NCBI GenBank assembly: GCA_000002435.2
Contig: CM018793.1
Origin: Giardia intestinalis
Taxonomy: Eukaryota
Reading direction: 5' to 3' (one strand)
Length of the DNA stretch: 64,000 nt
Positions 1 to 64,000 of this stretch are shown here, piece by piece. The notes beneath the pieces are model-generated. The model was not told the DNA's origin. It ran no database searches and was given only the letters and a program-made list of their open reading frames with translations. The translations under genes were made by a program, and so were the position numbers. Position 1 is the first letter of the stretch; the number at the start of each line of letters is the position of its first letter.

Positions 1-431
1 CTAAATATCACGGAAAAGAGAAATACAATGAATCTGTGAACTGTGGGAAGACTGCGAATAACACCTCGAATCCCGCAAGCAAGCGTCGCCTCGAACAAAT
101 TATAGATCATTGCAATCTCTTGTTCCTTAAGCCCGCAGCAGTCTGCGCCGACTTTTTGCCAGAGGGCAAAGGTCATCTTGTTCTGAAATTCGGTTGCACC
201 CGTCAGACAAAGGGCTGCGATGCTTGCAAAGTTATCTAATGAGAGCCGGGACTTACTGCTGATGTTGAACAGGGTGAGGAAGATGACCTCTTCACGAAGC
301 CGCATTCCAGGGAATTTTACCAGAGAGGCGAGTTGTTTGTTGCTTTTTCAAATTGCAATGGCTAAATATAAATGAACAAATACAATAGTAAAAGGCCAAA
401 TCATTTGCCGCTCAAATCTTTTTAATAAGAC

Positions 432-956
432 ATGTCCTTTTGGAACACGAGAAGCGACTTCCGGCTAAACCACAGCACCGCTCGACCTCTGCTGACACAT
501 GAAAAGGCCTTCTACCTAGACACGATTCATCCGGTAACACAAGATTACATTACGCCGACCAGGCTCTTCCCAGTTGTTAGGCATAAAGCCCGGACGACTG
601 CCGAAATGCGCCAAGAGATACTAGACGCTTGGGAGGAGGTGCGAGTGAAGAGCGCTGAAAAAGAACGAGAGCAGCGTTTGCTCGTTATGAAGGAAGAGGC
701 CAAGACCCGCAAGGATACTGCGCAGCGCAGGCGCGAGGAGGCCGAGCGGCAGAGACAAATTGCGCAACGCAATGCAAAGCAAATCAGGTGCGGACGCGTC
801 TTCTCTGAGATCTCAAGGGATCTTCGGGACTATACATTGGAGCAAATCTCTGCAGACCCAGAGCTCCAGGATCGCCTCCTTTCTATTCTACCAGGATTGC
901 TTGCCCAGAATGCGCAGCGTATCGCGTCCCTCAAAGAAATGCTTGGCGATAAGTAA
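432..956 (+). CDS. hypothetical basic/helical protein (174 aa)
   Basis: ATG at 432 preceded by AT-rich tract (ctttttaataagacATG); stop TAA embedded in AGTAAAC poly(A) motif (952-958); K/R/E-rich helical C-terminal half; no recognisable family. Confidence 0.45.
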   Translation: MSFWNTRSDFRLNHSTARPLLTHEKAFYLDTIHPVTQDYITPTRLFPVVRHKARTTAEMRQEILDAWEEVRVKSAEKEREQRLLVMKEEAKTRKDTAQRRREEAERQRQIAQRNAKQIRCGRVFSEISRDLRDYTLEQISADPELQDRLLSILPGLLAQNAQRIASLKEMLGDK

Positions 957-1023
957 ACGGTCTTTGGGCCTTACGCAAGGCCGTTGCTTTTAGATATTTA
1001 AAATTTCAGTTTCCTACATTCCC

Positions 1024-3537
1024 ATGGCGCGCAGGGAGGACGCCAACTTCAGAGTAGTCGTGCGGATACGGCCCCTCATAGACAGAGAAAAGAGCGCTGG
1101 AGATAGGATTATTGTCTCCGCGAATGATACTCAAGTAGTGATAAAAGAGCAAACAGGGAATCCTGCTATTGACGCATATGCACCTCAGCATCGCTTCACA
1201 TTTGACCGGGTTTTTGGTCCATCAACAACACAGGAAGAAATATTTGACAGCTACGTAAAGGATACCGTTGAACTAGTTCTCCAAGGCATCAACTCCACGA
1301 TCTTCACGTACGGCCAGACGTCGTCTGGAAAGACGTATACCATGGTCGGGGGTTCTAGTCCACAAACGCTTGGAATTGTTCCTAGAGCTGTTGTCAAAAT
1401 CTTTGATCTCATCGCCCTCCAAAGCGGAGACAAAACAGTTCCCTATTCTCGTGAGCTTGCTGAGGAGGAACACTTGCAGATCAATGCGCAGGATGGGGAC
1501 CTTTTAAGGGTTCGCAGAAAATATCTCCTCTGGGTCAGCTACATGCAGATATACAACGAATCTATCAATGATTTGCTAAGCCAGGACCCCACAAAGGACA
1601 TTAAAGTGCGTGAAAATTCAAAGAACGAAACCTTCTGTGACGGACTTACTGAACACATATGCAAAACCCCAGCTGATATCCTGCGGCTTGTCCAGCGTGG
1701 AAACTCGGTACGCTCAACAGAACTGACGCGTATGAACGAGCTCAGCTCACGCTCGCACGCAATACTTTCCATTGCTGTCGAGCAAGCAGTTCAGGTCAAG
1801 AATACGTCGGACAGGACCTCCGAGCCAACGGAAATCTTCAAGATGGCTAAGTTAAATTTGGTCGATTTGGCAGGCTCTGAGCGTGTTTCTCAGTCAAAGG
1901 TGGACGGGCAACGACTAGAAGAAGCCAAGCGAATTAACTCCAGCCTTACAGTCTTGGGCAATGTAATAAGCGCGCTAATAGCCCAATCACAGGGGAAGCG
2001 TAGCCATATTCCCTACAGGGACTCCAAGCTCACACGGGTCCTGCAGGACTCACTGGGCGGGAACTGCATATCCGTTCTGTGTACCAATATTAGCCCCGCC
2101 TCCAGTTGCTTCCAAGAGAGCCTTAATACGCTTAAATTTGCGGATCGGGCGAAGCAAATTAAAAACAAGGTCGGGGTTAATGAAACAGTTGATGATAACA
2201 CCCTTTTGAAAAGATATGAGACTGAGATAAGAACTTTGCGGAGCGAACTAGAAAGAAGACGGGTGTCAACATCTGGCGCATTCTCATTGGGCCAAGAGCA
2301 ACCAGCAAAACCCTTACAGTATTCCAAGCTTACTCCGACATTTTCCAATGCTGACGGCTTTAGTGATCCTGGTTATGGAATAATCTTGGCAACTCTCGAG
2401 CAGAGGACACGGGAGTCTCTTCAAGAAAAGAAGGAACGGCGCCTCCTTGAGGAGAAGATAGCAACGTTAGAGAGCCAGATAGGCTCCACTGGGCTAAAGG
2501 GTGCTCTTGAGCGCAACCTCTCCGCCTCAGAAGCGGATATTACAAAGACCAACAGTCTTCCGTGCAGCCCGCAGACAGCTCAGGCAAAGGCCAGAGATTA
2601 TACCCGTATGAAGCAGGAGTATGAGCGCCGGCTACATTTACTAGAAAAGGAGAGGAAGGCTGTCTCTGGAGGGTCACTAGCCCTCTACGAGAATGTGCTT
2701 ATGAAGCAGAAGGACCTGTTACTCGCTATTTCAGAGAGGCTATCTGATCGTGAAGAGGCAATTGAGACGTGCACAGAAGAGCTGACGCAGAGGCGCACTT
2801 ATGAGAGAGTGCTGAACTGTAAGGCCTCTATGCTAAAGGAGGCTCTTCGAATCCTTCAGGGAAAAGTACAAAAGATGCTTCCTGAAGCAGGACTACCAAC
2901 CTTTGTTTACGATGATGAGACCCTCAATGCAGGTGCTCTGGCTAAGATAAGTGGTGAGACAGGAGAAGAAGTGAGCTTTGATGAGCTCTCAGGTTCTGCT
3001 AGTAGTGATAGATTCTCGCGGTCCAAGAGCATTGGTAAGCTGGCAGTATTAATGGAAGCAAACCTCCAGGCTTTGAGGGAGGCTGATAGTAATCTAAGAA
3101 AGAACGACTCCGGGGCATATACTGATTTATTAGAAAAACAGTGTGATAGGATAGAGGAAAGTGTTGAAAAGTTGACCGAAGAGCTTGCTAGTCGAAGAGC
3201 TGAACTGACACGTCTCCAGAAGCTGATGACCCCCGATGGACAGGTAGAGCTAGTGAAGTTTAAAGCAACCGGTGACTACCCTGCCTTGCTGACTCATCTT
3301 TCTACTAACGCAGAGCTTCTTCCTCTACGCAACAAGATCACCGCTTATTCCAAGGAATCTACTGCTCTCCAGACAGTCATAGATAAAAAGATAGCCCCTT
3401 TGGTAACTGCTATGAAGCAGTATGCAGCACAAGAGAATCAGCAGAACCTTTGTGCATGTTACCAAAAGCTAACGACTCTGATTGATGCAACCGTCTCCGC
3501 CCTAAATGTGACTGCCGGGGACTATTCTGCAGAATAG
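1024..3537 (+). CDS. kinesin-like motor protein (N-terminal motor, coiled-coil tail)
   Basis: N-terminal kinesin motor signatures: P-loop GQTSSGKTYTM, switch I NELSSRSH, switch II LVDLAGSE, followed by heptad-rich tail; 837 aa. Confidence 0.9.
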   Translation: MARREDANFRVVVRIRPLIDREKSAGDRIIVSANDTQVVIKEQTGNPAIDAYAPQHRFTFDRVFGPSTTQEEIFDSYVKDTVELVLQGINSTIFTYGQTSSGKTYTMVGGSSPQTLGIVPRAVVKIFDLIALQSGDKTVPYSRELAEEEHLQINAQDGDLLRVRRKYLLWVSYMQIYNESINDLLSQDPTKDIKVRENSKNETFCDGLTEHICKTPADILRLVQRGNSVRSTELTRMNELSSRSHAILSIAVEQAVQVKNTSDRTSEPTEIFKMAKLNLVDLAGSERVSQSKVDGQRLEEAKRINSSLTVLGNVISALIAQSQGKRSHIPYRDSKLTRVLQDSLGGNCISVLCTNISPASSCFQESLNTLKFADRAKQIKNKVGVNETVDDNTLLKRYETEIRTLRSELERRRVSTSGAFSLGQEQPAKPLQYSKLTPTFSNADGFSDPGYGIILATLEQRTRESLQEKKERRLLEEKIATLESQIGSTGLKGALERNLSASEADITKTNSLPCSPQTAQAKARDYTRMKQEYERRLHLLEKERKAVSGGSLALYENVLMKQKDLLLAISERLSDREEAIETCTEELTQRRTYERVLNCKASMLKEALRILQGKVQKMLPEAGLPTFVYDDETLNAGALAKISGETGEEVSFDELSGSASSDRFSRSKSIGKLAVLMEANLQALREADSNLRKNDSGAYTDLLEKQCDRIEESVEKLTEELASRRAELTRLQKLMTPDGQVELVKFKATGDYPALLTHLSTNAELLPLRNKITAYSKESTALQTVIDKKIAPLVTAMKQYAAQENQQNLCACYQKLTTLIDATVSALNVTAGDYSAE

Positions 3538-3712
3538 CTGCTACACTCCTACACACAAACAAGGATCCCATTAATGAACCAAAGATAGTTCACTTGGAGT
3601 ATAGCTGAACTGACAGGCCCTTGGTTGCCCTTTATAACGTACCAAGAGGGGAATGTTAGAGGAGGAGTCCACAGAATAGGATAAAAAGTAGGCGGAGCAG
3701 TGTGGAGAAGGC

Positions 3713-5218
3713 TCAAATGAAATAAGACATCTCTCCTTCGCGTTTCCCACTGACAATGTTTATAGCTTCTACAAAGTCTTCATGCACAACGGCTTCTCCG
3801 TGGCGGCGAAGACATACTAGTCCAGCCTCCATACAGACGGCCTTGAGCATAGCTCCACTATATTCATTAGTGGACTTGGCTATTTCCTGCAAACCAACAG
3901 CACCTGGCCTGTCACATGTTTCGGGGTCATCACTTCTTCCTATGAGCTTAATTTTCTTGCTATGAATGCACAGGATATCATATCTTCCTTTCTCGTTGGG
4001 GTAGGTAAACTCTATCTTTCTATCGAACCTACCTGACCTGGTTAATGCAGGGTCAAGGATGTCCACCCTGTTTGTGCTGGCAAGAACCTTGATGCGCTCG
4101 TCACAATCAAACCCATCCAGACAGTTTAACAGGGTGAGCATGGTCCTGGTTGAGTCTCGATCGTAGCCACCTGTGTCGGAGCGACGCCCTCCAATAGCAT
4201 CTATCTCGTCAATGTAGATTATGCAACCAGCATCCATGTTCCCCTTGAGCGTGCGCTCCTTTTCAATGAGCGACTTAGCAAGATTGAATGTTTCAATAAC
4301 CATTGCAGAGCCATCCCCGATATACAACTGAACCAGCTGGGTGGCCGTCAATTGTAGGAAGGAGCAGTTTGCTTCGTGTGCTAGTGCACGGGCAAGAGCT
4401 GTCTTTCCAGTCCCTGGGACACCGTACAGAAGTACGCCTTTAGAGGGCTTGATGCCAATTTTCTTAAGAAGATCAGGACGCTGCAGTGGCAGCAAGAAGC
4501 TCTCTTTGATCTGAGATATTTGTTGATCAATACCACCAAGGTCTTCAAATTTGTCCATAGGACGTTCAGTGACCTCCATAGTCTTAACACGAGCATCAAC
4601 CGCTGACGGAAGCTTTTCATAAATAAAATATGTATCTTTGTTGACTGCCACCAGGTCTGTAGGGCGTAGCATCTTGCGTGGAACTGCCCCTGTTGAGGCT
4701 AAGAAGACATAGGTTTTGGAAGATGTTTTAATAATTACTCCCTCTGTTACTGTCGAGCTAGGCTTTGATCGAAGTGCCTGAGTAACCTCTCCATCAAGGC
4801 CCAGCGTGGCACGATCACTGTCTGCAAACTCCTCTTCTTTGAGCATGGCTTCCAAGGAGGAATCTGTGTTCTTTGCTGTACTTTCAGAGTCTCGATCTAT
4901 GAGACTTTTCAGCTGCCGCTCGTAGGTCTTCTTTGTGGTGGCAGTTACTTCATAGTTCAGATTCAAGTGATCCTCTGAGATCTCCACAAACTCTGAGACT
5001 GTTGCTACAAGGAGTGGCAAACGCTTTGAGTTCTCTAGGTCCCTTCTATTCTTTTCTAAAAGGCCCGTGGCCTCCCGGATAATGCTCTGGTAACGTTCAT
5101 GTTCACGTCTCAAAAACATGGCCTCGGACTTGATCGCTTCTATGCGCTGCGACAGCATAGCATCATCGAAGCTCTGTATCTCGGGATCGATGGGAATTTC
5201 GGGGAAGTCTTGAGACAT
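3713..5218 (-). CDS. 26S proteasome regulatory subunit, AAA ATPase of the Rpt family
   Basis: N-terminal coiled coil, OB-like segment LRPTDLVAVNKDTYFIYEKLP, ..DLGGIDQQISQIKE.., Walker A GVPGTGKT, Walker B IIYIDEIDAIG, Rpt-like YIGDG motif; ATG at 5216-5218 (minus) behind an A/T tract. Confidence 0.8.
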   Translation of the reverse strand: MSQDFPEIPIDPEIQSFDDAMLSQRIEAIKSEAMFLRREHERYQSIIREATGLLEKNRRDLENSKRLPLLVATVSEFVEISEDHLNLNYEVTATTKKTYERQLKSLIDRDSESTAKNTDSSLEAMLKEEEFADSDRATLGLDGEVTQALRSKPSSTVTEGVIIKTSSKTYVFLASTGAVPRKMLRPTDLVAVNKDTYFIYEKLPSAVDARVKTMEVTERPMDKFEDLGGIDQQISQIKESFLLPLQRPDLLKKIGIKPSKGVLLYGVPGTGKTALARALAHEANCSFLQLTATQLVQLYIGDGSAMVIETFNLAKSLIEKERTLKGNMDAGCIIYIDEIDAIGGRRSDTGGYDRDSTRTMLTLLNCLDGFDCDERIKVLASTNRVDILDPALTRSGRFDRKIEFTYPNEKGRYDILCIHSKKIKLIGRSDDPETCDRPGAVGLQEIAKSTNEYSGAMLKAVCMEAGLVCLRRHGEAVVHEDFVEAINIVSGKREGEMSYFI

Positions 5219-5259
5219 CCACTCCGGCCCTCTATTTTTATTTTGAAAGAGTCATCGGC

Positions 5260-5694
5260 TCACGCTACTCCTTTCATCCACATGTAATTTACTAGAATAT
5301 CAGGTTCTCTGCTAAGCGTGGTGACTGCCTGTTCTCGTGCGAGGACCTCAAGAAGAAGATTACGCAGGCGAGTGTACTGGTTTTTCAGTCGTCTGTAGCG
5401 GTCTTCTAGATCAAACGTAGACCTCTTCAGAGGAACAGATGCCGATCTCCCCACCCCCGTATGGTGCACGAGTCTTTGGTGTGCAGTGTAAGGCCGTTCT
5501 CTGAAGGAGGTGGAGCATATCAGACGCAAATTGTTCTCTGCGTCACATCTCCGGGCCTGATCAACATAGGTATCAAGCACAGGTCCAACTACTTGACTAA
5601 CAAGTGCATAAAGTGCACTGGAAGATGTGTGCACAGGAAAAGACAAGGAAGGAAGAAGCCCACAGTCAGACGCATCTCCCTCTGCTCCAATCAT
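5260..5694 (-). CDS. hypothetical small protein (144 aa) with C-terminal coiled coil
   Basis: ATG (minus, 5692-5694) preceded by the canonical Giardia-type initiator TTAAAAAATG; GC3-rich ORF; no homology recognised. Confidence 0.4.
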   Translation of the reverse strand: MIGAEGDASDCGLLPSLSFPVHTSSSALYALVSQVVGPVLDTYVDQARRCDAENNLRLICSTSFRERPYTAHQRLVHHTGVGRSASVPLKRSTFDLEDRYRRLKNQYTRLRNLLLEVLAREQAVTTLSREPDILVNYMWMKGVA

Positions 5695-5746
5695 TTTTTA
5701 ATTAGCCCCCTGGTATATAAACTTCCACGTTAGCCCGCCTCGTTTG

Positions 5747-8700
5747 ATGAAGCCGCGGAGTAGTAGATCAGATGTACATCCGAAGAAAGATCTGGTTTAC
5801 CCTAACCCCTTTTGGCCTCCAACGGGGGCCTGTTGTCTACAATCGCCCTTTTCTCTGGATTACCAGGACGCCATGCTTCTGTTGTTTAGGGCCTTGGAGA
5901 GAGCTGTTAATCTCCCCATACTCCGCATGGACGATATGGCGGCCTGCTATACAGTGGCTTTTCAACGTCTTTCACTTTTAAGCTTAGACCATGACAAACT
6001 CAATATCTCATTTACGGACCCCGATAGTGATGCAGATCTACGTATGAAGAAGTCGGCTTCTGATGCCATCTCTTCTGAGGGACCGATAAGCTTTTCCAAC
6101 GCCATTCCTCTCAGACGTTCCACATTACAGGTACTCACAAGTAACCCCTTGGATCTTCTTAACTTGGCCACACAGTTTTATGACTTTCTAAAGTTTCAAA
6201 CAAGACTCCACAGTGAAATTTTGGCACTAATCTATTGTATTCATCGCATCCAAACATGGTCAAACTCTAGCTCAGCACAGGAATCTAATGCATCGTTTCG
6301 CAAACGATCGCATGAGTATTTTAGCTCTTATCTTTCTACATCTTTACAAAACATCAACACTATGATACGGGATTGTCCGCTATTGGTTGATGCCTATCTG
6401 TCCAAAATGGTGTGCATTTCTCTATTACGGTGCTTAGAGCCACAGATTGATACGGGACATAAGGATATGCTAAAGGAATTATTGGGTGTGGCTAACTCAG
6501 GTATTGAAAACGGTAGTGTGCTGCTTGCCCTGTACGATCAGGTGGAATACTACTCTACCAATGAATTCACTGGAGTATACAGTGAGTCTTACCTAATGCA
6601 TCTTACCAATACAATGAAGTCCCTTACACACGGGCTTCTGCTTGGCTGGCACACACTGCGAGCATACAGAGTCAATCTCCTAAGGCAATTGGGAAGGTTT
6701 GATGATGCTTGTACCGAGGCCCGAGAACTCATTAAGCTAACCATTACGACCATGCAAGGCGAGAAGCACCTTTCTGCTTCTCTTTGTACTTGTGTGTCAG
6801 ATACTCTCACTCTTGAACCCTTAGATCCTATCATGTTTGTTGCCCAGCAAACTAATTTTGTCCCCGTGCATTCAAAAGGGTACAATGGATTTGTTCAGCT
6901 CCCACCTCCCTTTCAGTTAGAGTTGGATAATTCCTTATCTTCATTCAGTAGTCAAAATGCTATGGGCAATACAACGACAATCAAGTTTCCCTCACTAAGA
7001 GATATCTACATGTCCTCGCCAATTGGCACTAGTCTGCCACCTGAGCCAGAAAGCTCCAACTCTAATGACCCCGTCAACACCTCAATCAACGTACCCATAA
7101 ACGTAGACCAGTCCGCTTCTTTTACTGATAAGATGAGTAGTCGGCAGAAGACAAACGCCCAGGCTGCAAACACTAAGGCTAAAGATTTAAGCCACAAGGG
7201 CAGATCCCTGTCAGATACTAGTAATATGGGATGCCCAATCCATAGCGCAAGCTCTAAGCATCTAGACTATCGCTTGACTTACTTATTGGCAGTTTTGGAA
7301 GCAGGCTATGATGACGAAGCCTTCGAATACCTCATGTCTGGGGTTTTCCGCAGCAGGCTTTTCTCAAGGCTTAAGGCCAATTTGGATTACGGCACCATTT
7401 ATACCACTCCCAAGAAGTCCGATTATATTAGGTTTGAAGTTCAGAACGACGAAAAGTATCACTACCATACTACTGCCACCTCTGTCAATCCTTCGCCCGT
7501 GCACTACCCAACTTATTATAGGCATTACTCAGAGGGTCTGAATCACAAGTGTGTTGACGACTATTTTGCCAATGGCCCGCAACCTGTATGTAAGGACTGC
7601 ACGAAGAGGACATCTCATGGAGCGCGTCCGCATTTCGTTGTTAGGAATGATGGTGCCTACAATCAGTATACTATGCATAGCTTCCTAGCACGACACAACA
7701 AACTCTTGACCAATATACTGTATCAACGCGCCTACAAGCACATCAACCACATGTTTACAAGCAAGCACGGTACCATTCATAATAGGAAGCCACTCAGCAA
7801 ACTCTCACTTGGTCGCCTGAAGCCGTCGACAAACTTCGTTCACAATCTGAGGATGTCATTCGATCCCAAACTTCTTACTATTATCAATTGTTACTTTTCG
7901 AGTCAGATACGTGGACCTCTGTCTCGCATTCTCTTCTACGGGCCATACTACCAGTTTAGATGCACAAGCGATAAGCCCTATACATCCTTTGAAGACATCC
8001 AGGACGTGATTGATATAATATCATCTTCTAGTCACCACGCTGAACAGCTGCAAGCTCAAGCAATATGGTTTAATTACCATGCGCACAACAACCAAGTAGG
8101 CACCACCACACCTGTGTCTTACTCTATCATTGATTCCCCAGCAAGCATATTCCTATGCACATCAGAGACTAAGGCGACCAACTCACTATTGCGCACAACT
8201 CCACTGACCACTACGGTAACAACCTATACACTATTATTCTTACTTCTGAAGAGGAGGGCAACATGGGCTAATAAGCTTGCGCAGTCGATCTTTGCCGAAA
8301 GGATGCTCGGTTGCAATTGTGCGCGGTCCTCTATGCTTTTCAAGAGGTCCATGAATGTGATGGACCTAGCTATGGCATGGCCAAAGAAGTGTCTGCATCT
8401 TAAGATTATGCCTTCCATGTTGCTCACGGATTTGGGAGTACGGCCTGCAATACCGTCTACCAAGCTGCTACAACTGGCTTTCTCAACAAATCCGTACGTC
8501 GTTGAGTATCTGTTAGCAAAGGCGGTCTTGCCAAGCAAGGTGGCGTTATATGGCCTGACCCTTCTATTCGATGCCAGCGCCTGTGAAGACCCAGATTGCC
8601 TTCTGGTTGCCCAGTATCCCAACGAGGACCTTCAGCTTAGTACATACAGACATGCCGTGCGTGCGTGGCAGGATCGCTACTGCAGGTCATCAGAGGAGAA

Positions 8701-11700
8701 GCAAGGCACATATACTATCGACCCAAAAGCTGCCTCGTGCACAGAAGCCAGGGACAAGGACATGAGGAAAACTGCCTCGCGACTGCGCCTATCAGAACGT
8801 CGTAGGGCTCTTTTCCAGCTAGTGCAGGATCAGCGTAAGCTGGAGGCAGCAATCTACGCTTCAGAATTTGGTGGTTTATGGGGATCAAACGCTCTCTATT
8901 TGCAAATATATGCACTTGCAGAGAAGCTAGCGACGGAAGACGGTATAATGGCCGGTATTCCTTTCTCGTTTTATATTCGCTCTTTGCGGATAATCACTTT
9001 GGGGGCTTGTGATGAGTGTGGGAACAGCTTCCTCAATGGAAAGGGAGTGCAGCTATCCTCGCATGGATATCTGCATATAGCCTCATTAGACTTCTTGCTA
9101 CAGGCATATGTGCAGTATTTGCAATTCGAAGCGGCCAGCACTCTGAGATCTTTAGCAATTCATACGTCTATTACAGCAAAGTCATATCCCGCAGACATTA
9201 TAGATACCACGGATGCCTTGGACACTAAGGATATTAAGGACACAAGCACATCGCTACGAGAAGCATTCTTCAAGAGATGGAGGCTAATATGGAGGGCGAC
9301 GCTACTGCAATTCAAGGGATACCCGCCATACCTATCTCTTCGCTCAGCCCAAGCCATGAAGGAGCTATTTTATAACATGATATTCACTCACAGAAACGTA
9401 TCTACTCCCGATAAGCCTGGCATGCTCAGTTACGTTAACCCTCTGTTGTGTCTTCTAAACACAAATTCACAGTTCCTAGACATCATGACACTTGCATCTA
9501 CAGCCGCGAATGACAAGAATGGCTTACTGTCGCTTCTCCAGAGCTATCTGGTGGCATTCATGTCTGGCAATCAGAAGGAGCTATTTTCTGTCTCAGCTAT
9601 AGAATCTCAGCCAACAAATGTCTATTTCGATATGCCTATCTTTGTCGTATTCTTTTCGTTGACAATTATTTCCATTTTAGAGTTCAAGCCCTCTTTCGCA
9701 CCTGGCAGCCTTCTGTCGGAGTTCACCAGACTTACTACTTTCTCGCCTATTACCGACGCAACCACATCTGCAGGACTACTATTTTATTCTGCAAATGACT
9801 TAAGCCACCACTATATTAGTCCAATGAGCAAGACAAAGAAGCATATATCTTTAACACTATTGAATTGCATGGCTCTCGGTATGCTGTCCAGGAAGGAGGA
9901 CGCCTCTAACGCCCAGATAATAGGCAACAACGCCACGTCATCGAGCGCAGCAACATTCATAGCAAATCGTGATGCATACAAAGCGCTGCAAGGCTCGACT
10001 TGTGATACCCTTGACAAGTGGCTGTCTACTAAAGTCTTAGCCACAAGCAAAATATCATCTCTATCGTTTCAATCAGGATCTAATACCCAGCATGATGTGC
10101 GAGGAAAACGCAAACCTGCGCGTTATATGAAATCATTAAGCTACCAGCACAAGCGATCACCACCGCCGTCGCGTGCACTCGAGCCACATCATTCGCAGAA
10201 TATTGACGATATATTGCTGTCTTCGTTCTATATTGATGATGAGAATAGGCTTTATAGGAGCTTTCTTCGTAACCCCGGTCTTTCCTTGCGTCTTTCTAGG
10301 CTTCAGCGAACTCAGTACTTTGGACTGGCAACATTAAATACTATACTGGAGATGGAGGACATCATTGAGCGCATGTTTGTTACAGTTAACTATAGCGTCT
10401 CAGATCTTATTCTCATATACTTCATGGCACACTCTTTCGATCATACAAGTAGAAAGGCTAATCTGTCCTATATTTACGACTCGGACGCGGTTCTAAACTA
10501 CCGATGCCCAATATCTTCTTTTGGAACGGCCAACATGCCACCTATCTACTATCTTGTGGAGACGGGACAAGATGAAGTCTTTATGCTGCTTATGGAACGA
10601 GTGATATCAGCACTTTCTTATAGAAACCACCTTTCTACCTTAGAGGAGAACTCCACCTCTACCGCCAGCGATTGTCCTGTCCTTCCCGAAGAGTTTTGTG
10701 GATATTCCTTTTCACTGGCCGAAGATATGGTCCTGAAAGTAGACCATGAAGATAGTGACGTGGTGTTAGAGGCTGATTCTAATTCACCACTTCTAACGTA
10801 CTTGGCGGCACGACGAAAGGCCAGACTAGGACCATCCTCTGATCTAGATTTGGATGCGTTTGTTACCCCTAGTACAATCTCCTTCGGTGGAACTCACAAG
10901 ATAGCAATCTATGAGGCTCAAGCAAAGATCTTGAATATCCCCTTATCTAGAGCCGAGATTGATGCCCTCTATACCGCCAAAACGTTATCTAAACAAGAAA
11001 TTGAAACCTGCCTGAACCCCCTGTGGGCAAACATAGTTGGATCCACCAAGCTACTGCGCAGTAGTATTGATAGCTTGGTCCACTGCTGCTACAAAGGAGA
11101 GACGCTGCTTCATGCTGCATCTAAGAGGGATCACCTACATATTATTGAGCTAATTCTATTAATTTTTCCAGTAGATTGTTATGATCTATTACGCTCTTTT
11201 TATGCAGCTCTTCTGAATCACTCGTCGGGCGCTCTTCGTCTCTTTCTTCCCAGTCCACTTCATCCATCTCTTGAAGGTGTTAGAGATATAGCAGCAGATA
11301 TAAAAGAGGGCATTTCCACAATCACCACAGAGACTCCGGAGTGCAAGTACTTACTGAAGCACTCCATAGCCGCTGCCTCTGCTCTCTCTGATATGTCTAA
11401 TATTCTACTGAACTCGTTTTCGTACGATGTCAATCCGCTCTTGAAACTTGGCTCAGGCGAGTCTCCTTTCTCGCCTTTAGCCAACCATGAACAGCTAGCC
11501 GATAAGCTTCAAGAGTTCCAGCAGCTCGTCTCATCCAGTCAGTATTACTCCTTTCTTGCATGGGCACACCTTGTTAGGACATTGCGGCCATTCTGCTCTG
11601 GCACTACAGGCGGTGTCTCCTGCTTACACTGTCATCATGCTAAGTCGAGCCCCTGCAAGAAGAGCAATCTCCTTAAATATCTGTCGTTCGCGAAGACTCA

Positions 11701-14251
11701 CTCAGCTACGAGTGAAAAGACTGAGAAAAGGCACCAGCTATCTACCATGCAAAAATTGCTTGCCCAGCAATGCTACTTTTCCGGTCACTCTCTCCATGGA
11801 TGCATAGATTTACTGCTAAGCGCTAACATAGATATACGGATATGTGCCATGCAAAATATGGAACTATATAATATGCTCAGCACATTCAACAGAGCTTTTG
11901 TTATGGAACAACTGCCAATTAAAACGTCCGAGCAGCGGACAGAAATCTCTTACCCAGACCCCATAGTCTTGTTGAAATATCTTTCATATGTTTACCAAGT
12001 ATTTGGTACAAGAGGATTGCCGAGTAGCAATAATAATCTGAATAGTATAGTCTTTGATCGCTTCTGCACTCCTATGTCAACGCCCTTGATTATGGCAGCC
12101 CAGTATGGAAGTCCTGTTTGTCATATACTTTGCGCCATCATAAACTCTCTGACAAAGTCTACCACTGCTGAAAGGGTGCTCAGCAATCCAAGTACACTGA
12201 GCGCATACGTCAATCATAGAGATGCATATGGACTCACCGCCCTTCATCATGCAACTATTCTGTTCATTCGAGCATTTGTTTCCATCATCAAGCATAGCCT
12301 TTCACCTATCATCTCACTAGGTCTTAGCCTTACAGCCTCTTTCCCAGCCATACATAAACCAGAAACGGTAATCTTTGATCATGAATTTGCTTGTAGTATC
12401 TTGGCCCTGTCACGGGCAAATGTTAAGGCCCTAATGCTGGCTGGAGCTGACCCTGGAATACCCGATGCCACAGGAGTGCGCTGCTGTGATAGACTCATTG
12501 CTATGTTGCTAGAGATGAATATGATACTGTTTCCACCAGAGTATGTAGTTGAGCGCTTTCATAAGGATCAGCCGACTGACATACTTATGCATCTAATACT
12601 GTGGTCAGAGAAGCACCACAAGCCTTCGCGTAGTGATGCAACTTTGAACCCTGACTCTTCTTTGACCGTTCGCATACCAATCTTAATCGAGGCTAAACAC
12701 GTTAATTGGAGAGAGGAATTAGTGAAACTACAGCTCAGACAATTGCAAAGATCTGGACACCTTACAAAGGATGTGTTGTCTACTGATCGCACATCTCCAC
12801 CACTAGCCCTTGATCTACGTGTCCAGATTAGCGTTGAGGTGCACCCGAAAATCTCTTCTGTATCCTCTGCCATGCAGGTCATAATACAATCCAATTGTAC
12901 CCGTGTGATCTCCGAACTGTCTATCGTGCTATCAATATTCCTCGGGCTTCCCGAATATCAAGATCGCAACCAGGCCTTTTCTAATGATATCATTACCACA
13001 TCCACTACCACCTTCATTCCTACCCCTGCGGAGATTGTTCCTCTCCCTTTTTGTAGTGTTAGTGCAGAGGGCATTCAGCACTATCTCGAACTCTGGTCCT
13101 CAGTGCCGGTCTTGGAGATAACGAAGCAGCCACCCCTCTCTTCACCTATGCCACCTATGCCAATGCAAGAACTACTTCTTTGGGCATACAGTCTGTACTC
13201 TGTCTATGGTCTCCGGGACTGTAGGTTCATTGACGAGTTTCATTCTAAATGGGCCACGACAGGTAACGCTTTCATTCCGTGGGATACTCAGGTGTACAGT
13301 TCCGACGCATCTGCAGAGGAAACCGTTACTTGTTCATCAGCTACAATACCTGCAGTTGACCAGCTGCCGCCTCTACTGCACTCTCTCTCACTAGAGTCTG
13401 CTATCGGCAGACTAGCACTTGGGGACAGTAGGGTGGTATACACTCGGAAATATAATTTAAAATTTTACAATAATCAATCTAATTGTCAATATTTTTCTGT
13501 ACATAGATTTAGAAATCAGGTGTGGAGGCGGATATTGGGGAACTTAAGAGCTAAGCCTTCAATATGTAATGAAAGCGTACACATCCAACACATAGACTTA
13601 GACAAGACAGGGTCTGCCATAGTCGATACCATAACGATGTCCGTGTCGCACACACTACTTCAGAGCTCACTACTGGACTTTCCGAACCAGATGCTATCCA
13701 CTGCAGACATCTTCACTCTTCTCAAGGAGTCCTTAGTTATATGCTTCCATGAAGAGGAAGCGTGTATAGAGTCTGAAGGCCGTGACTCACTGTGCGCCAC
13801 TGTTACCTACAGAGATGTACTCGGTCTTTCTAGCTCAGCTGACGACTCCGTTCTTCTGGATCTTCGAACGATATTTCGTCGTGCTAGGGTGCTCTCTATT
13901 TTGGCTGACAACATCTGCCCGCGATCGACTCTTCTATTCTGTTCGCCCGATGATCTGTGCTTCCCATCTGCGTGGATGCTGTCTCAGTGTTTCGCGGGGT
14001 CGAAGGTGTTCCTTGAGTCACTTTACTCAAGCAACTGCAACAACGATCTAGCGGAGGGCATAGACGAACTGTACGCTCCAAAGATTCCTCTGTTGGACGC
14101 TATGATTGATAGAACACTCCAGTCTACCAAAATATGTTCCACCCTCTTTGACGGCAGAGTCACAGAGGAAGCGGAGCCCGTAGACAAAAGAACTGTACTG
14201 TTCACACCGAATCGGCTAGGCTTCGCTAGGCTGCAAAATAAACACATTTAG
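5747..14251 (+). CDS. giant hypothetical protein (about 2834 aa), largely alpha-helical, a few ankyrin-like GxTALHxA segments
   Basis: Uninterrupted 8.5 kb ORF; ORF-track start at 5744 is TTG, first ATG at 5747; no catalytic motif recognised. Confidence 0.6.
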   Translation: MKPRSSRSDVHPKKDLVYPNPFWPPTGACCLQSPFSLDYQDAMLLLFRALERAVNLPILRMDDMAACYTVAFQRLSLLSLDHDKLNISFTDPDSDADLRMKKSASDAISSEGPISFSNAIPLRRSTLQVLTSNPLDLLNLATQFYDFLKFQTRLHSEILALIYCIHRIQTWSNSSSAQESNASFRKRSHEYFSSYLSTSLQNINTMIRDCPLLVDAYLSKMVCISLLRCLEPQIDTGHKDMLKELLGVANSGIENGSVLLALYDQVEYYSTNEFTGVYSESYLMHLTNTMKSLTHGLLLGWHTLRAYRVNLLRQLGRFDDACTEARELIKLTITTMQGEKHLSASLCTCVSDTLTLEPLDPIMFVAQQTNFVPVHSKGYNGFVQLPPPFQLELDNSLSSFSSQNAMGNTTTIKFPSLRDIYMSSPIGTSLPPEPESSNSNDPVNTSINVPINVDQSASFTDKMSSRQKTNAQAANTKAKDLSHKGRSLSDTSNMGCPIHSASSKHLDYRLTYLLAVLEAGYDDEAFEYLMSGVFRSRLFSRLKANLDYGTIYTTPKKSDYIRFEVQNDEKYHYHTTATSVNPSPVHYPTYYRHYSEGLNHKCVDDYFANGPQPVCKDCTKRTSHGARPHFVVRNDGAYNQYTMHSFLARHNKLLTNILYQRAYKHINHMFTSKHGTIHNRKPLSKLSLGRLKPSTNFVHNLRMSFDPKLLTIINCYFSSQIRGPLSRILFYGPYYQFRCTSDKPYTSFEDIQDVIDIISSSSHHAEQLQAQAIWFNYHAHNNQVGTTTPVSYSIIDSPASIFLCTSETKATNSLLRTTPLTTTVTTYTLLFLLLKRRATWANKLAQSIFAERMLGCNCARSSMLFKRSMNVMDLAMAWPKKCLHLKIMPSMLLTDLGVRPAIPSTKLLQLAFSTNPYVVEYLLAKAVLPSKVALYGLTLLFDASACEDPDCLLVAQYPNEDLQLSTYRHAVRAWQDRYCRSSEEKQGTYTIDPKAASCTEARDKDMRKTASRLRLSERRRALFQLVQDQRKLEAAIYASEFGGLWGSNALYLQIYALAEKLATEDGIMAGIPFSFYIRSLRIITLGACDECGNSFLNGKGVQLSSHGYLHIASLDFLLQAYVQYLQFEAASTLRSLAIHTSITAKSYPADIIDTTDALDTKDIKDTSTSLREAFFKRWRLIWRATLLQFKGYPPYLSLRSAQAMKELFYNMIFTHRNVSTPDKPGMLSYVNPLLCLLNTNSQFLDIMTLASTAANDKNGLLSLLQSYLVAFMSGNQKELFSVSAIESQPTNVYFDMPIFVVFFSLTIISILEFKPSFAPGSLLSEFTRLTTFSPITDATTSAGLLFYSANDLSHHYISPMSKTKKHISLTLLNCMALGMLSRKEDASNAQIIGNNATSSSAATFIANRDAYKALQGSTCDTLDKWLSTKVLATSKISSLSFQSGSNTQHDVRGKRKPARYMKSLSYQHKRSPPPSRALEPHHSQNIDDILLSSFYIDDENRLYRSFLRNPGLSLRLSRLQRTQYFGLATLNTILEMEDIIERMFVTVNYSVSDLILIYFMAHSFDHTSRKANLSYIYDSDAVLNYRCPISSFGTANMPPIYYLVETGQDEVFMLLMERVISALSYRNHLSTLEENSTSTASDCPVLPEEFCGYSFSLAEDMVLKVDHEDSDVVLEADSNSPLLTYLAARRKARLGPSSDLDLDAFVTPSTISFGGTHKIAIYEAQAKILNIPLSRAEIDALYTAKTLSKQEIETCLNPLWANIVGSTKLLRSSIDSLVHCCYKGETLLHAASKRDHLHIIELILLIFPVDCYDLLRSFYAALLNHSSGALRLFLPSPLHPSLEGVRDIAADIKEGISTITTETPECKYLLKHSIAAASALSDMSNILLNSFSYDVNPLLKLGSGESPFSPLANHEQLADKLQEFQQLVSSSQYYSFLAWAHLVRTLRPFCSGTTGGVSCLHCHHAKSSPCKKSNLLKYLSFAKTHSATSEKTEKRHQLSTMQKLLAQQCYFSGHSLHGCIDLLLSANIDIRICAMQNMELYNMLSTFNRAFVMEQLPIKTSEQRTEISYPDPIVLLKYLSYVYQVFGTRGLPSSNNNLNSIVFDRFCTPMSTPLIMAAQYGSPVCHILCAIINSLTKSTTAERVLSNPSTLSAYVNHRDAYGLTALHHATILFIRAFVSIIKHSLSPIISLGLSLTASFPAIHKPETVIFDHEFACSILALSRANVKALMLAGADPGIPDATGVRCCDRLIAMLLEMNMILFPPEYVVERFHKDQPTDILMHLILWSEKHHKPSRSDATLNPDSSLTVRIPILIEAKHVNWREELVKLQLRQLQRSGHLTKDVLSTDRTSPPLALDLRVQISVEVHPKISSVSSAMQVIIQSNCTRVISELSIVLSIFLGLPEYQDRNQAFSNDIITTSTTTFIPTPAEIVPLPFCSVSAEGIQHYLELWSSVPVLEITKQPPLSSPMPPMPMQELLLWAYSLYSVYGLRDCRFIDEFHSKWATTGNAFIPWDTQVYSSDASAEETVTCSSATIPAVDQLPPLLHSLSLESAIGRLALGDSRVVYTRKYNLKFYNNQSNCQYFSVHRFRNQVWRRILGNLRAKPSICNESVHIQHIDLDKTGSAIVDTITMSVSHTLLQSSLLDFPNQMLSTADIFTLLKESLVICFHEEEACIESEGRDSLCATVTYRDVLGLSSSADDSVLLDLRTIFRRARVLSILADNICPRSTLLFCSPDDLCFPSAWMLSQCFAGSKVFLESLYSSNCNNDLAEGIDELYAPKIPLLDAMIDRTLQSTKICSTLFDGRVTEEAEPVDKRTVLFTPNRLGFARLQNKHI

Positions 14252-14271
14252 CCGGACATAGACACCGAAAC

Positions 14272-15231
14272 TTAGTTTTTGTACACCGAAGACGCATCTT
14301 GGTCCATCTGAGGGAACATGACTGCTTGATATGGCTGGCCGAAGCCAGCGCCAGGGGGCACACCCATTACCGGCTGACCACTGCCAGCAGCCGGGAGCCA
14401 ATACATTAACCACTGGTATGGTACCGATGGATGATTTAAGAATCCAGGGCCTGCAACTGGCGTCTGAAGAGACAGCTGTTGCCATGCAGTAGGCACAACT
14501 GGCCCCTGGCTTGGAGCTGGCGAGGTAGAGGCAGCAGCAGCAGCAGTTGCCGTTGCAGCGGTCGTGGGGGGAGAGAAGGCCGAAAGGCCCACTGGAAACA
14601 CCGGCTGCGAGACCATTTGGGAAGAGGAAAAAGGTGGTTGTTGTGTAAACGAGTTCGTCGCCGGCTGATCAGCTGAGTTGGCAGTACCGTCAGTCGCAAG
14701 GGCAGCAAGAGTCGGCTTCTGATCGGCCGGATGTTGCCTCGTTTTTGACACAATAGAAACCGCGTGACGCTTAGTAGGAAGCGTAATTTTCTTGCGGCTC
14801 AGAATACGCTGTATGTCACGGCTTCTGAGCATGTTGTTGTAAGTCATCATAATCTCCTGTCGAGGATACTTGGACTCAAATAGATTACGAATTGTAAGTT
14901 GAAAACCATCCTCTAAAATTGTTTGAGTCTCAATCCCCTGGATAATAGCGTCCTTAATTATTTTCTTGTCTTCTGCTGACATCTTAATACCGGATATGCG
15001 ACGCAGATGCGTTTCGTTATACCAATGATAGACACTTGCGCGGGTCATGCCCAAATCCTTAGCGATACTTGGCCAGTTAACACGCATTTTGGAAACATAA
15101 CTATGAAGCGTTACCGGATTTTTAATAAGCTGCTCCATCGAGTGCTGGGGATCTAGCGTGGCGATGACTTGTACAGCAAGGGCACGCAATACTGCACGAT
15201 GAACATCGTTATAATCATCCGGTACAAGCAT
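14272..15231 (-). CDS. putative helix-turn-helix DNA-binding protein with Q/P/A-rich C-terminal tail
   Basis: ORF-track start 15240 is TTG; first ATG at 15229-15231 behind TTGAATTGAAAAAAATG; segment WPSIAKDLGMTRASVYHWYNE resembles psq/CENP-B/pogo-type HTH; C-terminal Pro/Gln/Ala low complexity including a (GCA)5 run. Confidence 0.5.
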   Translation of the reverse strand: MLVPDDYNDVHRAVLRALAVQVIATLDPQHSMEQLIKNPVTLHSYVSKMRVNWPSIAKDLGMTRASVYHWYNETHLRRISGIKMSAEDKKIIKDAIIQGIETQTILEDGFQLTIRNLFESKYPRQEIMMTYNNMLRSRDIQRILSRKKITLPTKRHAVSIVSKTRQHPADQKPTLAALATDGTANSADQPATNSFTQQPPFSSSQMVSQPVFPVGLSAFSPPTTAATATAAAAASTSPAPSQGPVVPTAWQQLSLQTPVAGPGFLNHPSVPYQWLMYWLPAAGSGQPVMGVPPGAGFGQPYQAVMFPQMDQDASSVYKN

Positions 15232-15909
15232 TTTTTTCAATTCAAGACCGTTAATATATTTTGTGGTCTTTAACAGTCAATGTGCCCTAGAAGCCGCTAT
15301 CCCGTTAAAGCGCCTCTTTCAGTTTATAACCGAGCAAAAAGCTTCGTTCAGGCCCTCGAGTCATGTACTAATCATGTACTGTCATGTACTATTTGAGTTG
15401 TAATTCGTGCAGTCAAGAAGTCATGACCGGCTCAACCCTCTGCTGTAAATCTCGAAGCATATGTCACCGCGTCGTGTGGTCTTCTTGACCGAGCATCTAA
15501 ATATTTTCGATGACAAACCTTTAGCTAATTTATAAAGGGTTTCTGTTTAGGCAGTATCTTTGGCACGATTCTCCTCTTCGCCCTCTGGGCCCTGTCTATT
15601 TTCCCCTGTCAGAATGGTTTATGTATGGCATATCAAATTTTTGTCAAATTATATAGACCATTCAGCTTAGAATCTTGCTTAAGGAAGTGTGCTTCCGGTC
15701 TAGACGGTGAAGGTTTACTTCGCTAGTATTTACTAGTAATTTCTTTCGGTATAATCTTATGAGATCTCCTACTCTTGAAGAGTACATCTCTTACTTTCGT
15801 TCTTTGCAAAGTGCAAAAGCTTTTGCCTTTCTCTTATGACTGCAGAGGGCTGTAAGGATGGGATGGCCGAAGAGCTTTGAGGAGGTTTTTGGGGGACCTC
15901 GGGCTATGG

Positions 15910-18900
15910 CTATAGCCTCAGAAACAGGTCTGCGCAGCCATAGTCAAGATGCTGTCTTCTTCCGACTGTCCATTCCAGCACTGATACGCTCGACTTTGGA
16001 GGATGCGCCATGTTCTGCGGCTGCAGGCAGGCAGGAGATGAGGCCAATAGTTCATCCATGCTGGGCGCAAAAAGGTCTATAGCCAGTCCACTGTATAGTT
16101 TAGCTGAATCACATGTTAATTTATATGCCTGTCTAACTCTGTGTGCCACATGGAATAGACCTGCAAACAGAAACGAGGAGGCTACGCCAGCTCCAAACCG
16201 ATAATAGAGCGCCTCGAATAGCCCCTGAAAAGCGTCAGAAAGCGTCCTATCACATAAGTCTAAGATGTTGGGGAAGGCCATCGAAATTAGATGGTCCAGC
16301 AGAGGAGACCCTTGCTGAATAGGGACACACGATAGCATCATGCTCTCTGCCACCCGCATACCCATCAAGCGCATAGACCCGTCTCTCTCTGCAAGCGCAT
16401 GCGATGCAACTCCAACCGTACCCTCCAAGAGTGCCATGTATGTGGTGCACCTTGTTTCACAGCTCTCTCTACTGCTCTCAGGCAACATCTGTGTACTTGT
16501 TAGTGATACCATGTTAAATGCGTAGGTTATTGTGCGAAGTATTGACAATTTAATGGCCCGATCCGGTAGTGCGCCATATTGAACGAGCAGGAACGGGAGA
16601 GCAGCACCAACTCCAGCAGAGAGCAAGACTGCAGCAGCTGCATGACACAAGACTAGTCTTGTTGATCTAGAAACAGTACCTTCGGTGATAAAGAGTGCCC
16701 AAAAGAGATCGTGAAGTGGACACACCTTACTTGCCTGTACTACTGCTTCTACTGCTAATTGCTCCAAGACACGAACACTGACGCTCTCTAGTGCATCGGG
16801 AATCAGACGCAAGCATTGAAGGATGTCTGGTCCCATGTTCTCTACCAGACTAGAGTGCAGCTCAAATTTCGAGAGATGCTTGTGTGCCTGAGAACTGACT
16901 GTTTCGAACACCTTATATGTCGCACACAAGTAGCTACATGCATCTTTCTTATCTGCTTTCATCCGCTCAGAAATCATGGTCTCGTGGATCTGGGCACATA
17001 TAACAGGTAGAAACGACACCAGTGGCCGTATCTGAGTGTGCGAAAAGGAGATGCCAGAGTTCATGATATCTACTAGGAGCTCACACACGATACTGAACCG
17101 CAATGCATCTGTGTCTGGCCTGAGGAGTTGAAATTGAGAAGCTATGAGGACAAATGCCCTTTCAAATAGCTCAGCAACCCCACTAATAGTAACATCTTCT
17201 AGGCTCTTTGATTCCACCAATAAGCGCAAGTAGATGGACAAGGGACCCAGGTACTGCGCAAAATCATTGCTGCACAGGTACTGCCTGAATTGCGGTAAGA
17301 CGTGCTCAACTATGAGCACGCGCAATACACCAGGCGTAAGACTAGCTACACTGATGAGACCCTGATGAATATCATGTAACAGTGAAAGGAATCCGTGATC
17401 AGTCCGGTGAATGGCCAGGATCAGTCTCTCCAGTGATTGTAGGAGCTGGAGAAGGACTGGTTTGGATAATGATTGATGCTTAGTTGAAGAGAAGCGTCGG
17501 AGGGCAAGCATTATTATGGAAAGAAGCGTTTTATCTGATGCTAGGTTGTGCATTTGTCCCTGTCTGCGTCTTAGAAGCAGGAGAAAAGCATTGAAGATAA
17601 TCTCAGGGAACAGAAGCGCAAGGTCTTGGAACACAGATGTAAAATGAAAATAAACATCACCAGGATAGTCTGACTTAGGAAGTAGGCATAGCCCTAAGAT
17701 ATTAGCTCCTTTTCGTTCAAGAAATCCATACACTTTCTCTCTAAAAGACTCGGCAACTGGAGCTATTCTCAAAAAGGCATTGAGAAGGAAGCAAACAGAA
17801 CGGATTCCGTGGGCAGAAAAGACTTGATTAACACTGCTAAATTTGTTACCAAGAGTGTCAATAGCGGACGAGAAAAACGCACAAAGGCGGTAATCCAAAC
17901 CACATATAATGGTGTGTGCATGCACAGACCAGCATATGGCCTCAATGTAAACCAATCCGTGTCTTATTAATGAGTTTGGGTGGGAAGCCAGCGTCACGAA
18001 GTGCTCATGCATTACAGAGATAGCATCTGGCGTTTCCCCTAAGCACAGCAGAATTTTCAGTATCTCTTGTGCCTGAGGGAGAGTTTTATCTAACTTTTGA
18101 CAGAGACAGCTGCACAAAGTCAGGTAGTCAGTCCAGGCAATGGTTGTGACGCAGTTATGACTCTTCAGCATCCAAGTGGTGAAGAAGTGCAGGCCATCGA
18201 TAACAGTTTCGCATGAGAATGAGACAGACTTTGAGAATCCATCATCATCCTTTCTATTGTTCTTAATGAATGTGGTAGTTAGTTCTTGAACAAGCCAATC
18301 AATGAAAAATGGGTTATATGCCTGCTGCATGCGTAGAACAAAGCGGAAGAAGAACGAAGCGTAGAGGTCAATAGCCATCGATGAGTCCGGTCCGGTCTCT
18401 GCCTTAATGCCCTCAAGTTGCTCTTTAATGAAGGATAGAACAAGCGAGATAAACGTGGTCATTGGGGTTGTTGTTTCAAGGACAGTGAAAAGAGTCGCAG
18501 ACAACTTTCCAAAGGTAGCGATGCCAGCCTTACGGTCGAGCCGAGAGAATGCGGTCTTTAAGATGGAAAAGCGAGAAGACTGCCTTACGATATGGTGAAT
18601 GTATTCACGATACGGCAGTTTTTTGCTTATGATGGCAGATAAAAGATCAAGTTGACTATCTATCTTATCGCCAAGTGGGTGCCGGCAAAGTCTTGCTATC
18701 AGCTTCTTAAGAATTTGCATGTGGATATTTGTGCTGCACTCGGGAATATAATCTGCTAGGATGCTGCAGATATCTTTAGAGCTATTGCGGCGAATAAATT
18801 CATCATAAAGGGTGTTTGGGCCCAAGGAGCCATTTTTGGCTTGTAAAGCTGCATCTGTAACAAAAAACCTAACAAGTTTTCCATGGGTGCTACACTTAAG

Positions 18901-18933
18901 TGCTGGTTCGATTGTCGCTGGTCCCGGCAGCAT
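15910..18933 (-). CDS. large hypothetical alpha-helical protein (1007 aa), possibly HEAT/ARM-like
   Basis: 3 kb ORF; ATG at 18931-18933 (minus) behind TTTTTAAAATG; no motif recognised. Confidence 0.6.
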   Translation of the reverse strand: MLPGPATIEPALKCSTHGKLVRFFVTDAALQAKNGSLGPNTLYDEFIRRNSSKDICSILADYIPECSTNIHMQILKKLIARLCRHPLGDKIDSQLDLLSAIISKKLPYREYIHHIVRQSSRFSILKTAFSRLDRKAGIATFGKLSATLFTVLETTTPMTTFISLVLSFIKEQLEGIKAETGPDSSMAIDLYASFFFRFVLRMQQAYNPFFIDWLVQELTTTFIKNNRKDDDGFSKSVSFSCETVIDGLHFFTTWMLKSHNCVTTIAWTDYLTLCSCLCQKLDKTLPQAQEILKILLCLGETPDAISVMHEHFVTLASHPNSLIRHGLVYIEAICWSVHAHTIICGLDYRLCAFFSSAIDTLGNKFSSVNQVFSAHGIRSVCFLLNAFLRIAPVAESFREKVYGFLERKGANILGLCLLPKSDYPGDVYFHFTSVFQDLALLFPEIIFNAFLLLLRRRQGQMHNLASDKTLLSIIMLALRRFSSTKHQSLSKPVLLQLLQSLERLILAIHRTDHGFLSLLHDIHQGLISVASLTPGVLRVLIVEHVLPQFRQYLCSNDFAQYLGPLSIYLRLLVESKSLEDVTISGVAELFERAFVLIASQFQLLRPDTDALRFSIVCELLVDIMNSGISFSHTQIRPLVSFLPVICAQIHETMISERMKADKKDACSYLCATYKVFETVSSQAHKHLSKFELHSSLVENMGPDILQCLRLIPDALESVSVRVLEQLAVEAVVQASKVCPLHDLFWALFITEGTVSRSTRLVLCHAAAAVLLSAGVGAALPFLLVQYGALPDRAIKLSILRTITYAFNMVSLTSTQMLPESSRESCETRCTTYMALLEGTVGVASHALAERDGSMRLMGMRVAESMMLSCVPIQQGSPLLDHLISMAFPNILDLCDRTLSDAFQGLFEALYYRFGAGVASSFLFAGLFHVAHRVRQAYKLTCDSAKLYSGLAIDLFAPSMDELLASSPACLQPQNMAHPPKSSVSVLEWTVGRRQHLDYGCADLFLRL

Positions 18934-18964
18934 TTTAAAAAGAACTCCCTATCGCTCCCCAGGA

Positions 18965-21079
18965 ATGAGCTATGGGTTTATTATGGGACTTTGCATGGCC
19001 TGTACAATGCTCGGGGTCTCTATGAAGGTCAATGCAGTGGAAAAGATGATTGCAGAAGGCCCGTTGTCGCTATATGACGTCATCATATACAGGCCTAATA
19101 GTGGTCCGCTAATGCTCCTAGCCATCTATGTACTCCGAAGGCTGGGTCCCTACAGTCTGCTTCTTCATTTCCTTTGGCCGGTTACCCTTGATCTTGTCGT
19201 TGGAGCCTTGTATGAGCACACAGCAAAGAAGTTTTTTAGAGAGATGGCTCGGTTGCTTAACCGGTATCTCAAGGAGCCCGACAAGCAGCCCTATAAACGT
19301 AAGACTCTCTCCCTAGTAGTATCTTGCTTCACAGCTCCCGGGGTCTCTGTTTTGGTCTACATTCAGAGGAAGATGATGATCACGGAGCTTTTCCTTCTCA
19401 ATGTCTACTTCTACTTGCTGCAGGGCTCCCATGCTCCATACACGGCCTGCATCAGCACGGCCCTGGTAATGTTAGACTCTAATTACTTTCCGATAGCGGT
19501 GTTTACCTCCGTTTACTGCCTCTCATGGACGTTCCTTGTGCCACGAGCTTCTACGAGGCGCTACAGGAATTACATATTTAAGGTTGCTGGAAGACTTCTG
19601 CACATTGTTATTCTTCAACTGGTCCTTATTGCAGTGCTCATTGTCCCTTTTGCTCTGATGCATGATGATCCTGCAGAACTGTTAGGATTTATTGGTAGCA
19701 GGTTGCATGCCATGTTTGTTGTAAGACCAGAATCGGTGGCACATTCCGGAAACAATATGCACGACCCTCACTCCATACCCCTTCCTTCCTTCTGGGACAT
19801 TGTATGCTTCCTGAAGGCCATGACATCGGGCAGATTTGATGATCTAACAGATTACATAGAAGATAATAGTCTTTGGGTGTGGAGCGCAGTGACCGTCATA
19901 ATATTCGTTGGGATTAATCTTTCAATCATGTTCGCGTGGATGCGGCGACACGCAAGTGTAGAACCCATACATCAAGTCCTATTGTGTTTTAGTACACTAA
20001 TGAGTTTCGTTGTGTTTATCCCAGAGCGGAGTTTCACGATTATTTTGCCGGTGTTGACAGCAATATATTACATTTTATTGGATCTCATTTCCACAACCTC
20101 ACAAACGGCAACACAGAAGGGTCTGGAGCATGCTGTGGCAACGGAAAGGACGCATCTTGGTTTGCACCCTATTGCTACCCAGCGGGGGTTGATGAGACAA
20201 AGCAGGGTGACAGGAAGGTGCAGATGTACAGGGACAAGCACCAGCCTGAAGGACGTAGTCAACATTATTCCTACTAGCTTGGCATCTATCAGCGATACTC
20301 CATTTGCCTGTTTAAAGAACGAAAATTCAAGCTTTGACACTGGTACCAGCACCAACAACGATCCTCAAAAACAGCTTCATCAAAAGTGGTTGAAGAATTA
20401 TAACAATCTTCGCTACAAGCATCTTTCACAGAAGATTTTGGCAAATCGTAATCACATGATTACACACCCCTTCAATGACCTCTTCGTGACCAATGATCTG
20501 ATTCTCGGTAGCAACGTCTATAGAACTTTAAGCACAAGGGATAAGTGGAAGAGAGCAGATCAGACGTCGAAGAATAGAGCAGATGAAAGTCAATCAGCGC
20601 TCAAGTACATAAGGGACGAGAGAGCGGATAGTCTTTTCGGGAACGATGAGGCTCTATGCAGTTGTTTCTCTGGAACGCACCTGGCGTACTTCAACAAAAA
20701 CATCAGAAACGGAATAGACACGGCCGGGTCTCACTTCTTGGACTTTCTTGAAGAATACAGAGACAGGCTCTCTCACTTGCTTCCATTGATTCTCCAGATG
20801 CTTTTTGCCTTCTACAACATGTATTCATCCGTCCAGAACACGGGAATAGTGCGCAGGTATAGCCAAGTGTTTAACGTAGCGTCATTCCTTGCGCTTCGCA
20901 GGGCGTTCAAAGAGAACGAGAAAACCTTAATGTGGTCTCTGCCGTTCTTGTGCATTGATCTCTTTGGAGTGGAGTGGGTTCTGCTCAACAGAGGCGTCAA
21001 GATGATTCTGGCCCTCTTTATGATCATGTGCAACACGGCTCTTCTGGCATTTGTCGGCTTTAAGTTTCTGGAAATTTAA
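18965..21079 (+). CDS. multi-pass transmembrane protein, hypothetical
   Basis: ORF-track start 18812 is GTG; first ATG at 18965 (MSYGFIMGLCMACTML...), 31 bp from the divergent gene's ATG; at least 8 hydrophobic helices. Confidence 0.55.
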   Translation: MSYGFIMGLCMACTMLGVSMKVNAVEKMIAEGPLSLYDVIIYRPNSGPLMLLAIYVLRRLGPYSLLLHFLWPVTLDLVVGALYEHTAKKFFREMARLLNRYLKEPDKQPYKRKTLSLVVSCFTAPGVSVLVYIQRKMMITELFLLNVYFYLLQGSHAPYTACISTALVMLDSNYFPIAVFTSVYCLSWTFLVPRASTRRYRNYIFKVAGRLLHIVILQLVLIAVLIVPFALMHDDPAELLGFIGSRLHAMFVVRPESVAHSGNNMHDPHSIPLPSFWDIVCFLKAMTSGRFDDLTDYIEDNSLWVWSAVTVIIFVGINLSIMFAWMRRHASVEPIHQVLLCFSTLMSFVVFIPERSFTIILPVLTAIYYILLDLISTTSQTATQKGLEHAVATERTHLGLHPIATQRGLMRQSRVTGRCRCTGTSTSLKDVVNIIPTSLASISDTPFACLKNENSSFDTGTSTNNDPQKQLHQKWLKNYNNLRYKHLSQKILANRNHMITHPFNDLFVTNDLILGSNVYRTLSTRDKWKRADQTSKNRADESQSALKYIRDERADSLFGNDEALCSCFSGTHLAYFNKNIRNGIDTAGSHFLDFLEEYRDRLSHLLPLILQMLFAFYNMYSSVQNTGIVRRYSQVFNVASFLALRRAFKENEKTLMWSLPFLCIDLFGVEWVLLNRGVKMILALFMIMCNTALLAFVGFKFLEI

Positions 21080-21126
21080 TAAAATTAAATTGAATTCTTG
21101 CAAGCGAAAAGCGGCTCAGGCGAGCT

Positions 21127-21411
21127 ATGGCCAAGAGGACTAAAAAGGTTGGTCTCACCGGGAAGTACGGCACTCGCTATGGGAGGGCTGCCCGCAAGCA
21201 GCTCCTCAAGATAGAGACCAGCCAGAAGGCGAAGTACACATGCCCTTTCTGCGCCAAGGACAAGGTGCGTAGGACGGCCTGCGGGATCTGGACCTGCAGG
21301 TCCTGCTCCAAGACGATGGCCGGCGGCGCGTACAGCCTCCACACAGAGCCTGCCAACGCAGCCAGGGCCACGATCCGCCGCCTCCGTCTGGCCCGTGAAG
21401 ACGCACAGTAA
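21127..21411 (+). CDS. RPL37A: 60S ribosomal protein L37a (eL43)
   Basis: [19 protein letters not shown]...CPFC...CRSC C4 zinc ribbon typical of eL43; 94 aa; AGTAAAC poly(A) motif directly after the TAA stop. Confidence 0.95.
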
Positions 21412-21418
21412 AGTAAAC
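21412..21418 (+). terminator. Giardia-type polyadenylation signal AGTAAAC after RPL37A stop
   Basis: AGTRAAY consensus 1 nt after TAA. Confidence 0.6.
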
Positions 21419-21463
21419 AGAGTGGACCTGGCACTGCGGTTTGCAACTGTCTGCATAGCTCGT

Positions 21464-22033
21464 TTACTCGTCCTCGAGCCAGTTGCTGTCCCGGATGAAG
21501 GTCAACATCTCGAGCACAAGGGAGTCCGTACTGTGGATGCTTGCGTAGAGGAGGCGGTCCATGAGGGATGGAGGCTTCTCCACAAGAAGCACCTGAGACC
21601 GCCTGCCACGCTCGACCATCCTTTGGGTATACCCCTGCTTGAAGCGGTTTGTCTCTGGAGGACTCGTGTATGCCCCAGATTCTCGGAGGCGTCGTCGTGC
21701 ATCCTCGCGCTCCTGCTTGTTACGCGCCGTAGGATAGTTTCTTTTGCGCTCACTAGTCCATGTTTCACCTCCCTCTCGCTGCTGTGGGGTCAGGCGCCGC
21801 ACGGTCGCCGGTATGAGCTCGCTAGACATTTAATCCACTAATTTTGCTGCGTGCTCAAGCCTCCTGTTATACAGTTCCATCAGGGTGTCGTACTCCGAGT
21901 CTGCAAAAGGGTCGGTGTCTGGCACTGCTTGCGGGGGCTGCATCTGTGCAGGCGCAGGTGGGGCAGGTATATATTTCTGGCATCCATCGACCATGTAACA
22001 CAGCGGCTCGAAGGAGGCAGTCGGCCGATCCAT
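21464..22033 (-). CDS. hypothetical small basic protein gene interrupted by one in-frame TAA (ORFs 21833-22033, 67 aa, and 21464-21829, 121 aa, same frame)
   Basis: Upstream ORF begins at ATG 22031-22033 behind an AT-rich tract; TAA at 21830-21832 is followed directly by ATG 21827-21829 in the same frame; both parts GC3-rich and protein-like; combined 189 codons. Confidence 0.45.
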
Positions 22034-22045
22034 AGAAAATTAAAG
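22034..22045. promoter_or_regulatory. 12-bp AT-rich bidirectional promoter/initiator (agaaaattaaag) between divergent ATGs
   Basis: Minus ATG ends at 22033, plus ATG begins at 22046; only AT-rich 12-mer between them. Confidence 0.5.
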
Positions 22046-22429
22046 ATGCACGTTGAGGTTAGGGTCGGACAACCCGTGCCCGCCAGCCTCCAGAGTGCTT
22101 TCGATATTCAGATACGGCCCGCCCCAAACCTGGGCCTGGCAGTAGAGCAGGCGGCCGAGATCCAAAGCTTCCTGGAGTCTGCTCTCCCGCCGTGCGTGGC
22201 CATGGAAGAGCTGCGAGGATTCCAGACGGCGATTACCGTCTACATTATGCTCGTAGACGACGCCTCTACGGATGCGTTCGCAAACCTCCTGGGAAGCGTG
22301 CTGCGCGCACTCGAGCGGGCAGGAGTCCCCGTCCTGGGCATCCCCGTCGCGCAGCCGCTCTGGGGGTCCTTCACAGCCCTGACGCTCCCCGGCACAGACC
22401 TAGTCGTCAGTGTCCAGCGCGGGAAGTGA
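22046..22429 (+). CDS. hypothetical protein (127 aa)
   Basis: ATG behind aaaattaaagATG; protein-like composition (MHVEVRVGQPVPASLQSAFDIQIRPAPNLG...); ORF-track N-terminal extension from 21851 would overlap the divergent gene and is rejected. Confidence 0.5.
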   Translation: MHVEVRVGQPVPASLQSAFDIQIRPAPNLGLAVEQAAEIQSFLESALPPCVAMEELRGFQTAITVYIMLVDDASTDAFANLLGSVLRALERAGVPVLGIPVAQPLWGSFTALTLPGTDLVVSVQRGK

Positions 22430-22457
22430 ACTGCAGGGCTTGTTTACTGGGCGGGGC

Positions 22458-22637
22458 TTAGAGCTCGAGGGCTCCCTCCGGGCAGGCGGACACGCAGGCG
22501 CCGCACTCGACGCAGGCGTCGATGTTCGGGGTCAGGACCACCTTGGCGCCTTGGGGAAGCTCGAAGACAGAGACGGGGCACGCGTCGACGCAGGCGCCGG
22601 CGGCAGAGCACTTGGAGGCAGTGAGCTTGATGGGCAT
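22458..22637 (-). CDS. bacterial-type ferredoxin, 7Fe-like ([3Fe-4S] CxxAxxCxxxCP + [4Fe-4S] CxxCxxCxxxCP), 59 aa
   Basis: MPIKLTASKCSAAGACVDACP...CVECGACVSACPEGALEL; ATG behind AAAATG; AGTAAAC poly(A) motif (22442-22448, minus) 10 nt after the stop. Confidence 0.85.
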   Translation of the reverse strand: MPIKLTASKCSAAGACVDACPVSVFELPQGAKVVLTPNIDACVECGACVSACPEGALEL

Positions 22638-22805
22638 TTTAAAATCGCCATAAAAGTAAAAACTCCTTTTTGTGGCACCACAAATTTTAAGCACCCGGAC
22701 AGTTTGGCGATTTCGCAATATTGAGTGTATCGTGGGCCGGCTTTCATCATAGCCCATTAGGTACATAAAAACAGAGTTTTTACTTTTTGAACACGCTTTA
22801 TACTC

Positions 22806-23243
22806 ATGCGCGGAGTCCTCTCTGCTCTCCCCAGCACTTTCCACAGCCACTTTGTCCCACCATCCGTGGCACCGCTTCCTAGTGCTGGGCCTAAAAGTGC
22901 CTCGGAACCTTCTCTCCCCCTCGTTGGAGACCACCTGCATACTCTCGAACCATATGCACAGCAGCTCACAGCACAACAACAGAAGCGTCCTCGGTTCCGG
23001 CTGCTGGTGGCAAAGCTTCCCCGGGGAACGAGCCCTCTCCAGCTAACAACACCACTAGAGCAGGCCTTTCCATGTAGTGTGGATAATATTACACTACCCT
23101 CCAGTAAGCACGGAAAGCGCCCAAGGAATTTTGCCATAATCGACTTGCACTACAGAATCGATCTCTCTAAAGCTCAAGAGGTTTATAGACAGGCCAATCT
23201 AACCATTAAGATGAAGGCTGTGGACGTCAAGGAATCTGTGTAA
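22806..23243 (+). CDS. small RNA-binding protein with RRM-like domain
   Basis: RNP2-like LLVAKLP and RNP1-like RNFAIIDL in the correct spacing; the antisense ORF 22757-23137 is compositionally junk. Confidence 0.5.
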   Translation: MRGVLSALPSTFHSHFVPPSVAPLPSAGPKSASEPSLPLVGDHLHTLEPYAQQLTAQQQKRPRFRLLVAKLPRGTSPLQLTTPLEQAFPCSVDNITLPSSKHGKRPRNFAIIDLHYRIDLSKAQEVYRQANLTIKMKAVDVKESV

Positions 23244-24794
23244 TTCCTTTAGCTTTTGATCAACGCTCATTAAGTCGGCGTCCCCAGCATAGCTCCCGAA
23301 GCTATAGTCATACGTTAGTGATTGTTCCAACAAGGCGTTGACCTTGTCCAGAATCTGCCCCTCCGGCTTATCTGTAGTGACTGTGGGGCTGCTCAGCACC
23401 AACCCCGGCTCATCTGTATGATAGCTATCCCCATTGTTCTCGTCATTGTCGTGCACGCGCAGGATTGCTGGGGTTTCTCTCACGTCAATCCCATCTTTCT
23501 CTCGTGCAGTGGCGTACATTGACTGCAATTCTGTGCTCATCACCTCTGGGATCTCGCTAGAGATGATCAAGTCGCAGATTTTCAATATCTTCTGCTCATC
23601 TGTGCAGCCATCGTTAGAGTTGATGACGTTCTTGGATATCTCGATAATCAGGTCTATCATTTTCTGACACTTGGGGGCCATGTCCTTCAACAGGGCTGTC
23701 ATGGAATCAATTTCATTTCCAAATTTAGCGTTCAAGCTTGCGTTTTCTGCCTCCAAAGCGCCGATTTTCTCTGCTTGCTCATCTACCTTAGACCTTTCTT
23801 CCAAGATCTGCCCATTGATCCATGTGAGCTCATCATTTAAGCGATTGATCTCTGCTTTTAATTTATCTCTTTCCTTATATAGGCCTATACACGTTTGACA
23901 GGTGGCGTCTAGAGTCTTGCTGCCCTCGCCAAAATCGGTGTTCAACACTATTCTTTCAACCAAGCTGCTGATGGTCTGGCTCTTGTCTAGCCCGACACCA
24001 TAGGACGGTGCCCCACTGCCACTGGCATCCAATTGCTCCACATCGAGCGCGCTTGATATGATATCCTGGTGGTCTGCTGGAACCGGCGTCAGCGGTGATG
24101 TTTGAATGCTCTTGTCACCGCCTTCTGTGCTCACGGGACCAGAATAGGCAGTCTTTGCTTTCAGAGAAAGAGATGCGGAGTCGTGCTCTTCCTTCCAACG
24201 AAGCAGTTCTTCATACTTGTCCCTCAGTTGGCCATGCTCGACAAGGAAGTCGTTCTGAACGGCTTGTAAACTATTATTCAACTGCACGGCGGTAGCATTC
24301 TCCTCCAGTAGCTTGTGAACCTTGTCCTCTAAGTGATCCTTTCTCTCGGTTAGTTGCCGGATTTCTGTTAAAAGAAGTTCATTGCTATTTTTCTGTCTGT
24401 GCATCTCCAGCAGCTGGGCTCTCAGATGCTTCACTTCCTCTTGCCTCTCTGCTAGCGCATCCCTTGCAATTTTAGTGGCATTAGTAATTTCAGTTATAAG
24501 TTGCTTGCACGTAGCGTTCTTGACGCGAAGCTGCTGATTTTCAATCTCAAGATTTGCTATTTGCTTTCTTTCCTTGCAGCCGTTTAGAATGGCAAATAAC
24601 ACACGTTCATCCACTTTCAAATCAGATGCTCGTGCCTTAAGGGCCATTTTCAGTCTGACAATGTACTCTTCTTGGAATTTAAGCTCTCTAGTCTGCTCAG
24701 CTGCAGCCTGCTGTACCTTGAGGAGGTCTGTCTTCAAGGACGAAATCTGTGCTTCTTTTGCCACGATGTCCTTGCGCAGTGCCTGGACGTCCAT
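23199..24794 (-). CDS. coiled-coil protein (531 aa), hypothetical
   Basis: Heptad-rich throughout (LKVQQAAAEQTRELKFQEEYIVRLKMALK...); ATG behind CCAAGAAAATG; 3' end overlaps the convergent RRM gene by 45 bp. Confidence 0.7.
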   Translation of the reverse strand: MDVQALRKDIVAKEAQISSLKTDLLKVQQAAAEQTRELKFQEEYIVRLKMALKARASDLKVDERVLFAILNGCKERKQIANLEIENQQLRVKNATCKQLITEITNATKIARDALAERQEEVKHLRAQLLEMHRQKNSNELLLTEIRQLTERKDHLEDKVHKLLEENATAVQLNNSLQAVQNDFLVEHGQLRDKYEELLRWKEEHDSASLSLKAKTAYSGPVSTEGGDKSIQTSPLTPVPADHQDIISSALDVEQLDASGSGAPSYGVGLDKSQTISSLVERIVLNTDFGEGSKTLDATCQTCIGLYKERDKLKAEINRLNDELTWINGQILEERSKVDEQAEKIGALEAENASLNAKFGNEIDSMTALLKDMAPKCQKMIDLIIEISKNVINSNDGCTDEQKILKICDLIISSEIPEVMSTELQSMYATAREKDGIDVRETPAILRVHDNDENNGDSYHTDEPGLVLSSPTVTTDKPEGQILDKVNALLEQSLTYDYSFGSYAGDADLMSVDQKLKELHRFLDVHSLHLNG

Positions 24795-24858
24795 TTTCTT
24801 GGTGAAGAAAGAGTAAAGCCGAGTTTTTTACTAGAGTGCAATCTTACTACAAAAGCAG

Positions 24859-25230
24859 CTAGACGAGTATGATGTCTGTAGGGTCATCTGGGCGCTTGCA
24901 TCGCTGCCAGAAGCCTATCACTGATGTTGTAAGCACGAAGGTAGTCGCAATTGCCCCCATGGCGGCAACTAGAGTGTCTCTGCTAAAAACAGGCCCTGTC
25001 CACTTCACATTTAGTAAGTCAGGCACTTGGTACACAGTGGCGAATGGGACATCTACACATTTCTTTTCATTTCCATACAAAGGCAGGCAGTACTGCGTGC
25101 GGGTTGGAATCACAAGAGGCACGAACGTGTCCCAACAATAGTGTTCACCAGTGTAGTCAACCACGGGCACTCCAGTCCCGCAGGATTCGCAGTTTACACA
25201 GGCAACCAAAAGGAGTAGGCAGCCAAACAT
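24859..25230 (-). CDS. small Cys-rich secreted/type-I membrane protein (123 aa)
   Basis: N-terminal signal-like MFGCLLLLVACVNC, several Cys, C-terminal TM AAMGAIATTFVLTTSVIGFW followed by basic stop-transfer. Confidence 0.5.
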   Translation of the reverse strand: MFGCLLLLVACVNCESCGTGVPVVDYTGEHYCWDTFVPLVIPTRTQYCLPLYGNEKKCVDVPFATVYQVPDLLNVKWTGPVFSRDTLVAAMGAIATTFVLTTSVIGFWQRCKRPDDPTDIILV

Positions 25231-25344
25231 TCTCGACGCTCAGAAGGTTCTAAAATGGCCCCAAAATGCTTTATTTAGCTCATCGGCTGAAACGGTAAAC
25301 AAGTGAAGCTAGTACACAAATACAGCTTACATGCCGAAGCGCCA

Positions 25345-27084
25345 CTAGAACTCAAAGTCGCCAAATTCATCCTCCTGTATATTTTCATAGTTAAACCCGG
25401 CAATTGGCTGAGTGTCGTTGCTAATGGTGACTCCGAGGCTTAGATCACCGTAGTTATCAAGAGTATAGTCGCCCTGCGAAGGCTGGGCTTGCTGCGCGGG
25501 CTTAGTGCGCTCCAGCACGATTCCAGAGACAAAGTCGCCACCGGCCATGAACTCCGAGTTGAGACTGGGATGTGGTCTCGTTGAGATTGCGTCATCCGTA
25601 GCAGCGTGGATGCTGCTGATGTCTTTAATATCGTTTAGCTCTGATGCGGCATTGGTTAAAATGCTTGTTGTTCCCTCTGGCATGCCAATCAGCCGTGCTG
25701 CCGCTTTCCCCGCCACCAGGGCCGAGTCCACAGCAGCGCTTTCTCCCATTGCACTGAGGTTGCTGTCGCCAGTCAAGATAGAGTCGGCACTCGGCCCAGG
25801 CTTCTGAACCATTGAACCAGGACCAAACCCAGAGTGAATCGTGCTATCTGCGGGTGTGATGGTGCTGTCGTACGCCTGCATATCTCGGCCTACTGCGTCC
25901 AGCAAGTTTAGTGTGGCTTGGCGGGTTGGTCCGCCCGTTGATTCGGTGATCGCGCTGCTTAACGACTCAGTATAGCCAGAGCCCGCCTTACTGAGGGTAT
26001 CGTCCTGCTGGAGTTTTGCTAACGACTTTATCCCTCTACTAGAAGAGCTGCCAGATGCAGATACATCGCTGTCCTCAACTAGAAGGGCGCTTTGAAGATA
26101 TGCATGACTGCTGTTGTCATACATACACGGATCAGGAACAACGAGCTCGGTCACAAGATGCTCGCTGTGTGCAGCTGACTCTGCATTCTCCTGCGCCTTC
26201 GTAGGAGACATAGTCAGATCTCTATTAAGCTTCCCCTGGATCTCAGCGGCTCTACGGGCATGCGCAGCTGTGTCGGGCGAAAGCATGGAATTTCGCGCCA
26301 AACTTCTATCTGCATATTTGAACGAGAAGTCAGTCATCCTGCTGGGGCTTTGCCTACTGCTTGAGGTTTCGTCTGGACCAAGGGAAACCCCCGGGGCCAT
26401 GCTGGCGTTCGAGATGGTGAGATTGGCTTCCTGAGACTGATCATCTCCAAATGGATTATCTTGCTTGAGAGTGAACGCAGACCCCTTTACCGGCTGAGTC
26501 GGGATAATTTTCTCACAGTCATCGTGGCGCCTAGGTGAGGCGGTGTTTCGGGCGGGGCTCGTGTACTCAGAAATAGGCTCCATGCTCATATCGGAGAATG
26601 CAGCACCAATATCGGAATGGCCTGGAGAGTGCGTGCCGGGAGAAGACATAAATTCATAACTGTCCACCTCTGGCAAATCACTAAACGGTCTTCCAGATTC
26701 TAATTCAAGGACCTTCAAGGTGTTCACCATTCCTTTGTCTGTGAGCCACTTCACCAGATATGCAAGGACCTTGAGATCCTCGTCACAAATAAAGTTCGCT
26801 GCCTGTAGCAGGGGATCTACCTCGTTCAGTTCCCGGTGATGAAGGATGCCCCAAACCTGTGCGTACATGAAGGCCTTAACCTTAGCTAGCACCCCAGCAG
26901 TGTCTAGCGCTGCAAAAACGCCGCGCTTAAGATCCGGGGACTCATCAAGACTCATTGGCTTTTTGGTCCTTGGGTTTTTGATTTCTTCAGGTTCTTCGGT
27001 TCCTTCGCTTAATGAGAGTGAGTGATCAACCCATCTGGTATGCGCGGTATTACAAGAGAACATGCAGAGAGAAATTCGCTCCAT
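25345..27084 (-). CDS. Ser-rich hypothetical protein (start 27084 or, more likely, internal ATG 26955)
   Basis: ATG at 27084 would overlap the upstream Rad51-like CDS by 76 bp; the ATG at 26953-26955 (MSLDESPDLKRG...) lies 54 bp after that gene's stop; ordered N-terminal domain then a long S/T/P-rich region. Confidence 0.6.
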   Translation of the reverse strand: MERISLCMFSCNTAHTRWVDHSLSLSEGTEEPEEIKNPRTKKPMSLDESPDLKRGVFAALDTAGVLAKVKAFMYAQVWGILHHRELNEVDPLLQAANFICDEDLKVLAYLVKWLTDKGMVNTLKVLELESGRPFSDLPEVDSYEFMSSPGTHSPGHSDIGAAFSDMSMEPISEYTSPARNTASPRRHDDCEKIIPTQPVKGSAFTLKQDNPFGDDQSQEANLTISNASMAPGVSLGPDETSSSRQSPSRMTDFSFKYADRSLARNSMLSPDTAAHARRAAEIQGKLNRDLTMSPTKAQENAESAAHSEHLVTELVVPDPCMYDNSSHAYLQSALLVEDSDVSASGSSSSRGIKSLAKLQQDDTLSKAGSGYTESLSSAITESTGGPTRQATLNLLDAVGRDMQAYDSTITPADSTIHSGFGPGSMVQKPGPSADSILTGDSNLSAMGESAAVDSALVAGKAAARLIGMPEGTTSILTNAASELNDIKDISSIHAATDDAISTRPHPSLNSEFMAGGDFVSGIVLERTKPAQQAQPSQGDYTLDNYGDLSLGVTISNDTQPIAGFNYENIQEDEFGDFEF

Positions 27085-28307
27085 AGAAGATGCAAGATTG
27101 TCTCCTTCTGGGTCAAGGCCAAGACGATCCTGGTAGAAACGTGAGAGCCCCAGCTGATCCCCAGGCTGGGTGTAACCAGTCTATTAGAGGACATTACCAC
27201 GTCGCGTGAAAACGTGCGGTCACTTTTGTAAGATATTTGCACGGTTTCTGGGAAGAGTAGAGAAGTGAACGGTACCACCATAGACTCCGAAATGAGAGTG
27301 GACTGAGAATCGTTAGGGTCACCATGGATTAGTAGCTGATTGCTAACTCTATCTTCTCCACAATCACTGACACCCGGGATTACTGGCGTATAGACATAGA
27401 GCTGATCAGTTGGAAGAGTGTTAGTAGGAAGCCGGGGAAGAGCATTGGGAATAGATTGCCCCGGGAACTGATGTCTTCTAGAATGCTGCTGTGCAGATGA
27501 GGCTAATTGAGGAGTTGCAATGTAATCTCCCACGTGATTAGTCAACAGCACGGCGAGGTTCTTCAAACACGCAATGTTGAGCAAAGCCTGTCCCATCTCA
27601 TACCCCGGATTATTGAGCTGAGACTCACTGGAGTTTGGCTTAGTGTAGAGAATGCGCAGGAAGCCAATACTGTCTACGCAGATAAGCTTCAATGCAGGAC
27701 ACTGTCTGCACAACTCCCAGACTTGGCCCGATGATTCAAAGAGCTTTACAAGGCCAGTAGGGGATAGTTCACGCAAGAAGTACAGTCTCTTCAGAACCAT
27801 CGTTGTATTCACTTGAGTGTCAGTGAGAAAGGGGGAAAGATAGGTCAGGAGATCAACGAGGGTGCTGAGGACGTCTTCTACCGATGTTACTATTAAGGCT
27901 ATGTAATGCTCCGTCGTCAAGAGCACCACGGAGATGACGTACAGCAGTATGCGCGTCTTACCCGTGCCAGATTCCCCTGCAATCTCAGTTATGTGCTGCT
28001 CTCGTATAACGTTTGCCAAGACCAGATCAAATGGTGACATAGTCTTTAGGTGCTTAAAGTTGGGAATAAACAAACTAGACTCCGGCCTTAACCCTGATCC
28101 TGCCGAGGCGAACAATCTAACAATGCCGCACGCATCACAGATTTTAGACTTAATTTCTTCAATCTCTCGGACTGATTTATTCTGTTTGACGGCCAATTCA
28201 TAGCTGTCAGAATTTAGAAAGTTTGCAATTGTGAGACCACCAAGCTTTGTCAAGAAAGATGCGCGTAGGGCCTCGCCAAAATCTAATTCATATTTGTGCC
28301 TATTCAT
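27009..28307 (-). CDS. RecA/Rad51-family paralog-like P-loop ATPase (XRCC3/Rad51C-like architecture)
   Basis: N-terminal HhH-like segment, ITEIAGESGTGKT Walker A, LICVDSIGF Walker B, LLTNHV (cf. INQVT) strand; ORF-track start 28322 is TTG, real ATG 28305-28307 behind TTATTAAAATG. Confidence 0.7.
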   Translation of the reverse strand: MNRHKYELDFGEALRASFLTKLGGLTIANFLNSDSYELAVKQNKSVREIEEIKSKICDACGIVRLFASAGSGLRPESSLFIPNFKHLKTMSPFDLVLANVIREQHITEIAGESGTGKTRILLYVISVVLLTTEHYIALIVTSVEDVLSTLVDLLTYLSPFLTDTQVNTTMVLKRLYFLRELSPTGLVKLFESSGQVWELCRQCPALKLICVDSIGFLRILYTKPNSSESQLNNPGYEMGQALLNIACLKNLAVLLTNHVGDYIATPQLASSAQQHSRRHQFPGQSIPNALPRLPTNTLPTDQLYVYTPVIPGVSDCGEDRVSNQLLIHGDPNDSQSTLISESMVVPFTSLLFPETVQISYKSDRTFSRDVVMSSNRLVTPSLGISWGSHVSTRIVLALTQKETILHLLWSEFLSACSLVIPRIPDGLITHSH

Positions 28308-28377
28308 TTTAATAAATGACAAGCTTTGTGTCGTCCTTTTAAGAATTAAAAAACACCCTCCCAGCGCTTACCCAGAT

Positions 28378-29505
28378 ATGGTAAACTTTGAGGATTGCTC
28401 GTTCAGCAATCCAGTCACAGTTTCGGCCAAGAAGAATACCTACCTACAAGATAAAGCCAAGATAGAGCTGTCCCTTTCTTGTAACTCTGACGGCACCCTG
28501 ACTCTAGAATCCAGGGGCAGGCAGCGAACCAAAATTTCTAAGGTAGTTGCAAGCAAGGTGGGATTCTTGAGGGCTGAAGGAAGTGACGCCAGCGGCGTCT
28601 TGCAGATTGCCACCCACTTGAAGATTATATTCACGGACAACAAAATCGTGGATAGCGGCTACGACCTCCTGTCCATTAAGTTTAATTTTGCAGGCTTCAC
28701 ACCAGACATTAATAACATGAAATACTTACTGAGCGTTCTGAAGGACTTGCCAACGGACAAATCTACTTTGCCGGGGAACCGGCAATCCACTTCCTCAGAC
28801 ATGACGACAGCCGCTGTAAACTCTGCGGTCACTAGATTGCCCTTGGCACAAGATCAGTCCATCTACACCTTCTTGATGGAGAGAAATGTGCAATGTGAAA
28901 CGCTCCCTTCTTGCACCATTATGGCTGCAGACGATGAGTCGGCCGGCTACGATGAGAGTTGTGAGATGAACGCACTGTATGTCGAGCTGGCCAATTATGA
29001 GCCGGTGCGATTGAGTGGAGCCAATTCCTCACAAAACGAAGGCTATCTCTGTGCAGATCCTGACCCAGATCTCAGTAACATAGGCTTTAGACTCATATTT
29101 CCCAAGGCTAGCATAGTAGAATGCGCACAAGGAGGTGACAGAGGTTCACTCACAAAAGCCGACAGTGATGAAGGAGAGAATCCTTGGCTTAAGCTGGTAA
29201 GACTCGCAGAGAATACTTCCTTCAAGGGAGCTCCAGAGTTAGTATCGGAGTCTGGCCCTATCTACCCTGATCTGGAGCAGGAGCCTAGCTCTCAAGAAGA
29301 AATGCCCGTTGAAGATGCATCCTTATCGACCTCCTTGCCCGTTAGTAATATGGTGAGGGCTAGCAAACCAAACACTCAAGCCACCTTCAGGCAAGAGTCT
29401 ATCAAGTCAACTGATGGTAACAATAGTGAGCAGCAGGAACCTGACAGAGCCTTGGTGTCCTACTTCTCGAGTGGTAAGAACTTACAATCCTTTTATAAAC
29501 ATTAG
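28378..29505 (+). CDS. hypothetical protein (about 375 aa)
   Basis: ORF-track start 28231 is GTG; first ATG 28378 (MVNFEDCSF...) lies 70 bp from the divergent Rad51-like ATG with AT-rich spacer. Confidence 0.5.
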   Translation: MVNFEDCSFSNPVTVSAKKNTYLQDKAKIELSLSCNSDGTLTLESRGRQRTKISKVVASKVGFLRAEGSDASGVLQIATHLKIIFTDNKIVDSGYDLLSIKFNFAGFTPDINNMKYLLSVLKDLPTDKSTLPGNRQSTSSDMTTAAVNSAVTRLPLAQDQSIYTFLMERNVQCETLPSCTIMAADDESAGYDESCEMNALYVELANYEPVRLSGANSSQNEGYLCADPDPDLSNIGFRLIFPKASIVECAQGGDRGSLTKADSDEGENPWLKLVRLAENTSFKGAPELVSESGPIYPDLEQEPSSQEEMPVEDASLSTSLPVSNMVRASKPNTQATFRQESIKSTDGNNSEQQEPDRALVSYFSSGKNLQSFYKH

Positions 29506-29532
29506 TACGAGGACTTTGGTCCGCACTAACCG

Positions 29533-30084
29533 TTATTCTGTCTTGCTCGTTAACATATCCTGGACCACTTGGCACAGCGGCTCAAAATCGCGCTCGACGT
29601 TTTCTCCAACAAGATCTCCGTCCACATTATAATACTCGCCTATACTCTTCTCTAGGAGTAAATTCTCCTTGTGCTTGACCGTATACAGTCCTGTCCGGGG
29701 GCAGAGGCGTCCGGAAATTCGCACCGTCCGACCCTTCGCATCAGTGAGTACGAAGATGGTGCTGTCCTTAGCCTCCAGAACCTTGTGGATTAGATAGAGA
29801 GACCAAAACAGAAGTAGACCAACGACAATCGATATGCGGCGAGTCTCTAATGGCACTTTCAAGACCGTCGGAATTCCAATAAATACGCCGGCTGCCAGGA
29901 CCGAAGACCAGCCAAAGGCCAGGGCTGGAACTCTAGGATCGTACTTGGAACGAATATTATGGCGTGCAAAGAGCTCCACAATTGCAGAAGTTAAAACACG
30001 GACAACTTCAAGATTGTTATCGAGGTTGACGTGTGTCCGGTCGACGCTCAATGTGGACTTGCAGAACGAGGGCTTGGGCGGCAT
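29533..30084 (-). CDS. two-TM membrane protein resembling signal peptidase complex subunit 2 (SPCS2/Spc25)
   Basis: Cytosolic N-terminus, two adjacent TM helices, then KDSTIFVLTDAKG...YTVK...IGEYYNVDGDLV matching the SPCS2 C-terminal pattern KSIFLV..KD..YTLK..FFD..G.LV; real ATG 30082-30084 behind GAAACTGAAAATG (ORF-track start is TTG). Confidence 0.45.
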   Translation of the reverse strand: MPPKPSFCKSTLSVDRTHVNLDNNLEVVRVLTSAIVELFARHNIRSKYDPRVPALAFGWSSVLAAGVFIGIPTVLKVPLETRRISIVVGLLLFWSLYLIHKVLEAKDSTIFVLTDAKGRTVRISGRLCPRTGLYTVKHKENLLLEKSIGEYYNVDGDLVGENVERDFEPLCQVVQDMLTSKTE

Positions 30085-30170
30085 TTTCAGTTTCAAAACA
30101 ATTTATCCTTTAGTACAGCCATTTTCATCTGTAATTTCTAATGATTTATTTTTTGAAGTGCAATTTATTG

Positions 30171-30896
30171 ATGCCCCGCTCGAAGAGGTCTAAGACAGTG
30201 GTCCTTGCAAAAGTGGAGAAGAAAACACGAGAGGCCAAGCAGGAGATTATCAAGCAGATTAGGGAGGCATTCGACACATACGACACCGTCTATGTGATTG
30301 ACTCTCATAACATGACTAGCTCGTCATGGCAGCAGCTTCGCACGAGCATGAAGGGGTATGCGCGTATTTTTATGGGTAAGAATCAGCTTATGCGATATGC
30401 CCTCGGTAAAACTGAGGAGGAGAGCTATCGGACTAAGACGTGGCAGCTGGGACGCCTCCTCAAAGGCATGACCGGCCTTCTCTTCACTAGCGCGCCGGAG
30501 GAGAAGGTGCGGTCAGCCCTTGCGTCTGTTGCGCGGCCTTGTTTGGCCAGGGGCGGGGACGTTGCCACCAAAACGATCGTAATCCCACAGGGCCCTCTGG
30601 ATAGAGACAAGTATTCATTTGCGTTAGAGCCAGAACTGCGTAAGCTTGGACTACCAACGAGTCTGCAGAACACAGTCATCCATGTCCTCTGCGACCATGT
30701 GCTGTGCAAGGAGGGCGATGTTTTGACATCTGCTCAGGCAAGACTTCTGAAGCATTTCGATCATGTGTTGTCAGAGTCTAGTGTCACGCTCCGGGGCGTC
30801 TGGCACAAGGAAACAGAGGATCTTGACGTCCTAGACCCCAACTGTCTCTACCTTCTGGACACGGCTCCTGCAGAAGAGGATGAGCAGAGCGATTGA
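30171..30896 (+). CDS. MRT4: mRNA turnover protein 4 / ribosome assembly factor Mrt4 (P0/uL10-like)
   Basis: MPRSKRSKTVVLAKVEKKTRE...DTVYVIDSHNM...GKNQLM..ALG...PELRKLGLPT...CKEGDVLTSAQARLLKHF aligns along the whole length with the Mrt4 family (MPKSKRDK...); upstream in-frame ATG at 30141 possible. Confidence 0.85.
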   Translation: MPRSKRSKTVVLAKVEKKTREAKQEIIKQIREAFDTYDTVYVIDSHNMTSSSWQQLRTSMKGYARIFMGKNQLMRYALGKTEEESYRTKTWQLGRLLKGMTGLLFTSAPEEKVRSALASVARPCLARGGDVATKTIVIPQGPLDRDKYSFALEPELRKLGLPTSLQNTVIHVLCDHVLCKEGDVLTSAQARLLKHFDHVLSESSVTLRGVWHKETEDLDVLDPNCLYLLDTAPAEEDEQSD

Positions 30897-31047
30897 TCTG
30901 CGCTCCCCTCTCTGGGGCATCTTGCCAGACCACAGAAACCACATAAAGAGTAAATGCTGTGACCCTTTTGGAACCTTTCGTCTGCGCATGGCTTACTGAA
31001 GAAGCGGCAGACTGCAACCGGATGAAAAAATAGTTTTCTGCGCGGGA

Positions 31048-34000
31048 ATGTCCGGCTCAGATAACAGGAGGCTACAGAGCGAGGTGACTAAACTGGTGCG
31101 GATTCTTCAGGAGCTTGGTTATCCAGCAAGATCCCTGGGCCCCCTTCAAGACAATCTTTTGCCCCCGAACAGGTTCGAATTCACCTCACTTGCCTTGTTG
31201 ACCCTAATCCGATGGCTAGAAACAGATTCCCTTCCAATCTACACTTCGTTTCTTTGCGAGTATGTCGTAGACCCGAGAACGATTCCGGATCAGACGGTTA
31301 TTTACTTAATGTACAACGCTCTCATCGATATCCTTCACTATGAGCCGAAGCTGTCTGCAGAGGCCTTTCTAGATAAGATAGGCGGTACCATAACTGGTGA
31401 GCTGCGAGATCTCCATTACTATCGCGTACGAACGGTGAGAATCTTTGCTAAACTCTTACATGATCTTCAGCTAAGATGGATTAGGCACTCCTCAGAACGT
31501 ATGCGCGGAACAGACGGTTTTATCGTTTTGCTCCCTCCGTCCTTGAAGCCGCAAATGCCTTATGTAGCTCAACGCTGGACCTCTCACCCGGCGGTCATCA
31601 TGCATCAGCCAGAGAATGCAGCATATCGAGGCATTGTTTCGGAGACTCCGGCAGATATGCCTAGAATTCATCGCGCCCCATCTTTTCCTGGCCTACAACC
31701 TCACTATTATCCTGATCCAGCACATAATGCATCACATCAAATTAACCATCTCGTTGATATTACTCGCAATGCCGTAGCTGCTCACTCCCATCCCTCGTCT
31801 TTTGACGTGGCTGTTGGCATGGACAAGCTCCCCGGTGACATTCAAAGACGCCTCCACAGTCAGTTTTCTAGTCAGTCAAGGAAGCATAAGAGACACCATT
31901 CAAGCAGATCTTCATCACGGAAGAACGAGTTGGCTAGGAGAGAAGCCAGAACTCGCTCTAGCCAGGCAGGCCGTCATCGTAGACGTGCATCGTCAACCTC
32001 TTCTACCTCGGTCTATTCGTACAGCAGTAGCTATTCCTCAACCAAATACTACGATGATTCAGACGCATATTCTACCTACTCTGATTCAGTAGTGGAAGAA
32101 GCAGATGAAGAAAGGCGCACAACATCAAGAAAGAGATCTCACTCACAGGGGAGGATGTCAACAAGGACGAACCATAAAGTTAGCAGCTCACAACGAAGGT
32201 CAAAGAGGGAGTCTACCAGTCACTCAAAAAGGTCTCGTGGCCAATCTGCCCGACACCGACGCAGGCCTTCCTCCGCCACAAGATCTAGGTCAGCAAAGTC
32301 AAAACCTGCAGACAAGGTGCACAGTGATTCCTTTATTGCAAAGGACGCGCACCAAAGAAGCATTTATGAGCCCAAAGAAAAGCCTCTTTCTCCCAGAAAT
32401 CTTAATGCATCGAATCAAGCTTCAGTCAATGTTCCGTCTGGACACCAAACCCTTAATACTGGCATGGATTCAAAAAGTCAAGAGGAATATATGTCAGATC
32501 GTGAGCTACTTCTTCAATTGGGCAGAGCCACAGCCAAAAAGTATGTGACTTCCGGCGGAGAATTCTACGACACGACTAGGCAAACACCCACTTCCTTGCA
32601 GCAAATGTCTGAGTTTCCTGCCTCAAACTCTGACCCTACTCAGTTGCATGTAGATCTATCGCGTTACTCTGTTAAAGACAAGAGTATTCTTGCAAACACA
32701 GCAATTGATAATGCAGATCTTCAGATCAATCATCTCAATGCCGTTCCGCTGCCACCGCGCGCTGGGCCCTTCTCTGCCGGTCCGCCAACTCTTCCTGCAG
32801 TCCCGGTAACCAGCTCCTATCCACCGAGCTGCCATCCGTCCATTAATCCGGTATATAATGAACCTTCCTATAACATACAAGCAGCGTGTCCTGCCACACC
32901 TCTTTACATTAATCCTCAAAGAGAAACTGGAGCAGAATCTGTTGGAACGAGCGCTGCTAATATGCCCACGTATAATTTCCCGAAGGATGGAGTATACGTC
33001 CCTGGATATCCTTATATTGTTCCGACTGAATTTGGTGATGCGCCCTCAAGAGAGCCCTACAGTGATGCAGAAGCTTCTGCTCTGCCAGCGTCGTTTGTTA
33101 TGGCACAGAGACATGTCGAAAGCACCCCAATCATGAGTAACGGACAAGACCTGAGGCCACTCCTAGATAAGCACCCAGACCCTATGATGGAGTACATGAT
33201 AGAAGCAGAGATCAGACGTGCAGAATCAGACCCGCGGCAATTAGAGGAAATAAACAATCTAGCACAAGAAGACAATTATCGGAAGAGCGTTACATCAAGA
33301 ACAACCACTCTTCCATTGCCCTCCACGTCGACATCAGTAGCTCTGAACAGCGACCATCCCACCTCAGTTCCTGCTACTTCTCTGCCAACACCATCCTATT
33401 CTGGCTCTGCGCACATGGGAAGGATAGATTCTCGCACCAATGAGCTTCTGCCAGCCCCATCAGTAACCAACAGCAACACTGTCGTTAGCGCTCGTGACGG
33501 AGCGTCCAGCCTGCCTCCGCCAACGACCACAAACTCAGGTATCTCCACAGCTCCCCTGAGATATCCTACGAGTACTACTGTTGAGACGCTCGATGATTAC
33601 ACTGGGCTCGTGAAGCATGCCCTCCAGAACACCCCATCCACTGCACCGTCACATCCAACCACCTCTGGATCCCACACTTCTCAGAGTTTTTATGACAACT
33701 TGACTAGCTATTCTGGGAAAGAGCTATCTAGTAGCTTTAGGGAGCGTATAAACAAACTAACCAGGGAATCCAGTTCAACGCCAGAGACGGCGTCCGTTTC
33801 AGCTAGAGAAGCGATTCCAACAAGAACAGTGGCCTCTTTGAATAACAGAATACTGGTAACCAATGGCCTCCCTGGAGTATCCTCCACTCCCACAGCGACA
33901 GCAGCAGTTCCATTAATGGTCAACAAATATGGACAGGTCCAGGTCAATCCAGATATAGTCTTTCCGGAGATACCGGCTTCAGAGCGCCACAAACCAGAGT

Positions 34001-35931
34001 ACAGAGCAGCTATTGAAGCAGAGGCCCTGCGACAAACACATGCTATCGTCCCAGATACAGCCAAGTATCACTCGGTAGGCGATCTTACTGAAGACGATCT
34101 TAAAAAGAGTGGCATTGCGTACATCAGGGAGTCGTCTACCACTTCTGGCTCTTCCAGTATCCCAGAGTGTGTGATTGGACACTTGGTAGGAGGAGGAAGT
34201 CGCTCTACCCTGTCGATGACCAAACCCACAGTTAACATAGAAGCTCCAGAGGTGGCTCTACAAGAGACGTTGACTGCTGGCGACAAATCATTCCACAAGA
34301 CCAGTAGACAAGATTATCCAGATCCTTACTCTGTGCCAAAACCGTTCAATAATCTACCCACTGCTAATGTCTCTGCTGTGCCGTCCACATCTCGCTCGTT
34401 GTACACACATAGTGTCAGCATTCCAGAGTCCATCCCGTTAGGTGGAAATATTAAGACTGCCATCGAAGCGATAACTGATCGAGTTGAACACGTACAGTCA
34501 GAGCTTACAGCGGCAACGGCGGCAACTGCAGCAATAATTGGATCACACAATGGTGTTGGTGGTAGCAGTAGTAGTAGTGCAAGCGTTGCCTCAATCCGAC
34601 AGCCTTATGACTTGTCCAAGACTAGCACTGGTGCACGGGGATCCAGACGTGATGATACACCAGTGACGAGTGGTCCGAGGGGAGATAGCGTGCTGAGTAG
34701 TATGAACACAATGTCCACAAAAAGCGTTCGCTTTGCTGGCCAGGACACAACGGACTCCCACGATTTATCAGAGCACTTGTCATCTGTCCGTGACGACTTT
34801 TTAAATTTAGAGCAGGTATCTAAGTCGCCATCTGACAGGGTATCTACATCTATGCACCAAATGACGAAAGAATCTAGTTCAACTACCCTGCCACTGCCCT
34901 CCACAAATACGACAAATCCAGAGAAGACACTAACATCCAACCTGCCTGTGGCGTCAAGCACTTCCCAAAACCACAGCTATGACATAGATAGTAAGCAGGC
35001 CCTCATAGAATCTGCTCAATCTCTTGGCAGAACAGCCAGTGCTCTGCAGAGACTCCAGGCCAGTGGGGTCTCCCACTCCACGCCAGCAACCTCATCTCCA
35101 AAGGAGTATATTGGACGCCGGTTCGACTCTACGCCCGAGACTACTGGTGGCTCTCTTCCTCCTCCCGAAAGCGCGTCATCAGTGTCCAACCCTATTGGTA
35201 CTGTGATGTCTGGAACCGGAAGCGTATTGATTCCCCCGTCTAGCACAACTAACACGGGTGCGACAGGATCAAGTGCTCGTCCAAATCTGTATCTTCCTAG
35301 CCTTGGTCAGTCTACTGAGATGATTTCCTCTGTGGAAAATCCCAATCTTGTACTGAATAATAGTACACTAGTTCTATCCGATGGCATAGCAAATTCCCTA
35401 GGACGACGACTTAATGCCGAGATGCACACAGAACCGAAGCATCATATTCCCCAGTATCCTCCTATGGGCCCTCCAGCCTCCAATGTTCCTCCAGCCATTG
35501 ATAAAGCAGCAGATGAACTAGGTGCCAAGCCAGGAGCCACGTCACAAACTAGTATCATATCCGGGTCTGCTGGGGGCTCCGGAACATCTAAGAGCTCTGG
35601 TGGATCAGGTAGCTCAACAAACACTATAAAACACTTATCTCACGGATTAAGCGATGATGCAAATGGCTTGGGAACCCTATCAGTTAATGCGCATCGAACA
35701 AGTACAGAAAGCCCCCCTAGTAATGGATTAGAAGCCAGTAGGATACCTTTGAGCGGAAGCCGCCTCCGAGAGCTTAAGGCGCAGGGAGAAAAGCTTATCA
35801 GGGCTGCAAATGAAATCGAGACAGCGTTTGTTCCTCCCTATCTTAATCAGGGGTCGTCTACAGGAACCACAGTGATTGGGCCAAGCAGCCTTGGAAGCAC
35901 GAGTGCAAATAATACGACATACTCCAGTTAG
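31048..35931 (+). CDS. very large S/T/P-rich protein (1627 aa) with ordered N-terminal domain and an RS/basic dipeptide-rich segment
   Basis: About 200 aa non-repetitive N-terminus, then RKHKRHHSSRSSSRK...RHRRRASSTSS...SKRSRGQSARHRRRPSSATRSRS, then about 1200 aa Ser/Thr/Pro low complexity. Confidence 0.65.
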   Translation: MSGSDNRRLQSEVTKLVRILQELGYPARSLGPLQDNLLPPNRFEFTSLALLTLIRWLETDSLPIYTSFLCEYVVDPRTIPDQTVIYLMYNALIDILHYEPKLSAEAFLDKIGGTITGELRDLHYYRVRTVRIFAKLLHDLQLRWIRHSSERMRGTDGFIVLLPPSLKPQMPYVAQRWTSHPAVIMHQPENAAYRGIVSETPADMPRIHRAPSFPGLQPHYYPDPAHNASHQINHLVDITRNAVAAHSHPSSFDVAVGMDKLPGDIQRRLHSQFSSQSRKHKRHHSSRSSSRKNELARREARTRSSQAGRHRRRASSTSSTSVYSYSSSYSSTKYYDDSDAYSTYSDSVVEEADEERRTTSRKRSHSQGRMSTRTNHKVSSSQRRSKRESTSHSKRSRGQSARHRRRPSSATRSRSAKSKPADKVHSDSFIAKDAHQRSIYEPKEKPLSPRNLNASNQASVNVPSGHQTLNTGMDSKSQEEYMSDRELLLQLGRATAKKYVTSGGEFYDTTRQTPTSLQQMSEFPASNSDPTQLHVDLSRYSVKDKSILANTAIDNADLQINHLNAVPLPPRAGPFSAGPPTLPAVPVTSSYPPSCHPSINPVYNEPSYNIQAACPATPLYINPQRETGAESVGTSAANMPTYNFPKDGVYVPGYPYIVPTEFGDAPSREPYSDAEASALPASFVMAQRHVESTPIMSNGQDLRPLLDKHPDPMMEYMIEAEIRRAESDPRQLEEINNLAQEDNYRKSVTSRTTTLPLPSTSTSVALNSDHPTSVPATSLPTPSYSGSAHMGRIDSRTNELLPAPSVTNSNTVVSARDGASSLPPPTTTNSGISTAPLRYPTSTTVETLDDYTGLVKHALQNTPSTAPSHPTTSGSHTSQSFYDNLTSYSGKELSSSFRERINKLTRESSSTPETASVSAREAIPTRTVASLNNRILVTNGLPGVSSTPTATAAVPLMVNKYGQVQVNPDIVFPEIPASERHKPEYRAAIEAEALRQTHAIVPDTAKYHSVGDLTEDDLKKSGIAYIRESSTTSGSSSIPECVIGHLVGGGSRSTLSMTKPTVNIEAPEVALQETLTAGDKSFHKTSRQDYPDPYSVPKPFNNLPTANVSAVPSTSRSLYTHSVSIPESIPLGGNIKTAIEAITDRVEHVQSELTAATAATAAIIGSHNGVGGSSSSSASVASIRQPYDLSKTSTGARGSRRDDTPVTSGPRGDSVLSSMNTMSTKSVRFAGQDTTDSHDLSEHLSSVRDDFLNLEQVSKSPSDRVSTSMHQMTKESSSTTLPLPSTNTTNPEKTLTSNLPVASSTSQNHSYDIDSKQALIESAQSLGRTASALQRLQASGVSHSTPATSSPKEYIGRRFDSTPETTGGSLPPPESASSVSNPIGTVMSGTGSVLIPPSSTTNTGATGSSARPNLYLPSLGQSTEMISSVENPNLVLNNSTLVLSDGIANSLGRRLNAEMHTEPKHHIPQYPPMGPPASNVPPAIDKAADELGAKPGATSQTSIISGSAGGSGTSKSSGGSGSSTNTIKHLSHGLSDDANGLGTLSVNAHRTSTESPPSNGLEASRIPLSGSRLRELKAQGEKLIRAANEIETAFVPPYLNQGSSTGTTVIGPSSLGSTSANNTTYSS

Positions 35932-35956
35932 ATGCGCGACTTGTAAACTTAGAAAG

Positions 35957-37939
35957 CTACCATGTTTGTATCCTTCGCTCGTAAGAGCTACGTCGATCTG
36001 CTTCTTTAAGCCTCAGCCTATCTTGATAACAATCTATCCAACAACAAAAGGCGAGGTGTTGAATAAATTGATTGAGGCGAAGATCAAGCAGATTCTTATG
36101 TCTAGTCCACTTGTCCGTATAAAATTGTCCCGTCTCAAAGATTTCCTGCGCAAATTTTGCAACTAATCTGTTGCAGTCTCTAGCAGCCAGCGCCTCAGAC
36201 CATGCCCTGAATGCTCGCCGTTGAAGAAGATGGTTAACTAGCAAAAAGCCCGCATCATAGTAGGCATGTGCATACCGTGAAATAATATGCTGATTAGCTG
36301 CGCACGCAATAAGAGACTGCCGCTTGTAAATCCGCTGACCCTTGAACTTAAAATGAGGAGCTGTTGTGTCCTTGATTGTGTACCGAGACCAATCTATGTC
36401 CGACTGAGAGTCTGTATCGCCAAGTAGATTCAGGGATGTCTGTTCATAGTCTAAGTCCGATGTGGTAGGACTCGAAGGCGCCGAAGGCGGTGATGAGGGC
36501 CCTTCTTGTGAAGCAGGCATAAGCTGAGTGACAGTCTTTGGGGTCTTGAAGGCAGTAGGAGATGCTTTGGGTGGCTGAGAACCAGCCTGAGCAAGAGGTG
36601 AGAGAGGTAGTGTATTCGGTTTAGTTGAATCTGTGAGAATCGCAGACTGCACATTGGTATTTTGAGATGGGTTTGATGGTCCAGTAAGACTCACTTCCTG
36701 GGGTAAGACCGGCTTCCATGACACGTTTCGAGGTAGTTGACAAGATGCATAAGGGTACAAAATCTGCCAGGGAGAGCTCCTTTGAAAGAGGACCTCAATA
36801 CATGTGGTAATTAATTCCCGCTCTGCACCATTTGCGCCCCAGTCAGCCCCAGGAAGGACGGAGGCATAGTTGTCACACAAATCTACTGCTATAAGGAGAA
36901 ATGACAACTTCTTCTTTGCATTTTCATCCTTCGAACACCTTTCAACAATTGCCTTGTGCACGTGCCACGTTTCATTAAACTTTGAGATGAACTTCACGGA
37001 CTTCTTATGTGTCTCTAAAATTTCCTCCATGGACCTCAGCAGGTATACAAGTCTAGCGTGGTATCTGCTTTTGATAAAAAGGGCGTCAGCCAGATCAGTC
37101 AAGGGTACAGATCCATTGTCTTTTGGGACCTGAAATACTTTTTCTAGAATTCTATACCGGAGTAGCCCTAAGATTAGGCACGCGGAAGAAGCAAATAAAT
37201 GCCGTACATAGTCATTCCATGTCAGCGTTTGCTGCACCTCTGGAAAGTTATTGGACGTAAGCAAATTGTCCTGGATGAAGGACAGGCATTGCTCTAAATT
37301 GTTATCTTTGATCATCTGCTCTACTGCAGTATACATCTGCTGAATTTCTGCCCCTACAAGAGTCCTTCTTTTGCACTTTTTAGAAGGCACAACAGCATTT
37401 GTGAAGTAGCAGAGCAGATGAAATTCCCAGCCAAAGCTGCTTGCCTCACCTGATGCGTGTTTTAGAAGTTCAATGAAAAGCTTATCGTAGAAAGGAAACT
37501 CGATGGCTAGCGCGTTGCCTTTGGCTGCCTGAGATAGCAGATGCTTCGTATAGGCATAGATGGAGAAGGGCATCATGAGACAGTAAAACGAAAACAGCGC
37601 CATCGTGTGAGCAGAAATGATGGAAGCGTCTTCCTCCATGGAGCTTTGACGAAGCGTAGCGCATAGCTTCCGCGCACTGATGGGGATCACTTGTAGCCGT
37701 GGAACAAGATACTTAAGAATCTCCTCTATTCCATACGGCGCATATCTAAATAAATCAAGAATCAGATAGAAGTATGTGTGACAGATTTGGCTCTTGTTCT
37801 GTTCTGGAAGAGTAGTCGAGCTGTTAGCCCGTTGATAGGCAATTATTAGCCTCCAGTCGTTTGGCTTACCATTGAGCTGTTCGAATTTAGTGTCATAGTT
37901 GCGGTTAGGGTCGGGAGCTATTGAAAAGAAGATGTTCAT
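35957..37939 (-). CDS. hypothetical protein (about 660 aa)
   Basis: ORF-track start 37990 is TTG; first ATG 37937-37939 behind TTTAAAAATG; helical N-terminal two thirds, P/S-rich C-terminus. Confidence 0.6.
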   Translation of the reverse strand: MNIFFSIAPDPNRNYDTKFEQLNGKPNDWRLIIAYQRANSSTTLPEQNKSQICHTYFYLILDLFRYAPYGIEEILKYLVPRLQVIPISARKLCATLRQSSMEEDASIISAHTMALFSFYCLMMPFSIYAYTKHLLSQAAKGNALAIEFPFYDKLFIELLKHASGEASSFGWEFHLLCYFTNAVVPSKKCKRRTLVGAEIQQMYTAVEQMIKDNNLEQCLSFIQDNLLTSNNFPEVQQTLTWNDYVRHLFASSACLILGLLRYRILEKVFQVPKDNGSVPLTDLADALFIKSRYHARLVYLLRSMEEILETHKKSVKFISKFNETWHVHKAIVERCSKDENAKKKLSFLLIAVDLCDNYASVLPGADWGANGAERELITTCIEVLFQRSSPWQILYPYASCQLPRNVSWKPVLPQEVSLTGPSNPSQNTNVQSAILTDSTKPNTLPLSPLAQAGSQPPKASPTAFKTPKTVTQLMPASQEGPSSPPSAPSSPTTSDLDYEQTSLNLLGDTDSQSDIDWSRYTIKDTTAPHFKFKGQRIYKRQSLIACAANQHIISRYAHAYYDAGFLLVNHLLQRRAFRAWSEALAARDCNRLVAKFAQEIFETGQFYTDKWTRHKNLLDLRLNQFIQHLAFCCWIDCYQDRLRLKEADRRSSYERRIQTW

Positions 37940-38221
37940 TTTTAAAACAGTTTGGTCAGTTTTTAGCAAGGCACGGAATTGCAAGGCCAATATCTCAAGT
38001 TAATAGGAGTGCAACTTTCTAATACTGTAAGCTCCATTTAACTTTTTGAGCATGGATTCCCGGCTCAGGGAACTTTGCCGCCATAGAGATTTAATAATAA
38101 ATAACTGGGATTATAGAGGCATGCGCGGATTGCTAAACGTTATGTTGGTGAACGCCCTCGGTACCATGAGAGCCGAAACAGCAAGGATTTCAAAATTTGT
38201 TTACCTCACAACCGATAGCGA

Positions 38222-40777
38222 ATGGTTGCACCGACCTCTCAGGGCCAACAAGAGGCCGAGAGCTCCACTAGCGTGGTAGAAATAACAACCGGGACTACTG
38301 TTCATCATATTACCATCCCAGCCAGACCTAGGGCTGCCAAGTCGCCGCCTTTGAGATCGGCAGTTGAAAACTTGATGAAGGGGGGTATCTTTTCAACAGC
38401 CCAGCATACAGGCTCAGAAGAGGCAGCTACAAGGGGTCTATCTAGGGGATCGGGAGCTAAATCGTCCCTGGGAGACAATGGAAGATCTTGTACCAGGAAA
38501 AAGCGGTCCAGAAGCACGATCTTGAATATGAGGAAGGAGCTTGACGATATCCTAGCGCCACTAGGACCCCCTGAGGGCTCTTCTGTTGCAAGCCCGAGAT
38601 CAGGCCAAAATATACGATCGGTTTCTCCTCTGGTTGCAGTTAATAACATAGATGATACCGACACTGCAGCAATGGGTGGGAGGACTAAACTGATGATGGC
38701 TGCTATTGTAGATGACGTACTCGCTGTACAGAAATACATCACTGAACAAGGGCAGCGCACTCCAGACGGAAGGACAGCTCTCATGCTTGCAGCTGAACAT
38801 GGATCAATTGCGTGTATCGATCAGTTGATCCCCTGGGAGTCCGGTCTGGTTAGCAATAATGGGTGGACAGCAATAATGTATGCCATCGCGGCACAGAAGT
38901 TGCAGGCAGTGGAGCTCCTGGCTAGAAAGCCAAAGGAGCTGACCTCGACAACAGCAGACGGACGAACTCCGCTTATCCTGGCCGCTGAGATTGGCAGCGA
39001 GGAAGTTGTACAGCTATTTCTGGAGTCCAGACTCATTGGAATGACAACAGCTGACGGCAGAACAGCACTTATGCAAGCCGCGTGGAATAGGCATTTAGAT
39101 TGTGTTCGTTGGTTAGCAAAAAAGGAGGGTGGAATACAAGACTCAGAAGGGAAAACGGCTCTTATGCTGGCCATTGAGGGGAGATCTATCAATAGGCAAC
39201 AACACGATAAGGCCAGGACACAGGATTTCGTTAATCTGCTGGCTAGTGAAATGGGCAAAACCACAGCCGACGGAACTACGGCACTAATGTGTGCTGTGCT
39301 GAACAATGAAGAGGATAGTATCCCTCTGCTCAAGAGTGAGCTCATGAAGAGGCAAAGGAGTGGACGCACTGCATTGATTCTGGCCGCCAGACAAGGCACA
39401 CTTACAAGTCTTCATGATTTGCTGCCTGAAGCTGGAAGTAGGGACGGCTCTGGAAAACCAGCTTTATATTATGCACTGGAAGGGCGAAACATGACTCATG
39501 TGAGGGAGTTATCTGCAGAGTATAATATGACGATTGATGACGATGTGTCCATGCTCATGTCGGCAATAATTTTCGGCAATGAAGAGGCAGCCCTTCTCAT
39601 ACTGAAGGAGCTACAAAAGCAATCACTTACTACCCCAGCCAAAGGTCCTTTGCCCCCGTTGCATGTTCCAGTTACCGAAAGAGAGCAGAAGACAGCCCTG
39701 ATTCTTGCCGTCGAGGCAGGAAGTCTCGCACTGGTGAAGGAGTTATCCCTTACAGAGCATTCTTTTCAAGATGTTAAGGGGACCACGGCTCTGATGTACG
39801 CTGCAGAACGAGAGTTTTGTGATGCAATTAAGATTCTCTTGCCTTTGGAGGAGCACATGAAAAACGTTGCAGGCCACACAGCACTCATTCAGATGGCCAT
39901 GAATAACAACATCCTTGCCGTATCCTTCCTTCTCTCAGAGGCCTGTGACACTGACAATTCTGGAATGACAGCGCTTATGCACGCAGCACATTTGGGGCAC
40001 CATAATATAGTGAGCATTCTTCTCAGTAGCAACGAGGTCGGGATGGTCGACACCCATGGGATGACGGCCCTCATGCACGCTGCCATGAACGGCCATACAC
40101 AGTGCGTCTCTCTCTTGGCCCCGAAGGAGCACCATTACGCGCGGATGTACCGCTTATTGAAGGATAGCAATACTGGCATGACTGATGAGCAGGTGTGGTC
40201 CCACCAAAGTTTCTATTCCGGCCGGACGGCATTAATTATAGCGGCCATGTATAATTCGCTGGACTGTGTCAAGCAACTAATTCCTTGGGAAGCCTGGGTT
40301 CTCAATGAATACAATCGACTTCCCTCTACAGTGATAAATATAGGAACTTATTCTAACGACATTCAGGACGCTCTTACCATTCGAGGCATTCATAGATTAA
40401 TGAAAATGTATTATGCAAGACGGCGTAATGAGCTGGGGTCCTGCAACATCTGCCTCAACAAGATCTCTAGCATGAAGTGCTACCCGTGTAATCACACTGT
40501 TTGTTGCGAGGAGTGTGCTGAGAGGCTAATGACAACAAAAAAGCCATGTCCCCTTTGCAGACGGCCAATCCTGTTCTGGATCACAGAGTGTTATGATTTG
40601 GCCACTATGTCATTTACTCTAGCCCCAAATTTCGAATGGATCGACCTCCCAAGCGACGACGACGATGACGACAGTGATAGAAAACATTCCAAAGATGAGG
40701 ATACTGATGACGAGCTGTATGTCAATATACACTTGGACCACGAGATAGAAGTCTCATCGTATTCATGGTTTCACTAG
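38222..40777 (+). CDS. ankyrin-repeat protein with C-terminal C3HC4 RING finger (putative E3 ubiquitin ligase; Giardia 21.1-like family)
   Basis: About 15 ankyrin repeats (GRTALMLAAEHG, GWTAIMYAIA, GMTALMHAA...); CNICLNKISSMKCYPCNHTVCCEECAERLMTTKKPCPLCRRPI RING; acidic C-terminal tail. Confidence 0.85.
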   Translation: MVAPTSQGQQEAESSTSVVEITTGTTVHHITIPARPRAAKSPPLRSAVENLMKGGIFSTAQHTGSEEAATRGLSRGSGAKSSLGDNGRSCTRKKRSRSTILNMRKELDDILAPLGPPEGSSVASPRSGQNIRSVSPLVAVNNIDDTDTAAMGGRTKLMMAAIVDDVLAVQKYITEQGQRTPDGRTALMLAAEHGSIACIDQLIPWESGLVSNNGWTAIMYAIAAQKLQAVELLARKPKELTSTTADGRTPLILAAEIGSEEVVQLFLESRLIGMTTADGRTALMQAAWNRHLDCVRWLAKKEGGIQDSEGKTALMLAIEGRSINRQQHDKARTQDFVNLLASEMGKTTADGTTALMCAVLNNEEDSIPLLKSELMKRQRSGRTALILAARQGTLTSLHDLLPEAGSRDGSGKPALYYALEGRNMTHVRELSAEYNMTIDDDVSMLMSAIIFGNEEAALLILKELQKQSLTTPAKGPLPPLHVPVTEREQKTALILAVEAGSLALVKELSLTEHSFQDVKGTTALMYAAEREFCDAIKILLPLEEHMKNVAGHTALIQMAMNNNILAVSFLLSEACDTDNSGMTALMHAAHLGHHNIVSILLSSNEVGMVDTHGMTALMHAAMNGHTQCVSLLAPKEHHYARMYRLLKDSNTGMTDEQVWSHQSFYSGRTALIIAAMYNSLDCVKQLIPWEAWVLNEYNRLPSTVINIGTYSNDIQDALTIRGIHRLMKMYYARRRNELGSCNICLNKISSMKCYPCNHTVCCEECAERLMTTKKPCPLCRRPILFWITECYDLATMSFTLAPNFEWIDLPSDDDDDDSDRKHSKDEDTDDELYVNIHLDHEIEVSSYSWFH

Positions 40778-41013
40778 ACTCTCTCAGCTCCAAGACATGG
40801 ATACAATGCTTAGAATATTTCAGCTAGAACCCCAAGATCGCTTCTTAAGTGTAGTAACAATTTCGGCCCTAAAAGTCTGAACCTGCTGAACATAGCTATC
40901 ATCTAATGGTAACAGCTCATTTTGAAATCTAGACACTTCTCCAAATACTCCAAACATTGAATATTTTACAACCAACGCAGAGAGTGTGTCATACCATGGC
41001 GGGTACAAAACCC

Positions 41014-44000
41014 TTACTTGCGAAGAAGAATGTTTGCCCAGAGCCTCCCAACGGACCGAAGGTCTTTGCTCAAGAACTCTATGTCTTTGAGCCACGAGTC
41101 CACCGGTACTTCTAGAACATTTCCAATAACTACTAGAGCCTGCTCGATTAGATCCAACGGGGGCGAGAATACATGTAGAGATTTGGCATATTCTGTTGGT
41201 GGAAGAAGATCCATATAGGGCGTAATGCGAATGAGGTACGACTCGTCTGTGTATAACGAGTACGTAAGAATTTGTTCCTCATGTCTCTTTTCTGCATAAT
41301 TGAGGAGGGACAAGTAGATAGCATTGGACTTATTCGACAGCTGATCAGATTGAGCCACAATTGCAGCATAGAGGAGGCACACCCGCATAGAAAAATCACA
41401 TACAGTGTCCTTCTTAATAGGATGCTCCATTTCAGACAGCAGATGGACATAGCTGCTCACAAGCGCCTTCTTACAGATGGCGCGCAAGAAGTTTATGTAG
41501 ACCGTACGGATTATCCTGCAAGTAGACTGTGGGATATTAATGAGAACACCGGATTCTCTCATCAGAATCCACCCAGAGGCAGCAGTGTAGTTCATTATCG
41601 GCGATCTGTCATTGTACACGCCTGCGAGCCACTGCTGGGACGAAATGACGCCATCCTCTGTGTATGCAACATGGTTGAAGTAGGAACAGGCTGCCCCTAA
41701 AAGCAGGCCTAGAATTTGTGCGTCTGACAACAGGCCGTGAGAGCCTTTTTGGAGCATGGCTAGAAAGATGAATACTTGCCTTAGAACCAGGATAGACCGT
41801 GAGCTGCAGTAGTAGGTGCTGGAAACCTCATTGGTCGTGAGCTTATAGCAAAGATCTGAGAGAGACTGGGGAGGTATCTTATAGTGCGACAACTCAAAGT
41901 ATTGAATACAGGAAAAAAGAAGCCTGAAGAGCTTTTTATGGTTTGACACGTTACTCCTAAACGTGTACAACGTATGTTCTAGCTTCTCGGGCCTCTCTGC
42001 CTCCAACTTTTCATCTGAGACACTTCCATTCAAAATGATATTAGCCCAATAAGAGGCCATAGCCTCGTTGGTCATCTTCTTGAAGTTCTTGCTTACCTTG
42101 GCTGGAAAAAGCGTTCCAGTTGTGTAATCCTGGTAATCTTCGCATCCTTGAGAAAAGAAGCTATGAGGGTACTGGCTATACACATCTTCATTGATTTTCA
42201 TTATAAAATGCTCTGTGTCGACTATTTTTGATCTAGAAATAATAATGGACTTTAAAAACGCCTTTTCACTGGCAGAAAGCTCCTCGATGGTCTTGTAATT
42301 CTTCTCCGGTATCTGAGGCGTTGGGCAGGCAAGATACTGTCCTCGTACCTTTACGCGCTGGCCTATCTTAGCTTGTCGGACCATGTCGTCTGCACTGAAG
42401 CTGTCACGAACGAGCGAGTAGGACAGATGCCCCCCATCGTCTGTTATAGAATCCCGCGCACAAAACGTACCGGACAAGAAGGCGTCGACGGCATTATCAA
42501 TACTCTGCTCTATATGAGTGACCGATGAACGAAGGTCTGACAAATAGTTGTTAATGTTCATCGTCTCCTTCCTGCTCCTGTCGTCATACTTGTTCAGCAA
42601 AGGATTTCTGAGAGATGCGTTGTTCCTCTTTCCTATTAGATGACCAAAGAAGTAGTGGATTGTCTCCAAATGAATATCCTGGTCTCGAACAAAGAGTTGG
42701 TGCTGTATCTGTCTCATGAACATTTCTTTCAGATACAGTCTGATCAGCTTTTTCTGCGAGTTCGTGATAGCATCTGTGTTCAGAAGATCGATGGACAGGG
42801 CCAGAAGCTGCTGATGGGTCTCTTGCACTAAAAACCTAGATTTATACTGTAGCGGTGGCTTTATATCACCAGAGGGGGTATAATTGATCTCGTGTGCTGG
42901 CAAATAGAGAGCTATAATGTTGGGTATGTGCATTATCGTGTATGGATTCGAAGTAACCGTGTCGACTATCTCCTTGGTCTCAACTGCGTCACGCTTCAAT
43001 GCAAACACATTTGTTATCAAGTCTTCTGCCATCTTGTCGCTCCGGCACGGCTTTGCAAGACAGAAAAAGGTGTTATAGACATATTCCATGAAGCCGATGC
43101 GCGAACGCTGGTACTTTTCCAAGAGGATATGTGATATGTAATGCGACACGCTTATCTCTGCGTCCCTTAGGCACCGGATGAATAGTTTTTTGTACCCCTG
43201 AAGATCTCCGTCAGAGTGGGGCAGAGACAGTAGGGAGATAACTGTTTCAGTCACCGAATTGTATATCTCTGTAGAGAAGATAGGCGTTTTTATAAACCAG
43301 GCGTAGTAGACACGAATCAGAATGTCTTTCATTTGAGTCGTATCTGTCGCCACTGCTACTTCATTTTGATATGCAGCTGCATCAGTAAGAAAGAATAACT
43401 GCTGATTGCCCGCTCCCGTCTGTGTGATGTATATATTAAAGAGGTGTCTTGAGCGCTTATTGAACAAGATCTCGCAAAACCTGGCCGCCATCTTGGGTCG
43501 CACAACGGGTTCAAATGTTATTGTGCAGGTCACCAAATTGGCTAGGGGAGCGAAAATCCATATCTTTTGATACACCTTAACCGGTAGAAATACATTGAGG
43601 AAGGTAAGGAAACGTGTCAGTAGCGTCACTGAAAGATATTTCACATTAAGGACAGTAATTACTTCCAGCAGATTTTCTGTCCACTTCGTAAAAGTTGATT
43701 CTTGGCACAGCATATATAAGCACTTCCGCGATGTCACAGTGGACTCCAGAACCTTGAGGAACCTGCTGCGCACGGTGCAATTGATGAAGATTGTCATGAT
43801 TATGTTGAACACAGCGACAACGGAAAGAGCATGTATAAGTACATTGCTGGTGTATCCGGAAGAGGTAGAGACGTAGTTTGGCTCGGAGTTAAACTCATAG
43901 ATGAGACCCAGCAAATAGATCACACAAAGTGGGGGAATGCAGAGCTTTGCGTAGAAGGTTGCATGTACGGGGGAAAAGGCAAATGAAGTAAACAGGAGGC

Positions 44001-44322
44001 AGAGAAAGATGGGCTGGAAAATGTCGATAAAAAGAAATATCGTTCTAATATAGTAGTAAAACATCTCGGAGATAAAGACCCCAGCATTCTGCAGTAAGTT
44101 TAGAAACATGTATGTAATAATTGGAAGGTAGCTCAGTGTCACGATCGCAAAGAGCAGGGCGCTAGAGTAGGGATAGTGCACGGAGTCTTCGGAGCGTCTT
44201 GTGCGAAAGCTTAAAATTTGTCTTATCACCCGCGCATACCCAGCGATGTAAAATGCTAATGAGATGAATATCCACTCCTCAACTACCAGGCGCGCTATGC
44301 CGTGCGGCTCCAGCTCTGCCAT
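41014..44322 (-). CDS. large membrane protein (1102 aa): N-terminal multi-TM domain plus large soluble domain, hypothetical
   Basis: Six or more hydrophobic helices in the first ~300 aa, remainder hydrophilic; no motif recognised. Confidence 0.65.
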   Translation of the reverse strand: MAELEPHGIARLVVEEWIFISLAFYIAGYARVIRQILSFRTRRSEDSVHYPYSSALLFAIVTLSYLPIITYMFLNLLQNAGVFISEMFYYYIRTIFLFIDIFQPIFLCLLFTSFAFSPVHATFYAKLCIPPLCVIYLLGLIYEFNSEPNYVSTSSGYTSNVLIHALSVVAVFNIIMTIFINCTVRSRFLKVLESTVTSRKCLYMLCQESTFTKWTENLLEVITVLNVKYLSVTLLTRFLTFLNVFLPVKVYQKIWIFAPLANLVTCTITFEPVVRPKMAARFCEILFNKRSRHLFNIYITQTGAGNQQLFFLTDAAAYQNEVAVATDTTQMKDILIRVYYAWFIKTPIFSTEIYNSVTETVISLLSLPHSDGDLQGYKKLFIRCLRDAEISVSHYISHILLEKYQRSRIGFMEYVYNTFFCLAKPCRSDKMAEDLITNVFALKRDAVETKEIVDTVTSNPYTIMHIPNIIALYLPAHEINYTPSGDIKPPLQYKSRFLVQETHQQLLALSIDLLNTDAITNSQKKLIRLYLKEMFMRQIQHQLFVRDQDIHLETIHYFFGHLIGKRNNASLRNPLLNKYDDRSRKETMNINNYLSDLRSSVTHIEQSIDNAVDAFLSGTFCARDSITDDGGHLSYSLVRDSFSADDMVRQAKIGQRVKVRGQYLACPTPQIPEKNYKTIEELSASEKAFLKSIIISRSKIVDTEHFIMKINEDVYSQYPHSFFSQGCEDYQDYTTGTLFPAKVSKNFKKMTNEAMASYWANIILNGSVSDEKLEAERPEKLEHTLYTFRSNVSNHKKLFRLLFSCIQYFELSHYKIPPQSLSDLCYKLTTNEVSSTYYCSSRSILVLRQVFIFLAMLQKGSHGLLSDAQILGLLLGAACSYFNHVAYTEDGVISSQQWLAGVYNDRSPIMNYTAASGWILMRESGVLINIPQSTCRIIRTVYINFLRAICKKALVSSYVHLLSEMEHPIKKDTVCDFSMRVCLLYAAIVAQSDQLSNKSNAIYLSLLNYAEKRHEEQILTYSLYTDESYLIRITPYMDLLPPTEYAKSLHVFSPPLDLIEQALVVIGNVLEVPVDSWLKDIEFLSKDLRSVGRLWANILLRK

Positions 44323-44489
44323 GCGCCTGCCAATAAATAATCGGCCAAAAAAGAGGACACAATAGATTAAAAAGTAATGTAAGTCAGGAAAAATGCATAA
44401 AAATTATGAAATGCCATGAACGCTAAAACATCATAGGCACCTTTCCGAGGAGCTAGAAGCTAGAGGAATGCACGGCTTGCACAGCCGGG

Positions 44490-45827
44490 TTATACGATGT
44501 TGCGCTTAAACTCCAAGCCATTGCGCAGCACCGAAATGAGATTGTTCAGCTTTCCTCGGTCAAATCTATTGTACTTATGTATAACATACTCGCTCTCTTT
44601 CACGGTGAGTACTCGCCCAGACACACCGTCTATGGTTGTTATATCTCCATATGTGGCGTCTATCAATTCAACAAAGTGGAATGCATACTCGCAAAGAGCT
44701 CTAGGGCTCACTTTTGCGAAATTTTTGGGCAGTAACGCACACTCCTCCAACGGCGCTTGTACCATTAGCGTGAACTCCCCAGCCTTCAGTTTGGCCACAA
44801 CAGTTTCTCGCTTGATTCTCTCGGCGGTTCTGGTGTTTCTTAAAACATTGGTAATGTGAAAGCATGAAAACGGCAACAGCATGCAACCAACAGCACCATG
44901 CATCAAGCAAGAGAGTACATGAATGGGGACGGAATTGATGAGCCAAAGTGCCATAAACTTAACAGATATCTTCTTAGACCAGGCTAGGCTCAGCACAGGG
45001 AGACCAGGAAGCGTTAGGACTCGATAAATGGTTAGAGCATTAATGAGCGCAGTGTTAATGAGTGCCACGGATGTAAAAAAGAGAAACCCGTTGAACCACA
45101 GAAGATTGTTTCTGCCTATGCAGCTATTAGTCCAGATGCAGTGGTGATCAAAGTCCAGCACACACCTTGAGCAAACGCCGCAGTGATGAGAACGAGGCGG
45201 TCGAGGAACCATGCATGTAGAGCATACTTTTCTGGGGTACAAAAAGGTGTCATATGCACTGTCGGACTCCAGGTCCGAAGCCTCCTTTCGGGCGTCAACC
45301 TCCGGGTCTGTCACACCAACAGAATTGTTAGCACCAGTGCTAGATTTATCTGGTGCCACGGTTCCAGGATCCAGCAGGCATGCCAGCGCAAAGGAGGTTG
45401 CTGATAAAATATTAAAGGCAGGTACACTGACCATACGAACCTTACCAACTATACTAACCTTACTAGGGCTAGACGAGTAGGGGGATAAATTTAAAAGCGC
45501 TCGGGTCCATTGATACGCGCCTTCCTCTCCACTTCTTTCTGGGATGATTACTGTTAGAGGTCCTAGAATAGTTTTGAAAAAAGAATACATGGACATGATG
45601 AAGAGCAGCCAATAGAAACATACGACAAAGCAGTTGCGTCGCTGAAATAAGAGCTGGTCAAGGTTCAGAACACACACACCCTTCCTATTTCTCTCTAAAC
45701 ACAAAAGACATTGCCTCAACCTATAGAGGCGCGACGTACGCGGTGCTGCAGCTGCAATGTTGCCAATAAGCACCCCGAACGCAAGAGATAACGGCGCTGC
45801 TATGACTAGAAAGACCAATATGGCCAT
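44490..45827 (-). CDS. DHHC-CRD protein S-palmitoyltransferase
   Basis: CSTCMVPRPPRSHHCGVCSRCVLDFDHHCIWTNSCIGRNN (DHHC cysteine-rich domain) flanked by TM helices. Confidence 0.9.
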   Translation of the reverse strand: MAILVFLVIAAPLSLAFGVLIGNIAAAAPRTSRLYRLRQCLLCLERNRKGVCVLNLDQLLFQRRNCFVVCFYWLLFIMSMYSFFKTILGPLTVIIPERSGEEGAYQWTRALLNLSPYSSSPSKVSIVGKVRMVSVPAFNILSATSFALACLLDPGTVAPDKSSTGANNSVGVTDPEVDARKEASDLESDSAYDTFLYPRKVCSTCMVPRPPRSHHCGVCSRCVLDFDHHCIWTNSCIGRNNLLWFNGFLFFTSVALINTALINALTIYRVLTLPGLPVLSLAWSKKISVKFMALWLINSVPIHVLSCLMHGAVGCMLLPFSCFHITNVLRNTRTAERIKRETVVAKLKAGEFTLMVQAPLEECALLPKNFAKVSPRALCEYAFHFVELIDATYGDITTIDGVSGRVLTVKESEYVIHKYNRFDRGKLNNLISVLRNGLEFKRNIV

Positions 45828-45857
45828 CGAATTTTATACATTTATAAAAAGTAGAGA
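45828..45857. promoter_or_regulatory. 30-bp AT-rich bidirectional promoter between the DHHC gene and the coiled-coil gene
   Basis: cgaattttatacatttataaaaagtagaga lies between divergent ATGs at 45827 (minus) and 45858 (plus). Confidence 0.5.
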
Positions 45858-48800
45858 ATGCCTCCAGATCCGAGCATGATCACAAAGCTTTTGCAGCAGG
45901 CCGAAGTGGCCTCGGCCCAGCTAGGAAGCACACAATCAAAGCTAAGTCTCAATAAAGCCACTAAGGTCTCAAAGCGGGCCACAACCACGATCACAACCAC
46001 GGCCACAGCAGTCCCCCCACCGGTGCTTCCAGAAGAGGAGGAGCACGGCGATGTCATGACATCAACGATGGAGCACCTTCTGCGAAACCGGGGATATGAG
46101 TATCTCACTGAACAGAATGAGTTAGCCCAAAAGAGCAAAGAGGACGCCCGCATTCTAGTTGAGCAAGGGGCGAAGGAGTTTTTCTATGGCAAAGATCTTC
46201 CGCCGATCAGCTTAACGCAAGACCCGGAACGCTACGTCAACAAGGTTTTATCAGATAACTCAGCGTTTTACTCGAACATCAGAGAGTCGTCTATCACCAA
46301 CAAAGGCAACACTAAACCAGGCTGCACTTTAGAGAACACTGTAAGGAAATGCAGCTCTGTTTTATCTGATGCATCGAGCAACCCTGACACAGTCTCAGCG
46401 AGCGGCACAACAGGATCTACTCATACAGGAAGGGCTTCTAAAGAACCAGGCGCAGTCAGGCAACGCAATCATCGCACACTCGCTACGTCTCTTAATATCG
46501 TACAGAAACTGCTTAACGAACCAGTCACTCGAAAGCAGTCTATATTTACACTTTCTCAGCGCCACTTCCTCACAGCAGACTTCCTCATGGGCGACATAAT
46601 CGATGCTTTAGCATCTGACTCCCGTGAGATGCGAGGTGCAATGGAGATGGCCAGGAAGATCTACACCTCAGCTTATTCAGATAACAAGTGTGGAGACTTT
46701 CTGCTGTCGGCGGAAATAGTACGCCTGAAGCAGGAGTTACACGAAACAAAAATAGCATTAGAAAAGCAGAGACAACGGGCAATTGTCTTGCTCACAGCCA
46801 TGGATGACCGGCGCAAGCTGGACCAAAAGAGAGCAGAAGAAACCGTCAAGAAGGTGGAGGAGCAGAGGGCCATAGAGGTCAATGCTGCAATGCAGCGGAC
46901 TCGTGACTACGGTGAGCAGGTGCGTATACTGCGGGCTGTCATTGAAGCAATTAAAAATGACCAGCAAGTGAAGGAAGTAGAGACCCTCAAGCAGAACCTG
47001 GATTCCTCGCGTGCGCTTACCAGGGAGTTGGAAGGCAAAAACGTGCAGCTCATGGAATCTCTTCAAACACTGCAGGCAGCGTACAGCGATCTTCAGATGG
47101 AGCATCAAGAGGCTGGAGCTGTAATAATGCAGCTGAGAGCAGAGCTAAAGGCTGCTAACAACGAGAGGGAGTACTGTAAGGGTTGTTCGAGTAGGATCAT
47201 AGAGAGGTCCAAATACGTCGGTTCTGAGATAACTAATCGCGTAGAGAGGCTGGAAGCTGTCAGTGCCATACTCTCTGGACTGCAGGTCAATAAGGAAAAG
47301 CTTCAGATGTCTATTGATAACCCAGGAGTGTCAGAGTATCTCTACGAAAAAGAGAAAGTAGTGTCTTCCTTCTTCGATGATTTAAGGGCAGCGGAGAAAG
47401 AGAAGCTGCACCTCCTGCAGCAGGAGCCGCCTGATGCTCAAGCCGAGCATCCCGAAGGACAGAACAAAGGGGCCTCTGTCGTCGACAGAGTAGACGAGTC
47501 GTATTACCTTATTGATCTCAGCAAGTTGGCACGCTCACTCTGTCTTATAGAAATGCGCCTGGAAGCGGCGCCAAAGCTTCAGCAGTTAGACGATGAAATA
47601 ACTGCTCTGCGGTACGAAAACAACAGGCTCAAGAACGTTGAGCAAGAGCTCACCGAGCTAAGGAAGGTATACCGATCTGTTATTTCTCGCACCCAGGCTA
47701 TAGAGCCCAAGGCTTCGGGTGCTGACACAGAAGCGGACCCCAAGGGGGACTCTACAAAGGAAACTCAGGGCGCTTCAGCCGGAAAGATAGAGGGGTCGCA
47801 CTTAGCATCAGCTCAGAACCAAGGTATCTACGAGAACTCTGTGACTCTTCTGCGCGAGCAGCCCTTGCAACTGCTTATATCTAAAAATTTCAAGATACAG
47901 CTAGTAGAAAGAGAAGACAGAGACAAGGAGGGATCAGAGCTTACAACAACACCAAACTACGTCTCCGCGGTTATTTTGAGCTTTCTCCGACACCTCTGCA
48001 TGTCCTCTTTCACATCAGATACGTCGATGTGCCGCCAGCTGACCGGGCGGTGCATGCCAAAAGCCGATGGCACACCCTATCCAACGACTTATCCCATACA
48101 GGCACTCTTTACGGGCTGGGTTCATGCGCAGTATCACATCGTTCCAGAAGATAGGAGGCAGTTTGAGGTCGAGCTACTTGTCAACAAGGTTTCTTGCTGT
48201 CTACAAGCCTTTCAATCTCTCACATCAGACATCTTTATTGAAGACGAGTCAATGCTGCTCTCCCTCGGCTCCCTACTATTAAACACCTCCATCAGCGCAG
48301 ACGAGGTGAGTTTCTTGATATACATTACCATTCTAACACACGGTGGCCTTCCAGACGCCCACCCTGTGCTTCTCCCTCACCTGGAGAAAGACGTAAAGAT
48401 AACCACAGCGTACATCTCCCTAAAACGAGCAATTAATATTATTCTTGCTACTGTCTCCAAAACTATTCAGAAGGGCTTTATCGAGTTCTTTATCCATCAA
48501 GGCCGGTCGACATCGCTGATAAAAGACGTCACGCTGGCCGACATCTCCTCTGGGAGGGTCTTCGTGGTCGACGTATACGAAAACCTGGATGGGGATGACC
48601 TTTATGACGCGGACATTCGTGAGATTTTTGCAGCCAACAAGGACTACTTCAGCGATACTGGAGCGGCGTCCTCCGCTACCGTTGGACTTTCCTCAAGTGT
48701 GGCATCACCCATCAAGAACCTACGGAACCGTGACGATCTAACACGAGTCTCCATCATTAACGCAAACTTCTTTTTGCTGTCCATGCTCAAGGCCTACCGG

Positions 48801-49664
48801 ACAGAGGTTATGACGCGCCTTGAAGCTACCAGACTGATGTATGCGGGAAGTCTTCTGGAGACCTCTACATTGTTGCGCTCTTCTAAGATGACCGCTCTTC
48901 CGGACACCATGAAATTCAGGATTGTGAGGGAGATAATAAGGATGATTAACCCCATCTGTGACGATAGCATGATTGATGCTGCTTATTTGGATGTCATTTG
49001 GAGGAGCCCGAGCGCCAACTGGAGCATCCTTGTCGACGCGTGCAAAACACGTGGCGTGTTTGCAAGCGCATTGAAGTTCCCGCCCATCGAGGTCATGATG
49101 CCTTTGGTGGGAGGCTACTATACAGGTGCTACAAACCCTGGGCTGTCATCTAACCCGGGTGTTGCTCCAGCAAGCATAGCGGCGTATGCAAATGACTACG
49201 ATACTATACTAAGCCAAGCAAGAAGCCTTTTTGACAAAGCAAAAGTGGCCCTTCTGCACCTGTCCAGCGCAATGGGAACGGAATCGGCTGTTTGCACCAG
49301 GTCCATTATTCAGGAAGTATCAAACATAGAGAGGACAGCGCTTACGTTTGACAATTTAGGCCTTGTCATTAGTGCCCTCAAAGCAACCCTGCTCTATGCA
49401 GTAGAGCTATCCTTCTCCGTCATTTCTGCCTGTGGAAGAGACTATGGAATAGAGTCTCTGTCTGTGCGTAAATCCCTTGCAGAAGGCAAGGGCGTGTCTC
49501 TTCGCAAGGTGGCCCGACAGCCGACAGAGATATGGATCGACAGCCTTTATTACCTCACAGGGGCCCTTGCAGCCTCCTTGGGGTGGGAGACGGACTCCGG
49601 CATGTGCGTGGCGAGCATGTCTATGAAACGGAAGCTATCATCTCGTGGAGAGTCGCGGGCGTAG
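45858..49664 (+). CDS. large coiled-coil protein (1268 aa), hypothetical
   Basis: Long heptad regions (aa ~280-640) then a helical globular C-terminal half. Confidence 0.7.
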   Translation: MPPDPSMITKLLQQAEVASAQLGSTQSKLSLNKATKVSKRATTTITTTATAVPPPVLPEEEEHGDVMTSTMEHLLRNRGYEYLTEQNELAQKSKEDARILVEQGAKEFFYGKDLPPISLTQDPERYVNKVLSDNSAFYSNIRESSITNKGNTKPGCTLENTVRKCSSVLSDASSNPDTVSASGTTGSTHTGRASKEPGAVRQRNHRTLATSLNIVQKLLNEPVTRKQSIFTLSQRHFLTADFLMGDIIDALASDSREMRGAMEMARKIYTSAYSDNKCGDFLLSAEIVRLKQELHETKIALEKQRQRAIVLLTAMDDRRKLDQKRAEETVKKVEEQRAIEVNAAMQRTRDYGEQVRILRAVIEAIKNDQQVKEVETLKQNLDSSRALTRELEGKNVQLMESLQTLQAAYSDLQMEHQEAGAVIMQLRAELKAANNEREYCKGCSSRIIERSKYVGSEITNRVERLEAVSAILSGLQVNKEKLQMSIDNPGVSEYLYEKEKVVSSFFDDLRAAEKEKLHLLQQEPPDAQAEHPEGQNKGASVVDRVDESYYLIDLSKLARSLCLIEMRLEAAPKLQQLDDEITALRYENNRLKNVEQELTELRKVYRSVISRTQAIEPKASGADTEADPKGDSTKETQGASAGKIEGSHLASAQNQGIYENSVTLLREQPLQLLISKNFKIQLVEREDRDKEGSELTTTPNYVSAVILSFLRHLCMSSFTSDTSMCRQLTGRCMPKADGTPYPTTYPIQALFTGWVHAQYHIVPEDRRQFEVELLVNKVSCCLQAFQSLTSDIFIEDESMLLSLGSLLLNTSISADEVSFLIYITILTHGGLPDAHPVLLPHLEKDVKITTAYISLKRAINIILATVSKTIQKGFIEFFIHQGRSTSLIKDVTLADISSGRVFVVDVYENLDGDDLYDADIREIFAANKDYFSDTGAASSATVGLSSSVASPIKNLRNRDDLTRVSIINANFFLLSMLKAYRTEVMTRLEATRLMYAGSLLETSTLLRSSKMTALPDTMKFRIVREIIRMINPICDDSMIDAAYLDVIWRSPSANWSILVDACKTRGVFASALKFPPIEVMMPLVGGYYTGATNPGLSSNPGVAPASIAAYANDYDTILSQARSLFDKAKVALLHLSSAMGTESAVCTRSIIQEVSNIERTALTFDNLGLVISALKATLLYAVELSFSVISACGRDYGIESLSVRKSLAEGKGVSLRKVARQPTEIWIDSLYYLTGALAASLGWETDSGMCVASMSMKRKLSSRGESRA

Positions 49665-49682
49665 CGGGGACGGTTTACTTGC

Positions 49683-50411
49683 CTAGTCAGCGAGGGACAT
49701 GGTACGGATGTCCTGGACATGGTCGAGCTGTTCTTTTTTCCACAGGTCAGGCGTAAGAATGGAGTAGGAGCTTTTCAGGGCGTTGTAAACGGCCCCCACC
49801 GAGTTCATCAGCGTTCTTGAGTGGCCACTCTGCCTCGTGAAGACATCGGATACGCCCGCGAACTCAAGGACTTTTGCAACCGTGGGGGACGCCACAATGC
49901 CTGCGCCGCGGGGCGCGGGAATAAGACGGACCCGGACGGAGCCGCACTTACCTGAGAGCTTCGACGACACCGTATGAGGATCTCCAAGCTTTCCGCCCCA
50001 GAAGCCGCGCCTGACGGGAACGATGTTGAGCCTGGCGTTCTTTGCCGCCTTCTTGATGGCATTCGCCACCTCCTTGGAGACACCTGCTCCATAGCCGATG
50101 AATCCGTCACGGTTCCCGACTATCACATGAGCACGGAACCTCGTACGCTGCCCGGCTGTGGTCTGCTTCTGGACAGACATGATATTGCACACCTCCTCCG
50201 CAAGCTCGCTCTTCGGAAAGAAGTAGTCAATGATCTCTGTCTCCTTGATGGGGAGAGAATACTTGAAAATGTCATAAAGGGACTCTATCTTTCCTGCCTT
50301 CACCAAGCGGCCGAGTTTCGTGGACGGATGCCACTCTTCCTCCTCCATCTGACGAGGTCCGCGCTCACCGCGCTCTGGTCGTTCTGGCCTGGGAGCACTT
50401 TCAGCCTGCAT
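49683..50411 (-). CDS. RPS2: 40S ribosomal protein S2 (uS5)
   Basis: R/G/E-rich N-terminus, then TKLGRLVKAGKIESLYDIFKYSLPIKETEIIDYFFP...HVIVGNRDGFIGYGAGVSKEVANAIKKAAKNARLNIVPVRRGFWG...GSVRVRLIPAPRGAGIVASPTVAKVLEFAGV..: full-length uS5 match; AGTAAAC poly(A) motif (49673-49679, minus) 4 nt after the stop. Confidence 0.95.
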   Translation of the reverse strand: MQAESAPRPERPERGERGPRQMEEEEWHPSTKLGRLVKAGKIESLYDIFKYSLPIKETEIIDYFFPKSELAEEVCNIMSVQKQTTAGQRTRFRAHVIVGNRDGFIGYGAGVSKEVANAIKKAAKNARLNIVPVRRGFWGGKLGDPHTVSSKLSGKCGSVRVRLIPAPRGAGIVASPTVAKVLEFAGVSDVFTRQSGHSRTLMNSVGAVYNALKSSYSILTPDLWKKEQLDHVQDIRTMSLAD

Positions 50412-50539
50412 GCTACGCCATGGACGTTAGTTTTGGGCTACAAAGTCAAATCAAAATTAGAACGTTTTTTTAATCGCTGGTCAGAAAAGTGGACGAAATT
50501 TGAAAAGTGTGCACCTCTAATTTCAGTGTAATAATTGCA

Positions 50540-52177
50540 ATGAGCACAAGGGACCGAGAGGCGGAGGAGGCTCTTTACAAGGACGTGTTTGGGGAGTCTG
50601 AGCTCCTGGACTTGTGCTCGGACAACAGGGCTCTGCAGGAGGGGTCTGTGCACGCGTCTCCCGGGGCATCTCCTCAATCTGGGGACGGGCGATCCGAAGC
50701 GTCTGGTTCAGTCCTCTCCGACGACTCCTTTTTTGATGACGAAGATGTCGATAAGACGGAAGAACAGAATATTCGCAATCAAAAGGCACGAGGTCTTTCC
50801 TGGGCCGTTGAACGGGCAGAGGACGATGAGTTTCGAAAAAGACTGGATGAGCTAGCCCGGGAAGAAGCTATCAATGTATTATCTTTGGGGACAGAACCCA
50901 ATCTAAAAAGGACCGTATTAAGCCAATTGGGTCCTTCTAGTCAACTGGAGTTAAAGCGGCTCTCACCACTCACAGTTTCTGATTGTCCTATGCACAAGGT
51001 AACGTCGATTCACGTGCACCCCAATGGAAGACTAGCGATTGTCTCTTCGCTGGACAATAGGCTCCGTCTCTTCGAGATAGACGACCCTACAAACCCACTT
51101 GTCAGCTCCTTCCTATTCACGCAGGTTACCCCCACATCTGCCTTCTTTTCAGACAACTACCGGTGGCTGGTGATTACTGGCAATACAAACTTTTATCACC
51201 TTTTTGATTTAGAGACGGGGACTGATGTCAAGCGCAGGCTTCCCTTGCGAAAGCGGCACCTCAAAGATGCTAGCTTGGACTATTATCTCAAAGGGAGGAA
51301 CCGTGAAGTCCTAGTTCTCTCCATGCAGAGCTCCATTCCAGGATGGCCAGGGAGTTCGCTTATATTTTTCAGCGAGTGCAGTGGTGCTGCAAATTATAGC
51401 AGGGTGAACAATTTGGCACACAGAAATGTTGACCCTGGGAAAACAAACGGCATAAAGGCAGGCTATGGGCCCCCAGACGCACAATCGGAGACCAGAGAGA
51501 CAGACAGATACACCTTTGTTTATGGCTTACACTTAGAGACCAACTCATATGCCTATAAGCTGCAATTCCCCTTTGCTACAACGGGTCTTATACGACTCAT
51601 AAGTCCGTCTAACATGTCCCTGGCGCGGATATCGGGCCACACAAATGAGCACCCTATCCTGGTGGTTTCGGGGCGGGGACATGGTAACATTGCCTTGGTC
51701 GAGTTCGATGCATCGAATTTCTACTCGGTGAAGGATCCTATAATCTTCGGTGACGACTCCTTCAATATCACGGCTATGGCGGCCAGCCAAGTGCATATTG
51801 CTACGGGCGATGAGCACGGCTTCATCAACATCTATCGCATCTCAGACGTTTACTCAGCTAGTTCCACCAATAGTTCCTTAGAGCAGGACGCCTCCTCCAT
51901 CTATCGGCGGCCTCTGCGCGTTGCCCCATTATACGTCATTAAGAACATCGTCACTGAGATTATTTCCATGGAATTCAATCCGACCGGAGAAATACTAGTG
52001 GTGGCTTCTCAAGCCAACGAGACTCGCTTTATCAATCTTCACACTGGCAAGGTCTTCGACATTCAAAAGCCCCCCAGTGGTGCGTGCACGTTCGCCTTCA
52101 CTCCGGATCTCAGTAGGGTCTTTTGCGGGAGCCGACGGGGTGTGGTGGACACTTATGAACTAGTGGCTTCAAGTTGA
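50540..52177 (+). CDS. WD40/beta-propeller repeat protein (possibly U3 snoRNP UTP18-like)
   Basis: ORF-track start 50507 is GTG; ATG 50540 behind ATAATTGCAATG; acidic/Ser-rich N-terminus then WD-like blades (VHPNGRLAIVSSLDNRLRLFEI, IATGDEHGFINIYRI, LVVASQANETRFINL). Confidence 0.55.
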   Translation: MSTRDREAEEALYKDVFGESELLDLCSDNRALQEGSVHASPGASPQSGDGRSEASGSVLSDDSFFDDEDVDKTEEQNIRNQKARGLSWAVERAEDDEFRKRLDELAREEAINVLSLGTEPNLKRTVLSQLGPSSQLELKRLSPLTVSDCPMHKVTSIHVHPNGRLAIVSSLDNRLRLFEIDDPTNPLVSSFLFTQVTPTSAFFSDNYRWLVITGNTNFYHLFDLETGTDVKRRLPLRKRHLKDASLDYYLKGRNREVLVLSMQSSIPGWPGSSLIFFSECSGAANYSRVNNLAHRNVDPGKTNGIKAGYGPPDAQSETRETDRYTFVYGLHLETNSYAYKLQFPFATTGLIRLISPSNMSLARISGHTNEHPILVVSGRGHGNIALVEFDASNFYSVKDPIIFGDDSFNITAMAASQVHIATGDEHGFINIYRISDVYSASSTNSSLEQDASSIYRRPLRVAPLYVIKNIVTEIISMEFNPTGEILVVASQANETRFINLHTGKVFDIQKPPSGACTFAFTPDLSRVFCGSRRGVVDTYELVASS

Positions 52178-52264
52178 TTTTCTTAGAGAGGTGACAGAGA
52201 AGGTGAATCTAACAGTGGTTTTACAGAGCGAAAAGACAGACGAGTAAATAGGTACACAAGTGAA

Positions 52265-52690
52265 TTAGAGGAGAGTGAGCGTGGCCCCGGCAAAGCCGAT
52301 TAGCATGTTGAGCAGCGCCTCGTTGACACTATATGGCCTGTCTGCAATGAAAAGGGAGGCTTGCTTGGCGAGTCCAACAATGAAGATGAATGCACCCGTG
52401 AGGCGCATAAAATTATGTGGGCCAAGGGCAGGCTTGCGAGGGATGATACAAGCTCGCAGAAGAGTCCAGACAAAAAGAAGAATAGTTGCTGAAAGAAACA
52501 GAGTCGTTAGTAATGGATTGGGGAAGCTGTGAATCATCAGGCTGTTGCGTAGTATCTTTGGGAAGAGCGGCACCTCCTCTCCACGAGCAAAGTAGTCAAT
52601 GCGAAGGTTAGTCACCATAAGTGCGTATGGGTTCGCTGTTTGCTTTTTTCCAGGAAAACAAACCAATTTACAATGAAAGCTGGGGTGCAT
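52265..52690 (-). CDS. small three-TM membrane protein, hypothetical (start at 52690 or internal ATG 52618)
   Basis: ORF-track start is GTG; two candidate ATGs; three hydrophobic helices; no family assigned. Confidence 0.4.
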   Translation of the reverse strand: MHPSFHCKLVCFPGKKQTANPYALMVTNLRIDYFARGEEVPLFPKILRNSLMIHSFPNPLLTTLFLSATILLFVWTLLRACIIPRKPALGPHNFMRLTGAFIFIVGLAKQASLFIADRPYSVNEALLNMLIGFAGATLTLL

Positions 52691-52732
52691 GCCACACACA
52701 AGCCATACGAGACACGGTGGAAGGCAGCATAA

Positions 52733-53074
52733 TTAGACATGCTTATAGCGTAGATATTCTGTTAAGAAAACCATAAGACGCTTTGTGAAGAGTAAGCACA
52801 CACAGAAAACTGCCAAAACTACTAGAAGGACCATATTCCGCTTATCGGACCGCCGCTTGGCCGCTGTATCTTCGAAGTATTTCTCTAGTTCAGTAAGATC
52901 CTTCTCCCTCCTATCCATGAGCCGCTTTACAGTGTAGATACTCATCGTGAGATATTCCTTAAGATCCGAGTTCTCGGCCAGGACATTGAAAGAGCGCGTA
53001 GCTTGGCGATGAACATTTGCGTACAGCTGAGTGTTCGTCAGCTCCGACGGGACATCGCGCTTCTGTTGTTGCAT
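52733..53074 (-). CDS. tail-anchored coiled-coil protein, SNARE-like (113 aa)
   Basis: Heptad segment (..IYTVKRLMDRREKDLTELEKYFEDTAAKRRSDKRN) resembling a synaptobrevin-type SNARE motif, immediately followed by C-terminal TM MVLLVVLAVFCVCLLF; ATG behind AAAATTTACAAATG. Confidence 0.45.
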   Translation of the reverse strand: MQQQKRDVPSELTNTQLYANVHRQATRSFNVLAENSDLKEYLTMSIYTVKRLMDRREKDLTELEKYFEDTAAKRRSDKRNMVLLVVLAVFCVCLLFTKRLMVFLTEYLRYKHV

Positions 53075-53099
53075 TTGTAAATTTTGTCCTCATTAAAAA
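53075..53099. promoter_or_regulatory. 25-bp AT-rich bidirectional promoter (ttgtaaattttgtcctcattaaaaa)
   Basis: Lies between divergent ATGs at 53074 (minus) and 53100 (plus). Confidence 0.5.
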
Positions 53100-54038
53100 A
53101 TGTTCGAAGAATTGAAGGAAGAGCGGGAAAAGTTCGCAGCGAAGATACAGTCTTTACAGAGGGCCAGACATGAAAGCTTAGTCCGCTCGTTCTATTCTCT
53201 CCAGCCTCAAAAGTCCCAATCCCTATCGCGACTTTATAGCCAGACAATTGAGCCGGTATTATGCAGTAAAAGCGGTGATGAGACAAGAGCAACCAACCAG
53301 GTCGATCTCCTTGCCGAGTCAATTACTGATCCAGAGAAGATATATGGTGAGAAGCTCGATAGCATTGCTAATATTACTAATGTATCACAGGATAAAGCGA
53401 GCAGCACAGTGCCTCCGGCGACCACAGCCGATAATTCATCAGAAACATATTGTTCCCCTACCACATACAATGTAATACGTAGCGGATACCAGCTGTGTGA
53501 CAGCGATAGCTCTTTCGGCAACTACAACACGATTGATGTTCTCAACCATTTAGCTGTTCACAGCCAGGCGACAAACGAAGAAAGAGACGAAGAAGTAAGT
53601 ATCCCGGCGGCTGTGCACACCCCAGTGACGCGGCACACAGAAACTGTAGCTCACCGTGTGAACGTGACCAAGAATGCCGTATCTGCGAACAAGATAGACT
53701 ATCGGCAGGCTGGGACACACACCCCTAGCAGAGATCCATCAACACAAAGTCACAAGCAAGCTAACAAGGGAACAATGACGCACAGCCTGTGTCTCAAGTC
53801 AGTCGCTATACAGGTCCATAGCCAGCCACCAAAGGCCTCCGACCACAGACAAGATGTTAAAAAGAAATTAACAGTTTCAGCCTTCGTGCACCCCATTAGA
53901 AAACAGCCCAAAATAGAGTACCACCCCGGTGCCATATCAAGCCTGGTGCATCCTGCGTATAGCTCTTCTGTGCTCCAATCATACACAGAAATATATAAAA
54001 GCCTCAGCAACACTAGCAAAGCGATACTGAGCAGCTAG
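53100..54038 (+). CDS. hypothetical protein (312 aa), N-terminal coiled coil, S/T-rich
   Basis: ATG behind TCATTAAAAAATG; 3' end overlaps the convergent gene's stop by 4 bp. Confidence 0.5.
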   Translation: MFEELKEEREKFAAKIQSLQRARHESLVRSFYSLQPQKSQSLSRLYSQTIEPVLCSKSGDETRATNQVDLLAESITDPEKIYGEKLDSIANITNVSQDKASSTVPPATTADNSSETYCSPTTYNVIRSGYQLCDSDSSFGNYNTIDVLNHLAVHSQATNEERDEEVSIPAAVHTPVTRHTETVAHRVNVTKNAVSANKIDYRQAGTHTPSRDPSTQSHKQANKGTMTHSLCLKSVAIQVHSQPPKASDHRQDVKKKLTVSAFVHPIRKQPKIEYHPGAISSLVHPAYSSSVLQSYTEIYKSLSNTSKAILSS

Positions 54039-56812
54039 TAGTCCATATTCGTCAGTACATCCTCCAGGGCATTGATGAGTTGCCGTGCACCAAGGCTTGC
54101 CAGGCCAAGTGGGGTTCTGTGAGTTTCCATGTATGATATCGCCTCATTCACCATCTTCTCTATCTGCTCACTAGATTGGCACAGCGTCGTTCCTAGCAAG
54201 GCGTGATGTTGTATTAACGGGTTTGTTAGCTTAGTCTCGCTATAGTTAACGACTGTCTGCCTGTGTACCTGCTGAGTCGTGGAGACGTCCAGAGAGCCGG
54301 GATTCAGAGACACCTCTTTGGCAGTTGAGTCTCTTGCACTGTACCCGACCCCTGGTGCAAAGATCAACGAGCTCAACGGCATAGCGCTTTCTGTGTTATA
54401 ATTGATAAGCCCCTCCTGCACCACAAACTTATAGATCTTATGGATTGTGTCAACTGGTACAGGAAGGATGTCATACAGTACAAAACATTTGAACGGACGC
54501 TTCTGCGTGGTTAGATAGTAATGTATTATCGTATTTCTAAACAGGATATAGTCTTGTTCTCGTAACTTCCCATTAGACAGCTCCGATGCGAAGTAGCCCT
54601 TTTCTAGCGGATACATGATAGTTACATCTTCGAACCACTTGTTCGGTGTCACCTGGAACAAGCTTGAATAGCTAGAATGAGTACGGGGGGCTGGGCTTTT
54701 AAAGTCAAGCATGCACTCTATCTCTCCATCCAGTACCTGTCTGGCCACAATAAGCCCTGACCCGGTGTGTCCATACGCCCTACCGTCATCGGCAACCCCC
54801 GTGAATTGCGGACCAAACAAGAGGGTGTCTAGGACAGGTGGGTACTTATATTTATGGCACTTAAACTCGTCCATTATCTGTGAAACAGGGACCAGATTTC
54901 CCTGTTCATCGGGTATCTTCAAATATTTGCGCAACTCTAGCTGATTATCACTACACCGAATTATGGATAACAGTATCTTTTCGGTATCACTGTCAAAATT
55001 ACTATTATAAATATAGCTAAATGCTGTCAATAGAAAGTGCTCTTTCAAGACCTCACACTTTCGTCCCAAGAAGCGCGGGTTGCTCAAAGTCATAGTGCAC
55101 TGAGCATCGTCTAGTGCTGCCTTTGTCTGATGATCTATTAACTGGCTCAGCACTGGCGAGTCCTCCTTAGCACCTGCCAAGAGAGCATGTGGCAGGTGTC
55201 CGTTCTGCCACTTAGATGGGTCTGAGGTTGGACTGAACAGAATATCGACAACATCCTTGGTCGAAAGGACACCGTGAAATGATAACATCCTATGTTCGTT
55301 TGGAGCATCTCTAAAAGATAATGTGCCAAAAGAGAGTGTGACATTTATTTTTTCATAGTTATATGTCTCTGCATCTCTCTCGTTTATGCCTGATTGACTG
55401 TCAGCTGGACTAAGGGTATATCCTATGTTTTTCTTTAAAAGATTCAAGGAGGACTCGTACTTCTCAGGATGGGCTCGCATGTTAGTGTAGAAGTAACTAA
55501 GATTGGGGCTCGTAAACTCAATATCTCGAAAAACAAATCTACATCCTCCACAGTGGCATTCGTAGTATTTGCAAGAATTATCTGAGGGCTGTGATAAGGG
55601 CGCAGCCGCCACATTCGCTGACTCCTCGAGGGCAGCTATGGGAACGTAGGTTATGTTTTGCTCGGTATAGTCTGATAGCTCACATAGCTCATTGTAGTTT
55701 AACGAATCCAAAAGCCACTGGAGCGACAGAAAGACAACTTCAAGACACACAGACCTGGGTGAAACAGATTCATGGGTGTCTGATTGTGCGGAGGCATCTG
55801 AAGAGAAGGTGTCCAGAGCATCTATAAAGTTCTGTGCATCAATGGAGTTGTCAAAAGAGAGTAGGGCGCGGGACCCTAGAAGGGGGACTACCTCACTTGC
55901 AGTAGGCTTTACCCCCTTGGCCTCTGCAACAAGCTGCTTCTGTTCCACTGTGTCGTACGAAGGAGGAGACCGTAACATGTGCACCAAGTACTGGTCTTCT
56001 ACAAATTCCAATATGCGGAAGGAGATTCGTGAAATGGCGAGATTGTCCTGCAATCGTCCTCGTCTAGGCTGAACAATTACTTTTCGCAGCTTATCGTCGC
56101 CACTCGGAAACCATGGAGCACACAACACAAGTGGGACAGCTGAGGTAAATACTTTGCCGAGCTGGTTGCAGGAACTAAGTGAGTCATCATCCTGCTTTTG
56201 TGTCGTATCCCGATCCTCATCGTGATAGTAAATTTCGTCAGCGTGAACTGAAAAGGAATGCTTGCCTACTACTGCTACTGAAGATGGCGCAAAATAGGAC
56301 GAGATTTTGAACTTGTTACACGCCTCCCCAAGCAATCTTTTTAACTCTACTGGCATGTGAGGATCAAAGATCAAGATATATTGCTTGCCAATCCTCTCTT
56401 CATTAATAGCTGCATAACACTTCGCATAGAGCGATAGGAACTCGTCAGTTGCCATGGAGGAGATGTGCTGGTAAACAGCGTCATACCTGAGCATGATCGA
56501 TGCCTCCGATGAATGAGAGATAATCATCCGCAGAATAAGGTGAAGCGTCTTATTGCGTGTTTTAGTATTGCTTAGGAGATAATGGGGGATCTTTGTTTGA
56601 GGCTGCACCCCTGCCTTCAACCCAAGAAGGGTGTCTGCACGCTCAAAAAAACACGAAAAGATACCTGAGAGCTTGTTGGAACAGTAAGCGTCCGTAAGTT
56701 TCCGACCGTCTTCAAAGAATGAGTGCGGAAGTTGCTGAATAAATGAATGAATATATGGCTGTAATAGCGTCTCCAGATAATCTTGAGACCAAGTGGCCTT
56801 GAGAAAAACCAT
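54035..56812 (-). CDS. large hypothetical protein (925 aa)
   Basis: ATG 56810-56812 behind AAATTAAAATAAATTATCATG; no motif recognised. Confidence 0.65.
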   Translation of the reverse strand: MVFLKATWSQDYLETLLQPYIHSFIQQLPHSFFEDGRKLTDAYCSNKLSGIFSCFFERADTLLGLKAGVQPQTKIPHYLLSNTKTRNKTLHLILRMIISHSSEASIMLRYDAVYQHISSMATDEFLSLYAKCYAAINEERIGKQYILIFDPHMPVELKRLLGEACNKFKISSYFAPSSVAVVGKHSFSVHADEIYYHDEDRDTTQKQDDDSLSSCNQLGKVFTSAVPLVLCAPWFPSGDDKLRKVIVQPRRGRLQDNLAISRISFRILEFVEDQYLVHMLRSPPSYDTVEQKQLVAEAKGVKPTASEVVPLLGSRALLSFDNSIDAQNFIDALDTFSSDASAQSDTHESVSPRSVCLEVVFLSLQWLLDSLNYNELCELSDYTEQNITYVPIAALEESANVAAAPLSQPSDNSCKYYECHCGGCRFVFRDIEFTSPNLSYFYTNMRAHPEKYESSLNLLKKNIGYTLSPADSQSGINERDAETYNYEKINVTLSFGTLSFRDAPNEHRMLSFHGVLSTKDVVDILFSPTSDPSKWQNGHLPHALLAGAKEDSPVLSQLIDHQTKAALDDAQCTMTLSNPRFLGRKCEVLKEHFLLTAFSYIYNSNFDSDTEKILLSIIRCSDNQLELRKYLKIPDEQGNLVPVSQIMDEFKCHKYKYPPVLDTLLFGPQFTGVADDGRAYGHTGSGLIVARQVLDGEIECMLDFKSPAPRTHSSYSSLFQVTPNKWFEDVTIMYPLEKGYFASELSNGKLREQDYILFRNTIIHYYLTTQKRPFKCFVLYDILPVPVDTIHKIYKFVVQEGLINYNTESAMPLSSLIFAPGVGYSARDSTAKEVSLNPGSLDVSTTQQVHRQTVVNYSETKLTNPLIQHHALLGTTLCQSSEQIEKMVNEAISYMETHRTPLGLASLGARQLINALEDVLTNMDY

Positions 56813-57051
56813 GATAATTTATTTTAATTTCAGTAAGCCAACGGTGATTGCTACATGCCCCTCTGTTGCACAAATGCAGGCCGAAACAGTGTTCCTCGGG
56901 CAATGGACACGAAGAGCCCTTTTAATTTTAAAGTAATCTTCTGTGAGCACTCTGAATCATAGTCAAAGTGTGCTGGCATACAGATCCTACGAGATAAAGT
57001 GTGTTGAGAACCAATATTATTGATATTAGATTACTTAACTTAAAAAGCCGA

Positions 57052-57411
57052 ATGGAGGCCTTTGTTGATGTTCGAATGCTCGGTTTGTGGGCGTCGTCTA
57101 AGGCGGCTACATGTACTAACGAGATCTCAGAGTGCCAGGATGTCATGCACTTCCTGCTGGCAGCAGAGGAGCTACTGCTATCAGGAAAGAGTGAGCGGAA
57201 GGTTCTCGTGCACTTAGGTTGCGACGTCTACGAGCCTGGTCTTTGCGACTTAAATGGGTGGATAAAGATCCACCTCGGCGCAGGGATTGTGGTTGAGATG
57301 ACCTATGCAGAGGCCAAGAAGTATTTGACACGGCGGATTCGTGATCTTACCGATGAGATAGACGAACTTCATAAGACCATGGCTGATTGCGCAGCTTTAT
57401 GTTCTAATTGA
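57052..57411 (+). CDS. prefoldin alpha-type subunit-like protein (119 aa)
   Basis: ORF-track start 57001 is GTG; ATG 57052 behind TTAAAAAGCCGAATG; helix-hairpin-helix pattern with central VLVHLGCDVY...IHLGAGIVVEMTYAEAKKYLTRRIRDLTDEIDEL resembling the PFD5/UXT beta-hairpin and C-terminal helix. Confidence 0.5.
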   Translation: MEAFVDVRMLGLWASSKAATCTNEISECQDVMHFLLAAEELLLSGKSERKVLVHLGCDVYEPGLCDLNGWIKIHLGAGIVVEMTYAEAKKYLTRRIRDLTDEIDELHKTMADCAALCSN

Positions 57412-58044
57412 GACCTATCCTGTCTTATTCACTGTCTACACCTCAAGATAGCCACTTATCATTCTAGCAGCTAGAGTTCTCAACTCTCCAGTGTTATGTC
57501 CTTGTTGGATCGCCCATAACTATCTGGTGCGTTGTACCGTAGTTTTCGATGCACGTATGCAATGCAGTATCCGATTGTATCTCTATTCGGCAAACGTGAG
57601 ATGTACTTGGATTTACCCTTGAGGCAGAGTATTCATCTTATTAGACGCAACAGTGCTGCCGACCAAGCCACTGCTAGGCAGAGCACACGGCCTGTATCTG
57701 CTCATCTCGTGCTCTAGCCAGCCACCCTGCGTGAGCATCTGGAGACATGCCTGGACATATGTGTGGTATTCTGCGGTGTGTACGGTCCCGTGTCCACGCA
57801 GTAGGCCAGCCAGAGAGCGTGTGCAGGCACGCCATGTGGCACCACGTCCTTTGTGGAGCGCTGGAGGAATACACAGGTGAGGGTCTACCATCAAGATGCG
57901 GACACGTTGCTTCCTGACATGGAAGGTCAATGAGGCTATCCAGATGGCCCAGCTATGGTAGAAGGCTAGCAGATGTGATCGTATTGGCCATCAGCACTGT
58001 CACTAACACCAACATGCATGACTAATGGACCTAGCAGGGCCGCA

Positions 58045-59610
58045 ATGTTGCTACTAGTTCTCTGCTTTTTGATGAGCGCCCTCGCCGCGCAACGCACTAA
58101 ACAACCCACATCCGACTGCGGAGTCGCAAACTGCGCCCAGTGCAACGCGGACGGCAGGACGTGTGATCAGTGCAGCGAGGGGTACAACCTCAACCAGGAG
58201 AAGACCCAGTGCACCAAGGCGTGCGCGGTCGCAAACTGCGCCCAGTGCAACGCGGACGGCAGGACGTGTGATCAGTGCAGCGAGGGGTACAACCTCAACC
58301 AGGAGAAGACCCAGTGCACCAAGGCGTGCGCGGTCGCAAACTGCGCCCAGTGCAACGCGGACGGCAGGACGTGTGATCAGTGCAGCGAGGGGTACAACCT
58401 CAACCAGGAGAAGACCCAGTGCACCAAGGCGTGCGCGGTCGCAAACTGCGCCCAGTGCAACGCGGACGGCAGGACGTGTGATCAGTGCAGCGAGGGGTAC
58501 AACCTCAACCAGGAGAAGACCCAGTGCACCAAGGCGTGCGCGGTCGCAAACTGCGCCCAGTGCAACGCGGACGGCAGGACGTGTGATCAGTGCAGCGAGG
58601 GGTACAACCTCAACCAGGAGAAGACCCAGTGCACCAAGAACCCAGAAGCGCGATGCAATACTCCCAACTGTAAGACCTGTGACAGCCCCAAAACAGACAG
58701 TGAAATCTGCACTGAATGTAATAATGGCAACTACCTCACCCCGACAAAGCAGTGCACGCAGAGCTGCGGAACAATAGGAAGCTACTACAACGGAGACAAA
58801 GTGTGCGAGCCCTGTGATCCTAGCTGTGCTGCGTGCATCACAAAGGGACCAGCGAAGTGCACGCTGTGTCCTCCCGGGAAGAGGCTCCAGTACACAGATG
58901 AAGGAGCCACTCAGAACGGCGGATCCTGCGTAGATGAGTGCAAGCCTGAAGGAGGAGCTAGCGGATGCGAGACCTGCGGAGCCACCATCGGAGGGACAAA
59001 GTATTGCTCGAAGTGCAGCACATCCACGGAGGTCCCCGTCAACGGGGTCTGTACAGCAGACAATGCCCGCGCAGCTGCGTGCAAGGTGAAAGATGGCAAG
59101 GGAGGGTGCACTACGTGTGAGAGTGGATACTTCCTCCAAGACGGCGGTTGCTACAAACTCGGTAGACAGCCCGGTGAGCAGATATGCACAGCAGCCAGTA
59201 GCGCTGGTAAGTGCGAGACGTGCGCCAATAGTCTTCAGCCCAATAATGGAGCATGCCCCTCGTGTCACTCGACCTGTAAGACATGTCGTGATGCTAATTC
59301 TGCAAATGCTTGTACAACGTGTGCAGCTGGGTACTATATGGTCGGATCAGCAGCTGGACCATGCACTTCGTGTGACAGCAACAGTGGAAGTGTCAAGGGA
59401 GTTGCTGGCTGCATGAGCTGCGCTCCTCCATCGTCTAGTACTGGCTCCGTCCTTTGCTACCTCATGAACGGTGACAGTGCCGGCGGAAGCACGAACAAGA
59501 GCGGCCTTAGCACAGGCGCCATCGCAGGCATTTCTGTCGCAGTCATCGTTGTCGTGGGGGGTCTTGTCGGCTTCCTCTGCTGGTGGTTCCTCTGCAGGGG
59601 CAAGGCGTAG
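58045..59610 (+). CDS. VSP: variant-specific surface protein (VSP)
   Basis: Signal peptide MLLLVLCFLMSALAA, about 11% Cys in CXXC motifs, GGCY motif, C-terminal TM plus invariant CRGKA tail; AGTAAAC poly(A) motif at 59625-59631; an upstream in-frame ATG at 58018 is possible. Confidence 0.9.
   Translation: MLLLVLCFLMSALAAQRTKQPTSDCGVANCAQCNADGRTCDQCSEGYNLNQEKTQCTKACAVANCAQCNADGRTCDQCSEGYNLNQEKTQCTKACAVANCAQCNADGRTCDQCSEGYNLNQEKTQCTKACAVANCAQCNADGRTCDQCSEGYNLNQEKTQCTKACAVANCAQCNADGRTCDQCSEGYNLNQEKTQCTKNPEARCNTPNCKTCDSPKTDSEICTECNNGNYLTPTKQCTQSCGTIGSYYNGDKVCEPCDPSCAACITKGPAKCTLCPPGKRLQYTDEGATQNGGSCVDECKPEGGASGCETCGATIGGTKYCSKCSTSTEVPVNGVCTADNARAAACKVKDGKGGCTTCESGYFLQDGGCYKLGRQPGEQICTAASSAGKCETCANSLQPNNGACPSCHSTCKTCRDANSANACTTCAAGYYMVGSAAGPCTSCDSNSGSVKGVAGCMSCAPPSSSTGSVLCYLMNGDSAGGSTNKSGLSTGAIAGISVAVIVVVGGLVGFLCWWFLCRGKA
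58114..58638 (+). repeat. 5 x 105-bp perfect or near-perfect tandem repeat inside the VSP CDS (35-aa unit ACAVANCAQCNADGRTCDQCSEGYNLNQEKTQCTK)
   Basis: Copies at 58114, 58219, 58324, 58429, 58534; copies 2-5 identical at nucleotide level, copy 1 differs only in its first ~10 nt. Confidence 0.9.
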
Positions 59611-59624
59611 ATGTGTACTTAGGT

Positions 59625-59631
59625 AGTAAAC
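59625..59631 (+). terminator. Giardia-type polyadenylation signal AGTAAAC after VSP stop
   Basis: AGTRAAY 15 nt after TAG. Confidence 0.6.
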
Positions 59632-60664
59632 GCGTCATTGTGTGTGGCTTATATAAATGTGCTGCTGGGGCTATCTGAGCGTGGCCCAGAGGTCGTGCGG
59701 GTGAGCCCGCTCCTTCCTGGCCAGTCCAGGAACGATGGCTGGTTTTGGATGATATAATAGGGATCTCCCTTCACTTGTATACCAGGAGTCTTTTGCGTCC
59801 CTCAGTTGTTCCGCAGAGGTGTGCTCAGTTCGAGTGTGCGCGTCGCTCAGCCCAGGATTCAACTTACTTGTCCATCTGCATTGTCCACCATTGGTGCCAC
59901 TTCTTGGTCTACCGCTCTGATGCCGGAGGGTCCCAGTAGTTGATGACCCTGGACTGACGCCTCGACAGACCGAAGCATCAGCCCAAGTGTGCTGTGCAGT
60001 GCAGATGGACCAGCCCACACGTCACTGAGCCAGACGCACTGCACAGGGTGAGCGTCGACACGGTCTCGTACTGGATGACGGACCACCTGCAAGAGCGCAC
60101 TGCGATCCATGAGCAGAGGACCATACTTCTCCCCCGATACCAACGCATAGGAGCTGTCCGCCGGCATCCACGAACGCGTACTATGACTCCAAGATAGAGG
60201 CGCACGGGGAGCATACCCTCCGATCATACTCGGAACCGATGATCGCTTCATGGGGAGACAAAGAGGTGCCCCGAGGAACGGGATAGGCACCCGAGGTCGT
60301 GGCGTGCGATCTTCGTCACGGAGCACCAGGGCCACGTGGAGGCCAGGCTGCTGTGACCGACGGTAGCCCCGAGACAACAGGTGCTCACTAGATATCAGAC
60401 GATGGTTGACCCCGACGGGCCAGAGGATGGGAGGAATCTAGAGGCACCGCGAGGAGCGGCAGGTCCCGGGGGAGACAGGATATAGGAGTTCTCCCGCCGG
60501 GATCGAGGGCATCCGACTCTCGGATTTCTGATCTCAGCTATTGTATGAGCGAGAGGCTTGCCCAGGGCGGCAATGGCTCGCATGAAAAGACCACTCCGGT
60601 AGCAGGCGACAACCCCGCCTCATTAAAATTTACTCTTCCCTAACCTCGTCTCTCTAGATATCTG

Positions 60665-61219
60665 ATGGTAGGCCCATTTGACAGTCTTGCAGATGCATTA
60701 ATACGACAGATGAACCTCCAGTTGGAGGACATGCGGCACAATGGAGAATACTCTCTCCTTCTAAGGATCATTCGGGGCCAGACCTCATTAACAGACAGAG
60801 TTGCCAAGAACCAAGAAGCACTATCTGTTGCCCGGAAGAAAGCAGGGGCAATTTTGACTGTATCACGACCTAAGCCACAAACTGACCCTGGATTTATTCA
60901 GAGAACGCAAAAAGCCCTTGAAGAAACACAGGACGCTATCCAGGAGACTCAGCGAAATATAGAGCGTCTCGAAGCCCAGCTAAAAGATGTTACTGCCAAG
61001 ACTGCAAACAAGGATGAATTACGACGTGCTGCATTGACTCTAGCAGACAGAGAAAATGCGGGTAGGGAGGAGCTCGTTGAACTTTATCACAGCATATCGG
61101 GAGTACACTGGGATCAGCCCGACTTGGGATATGTGCTTAGCGAGGAGATTGCAAAACCCATCCGTTTCAGCTCCTGTGTCGATGCCACCAACCAGCTCTG
61201 GGAAATGATTAACATGTAG
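60665..61219 (+). CDS. hypothetical coiled-coil protein (184 aa)
   Basis: Central heptad region (QKALEETQDAIQETQRNIERLEAQLKDVTAK) plus small C-terminal globular part; family uncertain. Confidence 0.45.
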   Translation: MVGPFDSLADALIRQMNLQLEDMRHNGEYSLLLRIIRGQTSLTDRVAKNQEALSVARKKAGAILTVSRPKPQTDPGFIQRTQKALEETQDAIQETQRNIERLEAQLKDVTAKTANKDELRRAALTLADRENAGREELVELYHSISGVHWDQPDLGYVLSEEIAKPIRFSSCVDATNQLWEMINM

Positions 61220-61250
61220 TGACTACATTCACTTCTTACTATGGCTCCGG

Positions 61251-63101
61251 TCATCTTGCCTTTTTCCATCTACTATCTTTGGTAGGAATGCGTACGGGTT
61301 CTGCTAGTTTCCCTTTGCCACGCCCCTTTCCGATTCCTCTGCGAGGCATCATGGGCTTTCTCACTGGGCCCAGCCCTTGTTTCATTGCCCTTGCTGCCCG
61401 TGCATCCGCTCTTCGCATCCGCTCTGTCTTGTGTGACCCGATTGCAAAACTTCCCTGGTAAGTAGAGCGTATTCCCTCTGCATTGGGAAGTAAATAAGAG
61501 GGGACGAATTTCAGGTGCATTGTCATCTGACGTTGTCTTTCTATGAGGGGGTTCGTTTTGATCCGTTTAATCAGGGCCATATCTTTGCTCTGCTGGCTGA
61601 AGTACTTTCGTAAGGAATCTGAAGCCAAAATCTCTGCCTTTATCTCAGAAAGCCGATATTCCTTAATGGCGGAGGGTGTTAGTCCATGCAGCACATCCAC
61701 AACACGGTAGCGGAAGCTCTCCAGGGCTTGGATATTGAACTGAAATGGTGCGAGGAGCTCTTTTCCAAACTCTTCGCGCTGCGCCCGCAATACGTCAAGG
61801 ACGACATCACGATTATCCTTACTATCTTCATGGATAATAGTTATAGCGTGCCCGCAAGGATTGGCGCCACGCGCTGTGCGGCCTATTCTATGGATATAGT
61901 TTATGCTAGACACTGGGCAGTCGAAGTTTAGCACTACATCGACTCTCGTGAAGTCCAGCCCTCTGAAAATTCCGGCCTCCTTTGAGGCTGATGGCGCTGA
62001 TGCTTGCTTCTCTGCTGGGGTGCTAGGGTCATGCTCGGCAGCTTTTGTTGCCATGCTCGAACTATCTGCCTCTTGCACACCTTCAGTTTCCTTATTATCA
62101 GAAGCTTTAGTACCATCTTTGGTATCACTTTTGGTATCATCCTTGGCACTATCCCTGATACTGTCATCAACCGCAATAAGAACATACTCTGCTCCAAGGT
62201 TGTAGCCTTCAATGACTGCTTGCCGAGTCGAGACAGGAAGCTCTGGATTATAAAGAAATGCCTTCTGGCCGAATCGGTACAAGAACAATTTAAGCTTGTA
62301 CGCTGTAGTGACAGAGTTGACAAAGATCACAATGTATCCGCGAAGAATTTGCAGCTTGACAAGGGCATATATTAGCATGTATTTTTTCTCTGTTGTGTCT
62401 AGAGATATTAGATGTTGGACTGGCTGTGTAAGGAGCTTTTGCTCCGTCTCCTCTAGCTTGATAAGCTTTGGCGATCGTAAATGTAGATTGACTATGTTCT
62501 CCAGTTTTTGGTCAAGGGTTGCTGAAAGAAAGAACTTCTGAGCTGACGCGGGCAAATATTCGAGGAGAGCCTCTAGATCGGGACCGTAGTCCATGTCAAA
62601 GATCAAGTCTGCCTCATCGCATACAAACTGGACGATGTTCTTGAGAGAGATCTTGCTGTCTTTGATAAGGTTCATAACCAAAGATGGAGTGGAGATGAGG
62701 ATCTCTGGCATAGACCGCAGAGTAATTGCTTCTGCAGAAGAATTTTCTCCAAGATAAATCGCTGCGCAGGTGACAGTAAATGCGTTGCTTGAAAACTCCT
62801 TTATTATGGCAAGTAGGACCTCCTCGAGCTGGCGACAGAGCTCACGTGTGGGGACCACTATGAGGGCCGTTATGGCGGCCATTGGCTTAACACTCCTAGA
62901 GCGCCCCTGAAGAATGCGATGAAGAATGGCGGTGAGATATATGACAGTCTTCCCGCTACCCGTAAAACTCTGGCAGAGGATATCATTGTGTGCTAAGGCC
63001 TCGGGTATTGCAAGTTTTTGTATAGGTAGTGCCTCATATAAGCCAAGGTTTCGCAGTGCATCGCAGAGTCTAGGATCAATACCGAAGCTCTCCCAATCCA
63101 T
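61251..63101 (-). CDS. DEAD-box ATP-dependent RNA helicase
   Basis: Q-motif region, motif I SFTGSGKT, Ia PTRELCRQ, II DEAD (VCDEADLIFD), III SAT, VI HRIGRTARG, basic K/R-rich C-terminus; ATG behind AATTTAAAAAATG. Confidence 0.9.
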   Translation of the reverse strand: MDWESFGIDPRLCDALRNLGLYEALPIQKLAIPEALAHNDILCQSFTGSGKTVIYLTAILHRILQGRSRSVKPMAAITALIVVPTRELCRQLEEVLLAIIKEFSSNAFTVTCAAIYLGENSSAEAITLRSMPEILISTPSLVMNLIKDSKISLKNIVQFVCDEADLIFDMDYGPDLEALLEYLPASAQKFFLSATLDQKLENIVNLHLRSPKLIKLEETEQKLLTQPVQHLISLDTTEKKYMLIYALVKLQILRGYIVIFVNSVTTAYKLKLFLYRFGQKAFLYNPELPVSTRQAVIEGYNLGAEYVLIAVDDSIRDSAKDDTKSDTKDGTKASDNKETEGVQEADSSSMATKAAEHDPSTPAEKQASAPSASKEAGIFRGLDFTRVDVVLNFDCPVSSINYIHRIGRTARGANPCGHAITIIHEDSKDNRDVVLDVLRAQREEFGKELLAPFQFNIQALESFRYRVVDVLHGLTPSAIKEYRLSEIKAEILASDSLRKYFSQQSKDMALIKRIKTNPLIERQRQMTMHLKFVPSYLLPNAEGIRSTYQGSFAIGSHKTERMRRADARAARAMKQGLGPVRKPMMPRRGIGKGRGKGKLAEPVRIPTKDSRWKKAR

Positions 63102-63383
63102 TTTTTAAATTTCAATTATTACAAACTCATACTCATTAGAAAGCTTCTGAATGTAGGAGTCTGCGCTTTCTCCGGCCAATATATTTATGTTCCGCCAGTC
63201 TAAAAAGCAGCTCGCATGCAGTTTCTGATGGATAGGATGTGGCTTTCTGTGATCGGGGCCACAGAATCGAAACGACAATCAAGAGTGTCATACAGTATTA
63301 CCATTCGCTCATCATTATGTTGGATTAATTGGCCTGTAGAGAAGCATTATCACGAATGAATCACCTTGCTTCATCATTTGGAA

Positions 63384-63977
63384 TTACTTTACAGGGCCAC
63401 TTGCATCATCCTTGTTGCTCATTTTCTTTTCAAAAAGTGCATATAAATTGCTTATGCTTTCAATCTGTTTCATCAATATAGAATTTCTAATAAGAATGTT
63501 ATCATATCTTGATAACTCGGCTGTAAGCTTATTAAAGACCATCACATCCTCTGGTATTAGTGGATCCGGTGATATCAGTGAAGCAGATTTATCGGCGGTC
63601 TCTGCCTCTACCTCCAGGGTGTCATGTAAAAGAGCTACAGAACCAGTGGCTCTTGAGCAGTTTTCAGCGTTCTGGATCGTATCCTTTGGCGGCTTCCTGC
63701 ACAGCTGATAGCTAGATTTGCATGGCTTACAGCAGCACATAAAGCACCTGACACACAGTGGGCAAAGCCTCACAAAAAGGGGGACAAAAATGATGAGTAG
63801 GATGATTGACATGATAAGCAAAAGAATTCGCCCAACCCTCGTCGTAAAAAACAGCCTTACAATTTCAAAGAAGCCCTTCCCCTTCAGCTTTTCAAAGAAC
63901 TCTATTACGTCCCGGAAAACTGTGTTTTTCCACGACGGAACTTCAGGATCAGCAAAAACAAAGTCGTCGAGACACAT
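63384..63977 (-). CDS. hypothetical membrane protein with Cys-rich juxtamembrane segment (197 aa)
   Basis: TM helix ILLLIMSIILLIIFVPLFV followed by CPLCVRCFMCCCKPC; N-terminus close to the window edge. Confidence 0.4.
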   Translation of the reverse strand: MCLDDFVFADPEVPSWKNTVFRDVIEFFEKLKGKGFFEIVRLFFTTRVGRILLLIMSIILLIIFVPLFVRLCPLCVRCFMCCCKPCKSSYQLCRKPPKDTIQNAENCSRATGSVALLHDTLEVEAETADKSASLISPDPLIPEDVMVFNKLTAELSRYDNILIRNSILMKQIESISNLYALFEKKMSNKDDASGPVK

Positions 63978-64000
63978 GTAAAGCTTGTTATCTTCACGCG

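What the first reader, a model, noticed from the sequence alone, without database searches (positions are those of the whole stretch)
58114..58638. VSP gene carrying five tandem 105-bp (35-aa) repeats, four of them nucleotide-identical
The repeat unit encodes a complete CXXC-containing module (ACAVANCAQCNADGRTCDQCSEGYNLNQEKTQCTK). Zero divergence between copies 2-5 implies very recent expansion or ongoing concerted evolution. Such arrays are prone to slippage, so this VSP is a likely length-polymorphic antigen and a strong epitope-repeat candidate. It is also a place where short-read assemblies collapse.
Basis: seen in the sequence. Interest (0 to 1): 0.7.

Follow-up and report, generated by a model that had tools for sequence, protein, structure and literature searches.

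The report
Known Giardia VSP tandem-repeat gene (vsp108)
This is the already catalogued Giardia lamblia WB surface-antigen gene vsp108 (GL50803_102662), whose outer end is five in-frame copies of one 35-residue cysteine-rich module; the repeat is real, but it is an ordinary, published feature of this gene family.

Summary
A perfectly periodic 105-bp array spans 58123-58638 (4.9 copies, 100% match). Units 2-5 are identical; unit 1 differs only in its first 9 nt.

The gene is a textbook Giardia VSP: Inr CAATGTT at the ATG, signal peptide, 71 Cys, 24 CXXC, GGCY, a transmembrane helix plus CRGKA, a conserved 3' poly(A) motif, and Pfam VSP at E=3e-98. It is 100% identical to XP_001705986 of G. lamblia WB.

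Both the gene and its repeat are published. Adam et al. 2010 list it as vsp108 / GL50803_102662, "TR105". A 2022 preprint lists the identical 105-nt consensus from the newer chromosome-level WB record (NC_051860.1).

The Sanger-era record and that newer record show the same five units, so an assembly artefact is unlikely. No length polymorphism has been shown.

Related VSPs carry their own arrays of the same six-cysteine module. These arrays are identical internally but only 31-67% identical between genes. That pattern fits repeated local duplication and homogenisation.

Short-read contigs do fail to cross this locus. However, the left break (57851) is explained by a 5' flank shared with paralogous VSP genes, not by the array.

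Verdict: real, correctly read, already known, low interest.

The parts
57818..58143 (+). 5' cassette shared with paralogous VSP genes: 227 bp upstream of the ATG, the leader, and the first 30 nt of repeat unit 1
   Evidence: 96% identical over 326 bp to DH isolate locus L014 818-1143, which carries a different, one-module mini-VSP in a non-syntenic neighbourhood. The start of homology plus k-1 (30) equals 57851, the exact end of the two short-read contigs aligned (21 similar places not shown).
58043..58049 (+). Initiator element CAATGTT containing the true start codon (ATG 58045-58047)
   Evidence: Position. Adam 2010 Additional file 1 lists Inr CAATGTT for vsp108. The newer record XP_001705986.2 starts here. 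The P15 homologues start at the aligned ATG, and the upstream ATG (58018) is not conserved as an ORF in P15.
58045..59610 (+). vsp108 / GL50803_102662 coding sequence (521 aa plus stop; the older 530-aa model starts at 58018)
   Evidence: ORF. Pfam VSP E=2.9e-98. 100% match to XP_001705986.1. 530 aa, 71 Cys, 13.4% Cys and 24 CXXC match the vsp108 row exactly. The 521-aa version is in the 2022 preprint supplement.
58045..58089 (+). Signal peptide MLLLVLCFLMSALAA
   Evidence: Hydrophobic leader shared with other VSPs. The AF2 model has a helix at residues 2-9 followed by a low-confidence linker.
58114..58638 (+). Five tandem 105-bp units (35 aa each: C-x4-C-x2-C-x6-C-x2-C-x12-C-x3); perfect periodicity over 58123-58638
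   Evidence: The consensus is identical to entry 28 (GL50803_102662) of the preprint's tandem-repeat consensus table. AF2 shows four short strands per unit, repeating exactly every 35 residues, with block pLDDT about 78-90.
58639..59517 (+). Non-repeated cysteine-rich ectodomain, including GGCY at 59143-59154
   Evidence: About 81% nt identity to P15 relative L012, against 65% for the repeat unit. Many invariant Cys columns in the 50-sequence alignment.
59518..59607 (+). Transmembrane helix (59518-59592) and cytoplasmic tail CRGKA (59593-59607)
   Evidence: AF2 helix at residues 496-518. Invariant C-terminal columns.
59616..59635 (+). Conserved VSP 3' motif TACTTAGGTAGTAAACGCGT containing the poly(A) signal AGTAAA (59625-59630)
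   Evidence: Position. The same 20-mer is listed for GL50803_00102662 and many other VSPs in the preprint's supplement.

Best explanation
The feature is the N-terminal tandem-repeat domain of the Giardia lamblia (assemblage A1, isolate WB) variant-specific surface protein gene vsp108 (GL50803_102662 / GL50803_00102662, XP_001705986, chromosome 5). Each 105-bp unit encodes one self-contained 35-residue module with six cysteines (two CXXC) and a predicted pair of small beta-hairpins, resembling a furin-like repeat. Five such modules in series form the membrane-distal end of an elongated cysteine-rich ectodomain. That ectodomain is anchored by a C-terminal transmembrane helix and a CRGKA tail. 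The array arose by in-frame duplication of a single pre-existing module. It is kept sequence-identical by unequal recombination or replication slippage between copies (concerted evolution). The same module has been amplified independently in other VSP paralogues. Shown here: the anatomy, the gene's identity, reproducibility across two WB records, and the identical-within, divergent-between pattern of arrays. Inferred: the duplication mechanism, the disulfide pairing, and the biological effect. That effect would be a multiplied epitope on one member of the antigenic-variation repertoire.
For: The array is perfect. All VSP hallmarks are present. The ORF is 100% identical to XP_001705986.1. Its statistics match the vsp108 row 'TR105, chr 5, 530 aa, 71 Cys, 24 CXXC' in Adam 2010. 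An identical 105-nt consensus and a five-unit, 521-aa protein appear in the record on NC_051860.1. P15 relatives carry a 105 bp x3.0 array and a 120 bp x2.9 array, each with 100% matches. The WB unit and the P15 105-bp unit share only 68/105 nt: 9 synonymous and 13 non-synonymous codon differences. The non-repeat part is about 81% identical. Single-copy versions of the module sit at the same position in P0005 and P0014. Nine other WB arrays with periods of 111-120 bp encode the same Cys pattern at 31-51% amino-acid identity. In the AF2 model (mean pLDDT 82.9) the secondary structure repeats every 35 residues. The best solved-structure matches are R-spondin furin-like repeats, E about 7e-4.
Against: No direct evidence on the mechanism or timing of expansion. 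The fold match is weak (TM 0.08-0.4, as expected for a flexible rod). Pfam gives no furin-like hit for the repeat region. Surface expression of this particular VSP was not examined; only low, unannotated expression values for it were seen in a supplement.
Confidence: 0.93

Rival explanations
1. The five-copy array is an assembly artefact: either copies were spuriously duplicated, or a much longer array (as in vspC5 and vspA6, more than 20 copies) was collapsed to five.
For: Adam 2010 warns that repeat numbers are approximate because assemblies may condense arrays. No short-read contig in the collection spans the locus. No exact product of 530, 521 or 333 aa is on record in the contig index.
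Against: The Sanger-era record (XP_001705986.1, 530 aa) and the record on the newer chromosome-level WB sequence NC_051860.1 (XP_001705986.2, 521 aa) contain exactly the same five units. From my own knowledge, not checked here, that newer assembly was built from long reads. A 516-bp array is shorter than a Sanger read and far shorter than a PacBio read, so it should be resolvable.
Confidence: 0.04
2. The array is an actively length-variable locus. Copy number differs among the four chromosome copies, among WB clones, or among A1 isolates, so that this VSP is a size-polymorphic antigen.
For: [quoted passage not shown] Perfect identity of the copies is the best substrate for slippage or unequal exchange. 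Related genes range from 1 to 3 to 5 copies of the module.
Against: The only two independent records available give the same number. A consensus assembly would hide minor alleles, so this is weak evidence. No ortholog from another isolate is in the protein collection; the best non-self hit is 78% identical over 74% of the query. Polymorphism therefore could not be tested.
Confidence: 0.3
3. The copies are old, and their identity is maintained by purifying selection on the protein rather than by recent duplication or homogenisation.
For: The module is structurally constrained: six cysteines, with conserved spacing across paralogues.
Against: Selection on the protein would not remove synonymous differences. 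There are none among the four full copies. The homologous P15 unit differs at 9 synonymous codons out of 35. The repeat unit is also the faster-evolving part of the gene between relatives: 65% versus 81% nt identity.
Confidence: 0.02

Closest known systems
vsp108 = GL50803_102662 / GL50803_00102662 (XP_001705986), G. lamblia WB, as listed by Adam et al. 2010 (PMC2996952) and in bioRxiv 10.1101/2022.03.07.483299
   Same: It is this gene. The protein is 100% identical. Length, Cys count, CXXC count, Inr type and the 'TR105' label all match. The published 105-nt repeat consensus is identical.
   Different: Adam 2010 counts 4 repeats, whereas there are 4.9 perfect copies, or five units in the coding register. 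The older model starts 27 nt upstream (530 aa versus 521 aa).
vspC5 (vsp90), G. lamblia WB: 66-bp 5' end followed by more than 20 copies of a 105-bp repeat (Yang et al. 1994, as described in PMC2996952)
   Same: Same repeat period (105 bp). The repeats start about 66-69 bp after the ATG. The leader is nearly the same as that of P0034, which matches C5-S2 in length and in Cys and CXXC counts (25 of 33 residues identical). Both are on chromosome 5.
   Different: The vspC5 repeats run up to the conserved 3' end, and it is placed in clade III. vsp108 has only about 5 copies followed by 879 bp of non-repeated ectodomain, and is in clade II. Adam 2010 states that each gene's repeat is unique.
vsp141 (GL50803_114813; 120-bp repeat x6) and the DH mini-VSP P0121/L014
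   Same: Closest repeat unit within WB: 18 of 35 aa and 78 of 105 nt identical, with 26 of the first 30 nt identical. The DH gene shares a 96%-identical 326-bp 5' cassette with window 57818-58143.
   Different: The vsp141 unit is 40 aa and carries a linker. The DH gene has a single module and is only 101-110 aa. The DH gene lies in a different, non-syntenic neighbourhood.
Assemblage E (P15) VSPs P0002 (105 bp x3) and P0003 (120 bp x2.9)
   Same: Best overall homologues (64-65% identity over 98% of the query). Each has a tandem array of the same module at the same place, just before the ...CNTPNCK(A/T)CD... module, and each array is 100% identical internally.
   Different: The units are only 49-67% identical to the WB unit. 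These proteins have an extra N-terminal module. The loci are not syntenic with the window.
vspA6 / CRP170 (vsp67; 195-bp repeat, about 23 copies)
   Same: The paradigm of a repeat-bearing VSP. The array lies just after the leader, allelic copy-number variation is reported, and the repeat domain is reported to be immunodominant (PMC2996952).
   Different: The unit is 65 aa, the array is far longer, and the sequence is unrelated at the unit level.
Furin-like cysteine-rich repeats (R-spondin Fu1-Fu2, EGFR family)
   Same: Best solved-structure matches to the AF2 model (Foldseek E 7e-4 to 4e-2, probability up to 0.99). The 2022 preprint reports SMART furin-like and EGF hits in some VSPs.
   Different: Low TM-scores. 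No Pfam furin-like hit for the repeat region. This is a resemblance of module type only, not evidence of membership or shared function.

Membership tests
Giardia variant-specific surface protein (VSP) | Match to Pfam PF03302 (VSP) above the gathering score | tested here: met
   329.8 bits against a cut-off of 31.4, E=2.9e-98.
Giardia variant-specific surface protein (VSP) | Cysteine-rich ectodomain (about 11-13% Cys) with many CXXC motifs | tested here: met
   71 Cys (13.4% of 530 aa) and 24 CXXC. Identical numbers appear in the vsp108 row.
Giardia variant-specific surface protein (VSP) | Conserved C-terminus: hydrophobic transmembrane segment followed by the cytoplasmic pentapeptide CRGKA | tested here: met
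   AIAGISVAVIVVVGGLVGFLCWWFL followed by CRGKA and a stop, at 59518-59610. AF2 helix at residues 496-518.
Giardia variant-specific surface protein (VSP) | N-terminal signal peptide and a GGCY motif | tested here: met
   Leader MLLLVLCFLMSALAA. GGCY at residues 367-370.
Giardia variant-specific surface protein (VSP) | Initiator element (C/T)AATGTT at the start codon and the conserved 3' poly(A) motif | tested here: met
   CAATGTT at 58043-58049. TACTTAGGTAGTAAACGCGT at 59616-59635. Both are listed for this gene in the literature tables.
Giardia variant-specific surface protein (VSP) | Mutually exclusive surface expression and switching (antigenic variation) | not testable with these tools
   Needs clone-level expression or antibody data. 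Only low, unannotated expression values were seen in a supplement.
Tandem-repeat-containing VSPs (30 genes in Adam 2010; 36 of 136 in the 2022 preprint) | In-frame tandem repeat of 105-516 bp within the ectodomain-coding region | tested here: met
   105 bp x 4.9, in frame. Listed as TR105 and as consensus no. 28.
[quoted passage not shown] | Near-identical 5' region and leader | tested here: inconclusive
   The leader is 25 of 33 identical to P0034, which matches C5-S2 by length and by Cys and CXXC counts. A 326-bp 5' cassette is 96% identical to a DH paralogue. The vspC5 sequence itself was not available for comparison.
[quoted passage not shown] | 105-bp tandem repeat with the vspC5 unit sequence | not testable with these tools
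   The period is the same (105 bp), but no vspC5 unit sequence could be obtained. The original papers are not held. No other 105-nt consensus appears in the preprint table.
[quoted passage not shown] | Repeats extend from the leader to the conserved 3' end (almost the whole ectodomain is repeat) | tested here: not met
   879 bp (293 aa) of non-repeated ectodomain follow the array. Adam 2010 places vsp108 in clade II and vsp90 (C5) in clade III.
Furin-like cysteine-rich repeat (structural class) | Fold similarity to solved Fu repeats and a profile match | tested here: inconclusive
   Foldseek top hits are R-spondin Fu1-Fu2 at E about 7e-4 but with TM below 0.4. There is no Pfam furin-like hit even at E up to 1.

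The most novel reading that the evidence does not exclude
The perfectly homogeneous array might be a site of ongoing mitotic copy-number change. Alleles or sub-clones of WB would then carry different numbers of the 35-aa module. That would give this VSP size and epitope-valency variants on top of expression switching, and the consensus assemblies would hide it.
Probability: 0.1. Interest if true: 0.35.

Novelty: already known. Interest (0 to 1): 0.1.

Why it matters
It adds little. Repeat-bearing VSPs have been known since the early 1990s (vspA6, vspC5, CRP136). This particular gene and its 105-bp repeat are tabulated in two genome-wide VSP surveys. The only added value is comparative. The same six-cysteine module has been amplified separately in several VSP paralogues and in assemblage E. 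Each array is internally identical but divergent from the others, which illustrates concerted evolution within VSP genes. The work also gives a practical caution. Short-read contigs break at shared VSP 5' flanks as well as at arrays. Copy numbers for such genes should therefore be taken from long reads.

Tried and rejected
(1) Exact-product look-ups for the 530-aa, 521-aa and 333-aa (post-array) products, and for a downstream antisense ORF, found nothing on record. Contigs covering the VSP itself in other samples therefore could not be retrieved, and copy number in other isolates could not be read.

(2) A word-index protein search with the leader plus three units returned only 2 candidates and missed the gene itself. 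It was uninformative, probably because of the repetitive query.

(3) An exhaustive HMMER search of the leader plus repeat region against 1.84 billion representatives gave 867 hits. All were at most 43% identical, mostly very long cysteine-rich proteins, apart from the leader match to P0121. No other protein carries this exact unit.

(4) Literature searches for '105-bp' and for '102662' in main texts gave nothing relevant. The original vspA6 and vspC5 papers and the 2001 review are not held.

(5) The bacterial promoter and terminator scan is irrelevant for a eukaryote and was ignored.

(6) Synteny with the P15 and DH relatives was checked and rejected. None of these loci shares neighbours with the window, so they are treated as paralogues or relocated genes, not positional orthologues.

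(7) The long antisense ORF (58054-59268, 404 aa) and the +2-frame ORF (58163-58777, 204 aa) were considered and rejected as genes. They are periodic read-throughs of the repeat with no independent support.

Full report
OBSERVATION

Tandem Repeats Finder reports one strong array in the 64-kb window: 58123-58638, period 105, 4.9 copies, 100% matches, no indels, score 1032. A base-by-base test shows 411 consecutive positions identical to the base 105 nt downstream, so perfect periodicity extends over 516 bp.

Units 2-5 are identical. Unit 1 differs only in its first nine bases (GACTGCGGA versus GCGTGCGCG; D-C-G versus A-C-A).

The 105-bp segments on either side of the array are about 62% identical to the unit. 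They are diverged modules of the same kind.

WHAT THE GENE IS

The array lies in an ORF at 58018-59610 (+), 530 aa. The product has:
- 71 cysteines (13.4%) and 24 CXXC motifs;
- a GGCY motif;
- a C-terminal hydrophobic segment;
- the pentapeptide CRGKA immediately before the stop.

Pfam gives PF03302 (Giardia variant-specific surface protein) at E=2.9e-98. The protein collection returns a 100% identical, full-length hit: XP_001705986.1, VSP of Giardia lamblia ATCC 50803 (isolate WB).

Additional file 1 of Adam et al. 2010 (BMC Genomics 11:424, PMC2996952) has a row that matches every statistic. It reads: vsp108, clade II, gene GL50803_102662, feature TR105 (105 nt, 4 repeats), chromosome 5, complete, Inr CAATGTT, 530 aa, 54.5 kDa, 71 Cys, 13.4%, 24 CXXC.

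The supplements of bioRxiv 10.1101/2022.03.07.483299 list the same gene on the newer chromosome-level WB sequence. It appears as GL50803_00102662, XP_001705986.2, on NC_051860.1, with 521 aa and 71 Cys. It starts MLLLVLCFLMSALAAQRTKQPTSDC and has the same five units. The tandem-repeat consensus given there is identical to the one TRF gives here. The gene and its repeat are therefore already described, twice.

START CODON AND GENE SIGNALS

The true start is almost certainly the second ATG (58045), which sits inside the initiator element CAATGTT (58043-58049). Three observations support this:
- The newer annotation uses this start.
- The P15 homologues start at the aligned ATG.
- The upstream ATG (58018) is not conserved as an open frame in P15.

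The conserved VSP 3' motif TACTTAGGTAGTAAACGCGT, which contains the AGTAAA poly(A) signal, lies at 59616-59635.

THE UNIT AS A MODULE

Cysteine spacing through the array is strictly C-4-C-2-C-6-C-2-C-12-C-3, repeated five times. The next, non-repeated module has the related spacing C-4-C-2-C-9-C-2-C-11-C.

An AlphaFold2 model was built from a 50-sequence alignment (mean pLDDT 82.9; ten-residue block means about 78-90 in the repeat region). It shows four short beta-strands per unit, recurring exactly every 35 residues. It also shows a C-terminal helix at residues 496-518.

Foldseek against the PDB gives R-spondin furin-like repeats (Fu1-Fu2) as the best matches. E is about 7e-4 and probability up to 0.99, but TM-scores are low, as expected for a flexible rod. 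Pfam gives no furin-like hit for the repeat region. The "furin-like" label is therefore a resemblance, not a tested membership.

HOW THE ARRAY RELATES TO OTHER VSPS

Among the 120 best homologues, only the gene itself carries this exact unit. An exhaustive HMMER scan of 1.84 billion representatives found nothing above 43% identity, apart from a match to the leader.

The module class, however, has been amplified repeatedly:
- In assemblage E (isolate P15), the two best homologues have arrays at the equivalent position: 105 bp x3.0 (L012) and 120 bp x2.9 (L013). Each shows 100% matches.
- A third P15 relative (P0005) and a WB paralogue (P0014) have a single copy there.
- In the preprint's consensus table, nine other WB genes have arrays of 111-120 nt encoding the same cysteine pattern. 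Their units are 31-51% identical to this unit. The closest is GL50803_114813 (vsp141), at 78 of 105 nt and 26 of the first 30 nt.

The WB unit and the P15 105-bp unit share only 68 of 105 nt, with 9 synonymous and 13 non-synonymous codon differences. The non-repeated remainder of the two genes is about 81% identical.

Arrays are thus identical within a gene, strongly divergent between genes, and more divergent than the rest of the gene. This is the signature of recurrent local duplication with homogenisation (unequal exchange or slippage). It is not the signature of protein-level purifying selection, which would leave synonymous differences between copies. This mechanism is an inference; nothing here observes it directly.

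ARTEFACT OR POLYMORPHISM?

The five units appear both in the Sanger-era record (XP_001705986.1) and in the record on the newer chromosome-level sequence (XP_001705986.2). At 516 bp, the array is well within a single Sanger or PacBio read. An assembly duplication or collapse is therefore unlikely.

Both records come from the same isolate and are consensus sequences. They say little about allelic or between-isolate length variation.

No near-identical ortholog from another isolate is in the collection; the best non-self hit is 78% identical over 74% of the query. It remains plausible by analogy. Adam 2010 cites allelic copy-number variation for vspA6 and vspC5, and immunodominance of the vspA6 repeat.

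SHORT-READ ASSEMBLIES

Look-ups with the two neighbouring genes returned only short-read (Logan) contigs. The neighbours are a DEAD-box helicase at 61251-63101 (-) and a SWIRM-domain protein at 54035-56812 (-).
- For the upstream gene, 23 contigs were read and two places were shown and aligned. Both end exactly at window 57851 (21 similar places were not shown).
- For the downstream gene, 23 contigs were read and nine places were shown and aligned. These end between 60478 and 60727.
- None of the contigs shown crosses the VSP.

The left break is not caused by the array, which lies 272 bp further on. Window 57818-58143 covers 227 bp of 5' flank, the leader, and the first 30 nt of unit 1. It is 96% identical to the 5' end of a different, one-module mini-VSP in isolate DH (assemblage A2; L014), in a non-syntenic neighbourhood.

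A duplicated 5' cassette that starts near 57820 predicts a k=31 contig end at about 57851, exactly as seen. The k=31 value is my assumption about how the Logan contigs were built. [quoted passage not shown] The scattered right-hand breaks are unexplained.

RELATION TO VSPC5

vspC5 (vsp90) is described as 66 bp of 5' sequence followed by more than 20 copies of a 105-bp repeat that run to the conserved 3' end.

vsp108 resembles it in several ways:
- It has the same period.
- Its repeats begin 69 bp after the ATG.
- Its leader is 25 of 33 identical to P0034, whose length and Cys and CXXC counts equal those of C5-S2.

It also differs:
- About five copies are followed by 879 bp of non-repeated ectodomain.
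- Adam 2010 places it in a different clade.
- Adam 2010 states that every gene's repeat is unique.

The vspC5 unit sequence could not be obtained. I therefore do not file vsp108 as a vspC5 subfamily member. It is a relative with the same architecture at its 5' end.

VERDICT

The identification as a repeat-bearing VSP is correct, and the concerted-evolution reading is well supported by comparison. The length-polymorphism and epitope predictions are untested. The short-read "collapse" claim is only indirectly supported, and one of the breaks has a different cause. Everything essential is already published, so novelty is "already known" and interest is low.

Noticed in passing
window 58018-58047: The older gene model (530 aa, XP_001705986.1) starts at an upstream ATG (58018). 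The Inr-embedded ATG at 58045 is the start used by the newer record (521 aa, XP_001705986.2) and by the P15 homologues. The upstream ATG is not an open frame in P15.
   Followed up: yes
window 57818-58143; L014 818-1143: A 326-bp 5' cassette (flank, leader and start of the first module) is 96% identical to a DH (assemblage A2) gene. That gene encodes only a 101-110-aa one-module mini-VSP whose module resembles the WB vsp141 repeat unit. If it is the DH counterpart of vsp141 (6 x 120 bp in WB), this would be a large between-isolate difference in repeat number; alternatively the 454-era DH assembly may have collapsed the array.
   Followed up: partly
window 57851 and 60478-60727: The short-read (Logan) contigs shown that carry the neighbouring genes stop at these points. 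The two aligned on the left both end exactly at 57851, which is explained by the shared 5' cassette plus k-1. The nine aligned on the right end at scattered positions, which is unexplained.
   Followed up: partly
window 60146-60463; L012 9304-9674: A non-coding segment downstream of the WB VSP is 70-74% identical, in the same orientation, to a segment that lies upstream of the related P15 VSP. This may be a VSP-associated flanking element or a remnant of an ancestral head-to-tail VSP array.
   Followed up: no
window 57412-58044 and 59611-60664: The intergenic spacers around the VSP (633 bp and about 1,050 bp) are clearly longer than several of the other gaps between listed ORFs in this window (about 20-200 bp, with some ORFs overlapping). 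They contain only short unsupported ORFs, for example 57613-57930 (-) and 59859-60377 (-).
   Followed up: no
window 58054-59268 (-) and 58163-58777 (+): Long ORFs in other frames or on the other strand (404 aa and 204 aa) run through the array. They are periodic read-throughs of the repeat with no homology support, and could mislead automatic gene callers.
   Followed up: partly
window 15359-15391: The only other tandem repeat in the window: an 11-bp unit x3.1, 82% matches, score 52, inside or next to ORFs at 14272-15240 (-) and 15910-18933 (-). Probably insignificant.
   Followed up: no
L012 2699-4630 and 10001-11485: The P15 contig carries two VSP genes about 5.4 kb apart in head-to-head orientation (643 aa on the - strand and 494 aa on the + strand), with three small unannotated ORFs between them.
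   Followed up: no

What the first reader, a model, noticed from the sequence alone, without database searches (positions are those of the whole stretch)
59632..60664. About 1 kb GC-rich, ORF-free block immediately downstream of the VSP gene
This genome packs genes 12-170 bp apart, yet here there is roughly 1030 bp with no ORF longer than ~170 codons, and none of those short ORFs is protein-like. The block lacks the AT-rich initiator tracts seen elsewhere. It could be a non-coding RNA locus, a decayed gene or VSP remnant, or a VSP-associated regulatory or antisense-transcript region.
Basis: seen in the sequence. Interest (0 to 1): 0.6.

Follow-up and report, generated by a model that had tools for sequence, protein, structure and literature searches.

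The report
Dead retrotransposon fragment beside VSP gene
The 1 kb "empty" GC-rich stretch after the Giardia surface-antigen (VSP) gene is mostly the decayed tail end of an extinct jumping gene (a non-LTR retrotransposon), a kind of relic already known to lie near VSP genes, so it is ordinary rather than a new RNA gene.

Summary
Window 59611-60664 is GC-rich (0.58 against a window mean of 0.48) and has no credible gene.

It is not unexplained DNA. Its core, 59944-60621 (sense on the + strand), is a 5'-truncated, neutrally decayed copy of a dispersed Giardia repeat. I found copies at 75-84% nucleotide identity at six other loci and at 70-77% at the same locus in assemblage E. Fuller copies run collinearly into reverse-transcriptase remnants (Pfam RVT_1; matches to Giardia "Reverse transcriptase/endonuclease" proteins), followed by a CCHC zinc knuckle and a restriction-like endonuclease. 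The window copy keeps only the endonuclease relics and about 270 bp of 3'UTR.

Substitutions are even across codon positions and most indels are not multiples of three. There is no covariation and no Rfam or tRNA match.

The rest of the block is:
- the VSP 3'UTR (59611-59651);
- a 290 bp spacer duplicated with another VSP junction (59652-59943);
- the native promoter of the next gene (60622-64).

By inference the family is the "dead" GilD/Genie 2 family. Retroelement relics in GC-rich, non-syntenic VSP islands are already published.

Verdict: real feature, known kind, low interest.

The parts
58018..59610 (+). VSP gene (context): 530 aa, CRGKA tail, with 4.9 perfect copies of a 105-bp tandem repeat at 58123-58638
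   Evidence: Pfam VSP E 2.9e-98; tandem repeat
59611..59651 (+). VSP 3'UTR with the Giardia-type poly(A) signal AGTAAAC at 59625-59631. Similarity to other VSP 3' ends stops at about 59637-59652.
   Evidence: The AGTRAAY consensus is from my own knowledge.
59652..59943 (.). Spacer of unknown origin. It is shared at about 72-79% only with another VSP-element junction (L011), and its last ~108 bp also with L017. This means it was duplicated together with the truncated element as one DNA segment.
59944..60621 (+). 5'-truncated, decayed copy of a dispersed Giardia non-LTR retrotransposon (dead family, GilD/Genie 2 by inference). It corresponds to about positions 1250-2101 of the ~2.1 kb copy in P15 (L018 3954-6080).
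   Evidence: 75-84% nt identity to copies in L011, L013, L014, L015, L016 and L017; collinear with L018, L014 and L013, which carry RT remnants
59985..60119 (+). Relic of the CCHC zinc knuckle and 'RHD' segment of the retrotransposon ORF (KCAVQCRWTSPHV ... ALHRVSVDTVSYWMTDHLQERTAIHEQR)
   Evidence: The + ORF 59958-60194 hits P0036 at E 1.5e-16. P0036 aligns to the RVT_1-bearing P0048 residues 235-377 at E 9e-6. Coordinates.
60130..60220 (+). Relics of the restriction-like endonuclease motifs, spread over two frames with an internal stop: SPDTNA*ELSAGIHE (PD...D) and PASTNAYYDSKIEAHGEHTL (K motif)
   Evidence: tblastn of the stitched L018 C-terminus against the whole window: 60161-60220, 65% identity, E 4.6e-4; reference motifs in P0048/L018; coordinates
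60300..60353 (+). Relic of the last conserved ORF segment (WRAIFVTEHQGH..., compare FMAYAIFVIEHQHQ in L018 and FMAFAVFSVEYQHH in L021)
   Evidence: the profile hit is weak (E 9.5) but collinear
60354..60621 (+). Element 3'UTR, lacking about the last 20 bp. Other copies end ...GGTGAAACGRAGAGTAAA. In fuller copies this 3' end is repeated in inverted orientation at the 5' end.
60622..60664 (+). Native upstream region and AT-rich initiator of the Spc24-like gene. Synteny with assemblage E and another assemblage resumes exactly here.
59859..60377 (-). Spurious 172-codon antisense ORF (TTG start). Its paralogues are annotated as 'hypothetical proteins' in the WB and DH genomes.
   Evidence: no coding signature

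Best explanation
The block is a composite. Two thirds of it (59944-60621, sense on the + strand) is a dead, 5'-truncated copy of a Giardia non-LTR retrotransposon. The parent element encodes a reverse transcriptase followed by a CCHC zinc knuckle and a restriction-enzyme-like endonuclease. By inference this is the extinct GilD/Genie 2 family.

Shown here:
- The sequence belongs to a dispersed repeat family.
- Fuller members of that family carry RT and endonuclease remnants collinear with the window copy.
- The window copy retains only the endonuclease-coding tail and the 3'UTR.
- It decays without coding or RNA-structure constraint.
- It sits exactly at a synteny break that holds a VSP in this genome and a NEK kinase in assemblage E.

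Inferred:
- The element originally inserted by target-primed reverse transcription.
- The truncated copy plus 110-290 bp of flank, and in one case the VSP 3' end, was later copied by DNA-level segmental duplication.
- The scattered copies now do nothing of their own, except to offer homology for ectopic recombination that reshuffles VSP and NEK cassettes.

The high GC and the lack of ORFs are simply properties of this relic.
For: 1. Repeat family. The antisense ORF has 29 Giardia-only relatives. DNA copies at 75-84% identity occur at six other loci.

2. Link to reverse transcriptase. The ~2.1 kb copy in P15 (L018 3954-6080) gives RVT_1 hits in two adjacent frames (E 3.8e-4 and 0.13). It also hits proteins named 'Reverse transcriptase/endonuclease, putative' with precomputed PF00078. 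P0048 aligns to it at 47% over 322 aa (E 1.5e-81), including CxxCx7Hx4C, RHD, PDLFL and AIDVGV. The window aligns collinearly to L018 element positions 1250-2101 (E 7.7e-23, 2.4e-10, 1.5e-6). L014 carries an RT remnant (E 8e-5), a GGLG motif and the block homologue (81% identity, E 2e-118) in a single collinear copy.

3. Protein-level chain. Window + ORF 59958-60194 matches P0036 (E 1.5e-16), and P0036 matches the RVT_1-bearing P0048 (E 9e-6). The K-motif relic at 60161-60220 scores E 4.6e-4.

4. Neutral decay. Substitutions by codon position are 123/122/139 in the minus frame and 62/51/66 in the plus frame, and indel lengths are mostly 1, 2, 5, 7 or 11.

5. Terminal inverted repeats occur in the fuller copies (L018 134 nt at 84%; L013 61 nt).

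6. Genomic setting. Synteny with P15 ends at 57479 and resumes at 60622.

7. Literature. RT and endonuclease sequences lie at synteny breaks, and VSP and RT form GC-rich islands (PMC3091692). RT remnants lie between VSP pairs and VSP surroundings are gene-poor (PMC7000408). VSP pairs are surrounded by non-LTR relics (bioRxiv 10.1101/2022.03.07.483299).
Against: - The window copy itself has no RT sequence (tblastn of the RT proteins against the window finds nothing).
- Its direct protein similarity to the more intact ORF P0048/L021 is not significant on its own (E 1.6; no hit). The identification therefore rests on transitive nucleotide and protein homology.
- No poly(A) tail or target-site duplication is visible, and the 3' end is clipped.
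- The 59652-59943 spacer remains unexplained.
- I could not compare the block with the published GilD/Genie 2 consensus, so the family name is an inference.
- The copy at the P15 locus is more diverged from the window copy (70-77%) than the orthologous non-coding flank (83%). The two copies may therefore not be strictly orthologous.
Confidence: 0.88

Rival explanations
1. The relic has been co-opted. VSP read-through plus antisense transcription across it would give double-stranded RNA or small RNAs, or a chromatin or recombination signal, that takes part in VSP silencing or switching.
For: Copies lie within about 5 kb of VSP-family sequence at 6 of the 8 loci examined. The element is co-oriented with, and only 334 bp downstream of, the VSP. 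The minus strand folds somewhat better than shuffles (z -2.7, from only 20 shuffles). Giardia retrotransposons are reported sources of small RNAs (PMC10999387).
Against: There is no conservation beyond neutral expectation, and position and orientation relative to the VSP vary between loci: inverted in L014, upstream in L016, next to a NEK in P15. There is no covariation. No expression data were available.
Confidence: 0.07
2. It is a fragment of one of the other Giardia retrotransposon families (GilM or GilT), or of an undescribed fourth family, rather than GilD/Genie 2.
For: I had no reference sequence for any Gil family. L021 carries a far more intact relative (415 aa ORF with RVT_1) only 44-47% identical to the P15 copy, so more than one lineage exists.
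Against: Every copy seen is internal to a chromosome, broken by frameshifts and deletions, and the fuller ones carry terminal inverted repeats. From memory, those are the published hallmarks of GilD/Genie 2. GilM and GilT are telomeric tandem arrays of about 5.5 kb (PMC7000408). The RT query found no long intact Giardia RT ORF.
Confidence: 0.12
3. A structured non-coding RNA gene lies in the block.
For: GC-rich, ORF-free, with local hairpins (inverted repeats I2 and I3). Minus-strand z-score is -2.7.
Against: No Rfam match at E<=1 in 57000-62000 and none at gathering score in the whole window. No tRNA. RNAalifold covariation term is +0.52, and only 8 of 123 pairs show any compensatory change. 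Plus-strand z-score is -1.2. The sequence is fully accounted for as a retroelement relic.
Confidence: 0.02
4. A real protein-coding gene on the minus strand (the 172-codon ORF, whose paralogues are annotated as hypothetical proteins).
For: 29 database proteins match it, several with NCBI or GiardiaDB names.
Against: The full ORF has no ATG start. Paralogue ORFs differ in length and coverage (22-90%). Frameshifting indels separate the copies and substitutions are even over codon positions. No Pfam domain. The opposite strand carries the retroelement ORF relics.
Confidence: 0.01
5. A decayed VSP pseudogene or VSP remnant.
For: It lies immediately downstream of a VSP, and VSP arrays with pseudogenes are common (PMC2996952).
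Against: VSP nucleotide similarity ends at about 59652. tblastn of the VSP protein against the block gives nothing better than E 0.69.
Confidence: 0.01

Closest known systems
GilD (Arkhipova & Morrison 2001), also called Genie 2 (Burke, Malik & Eickbush 2002): the 'dead' non-LTR retrotransposon family of Giardia lamblia
   Same: Chromosome-internal copies only, all broken by frameshifts, stops and internal deletions. RT followed by a C-terminal CCHC and restriction-like endonuclease. Inverted repeats at the ends of the fuller copies. A long 3'UTR. About ten or more copies per genome (at least 8 annotated antisense ORFs in isolate DH).
   Different: The window copy is only the 3' ~680 bp, with no RT, no inverted repeat and a clipped 3' end. 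Identity to the published consensus could not be checked. The description of GilD/Genie 2 is from my memory of those papers. The library confirms only that there are three families, two of them telomeric (PMC3091692, PMC10999387).
Retrotransposon/RT relics in non-syntenic, GC-rich VSP islands (Jerlstrom-Hultqvist 2010, PMC3091692; Xu 2020, PMC7000408; bioRxiv 10.1101/2022.03.07.483299)
   Same: The block sits inside a synteny break between assemblages A and E, next to a VSP, in a GC-rich and gene-poor stretch, exactly as those papers describe.
   Different: Those papers mostly report relics between duplicated VSP pairs, or annotated RT genes. Here the VSP is single and the relic lacks the RT part, so a domain-based annotation would miss it.
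R2 / NeSL / CRE-type non-LTR retrotransposons (REL-endonuclease clade)
   Same: The same domain order in the fuller relatives: RT, GGLG thumb motif, CxxCx7Hx4C, RHD, PD...D...K.
   Different: No sequence-level hit outside Giardia, no PDB match, and no evidence of site specificity.

Membership tests
Non-LTR retrotransposon with RT + REL-endonuclease (family level, using fuller copies) | Reverse-transcriptase domain | tested here: met
   L018 gives RVT_1 at E 3.8e-4 and 0.13 in adjacent frames. Hits to PF00078-bearing 'Reverse transcriptase/endonuclease' proteins. P0048 against L018 gives E 1.5e-81. L014 carries an RT remnant at E 8e-5.
Non-LTR retrotransposon with RT + REL-endonuclease (the window copy itself) | Reverse-transcriptase domain present in this copy | tested here: not met
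   tblastn of P0055 and P0048 against the window finds nothing at E<=0.01. Homology to fuller copies starts at element position ~1250, downstream of the RT. The copy is therefore a 5'-truncated fragment, not a complete member.
Non-LTR retrotransposon with RT + REL-endonuclease | CCHC zinc knuckle and PD...D...K endonuclease motifs C-terminal to the RT | tested here: met
   Intact in P0048/L021 and recognisable in L018. In the window only degenerate relics remain: E 4.6e-4 for the K motif, plus the transitive chain. The direct profile test is weak (E 0.06-9.5, but collinear).
Non-LTR retrotransposon | Common 3' end with a poly(A) signal or tail, variable 5' truncation, target-site duplication | tested here: inconclusive
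   Copies in L017 and L018 end ...GGTGAAACGRAGAGTAAA, and several copies share the right end at about 60586-60621 with variable left extents. The window copy lacks the last ~20 bp. No A-tail or target-site duplication was seen. The shared 5' flank with L011 and L017 shows DNA-level duplication rather than independent insertions.
GilD / Genie 2 | All copies dead (frameshifts, stops, internal deletions), located inside chromosomes | tested here: met
   The loci are flanked by ordinary housekeeping genes.
GilD / Genie 2 | Inverted repeats at the element ends (feature recalled from Burke et al. 2002, not verified in the library) | tested here: met
   L018 16-145 against 1987-2120 (134 nt, 84%) and L013 (61 nt, 77%). 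Absent from the truncated window copy.
GilD / Genie 2 | Nucleotide identity to the published consensus or GenBank entries | not testable with these tools
   No reference sequence is reachable, and the two defining papers are not held.
VSP gene or pseudogene | CXXC-rich ectodomain, transmembrane segment, CRGKA tail, conserved 3' end | tested here: not met
Any Rfam RNA family / tRNA | Match to a covariance model, or tRNA detection | tested here: not met

The most novel reading that the evidence does not exclude
The dead-retroelement fragments that accompany VSP genes are not inert. They could be retained as portable flanks that drive VSP and NEK cassette exchange between islands, through inverted or direct copies acting as recombination substrates. 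They could also, through VSP read-through and antisense transcription, supply double-stranded RNA that feeds the RNAi-based choice of a single expressed VSP.
Probability: 0.06. Interest if true: 0.6.

Novelty: already known. Interest (0 to 1): 0.12.

Why it matters
This matters mainly for annotation.

- It explains a conspicuous gene-free, GC-rich gap as a retroelement relic that domain-based annotation misses, because the RT part is gone.
- It shows that a set of 'hypothetical proteins' in Giardia genomes (GL50803_30984, GL50803_32291 and several DHA2_15xxxx entries) are antisense ORFs over the same dead element.
- It gives one clean example of a synteny-break island (57480-60621) whose cargo differs between assemblages, VSP in this genome and NEK kinase in P15, while the relic persists. 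That fits the published view that such relics mark the unstable, recombining compartments where antigen genes diversify.
- It does not open a new question.

Tried and rejected
- Rfam at E<=1 over 57000-62000 and at gathering score over the whole window: nothing. ARAGORN: nothing.
- Pfam on the minus-strand ORFs: nothing.
- Exact-sequence look-ups of the 172 aa and 115 aa ORFs: not on record.
- Tandem and inverted repeats within the block: only short, chance-level pairs.
- RNAalifold on seven copies: no covariation. Single-sequence folding: + strand z -1.2, - strand z -2.7 with only 20 shuffles.
- PDB sequence search with the + ORF: nothing.
- HMMER search of 1.8 billion proteins with the + ORF: only short Giardia ORFs, plus tandem-repeat artefacts (P0039, P0043-45) that I discarded.
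- Direct tblastn of the intact-ish RT/endonuclease ORF P0048 against the window: no hit in the block. phmmer of its C-terminus against all window ORFs: E 1.6, not significant.
- VSP protein against the block: nothing.
- Literature look-ups for the gene IDs, 'Genie 2', and the two defining retrotransposon papers: not held.
- I first read the TTTACTCTTCC at 60630-60640 as an inverted element terminus. Alignment showed it is the orthologous promoter of the downstream gene, so I dropped that idea.

Full report
**Observation**

The window is Giardia. A VSP gene occupies 58018-59610 (Pfam VSP E 2.9e-98, CRGKA tail, 4.9 perfect 105-bp repeats). The next gene is a 184 aa Spc24-like ORF starting at 60665.

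The 1054 bp between them have GC 0.58 (core 0.61) against a window mean of 0.481. Only 3.3% of equal-sized windows are as GC-rich. The longest ATG ORF is 130 aa and the longest listed ORF is 172 aa with a TTG start on the minus strand. No Rfam family matches at E<=1 and no tRNA is found. However, the window has other ORF-poor stretches (56813-58017 and about 21085-22450), and the last 43 bp of the block are the AT-rich promoter of the next gene.

**First clue: it is repeated**

Every short-read contig that carries the downstream gene stops inside the right-hand ~190 bp of the block, at window 60471-60639.

The 172-codon antisense ORF has 29 relatives, all from Giardia, at 42-87% identity and with very uneven coverage. 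They include GL50803_30984, GL50803_32291 and eight DHA2_15xxxx 'hypothetical proteins'.

I fetched the DNA of six such loci. Nucleotide copies of window ~59944-60621 occur at 75-84% identity in L011, L013, L014, L015, L016 and L017. The left edge is shared at 59944-59950. There are two types of right edge, at about 60413-60425 and about 60586-60621.

In the multiple alignment most indels are 1, 2, 5, 7 or 11 bp. Substitutions are spread evenly over codon positions in both the minus-strand frame (123/122/139) and the plus-strand frame (62/51/66). Neither strand is therefore under coding constraint. RNAalifold finds no covariation: the covariation term is +0.52 and only 8 of 123 pairs show any double change.

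**The orthologous locus**

The Spc24-like protein led to the assemblage E (P15) contig. Synteny with the window runs up to 57479 on the left and resumes exactly at 60622 on the right. The VSP and both its flanks therefore form a 3.1 kb non-syntenic island.

P15 has a 6 kb island there instead. It holds a NEK kinase (kinase plus ankyrin repeats) and a diverged copy of the repeat (L018 5203-6054, 70-77% identity, same orientation) upstream of the NEK. The NEK is bracketed by inverted repeats built from the repeat's right end (5815-6072 against 9278-9502).

**What the repeat is**

Immediately left of the P15 copy, the three plus-strand frames contain SLDITNAFNSIPREEIL, AYADNTLTF, GLTVNTDKC and NGGLGVHLPG.

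- Pfam gives RVT_1 in two adjacent frames, at E 3.8e-4 and 0.13.
- A stitched query from this region hits Giardia proteins named 'Reverse transcriptase/endonuclease, putative' with precomputed PF00078. These include a 415 aa ORF, P0048.
- P0048 aligns to L018 at 47% identity over 322 aa (E 1.5e-81). The alignment runs through the RT, a GGLG motif, a CxxCx7Hx4C zinc knuckle, RHD, PDLFL and AIDVGV. That is the domain order of non-LTR retrotransposons with a restriction-like endonuclease.

The copy in L018 (3954-6080) is about 2.1 kb long and has 134-nt terminal inverted repeats at 84% identity. L013 has shorter ones.

The window aligns collinearly to element positions 1250-2101 of this copy (E 7.7e-23, 2.4e-10, 1.5e-6). 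L014, L013 and L015 are collinear over longer spans. L014 links an RT remnant (E 8e-5), the GGLG motif and the block homologue (81% identity to the window, E 2e-118) in a single copy.

At protein level there is a two-step chain:
- The window's + ORF 59958-60194 matches P0036, an ORF from another copy, at E 1.5e-16 in a 1.8-billion-protein search.
- P0036 aligns to residues 235-377 of the RVT_1-bearing P0048 at E 9e-6, from GGLG through the zinc knuckle to IYEQK.

The window also keeps these relics:
- SPDTNA*ELSAGIHE (compare LPDTNQAVDIGV);
- PASTNAYYDSKIEAHGEHTL (compare AAMSSYYRSKIEAYGERTL; E 4.6e-4 against the whole window);
- WRAIFVTEHQGH.

A direct comparison of the window with the more intact ORF is not significant on its own. 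The identification therefore rests on this chain of homologies.

**Anatomy of the block**

| Coordinates | Content |
|---|---|
| 59611-59651 | VSP 3'UTR with AGTAAAC at 59625-31; VSP similarity stops at about 59652 |
| 59652-59943 | Spacer shared only with L011 (72-79%), where it again joins a VSP 3' end to a truncated element; its last 108 bp are also in L017 |
| 59944-60353 | Endonuclease-coding relics |
| 60354-60621 | Element 3'UTR, clipped by about 20 bp relative to copies ending ...GGTGAAACGRAGAGTAAA |
| 60622-60664 | Native promoter of the Spc24-like gene |

The spacer's distribution means the truncated copy was spread by segmental duplication rather than by fresh retrotransposition.

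**Name and mechanism**

The library confirms that Giardia WB has three retrotransposon families, two of them telomeric and possibly active (PMC3091692; PMC10999387). GilM is about 5.5 kb and lies in telomeric arrays (PMC7000408).

From my own memory of Arkhipova & Morrison 2001 and Burke et al. 2002, the third family (GilD/Genie 2) consists only of dead copies with deletions and frameshifts, and carries inverted repeats. That fits what I see. I could not align to the published sequences. I put 0.88 on 'dead non-LTR retrotransposon fragment' and roughly 0.75 on the name GilD/Genie 2.

The inferred mechanism is an original insertion by target-primed reverse transcription, death of the family, neutral decay, and DNA-level duplication together with VSP flanks. 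The likely present role is none, apart from providing homology for ectopic recombination in the island. A role in VSP regulation through read-through or antisense RNA cannot be excluded without expression data. I give it about 0.07.

**Comparison with what is known**

- VSP, RT and HCMP genes form GC-rich, atypical islands at synteny breaks. [quoted passage not shown]
- VSP surroundings are gene-poor with more allelic variation, and four head-to-head VSP pairs enclose RT remnants (PMC7000408).

The finding is therefore one more instance of a described phenomenon. Its only local interest is that the copy lacks the RT and so escapes annotation, and that its antisense ORFs have been annotated as genes elsewhere.

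**Verdict**

This is a real feature that is now explained, of a known kind and of low interest (0.12).

Noticed in passing
window 21085-22450: A second GC-rich (about 0.60-0.61), long-ORF-poor stretch lies between a 755 aa membrane-protein ORF and a 4Fe-4S ferredoxin-like ORF (22458-22979, minus strand). It holds only overlapping 100-190 aa ORFs on both strands. It has no nucleotide similarity to the retroelement copies, no RT hit and no Rfam hit. One weak NUFIP1 Pfam hit (E 6e-4, below the cut-off) falls on 21464-21829 (-)..
   Followed up: partly
window 58123-58638: The VSP carries 4.9 copies of a 105-bp tandem repeat at 100% identity. vspC5 (vsp90) is described as having ~25 copies of a 105-bp repeat (PMC2996952). 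This gene may be that one with the array collapsed in assembly, or a short-array relative..
   Followed up: no
P0004, P0006, P0008, P0010, P0016, P0020, P0021, P0023, P0025, P0029: 'Hypothetical proteins' GL50803_30984, GL50803_32291 and eight DHA2_15xxxx entries are ORFs on the antisense strand of copies of the same dead retroelement. They show no coding signature and are probably spurious gene models.
   Followed up: partly
L018 5815-6072 and 9278-9502 (P15, assemblage E): At the orthologous island a NEK kinase gene (6105-9176) is bracketed by inverted repeats of 74-130 nt (85-97% complementary) derived from the retroelement's 3' end. A third copy of that end lies at 3969-4043. This looks like a recombination or duplication scar around the NEK gene..
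   Followed up: partly
L001-L010 left ends (window 60471-60639): All short-read contigs carrying the downstream gene break inside the last ~190 bp of the block. The tips of L001 and L002 show variant element sequence. L010 (99.9% identical elsewhere) diverges completely left of about 60630, right at the island boundary. This hints at structural or allelic polymorphism of the island among near-identical isolates..
   Followed up: partly
window 56813-58017: The 1.2 kb upstream of the VSP is also ORF-poor. Its first 667 bp (to 57479) are syntenic with P15 at 83%. The stretch 57480-58017 has no counterpart in any locus fetched..
   Followed up: partly
L021 (ENA ERZ4567601, human gut metagenome, 3080 bp): A much more intact relative of the element: a 415 aa ORF with RVT_1, CxxCx7Hx4C, RHD, PDLFL and AIDVGV, with only a frameshift before the K motif. 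It is 65% identical in nucleotides to the P15 copy. The family may have been active more recently in another Giardia lineage..
   Followed up: partly
window 59652-59943; L011 10355-10702; L017 4551-4672: A spacer of unknown origin travels with the truncated element and, in L011, with a VSP 3' end. It has no similarity to the fuller element copies or to VSP..
   Followed up: partly
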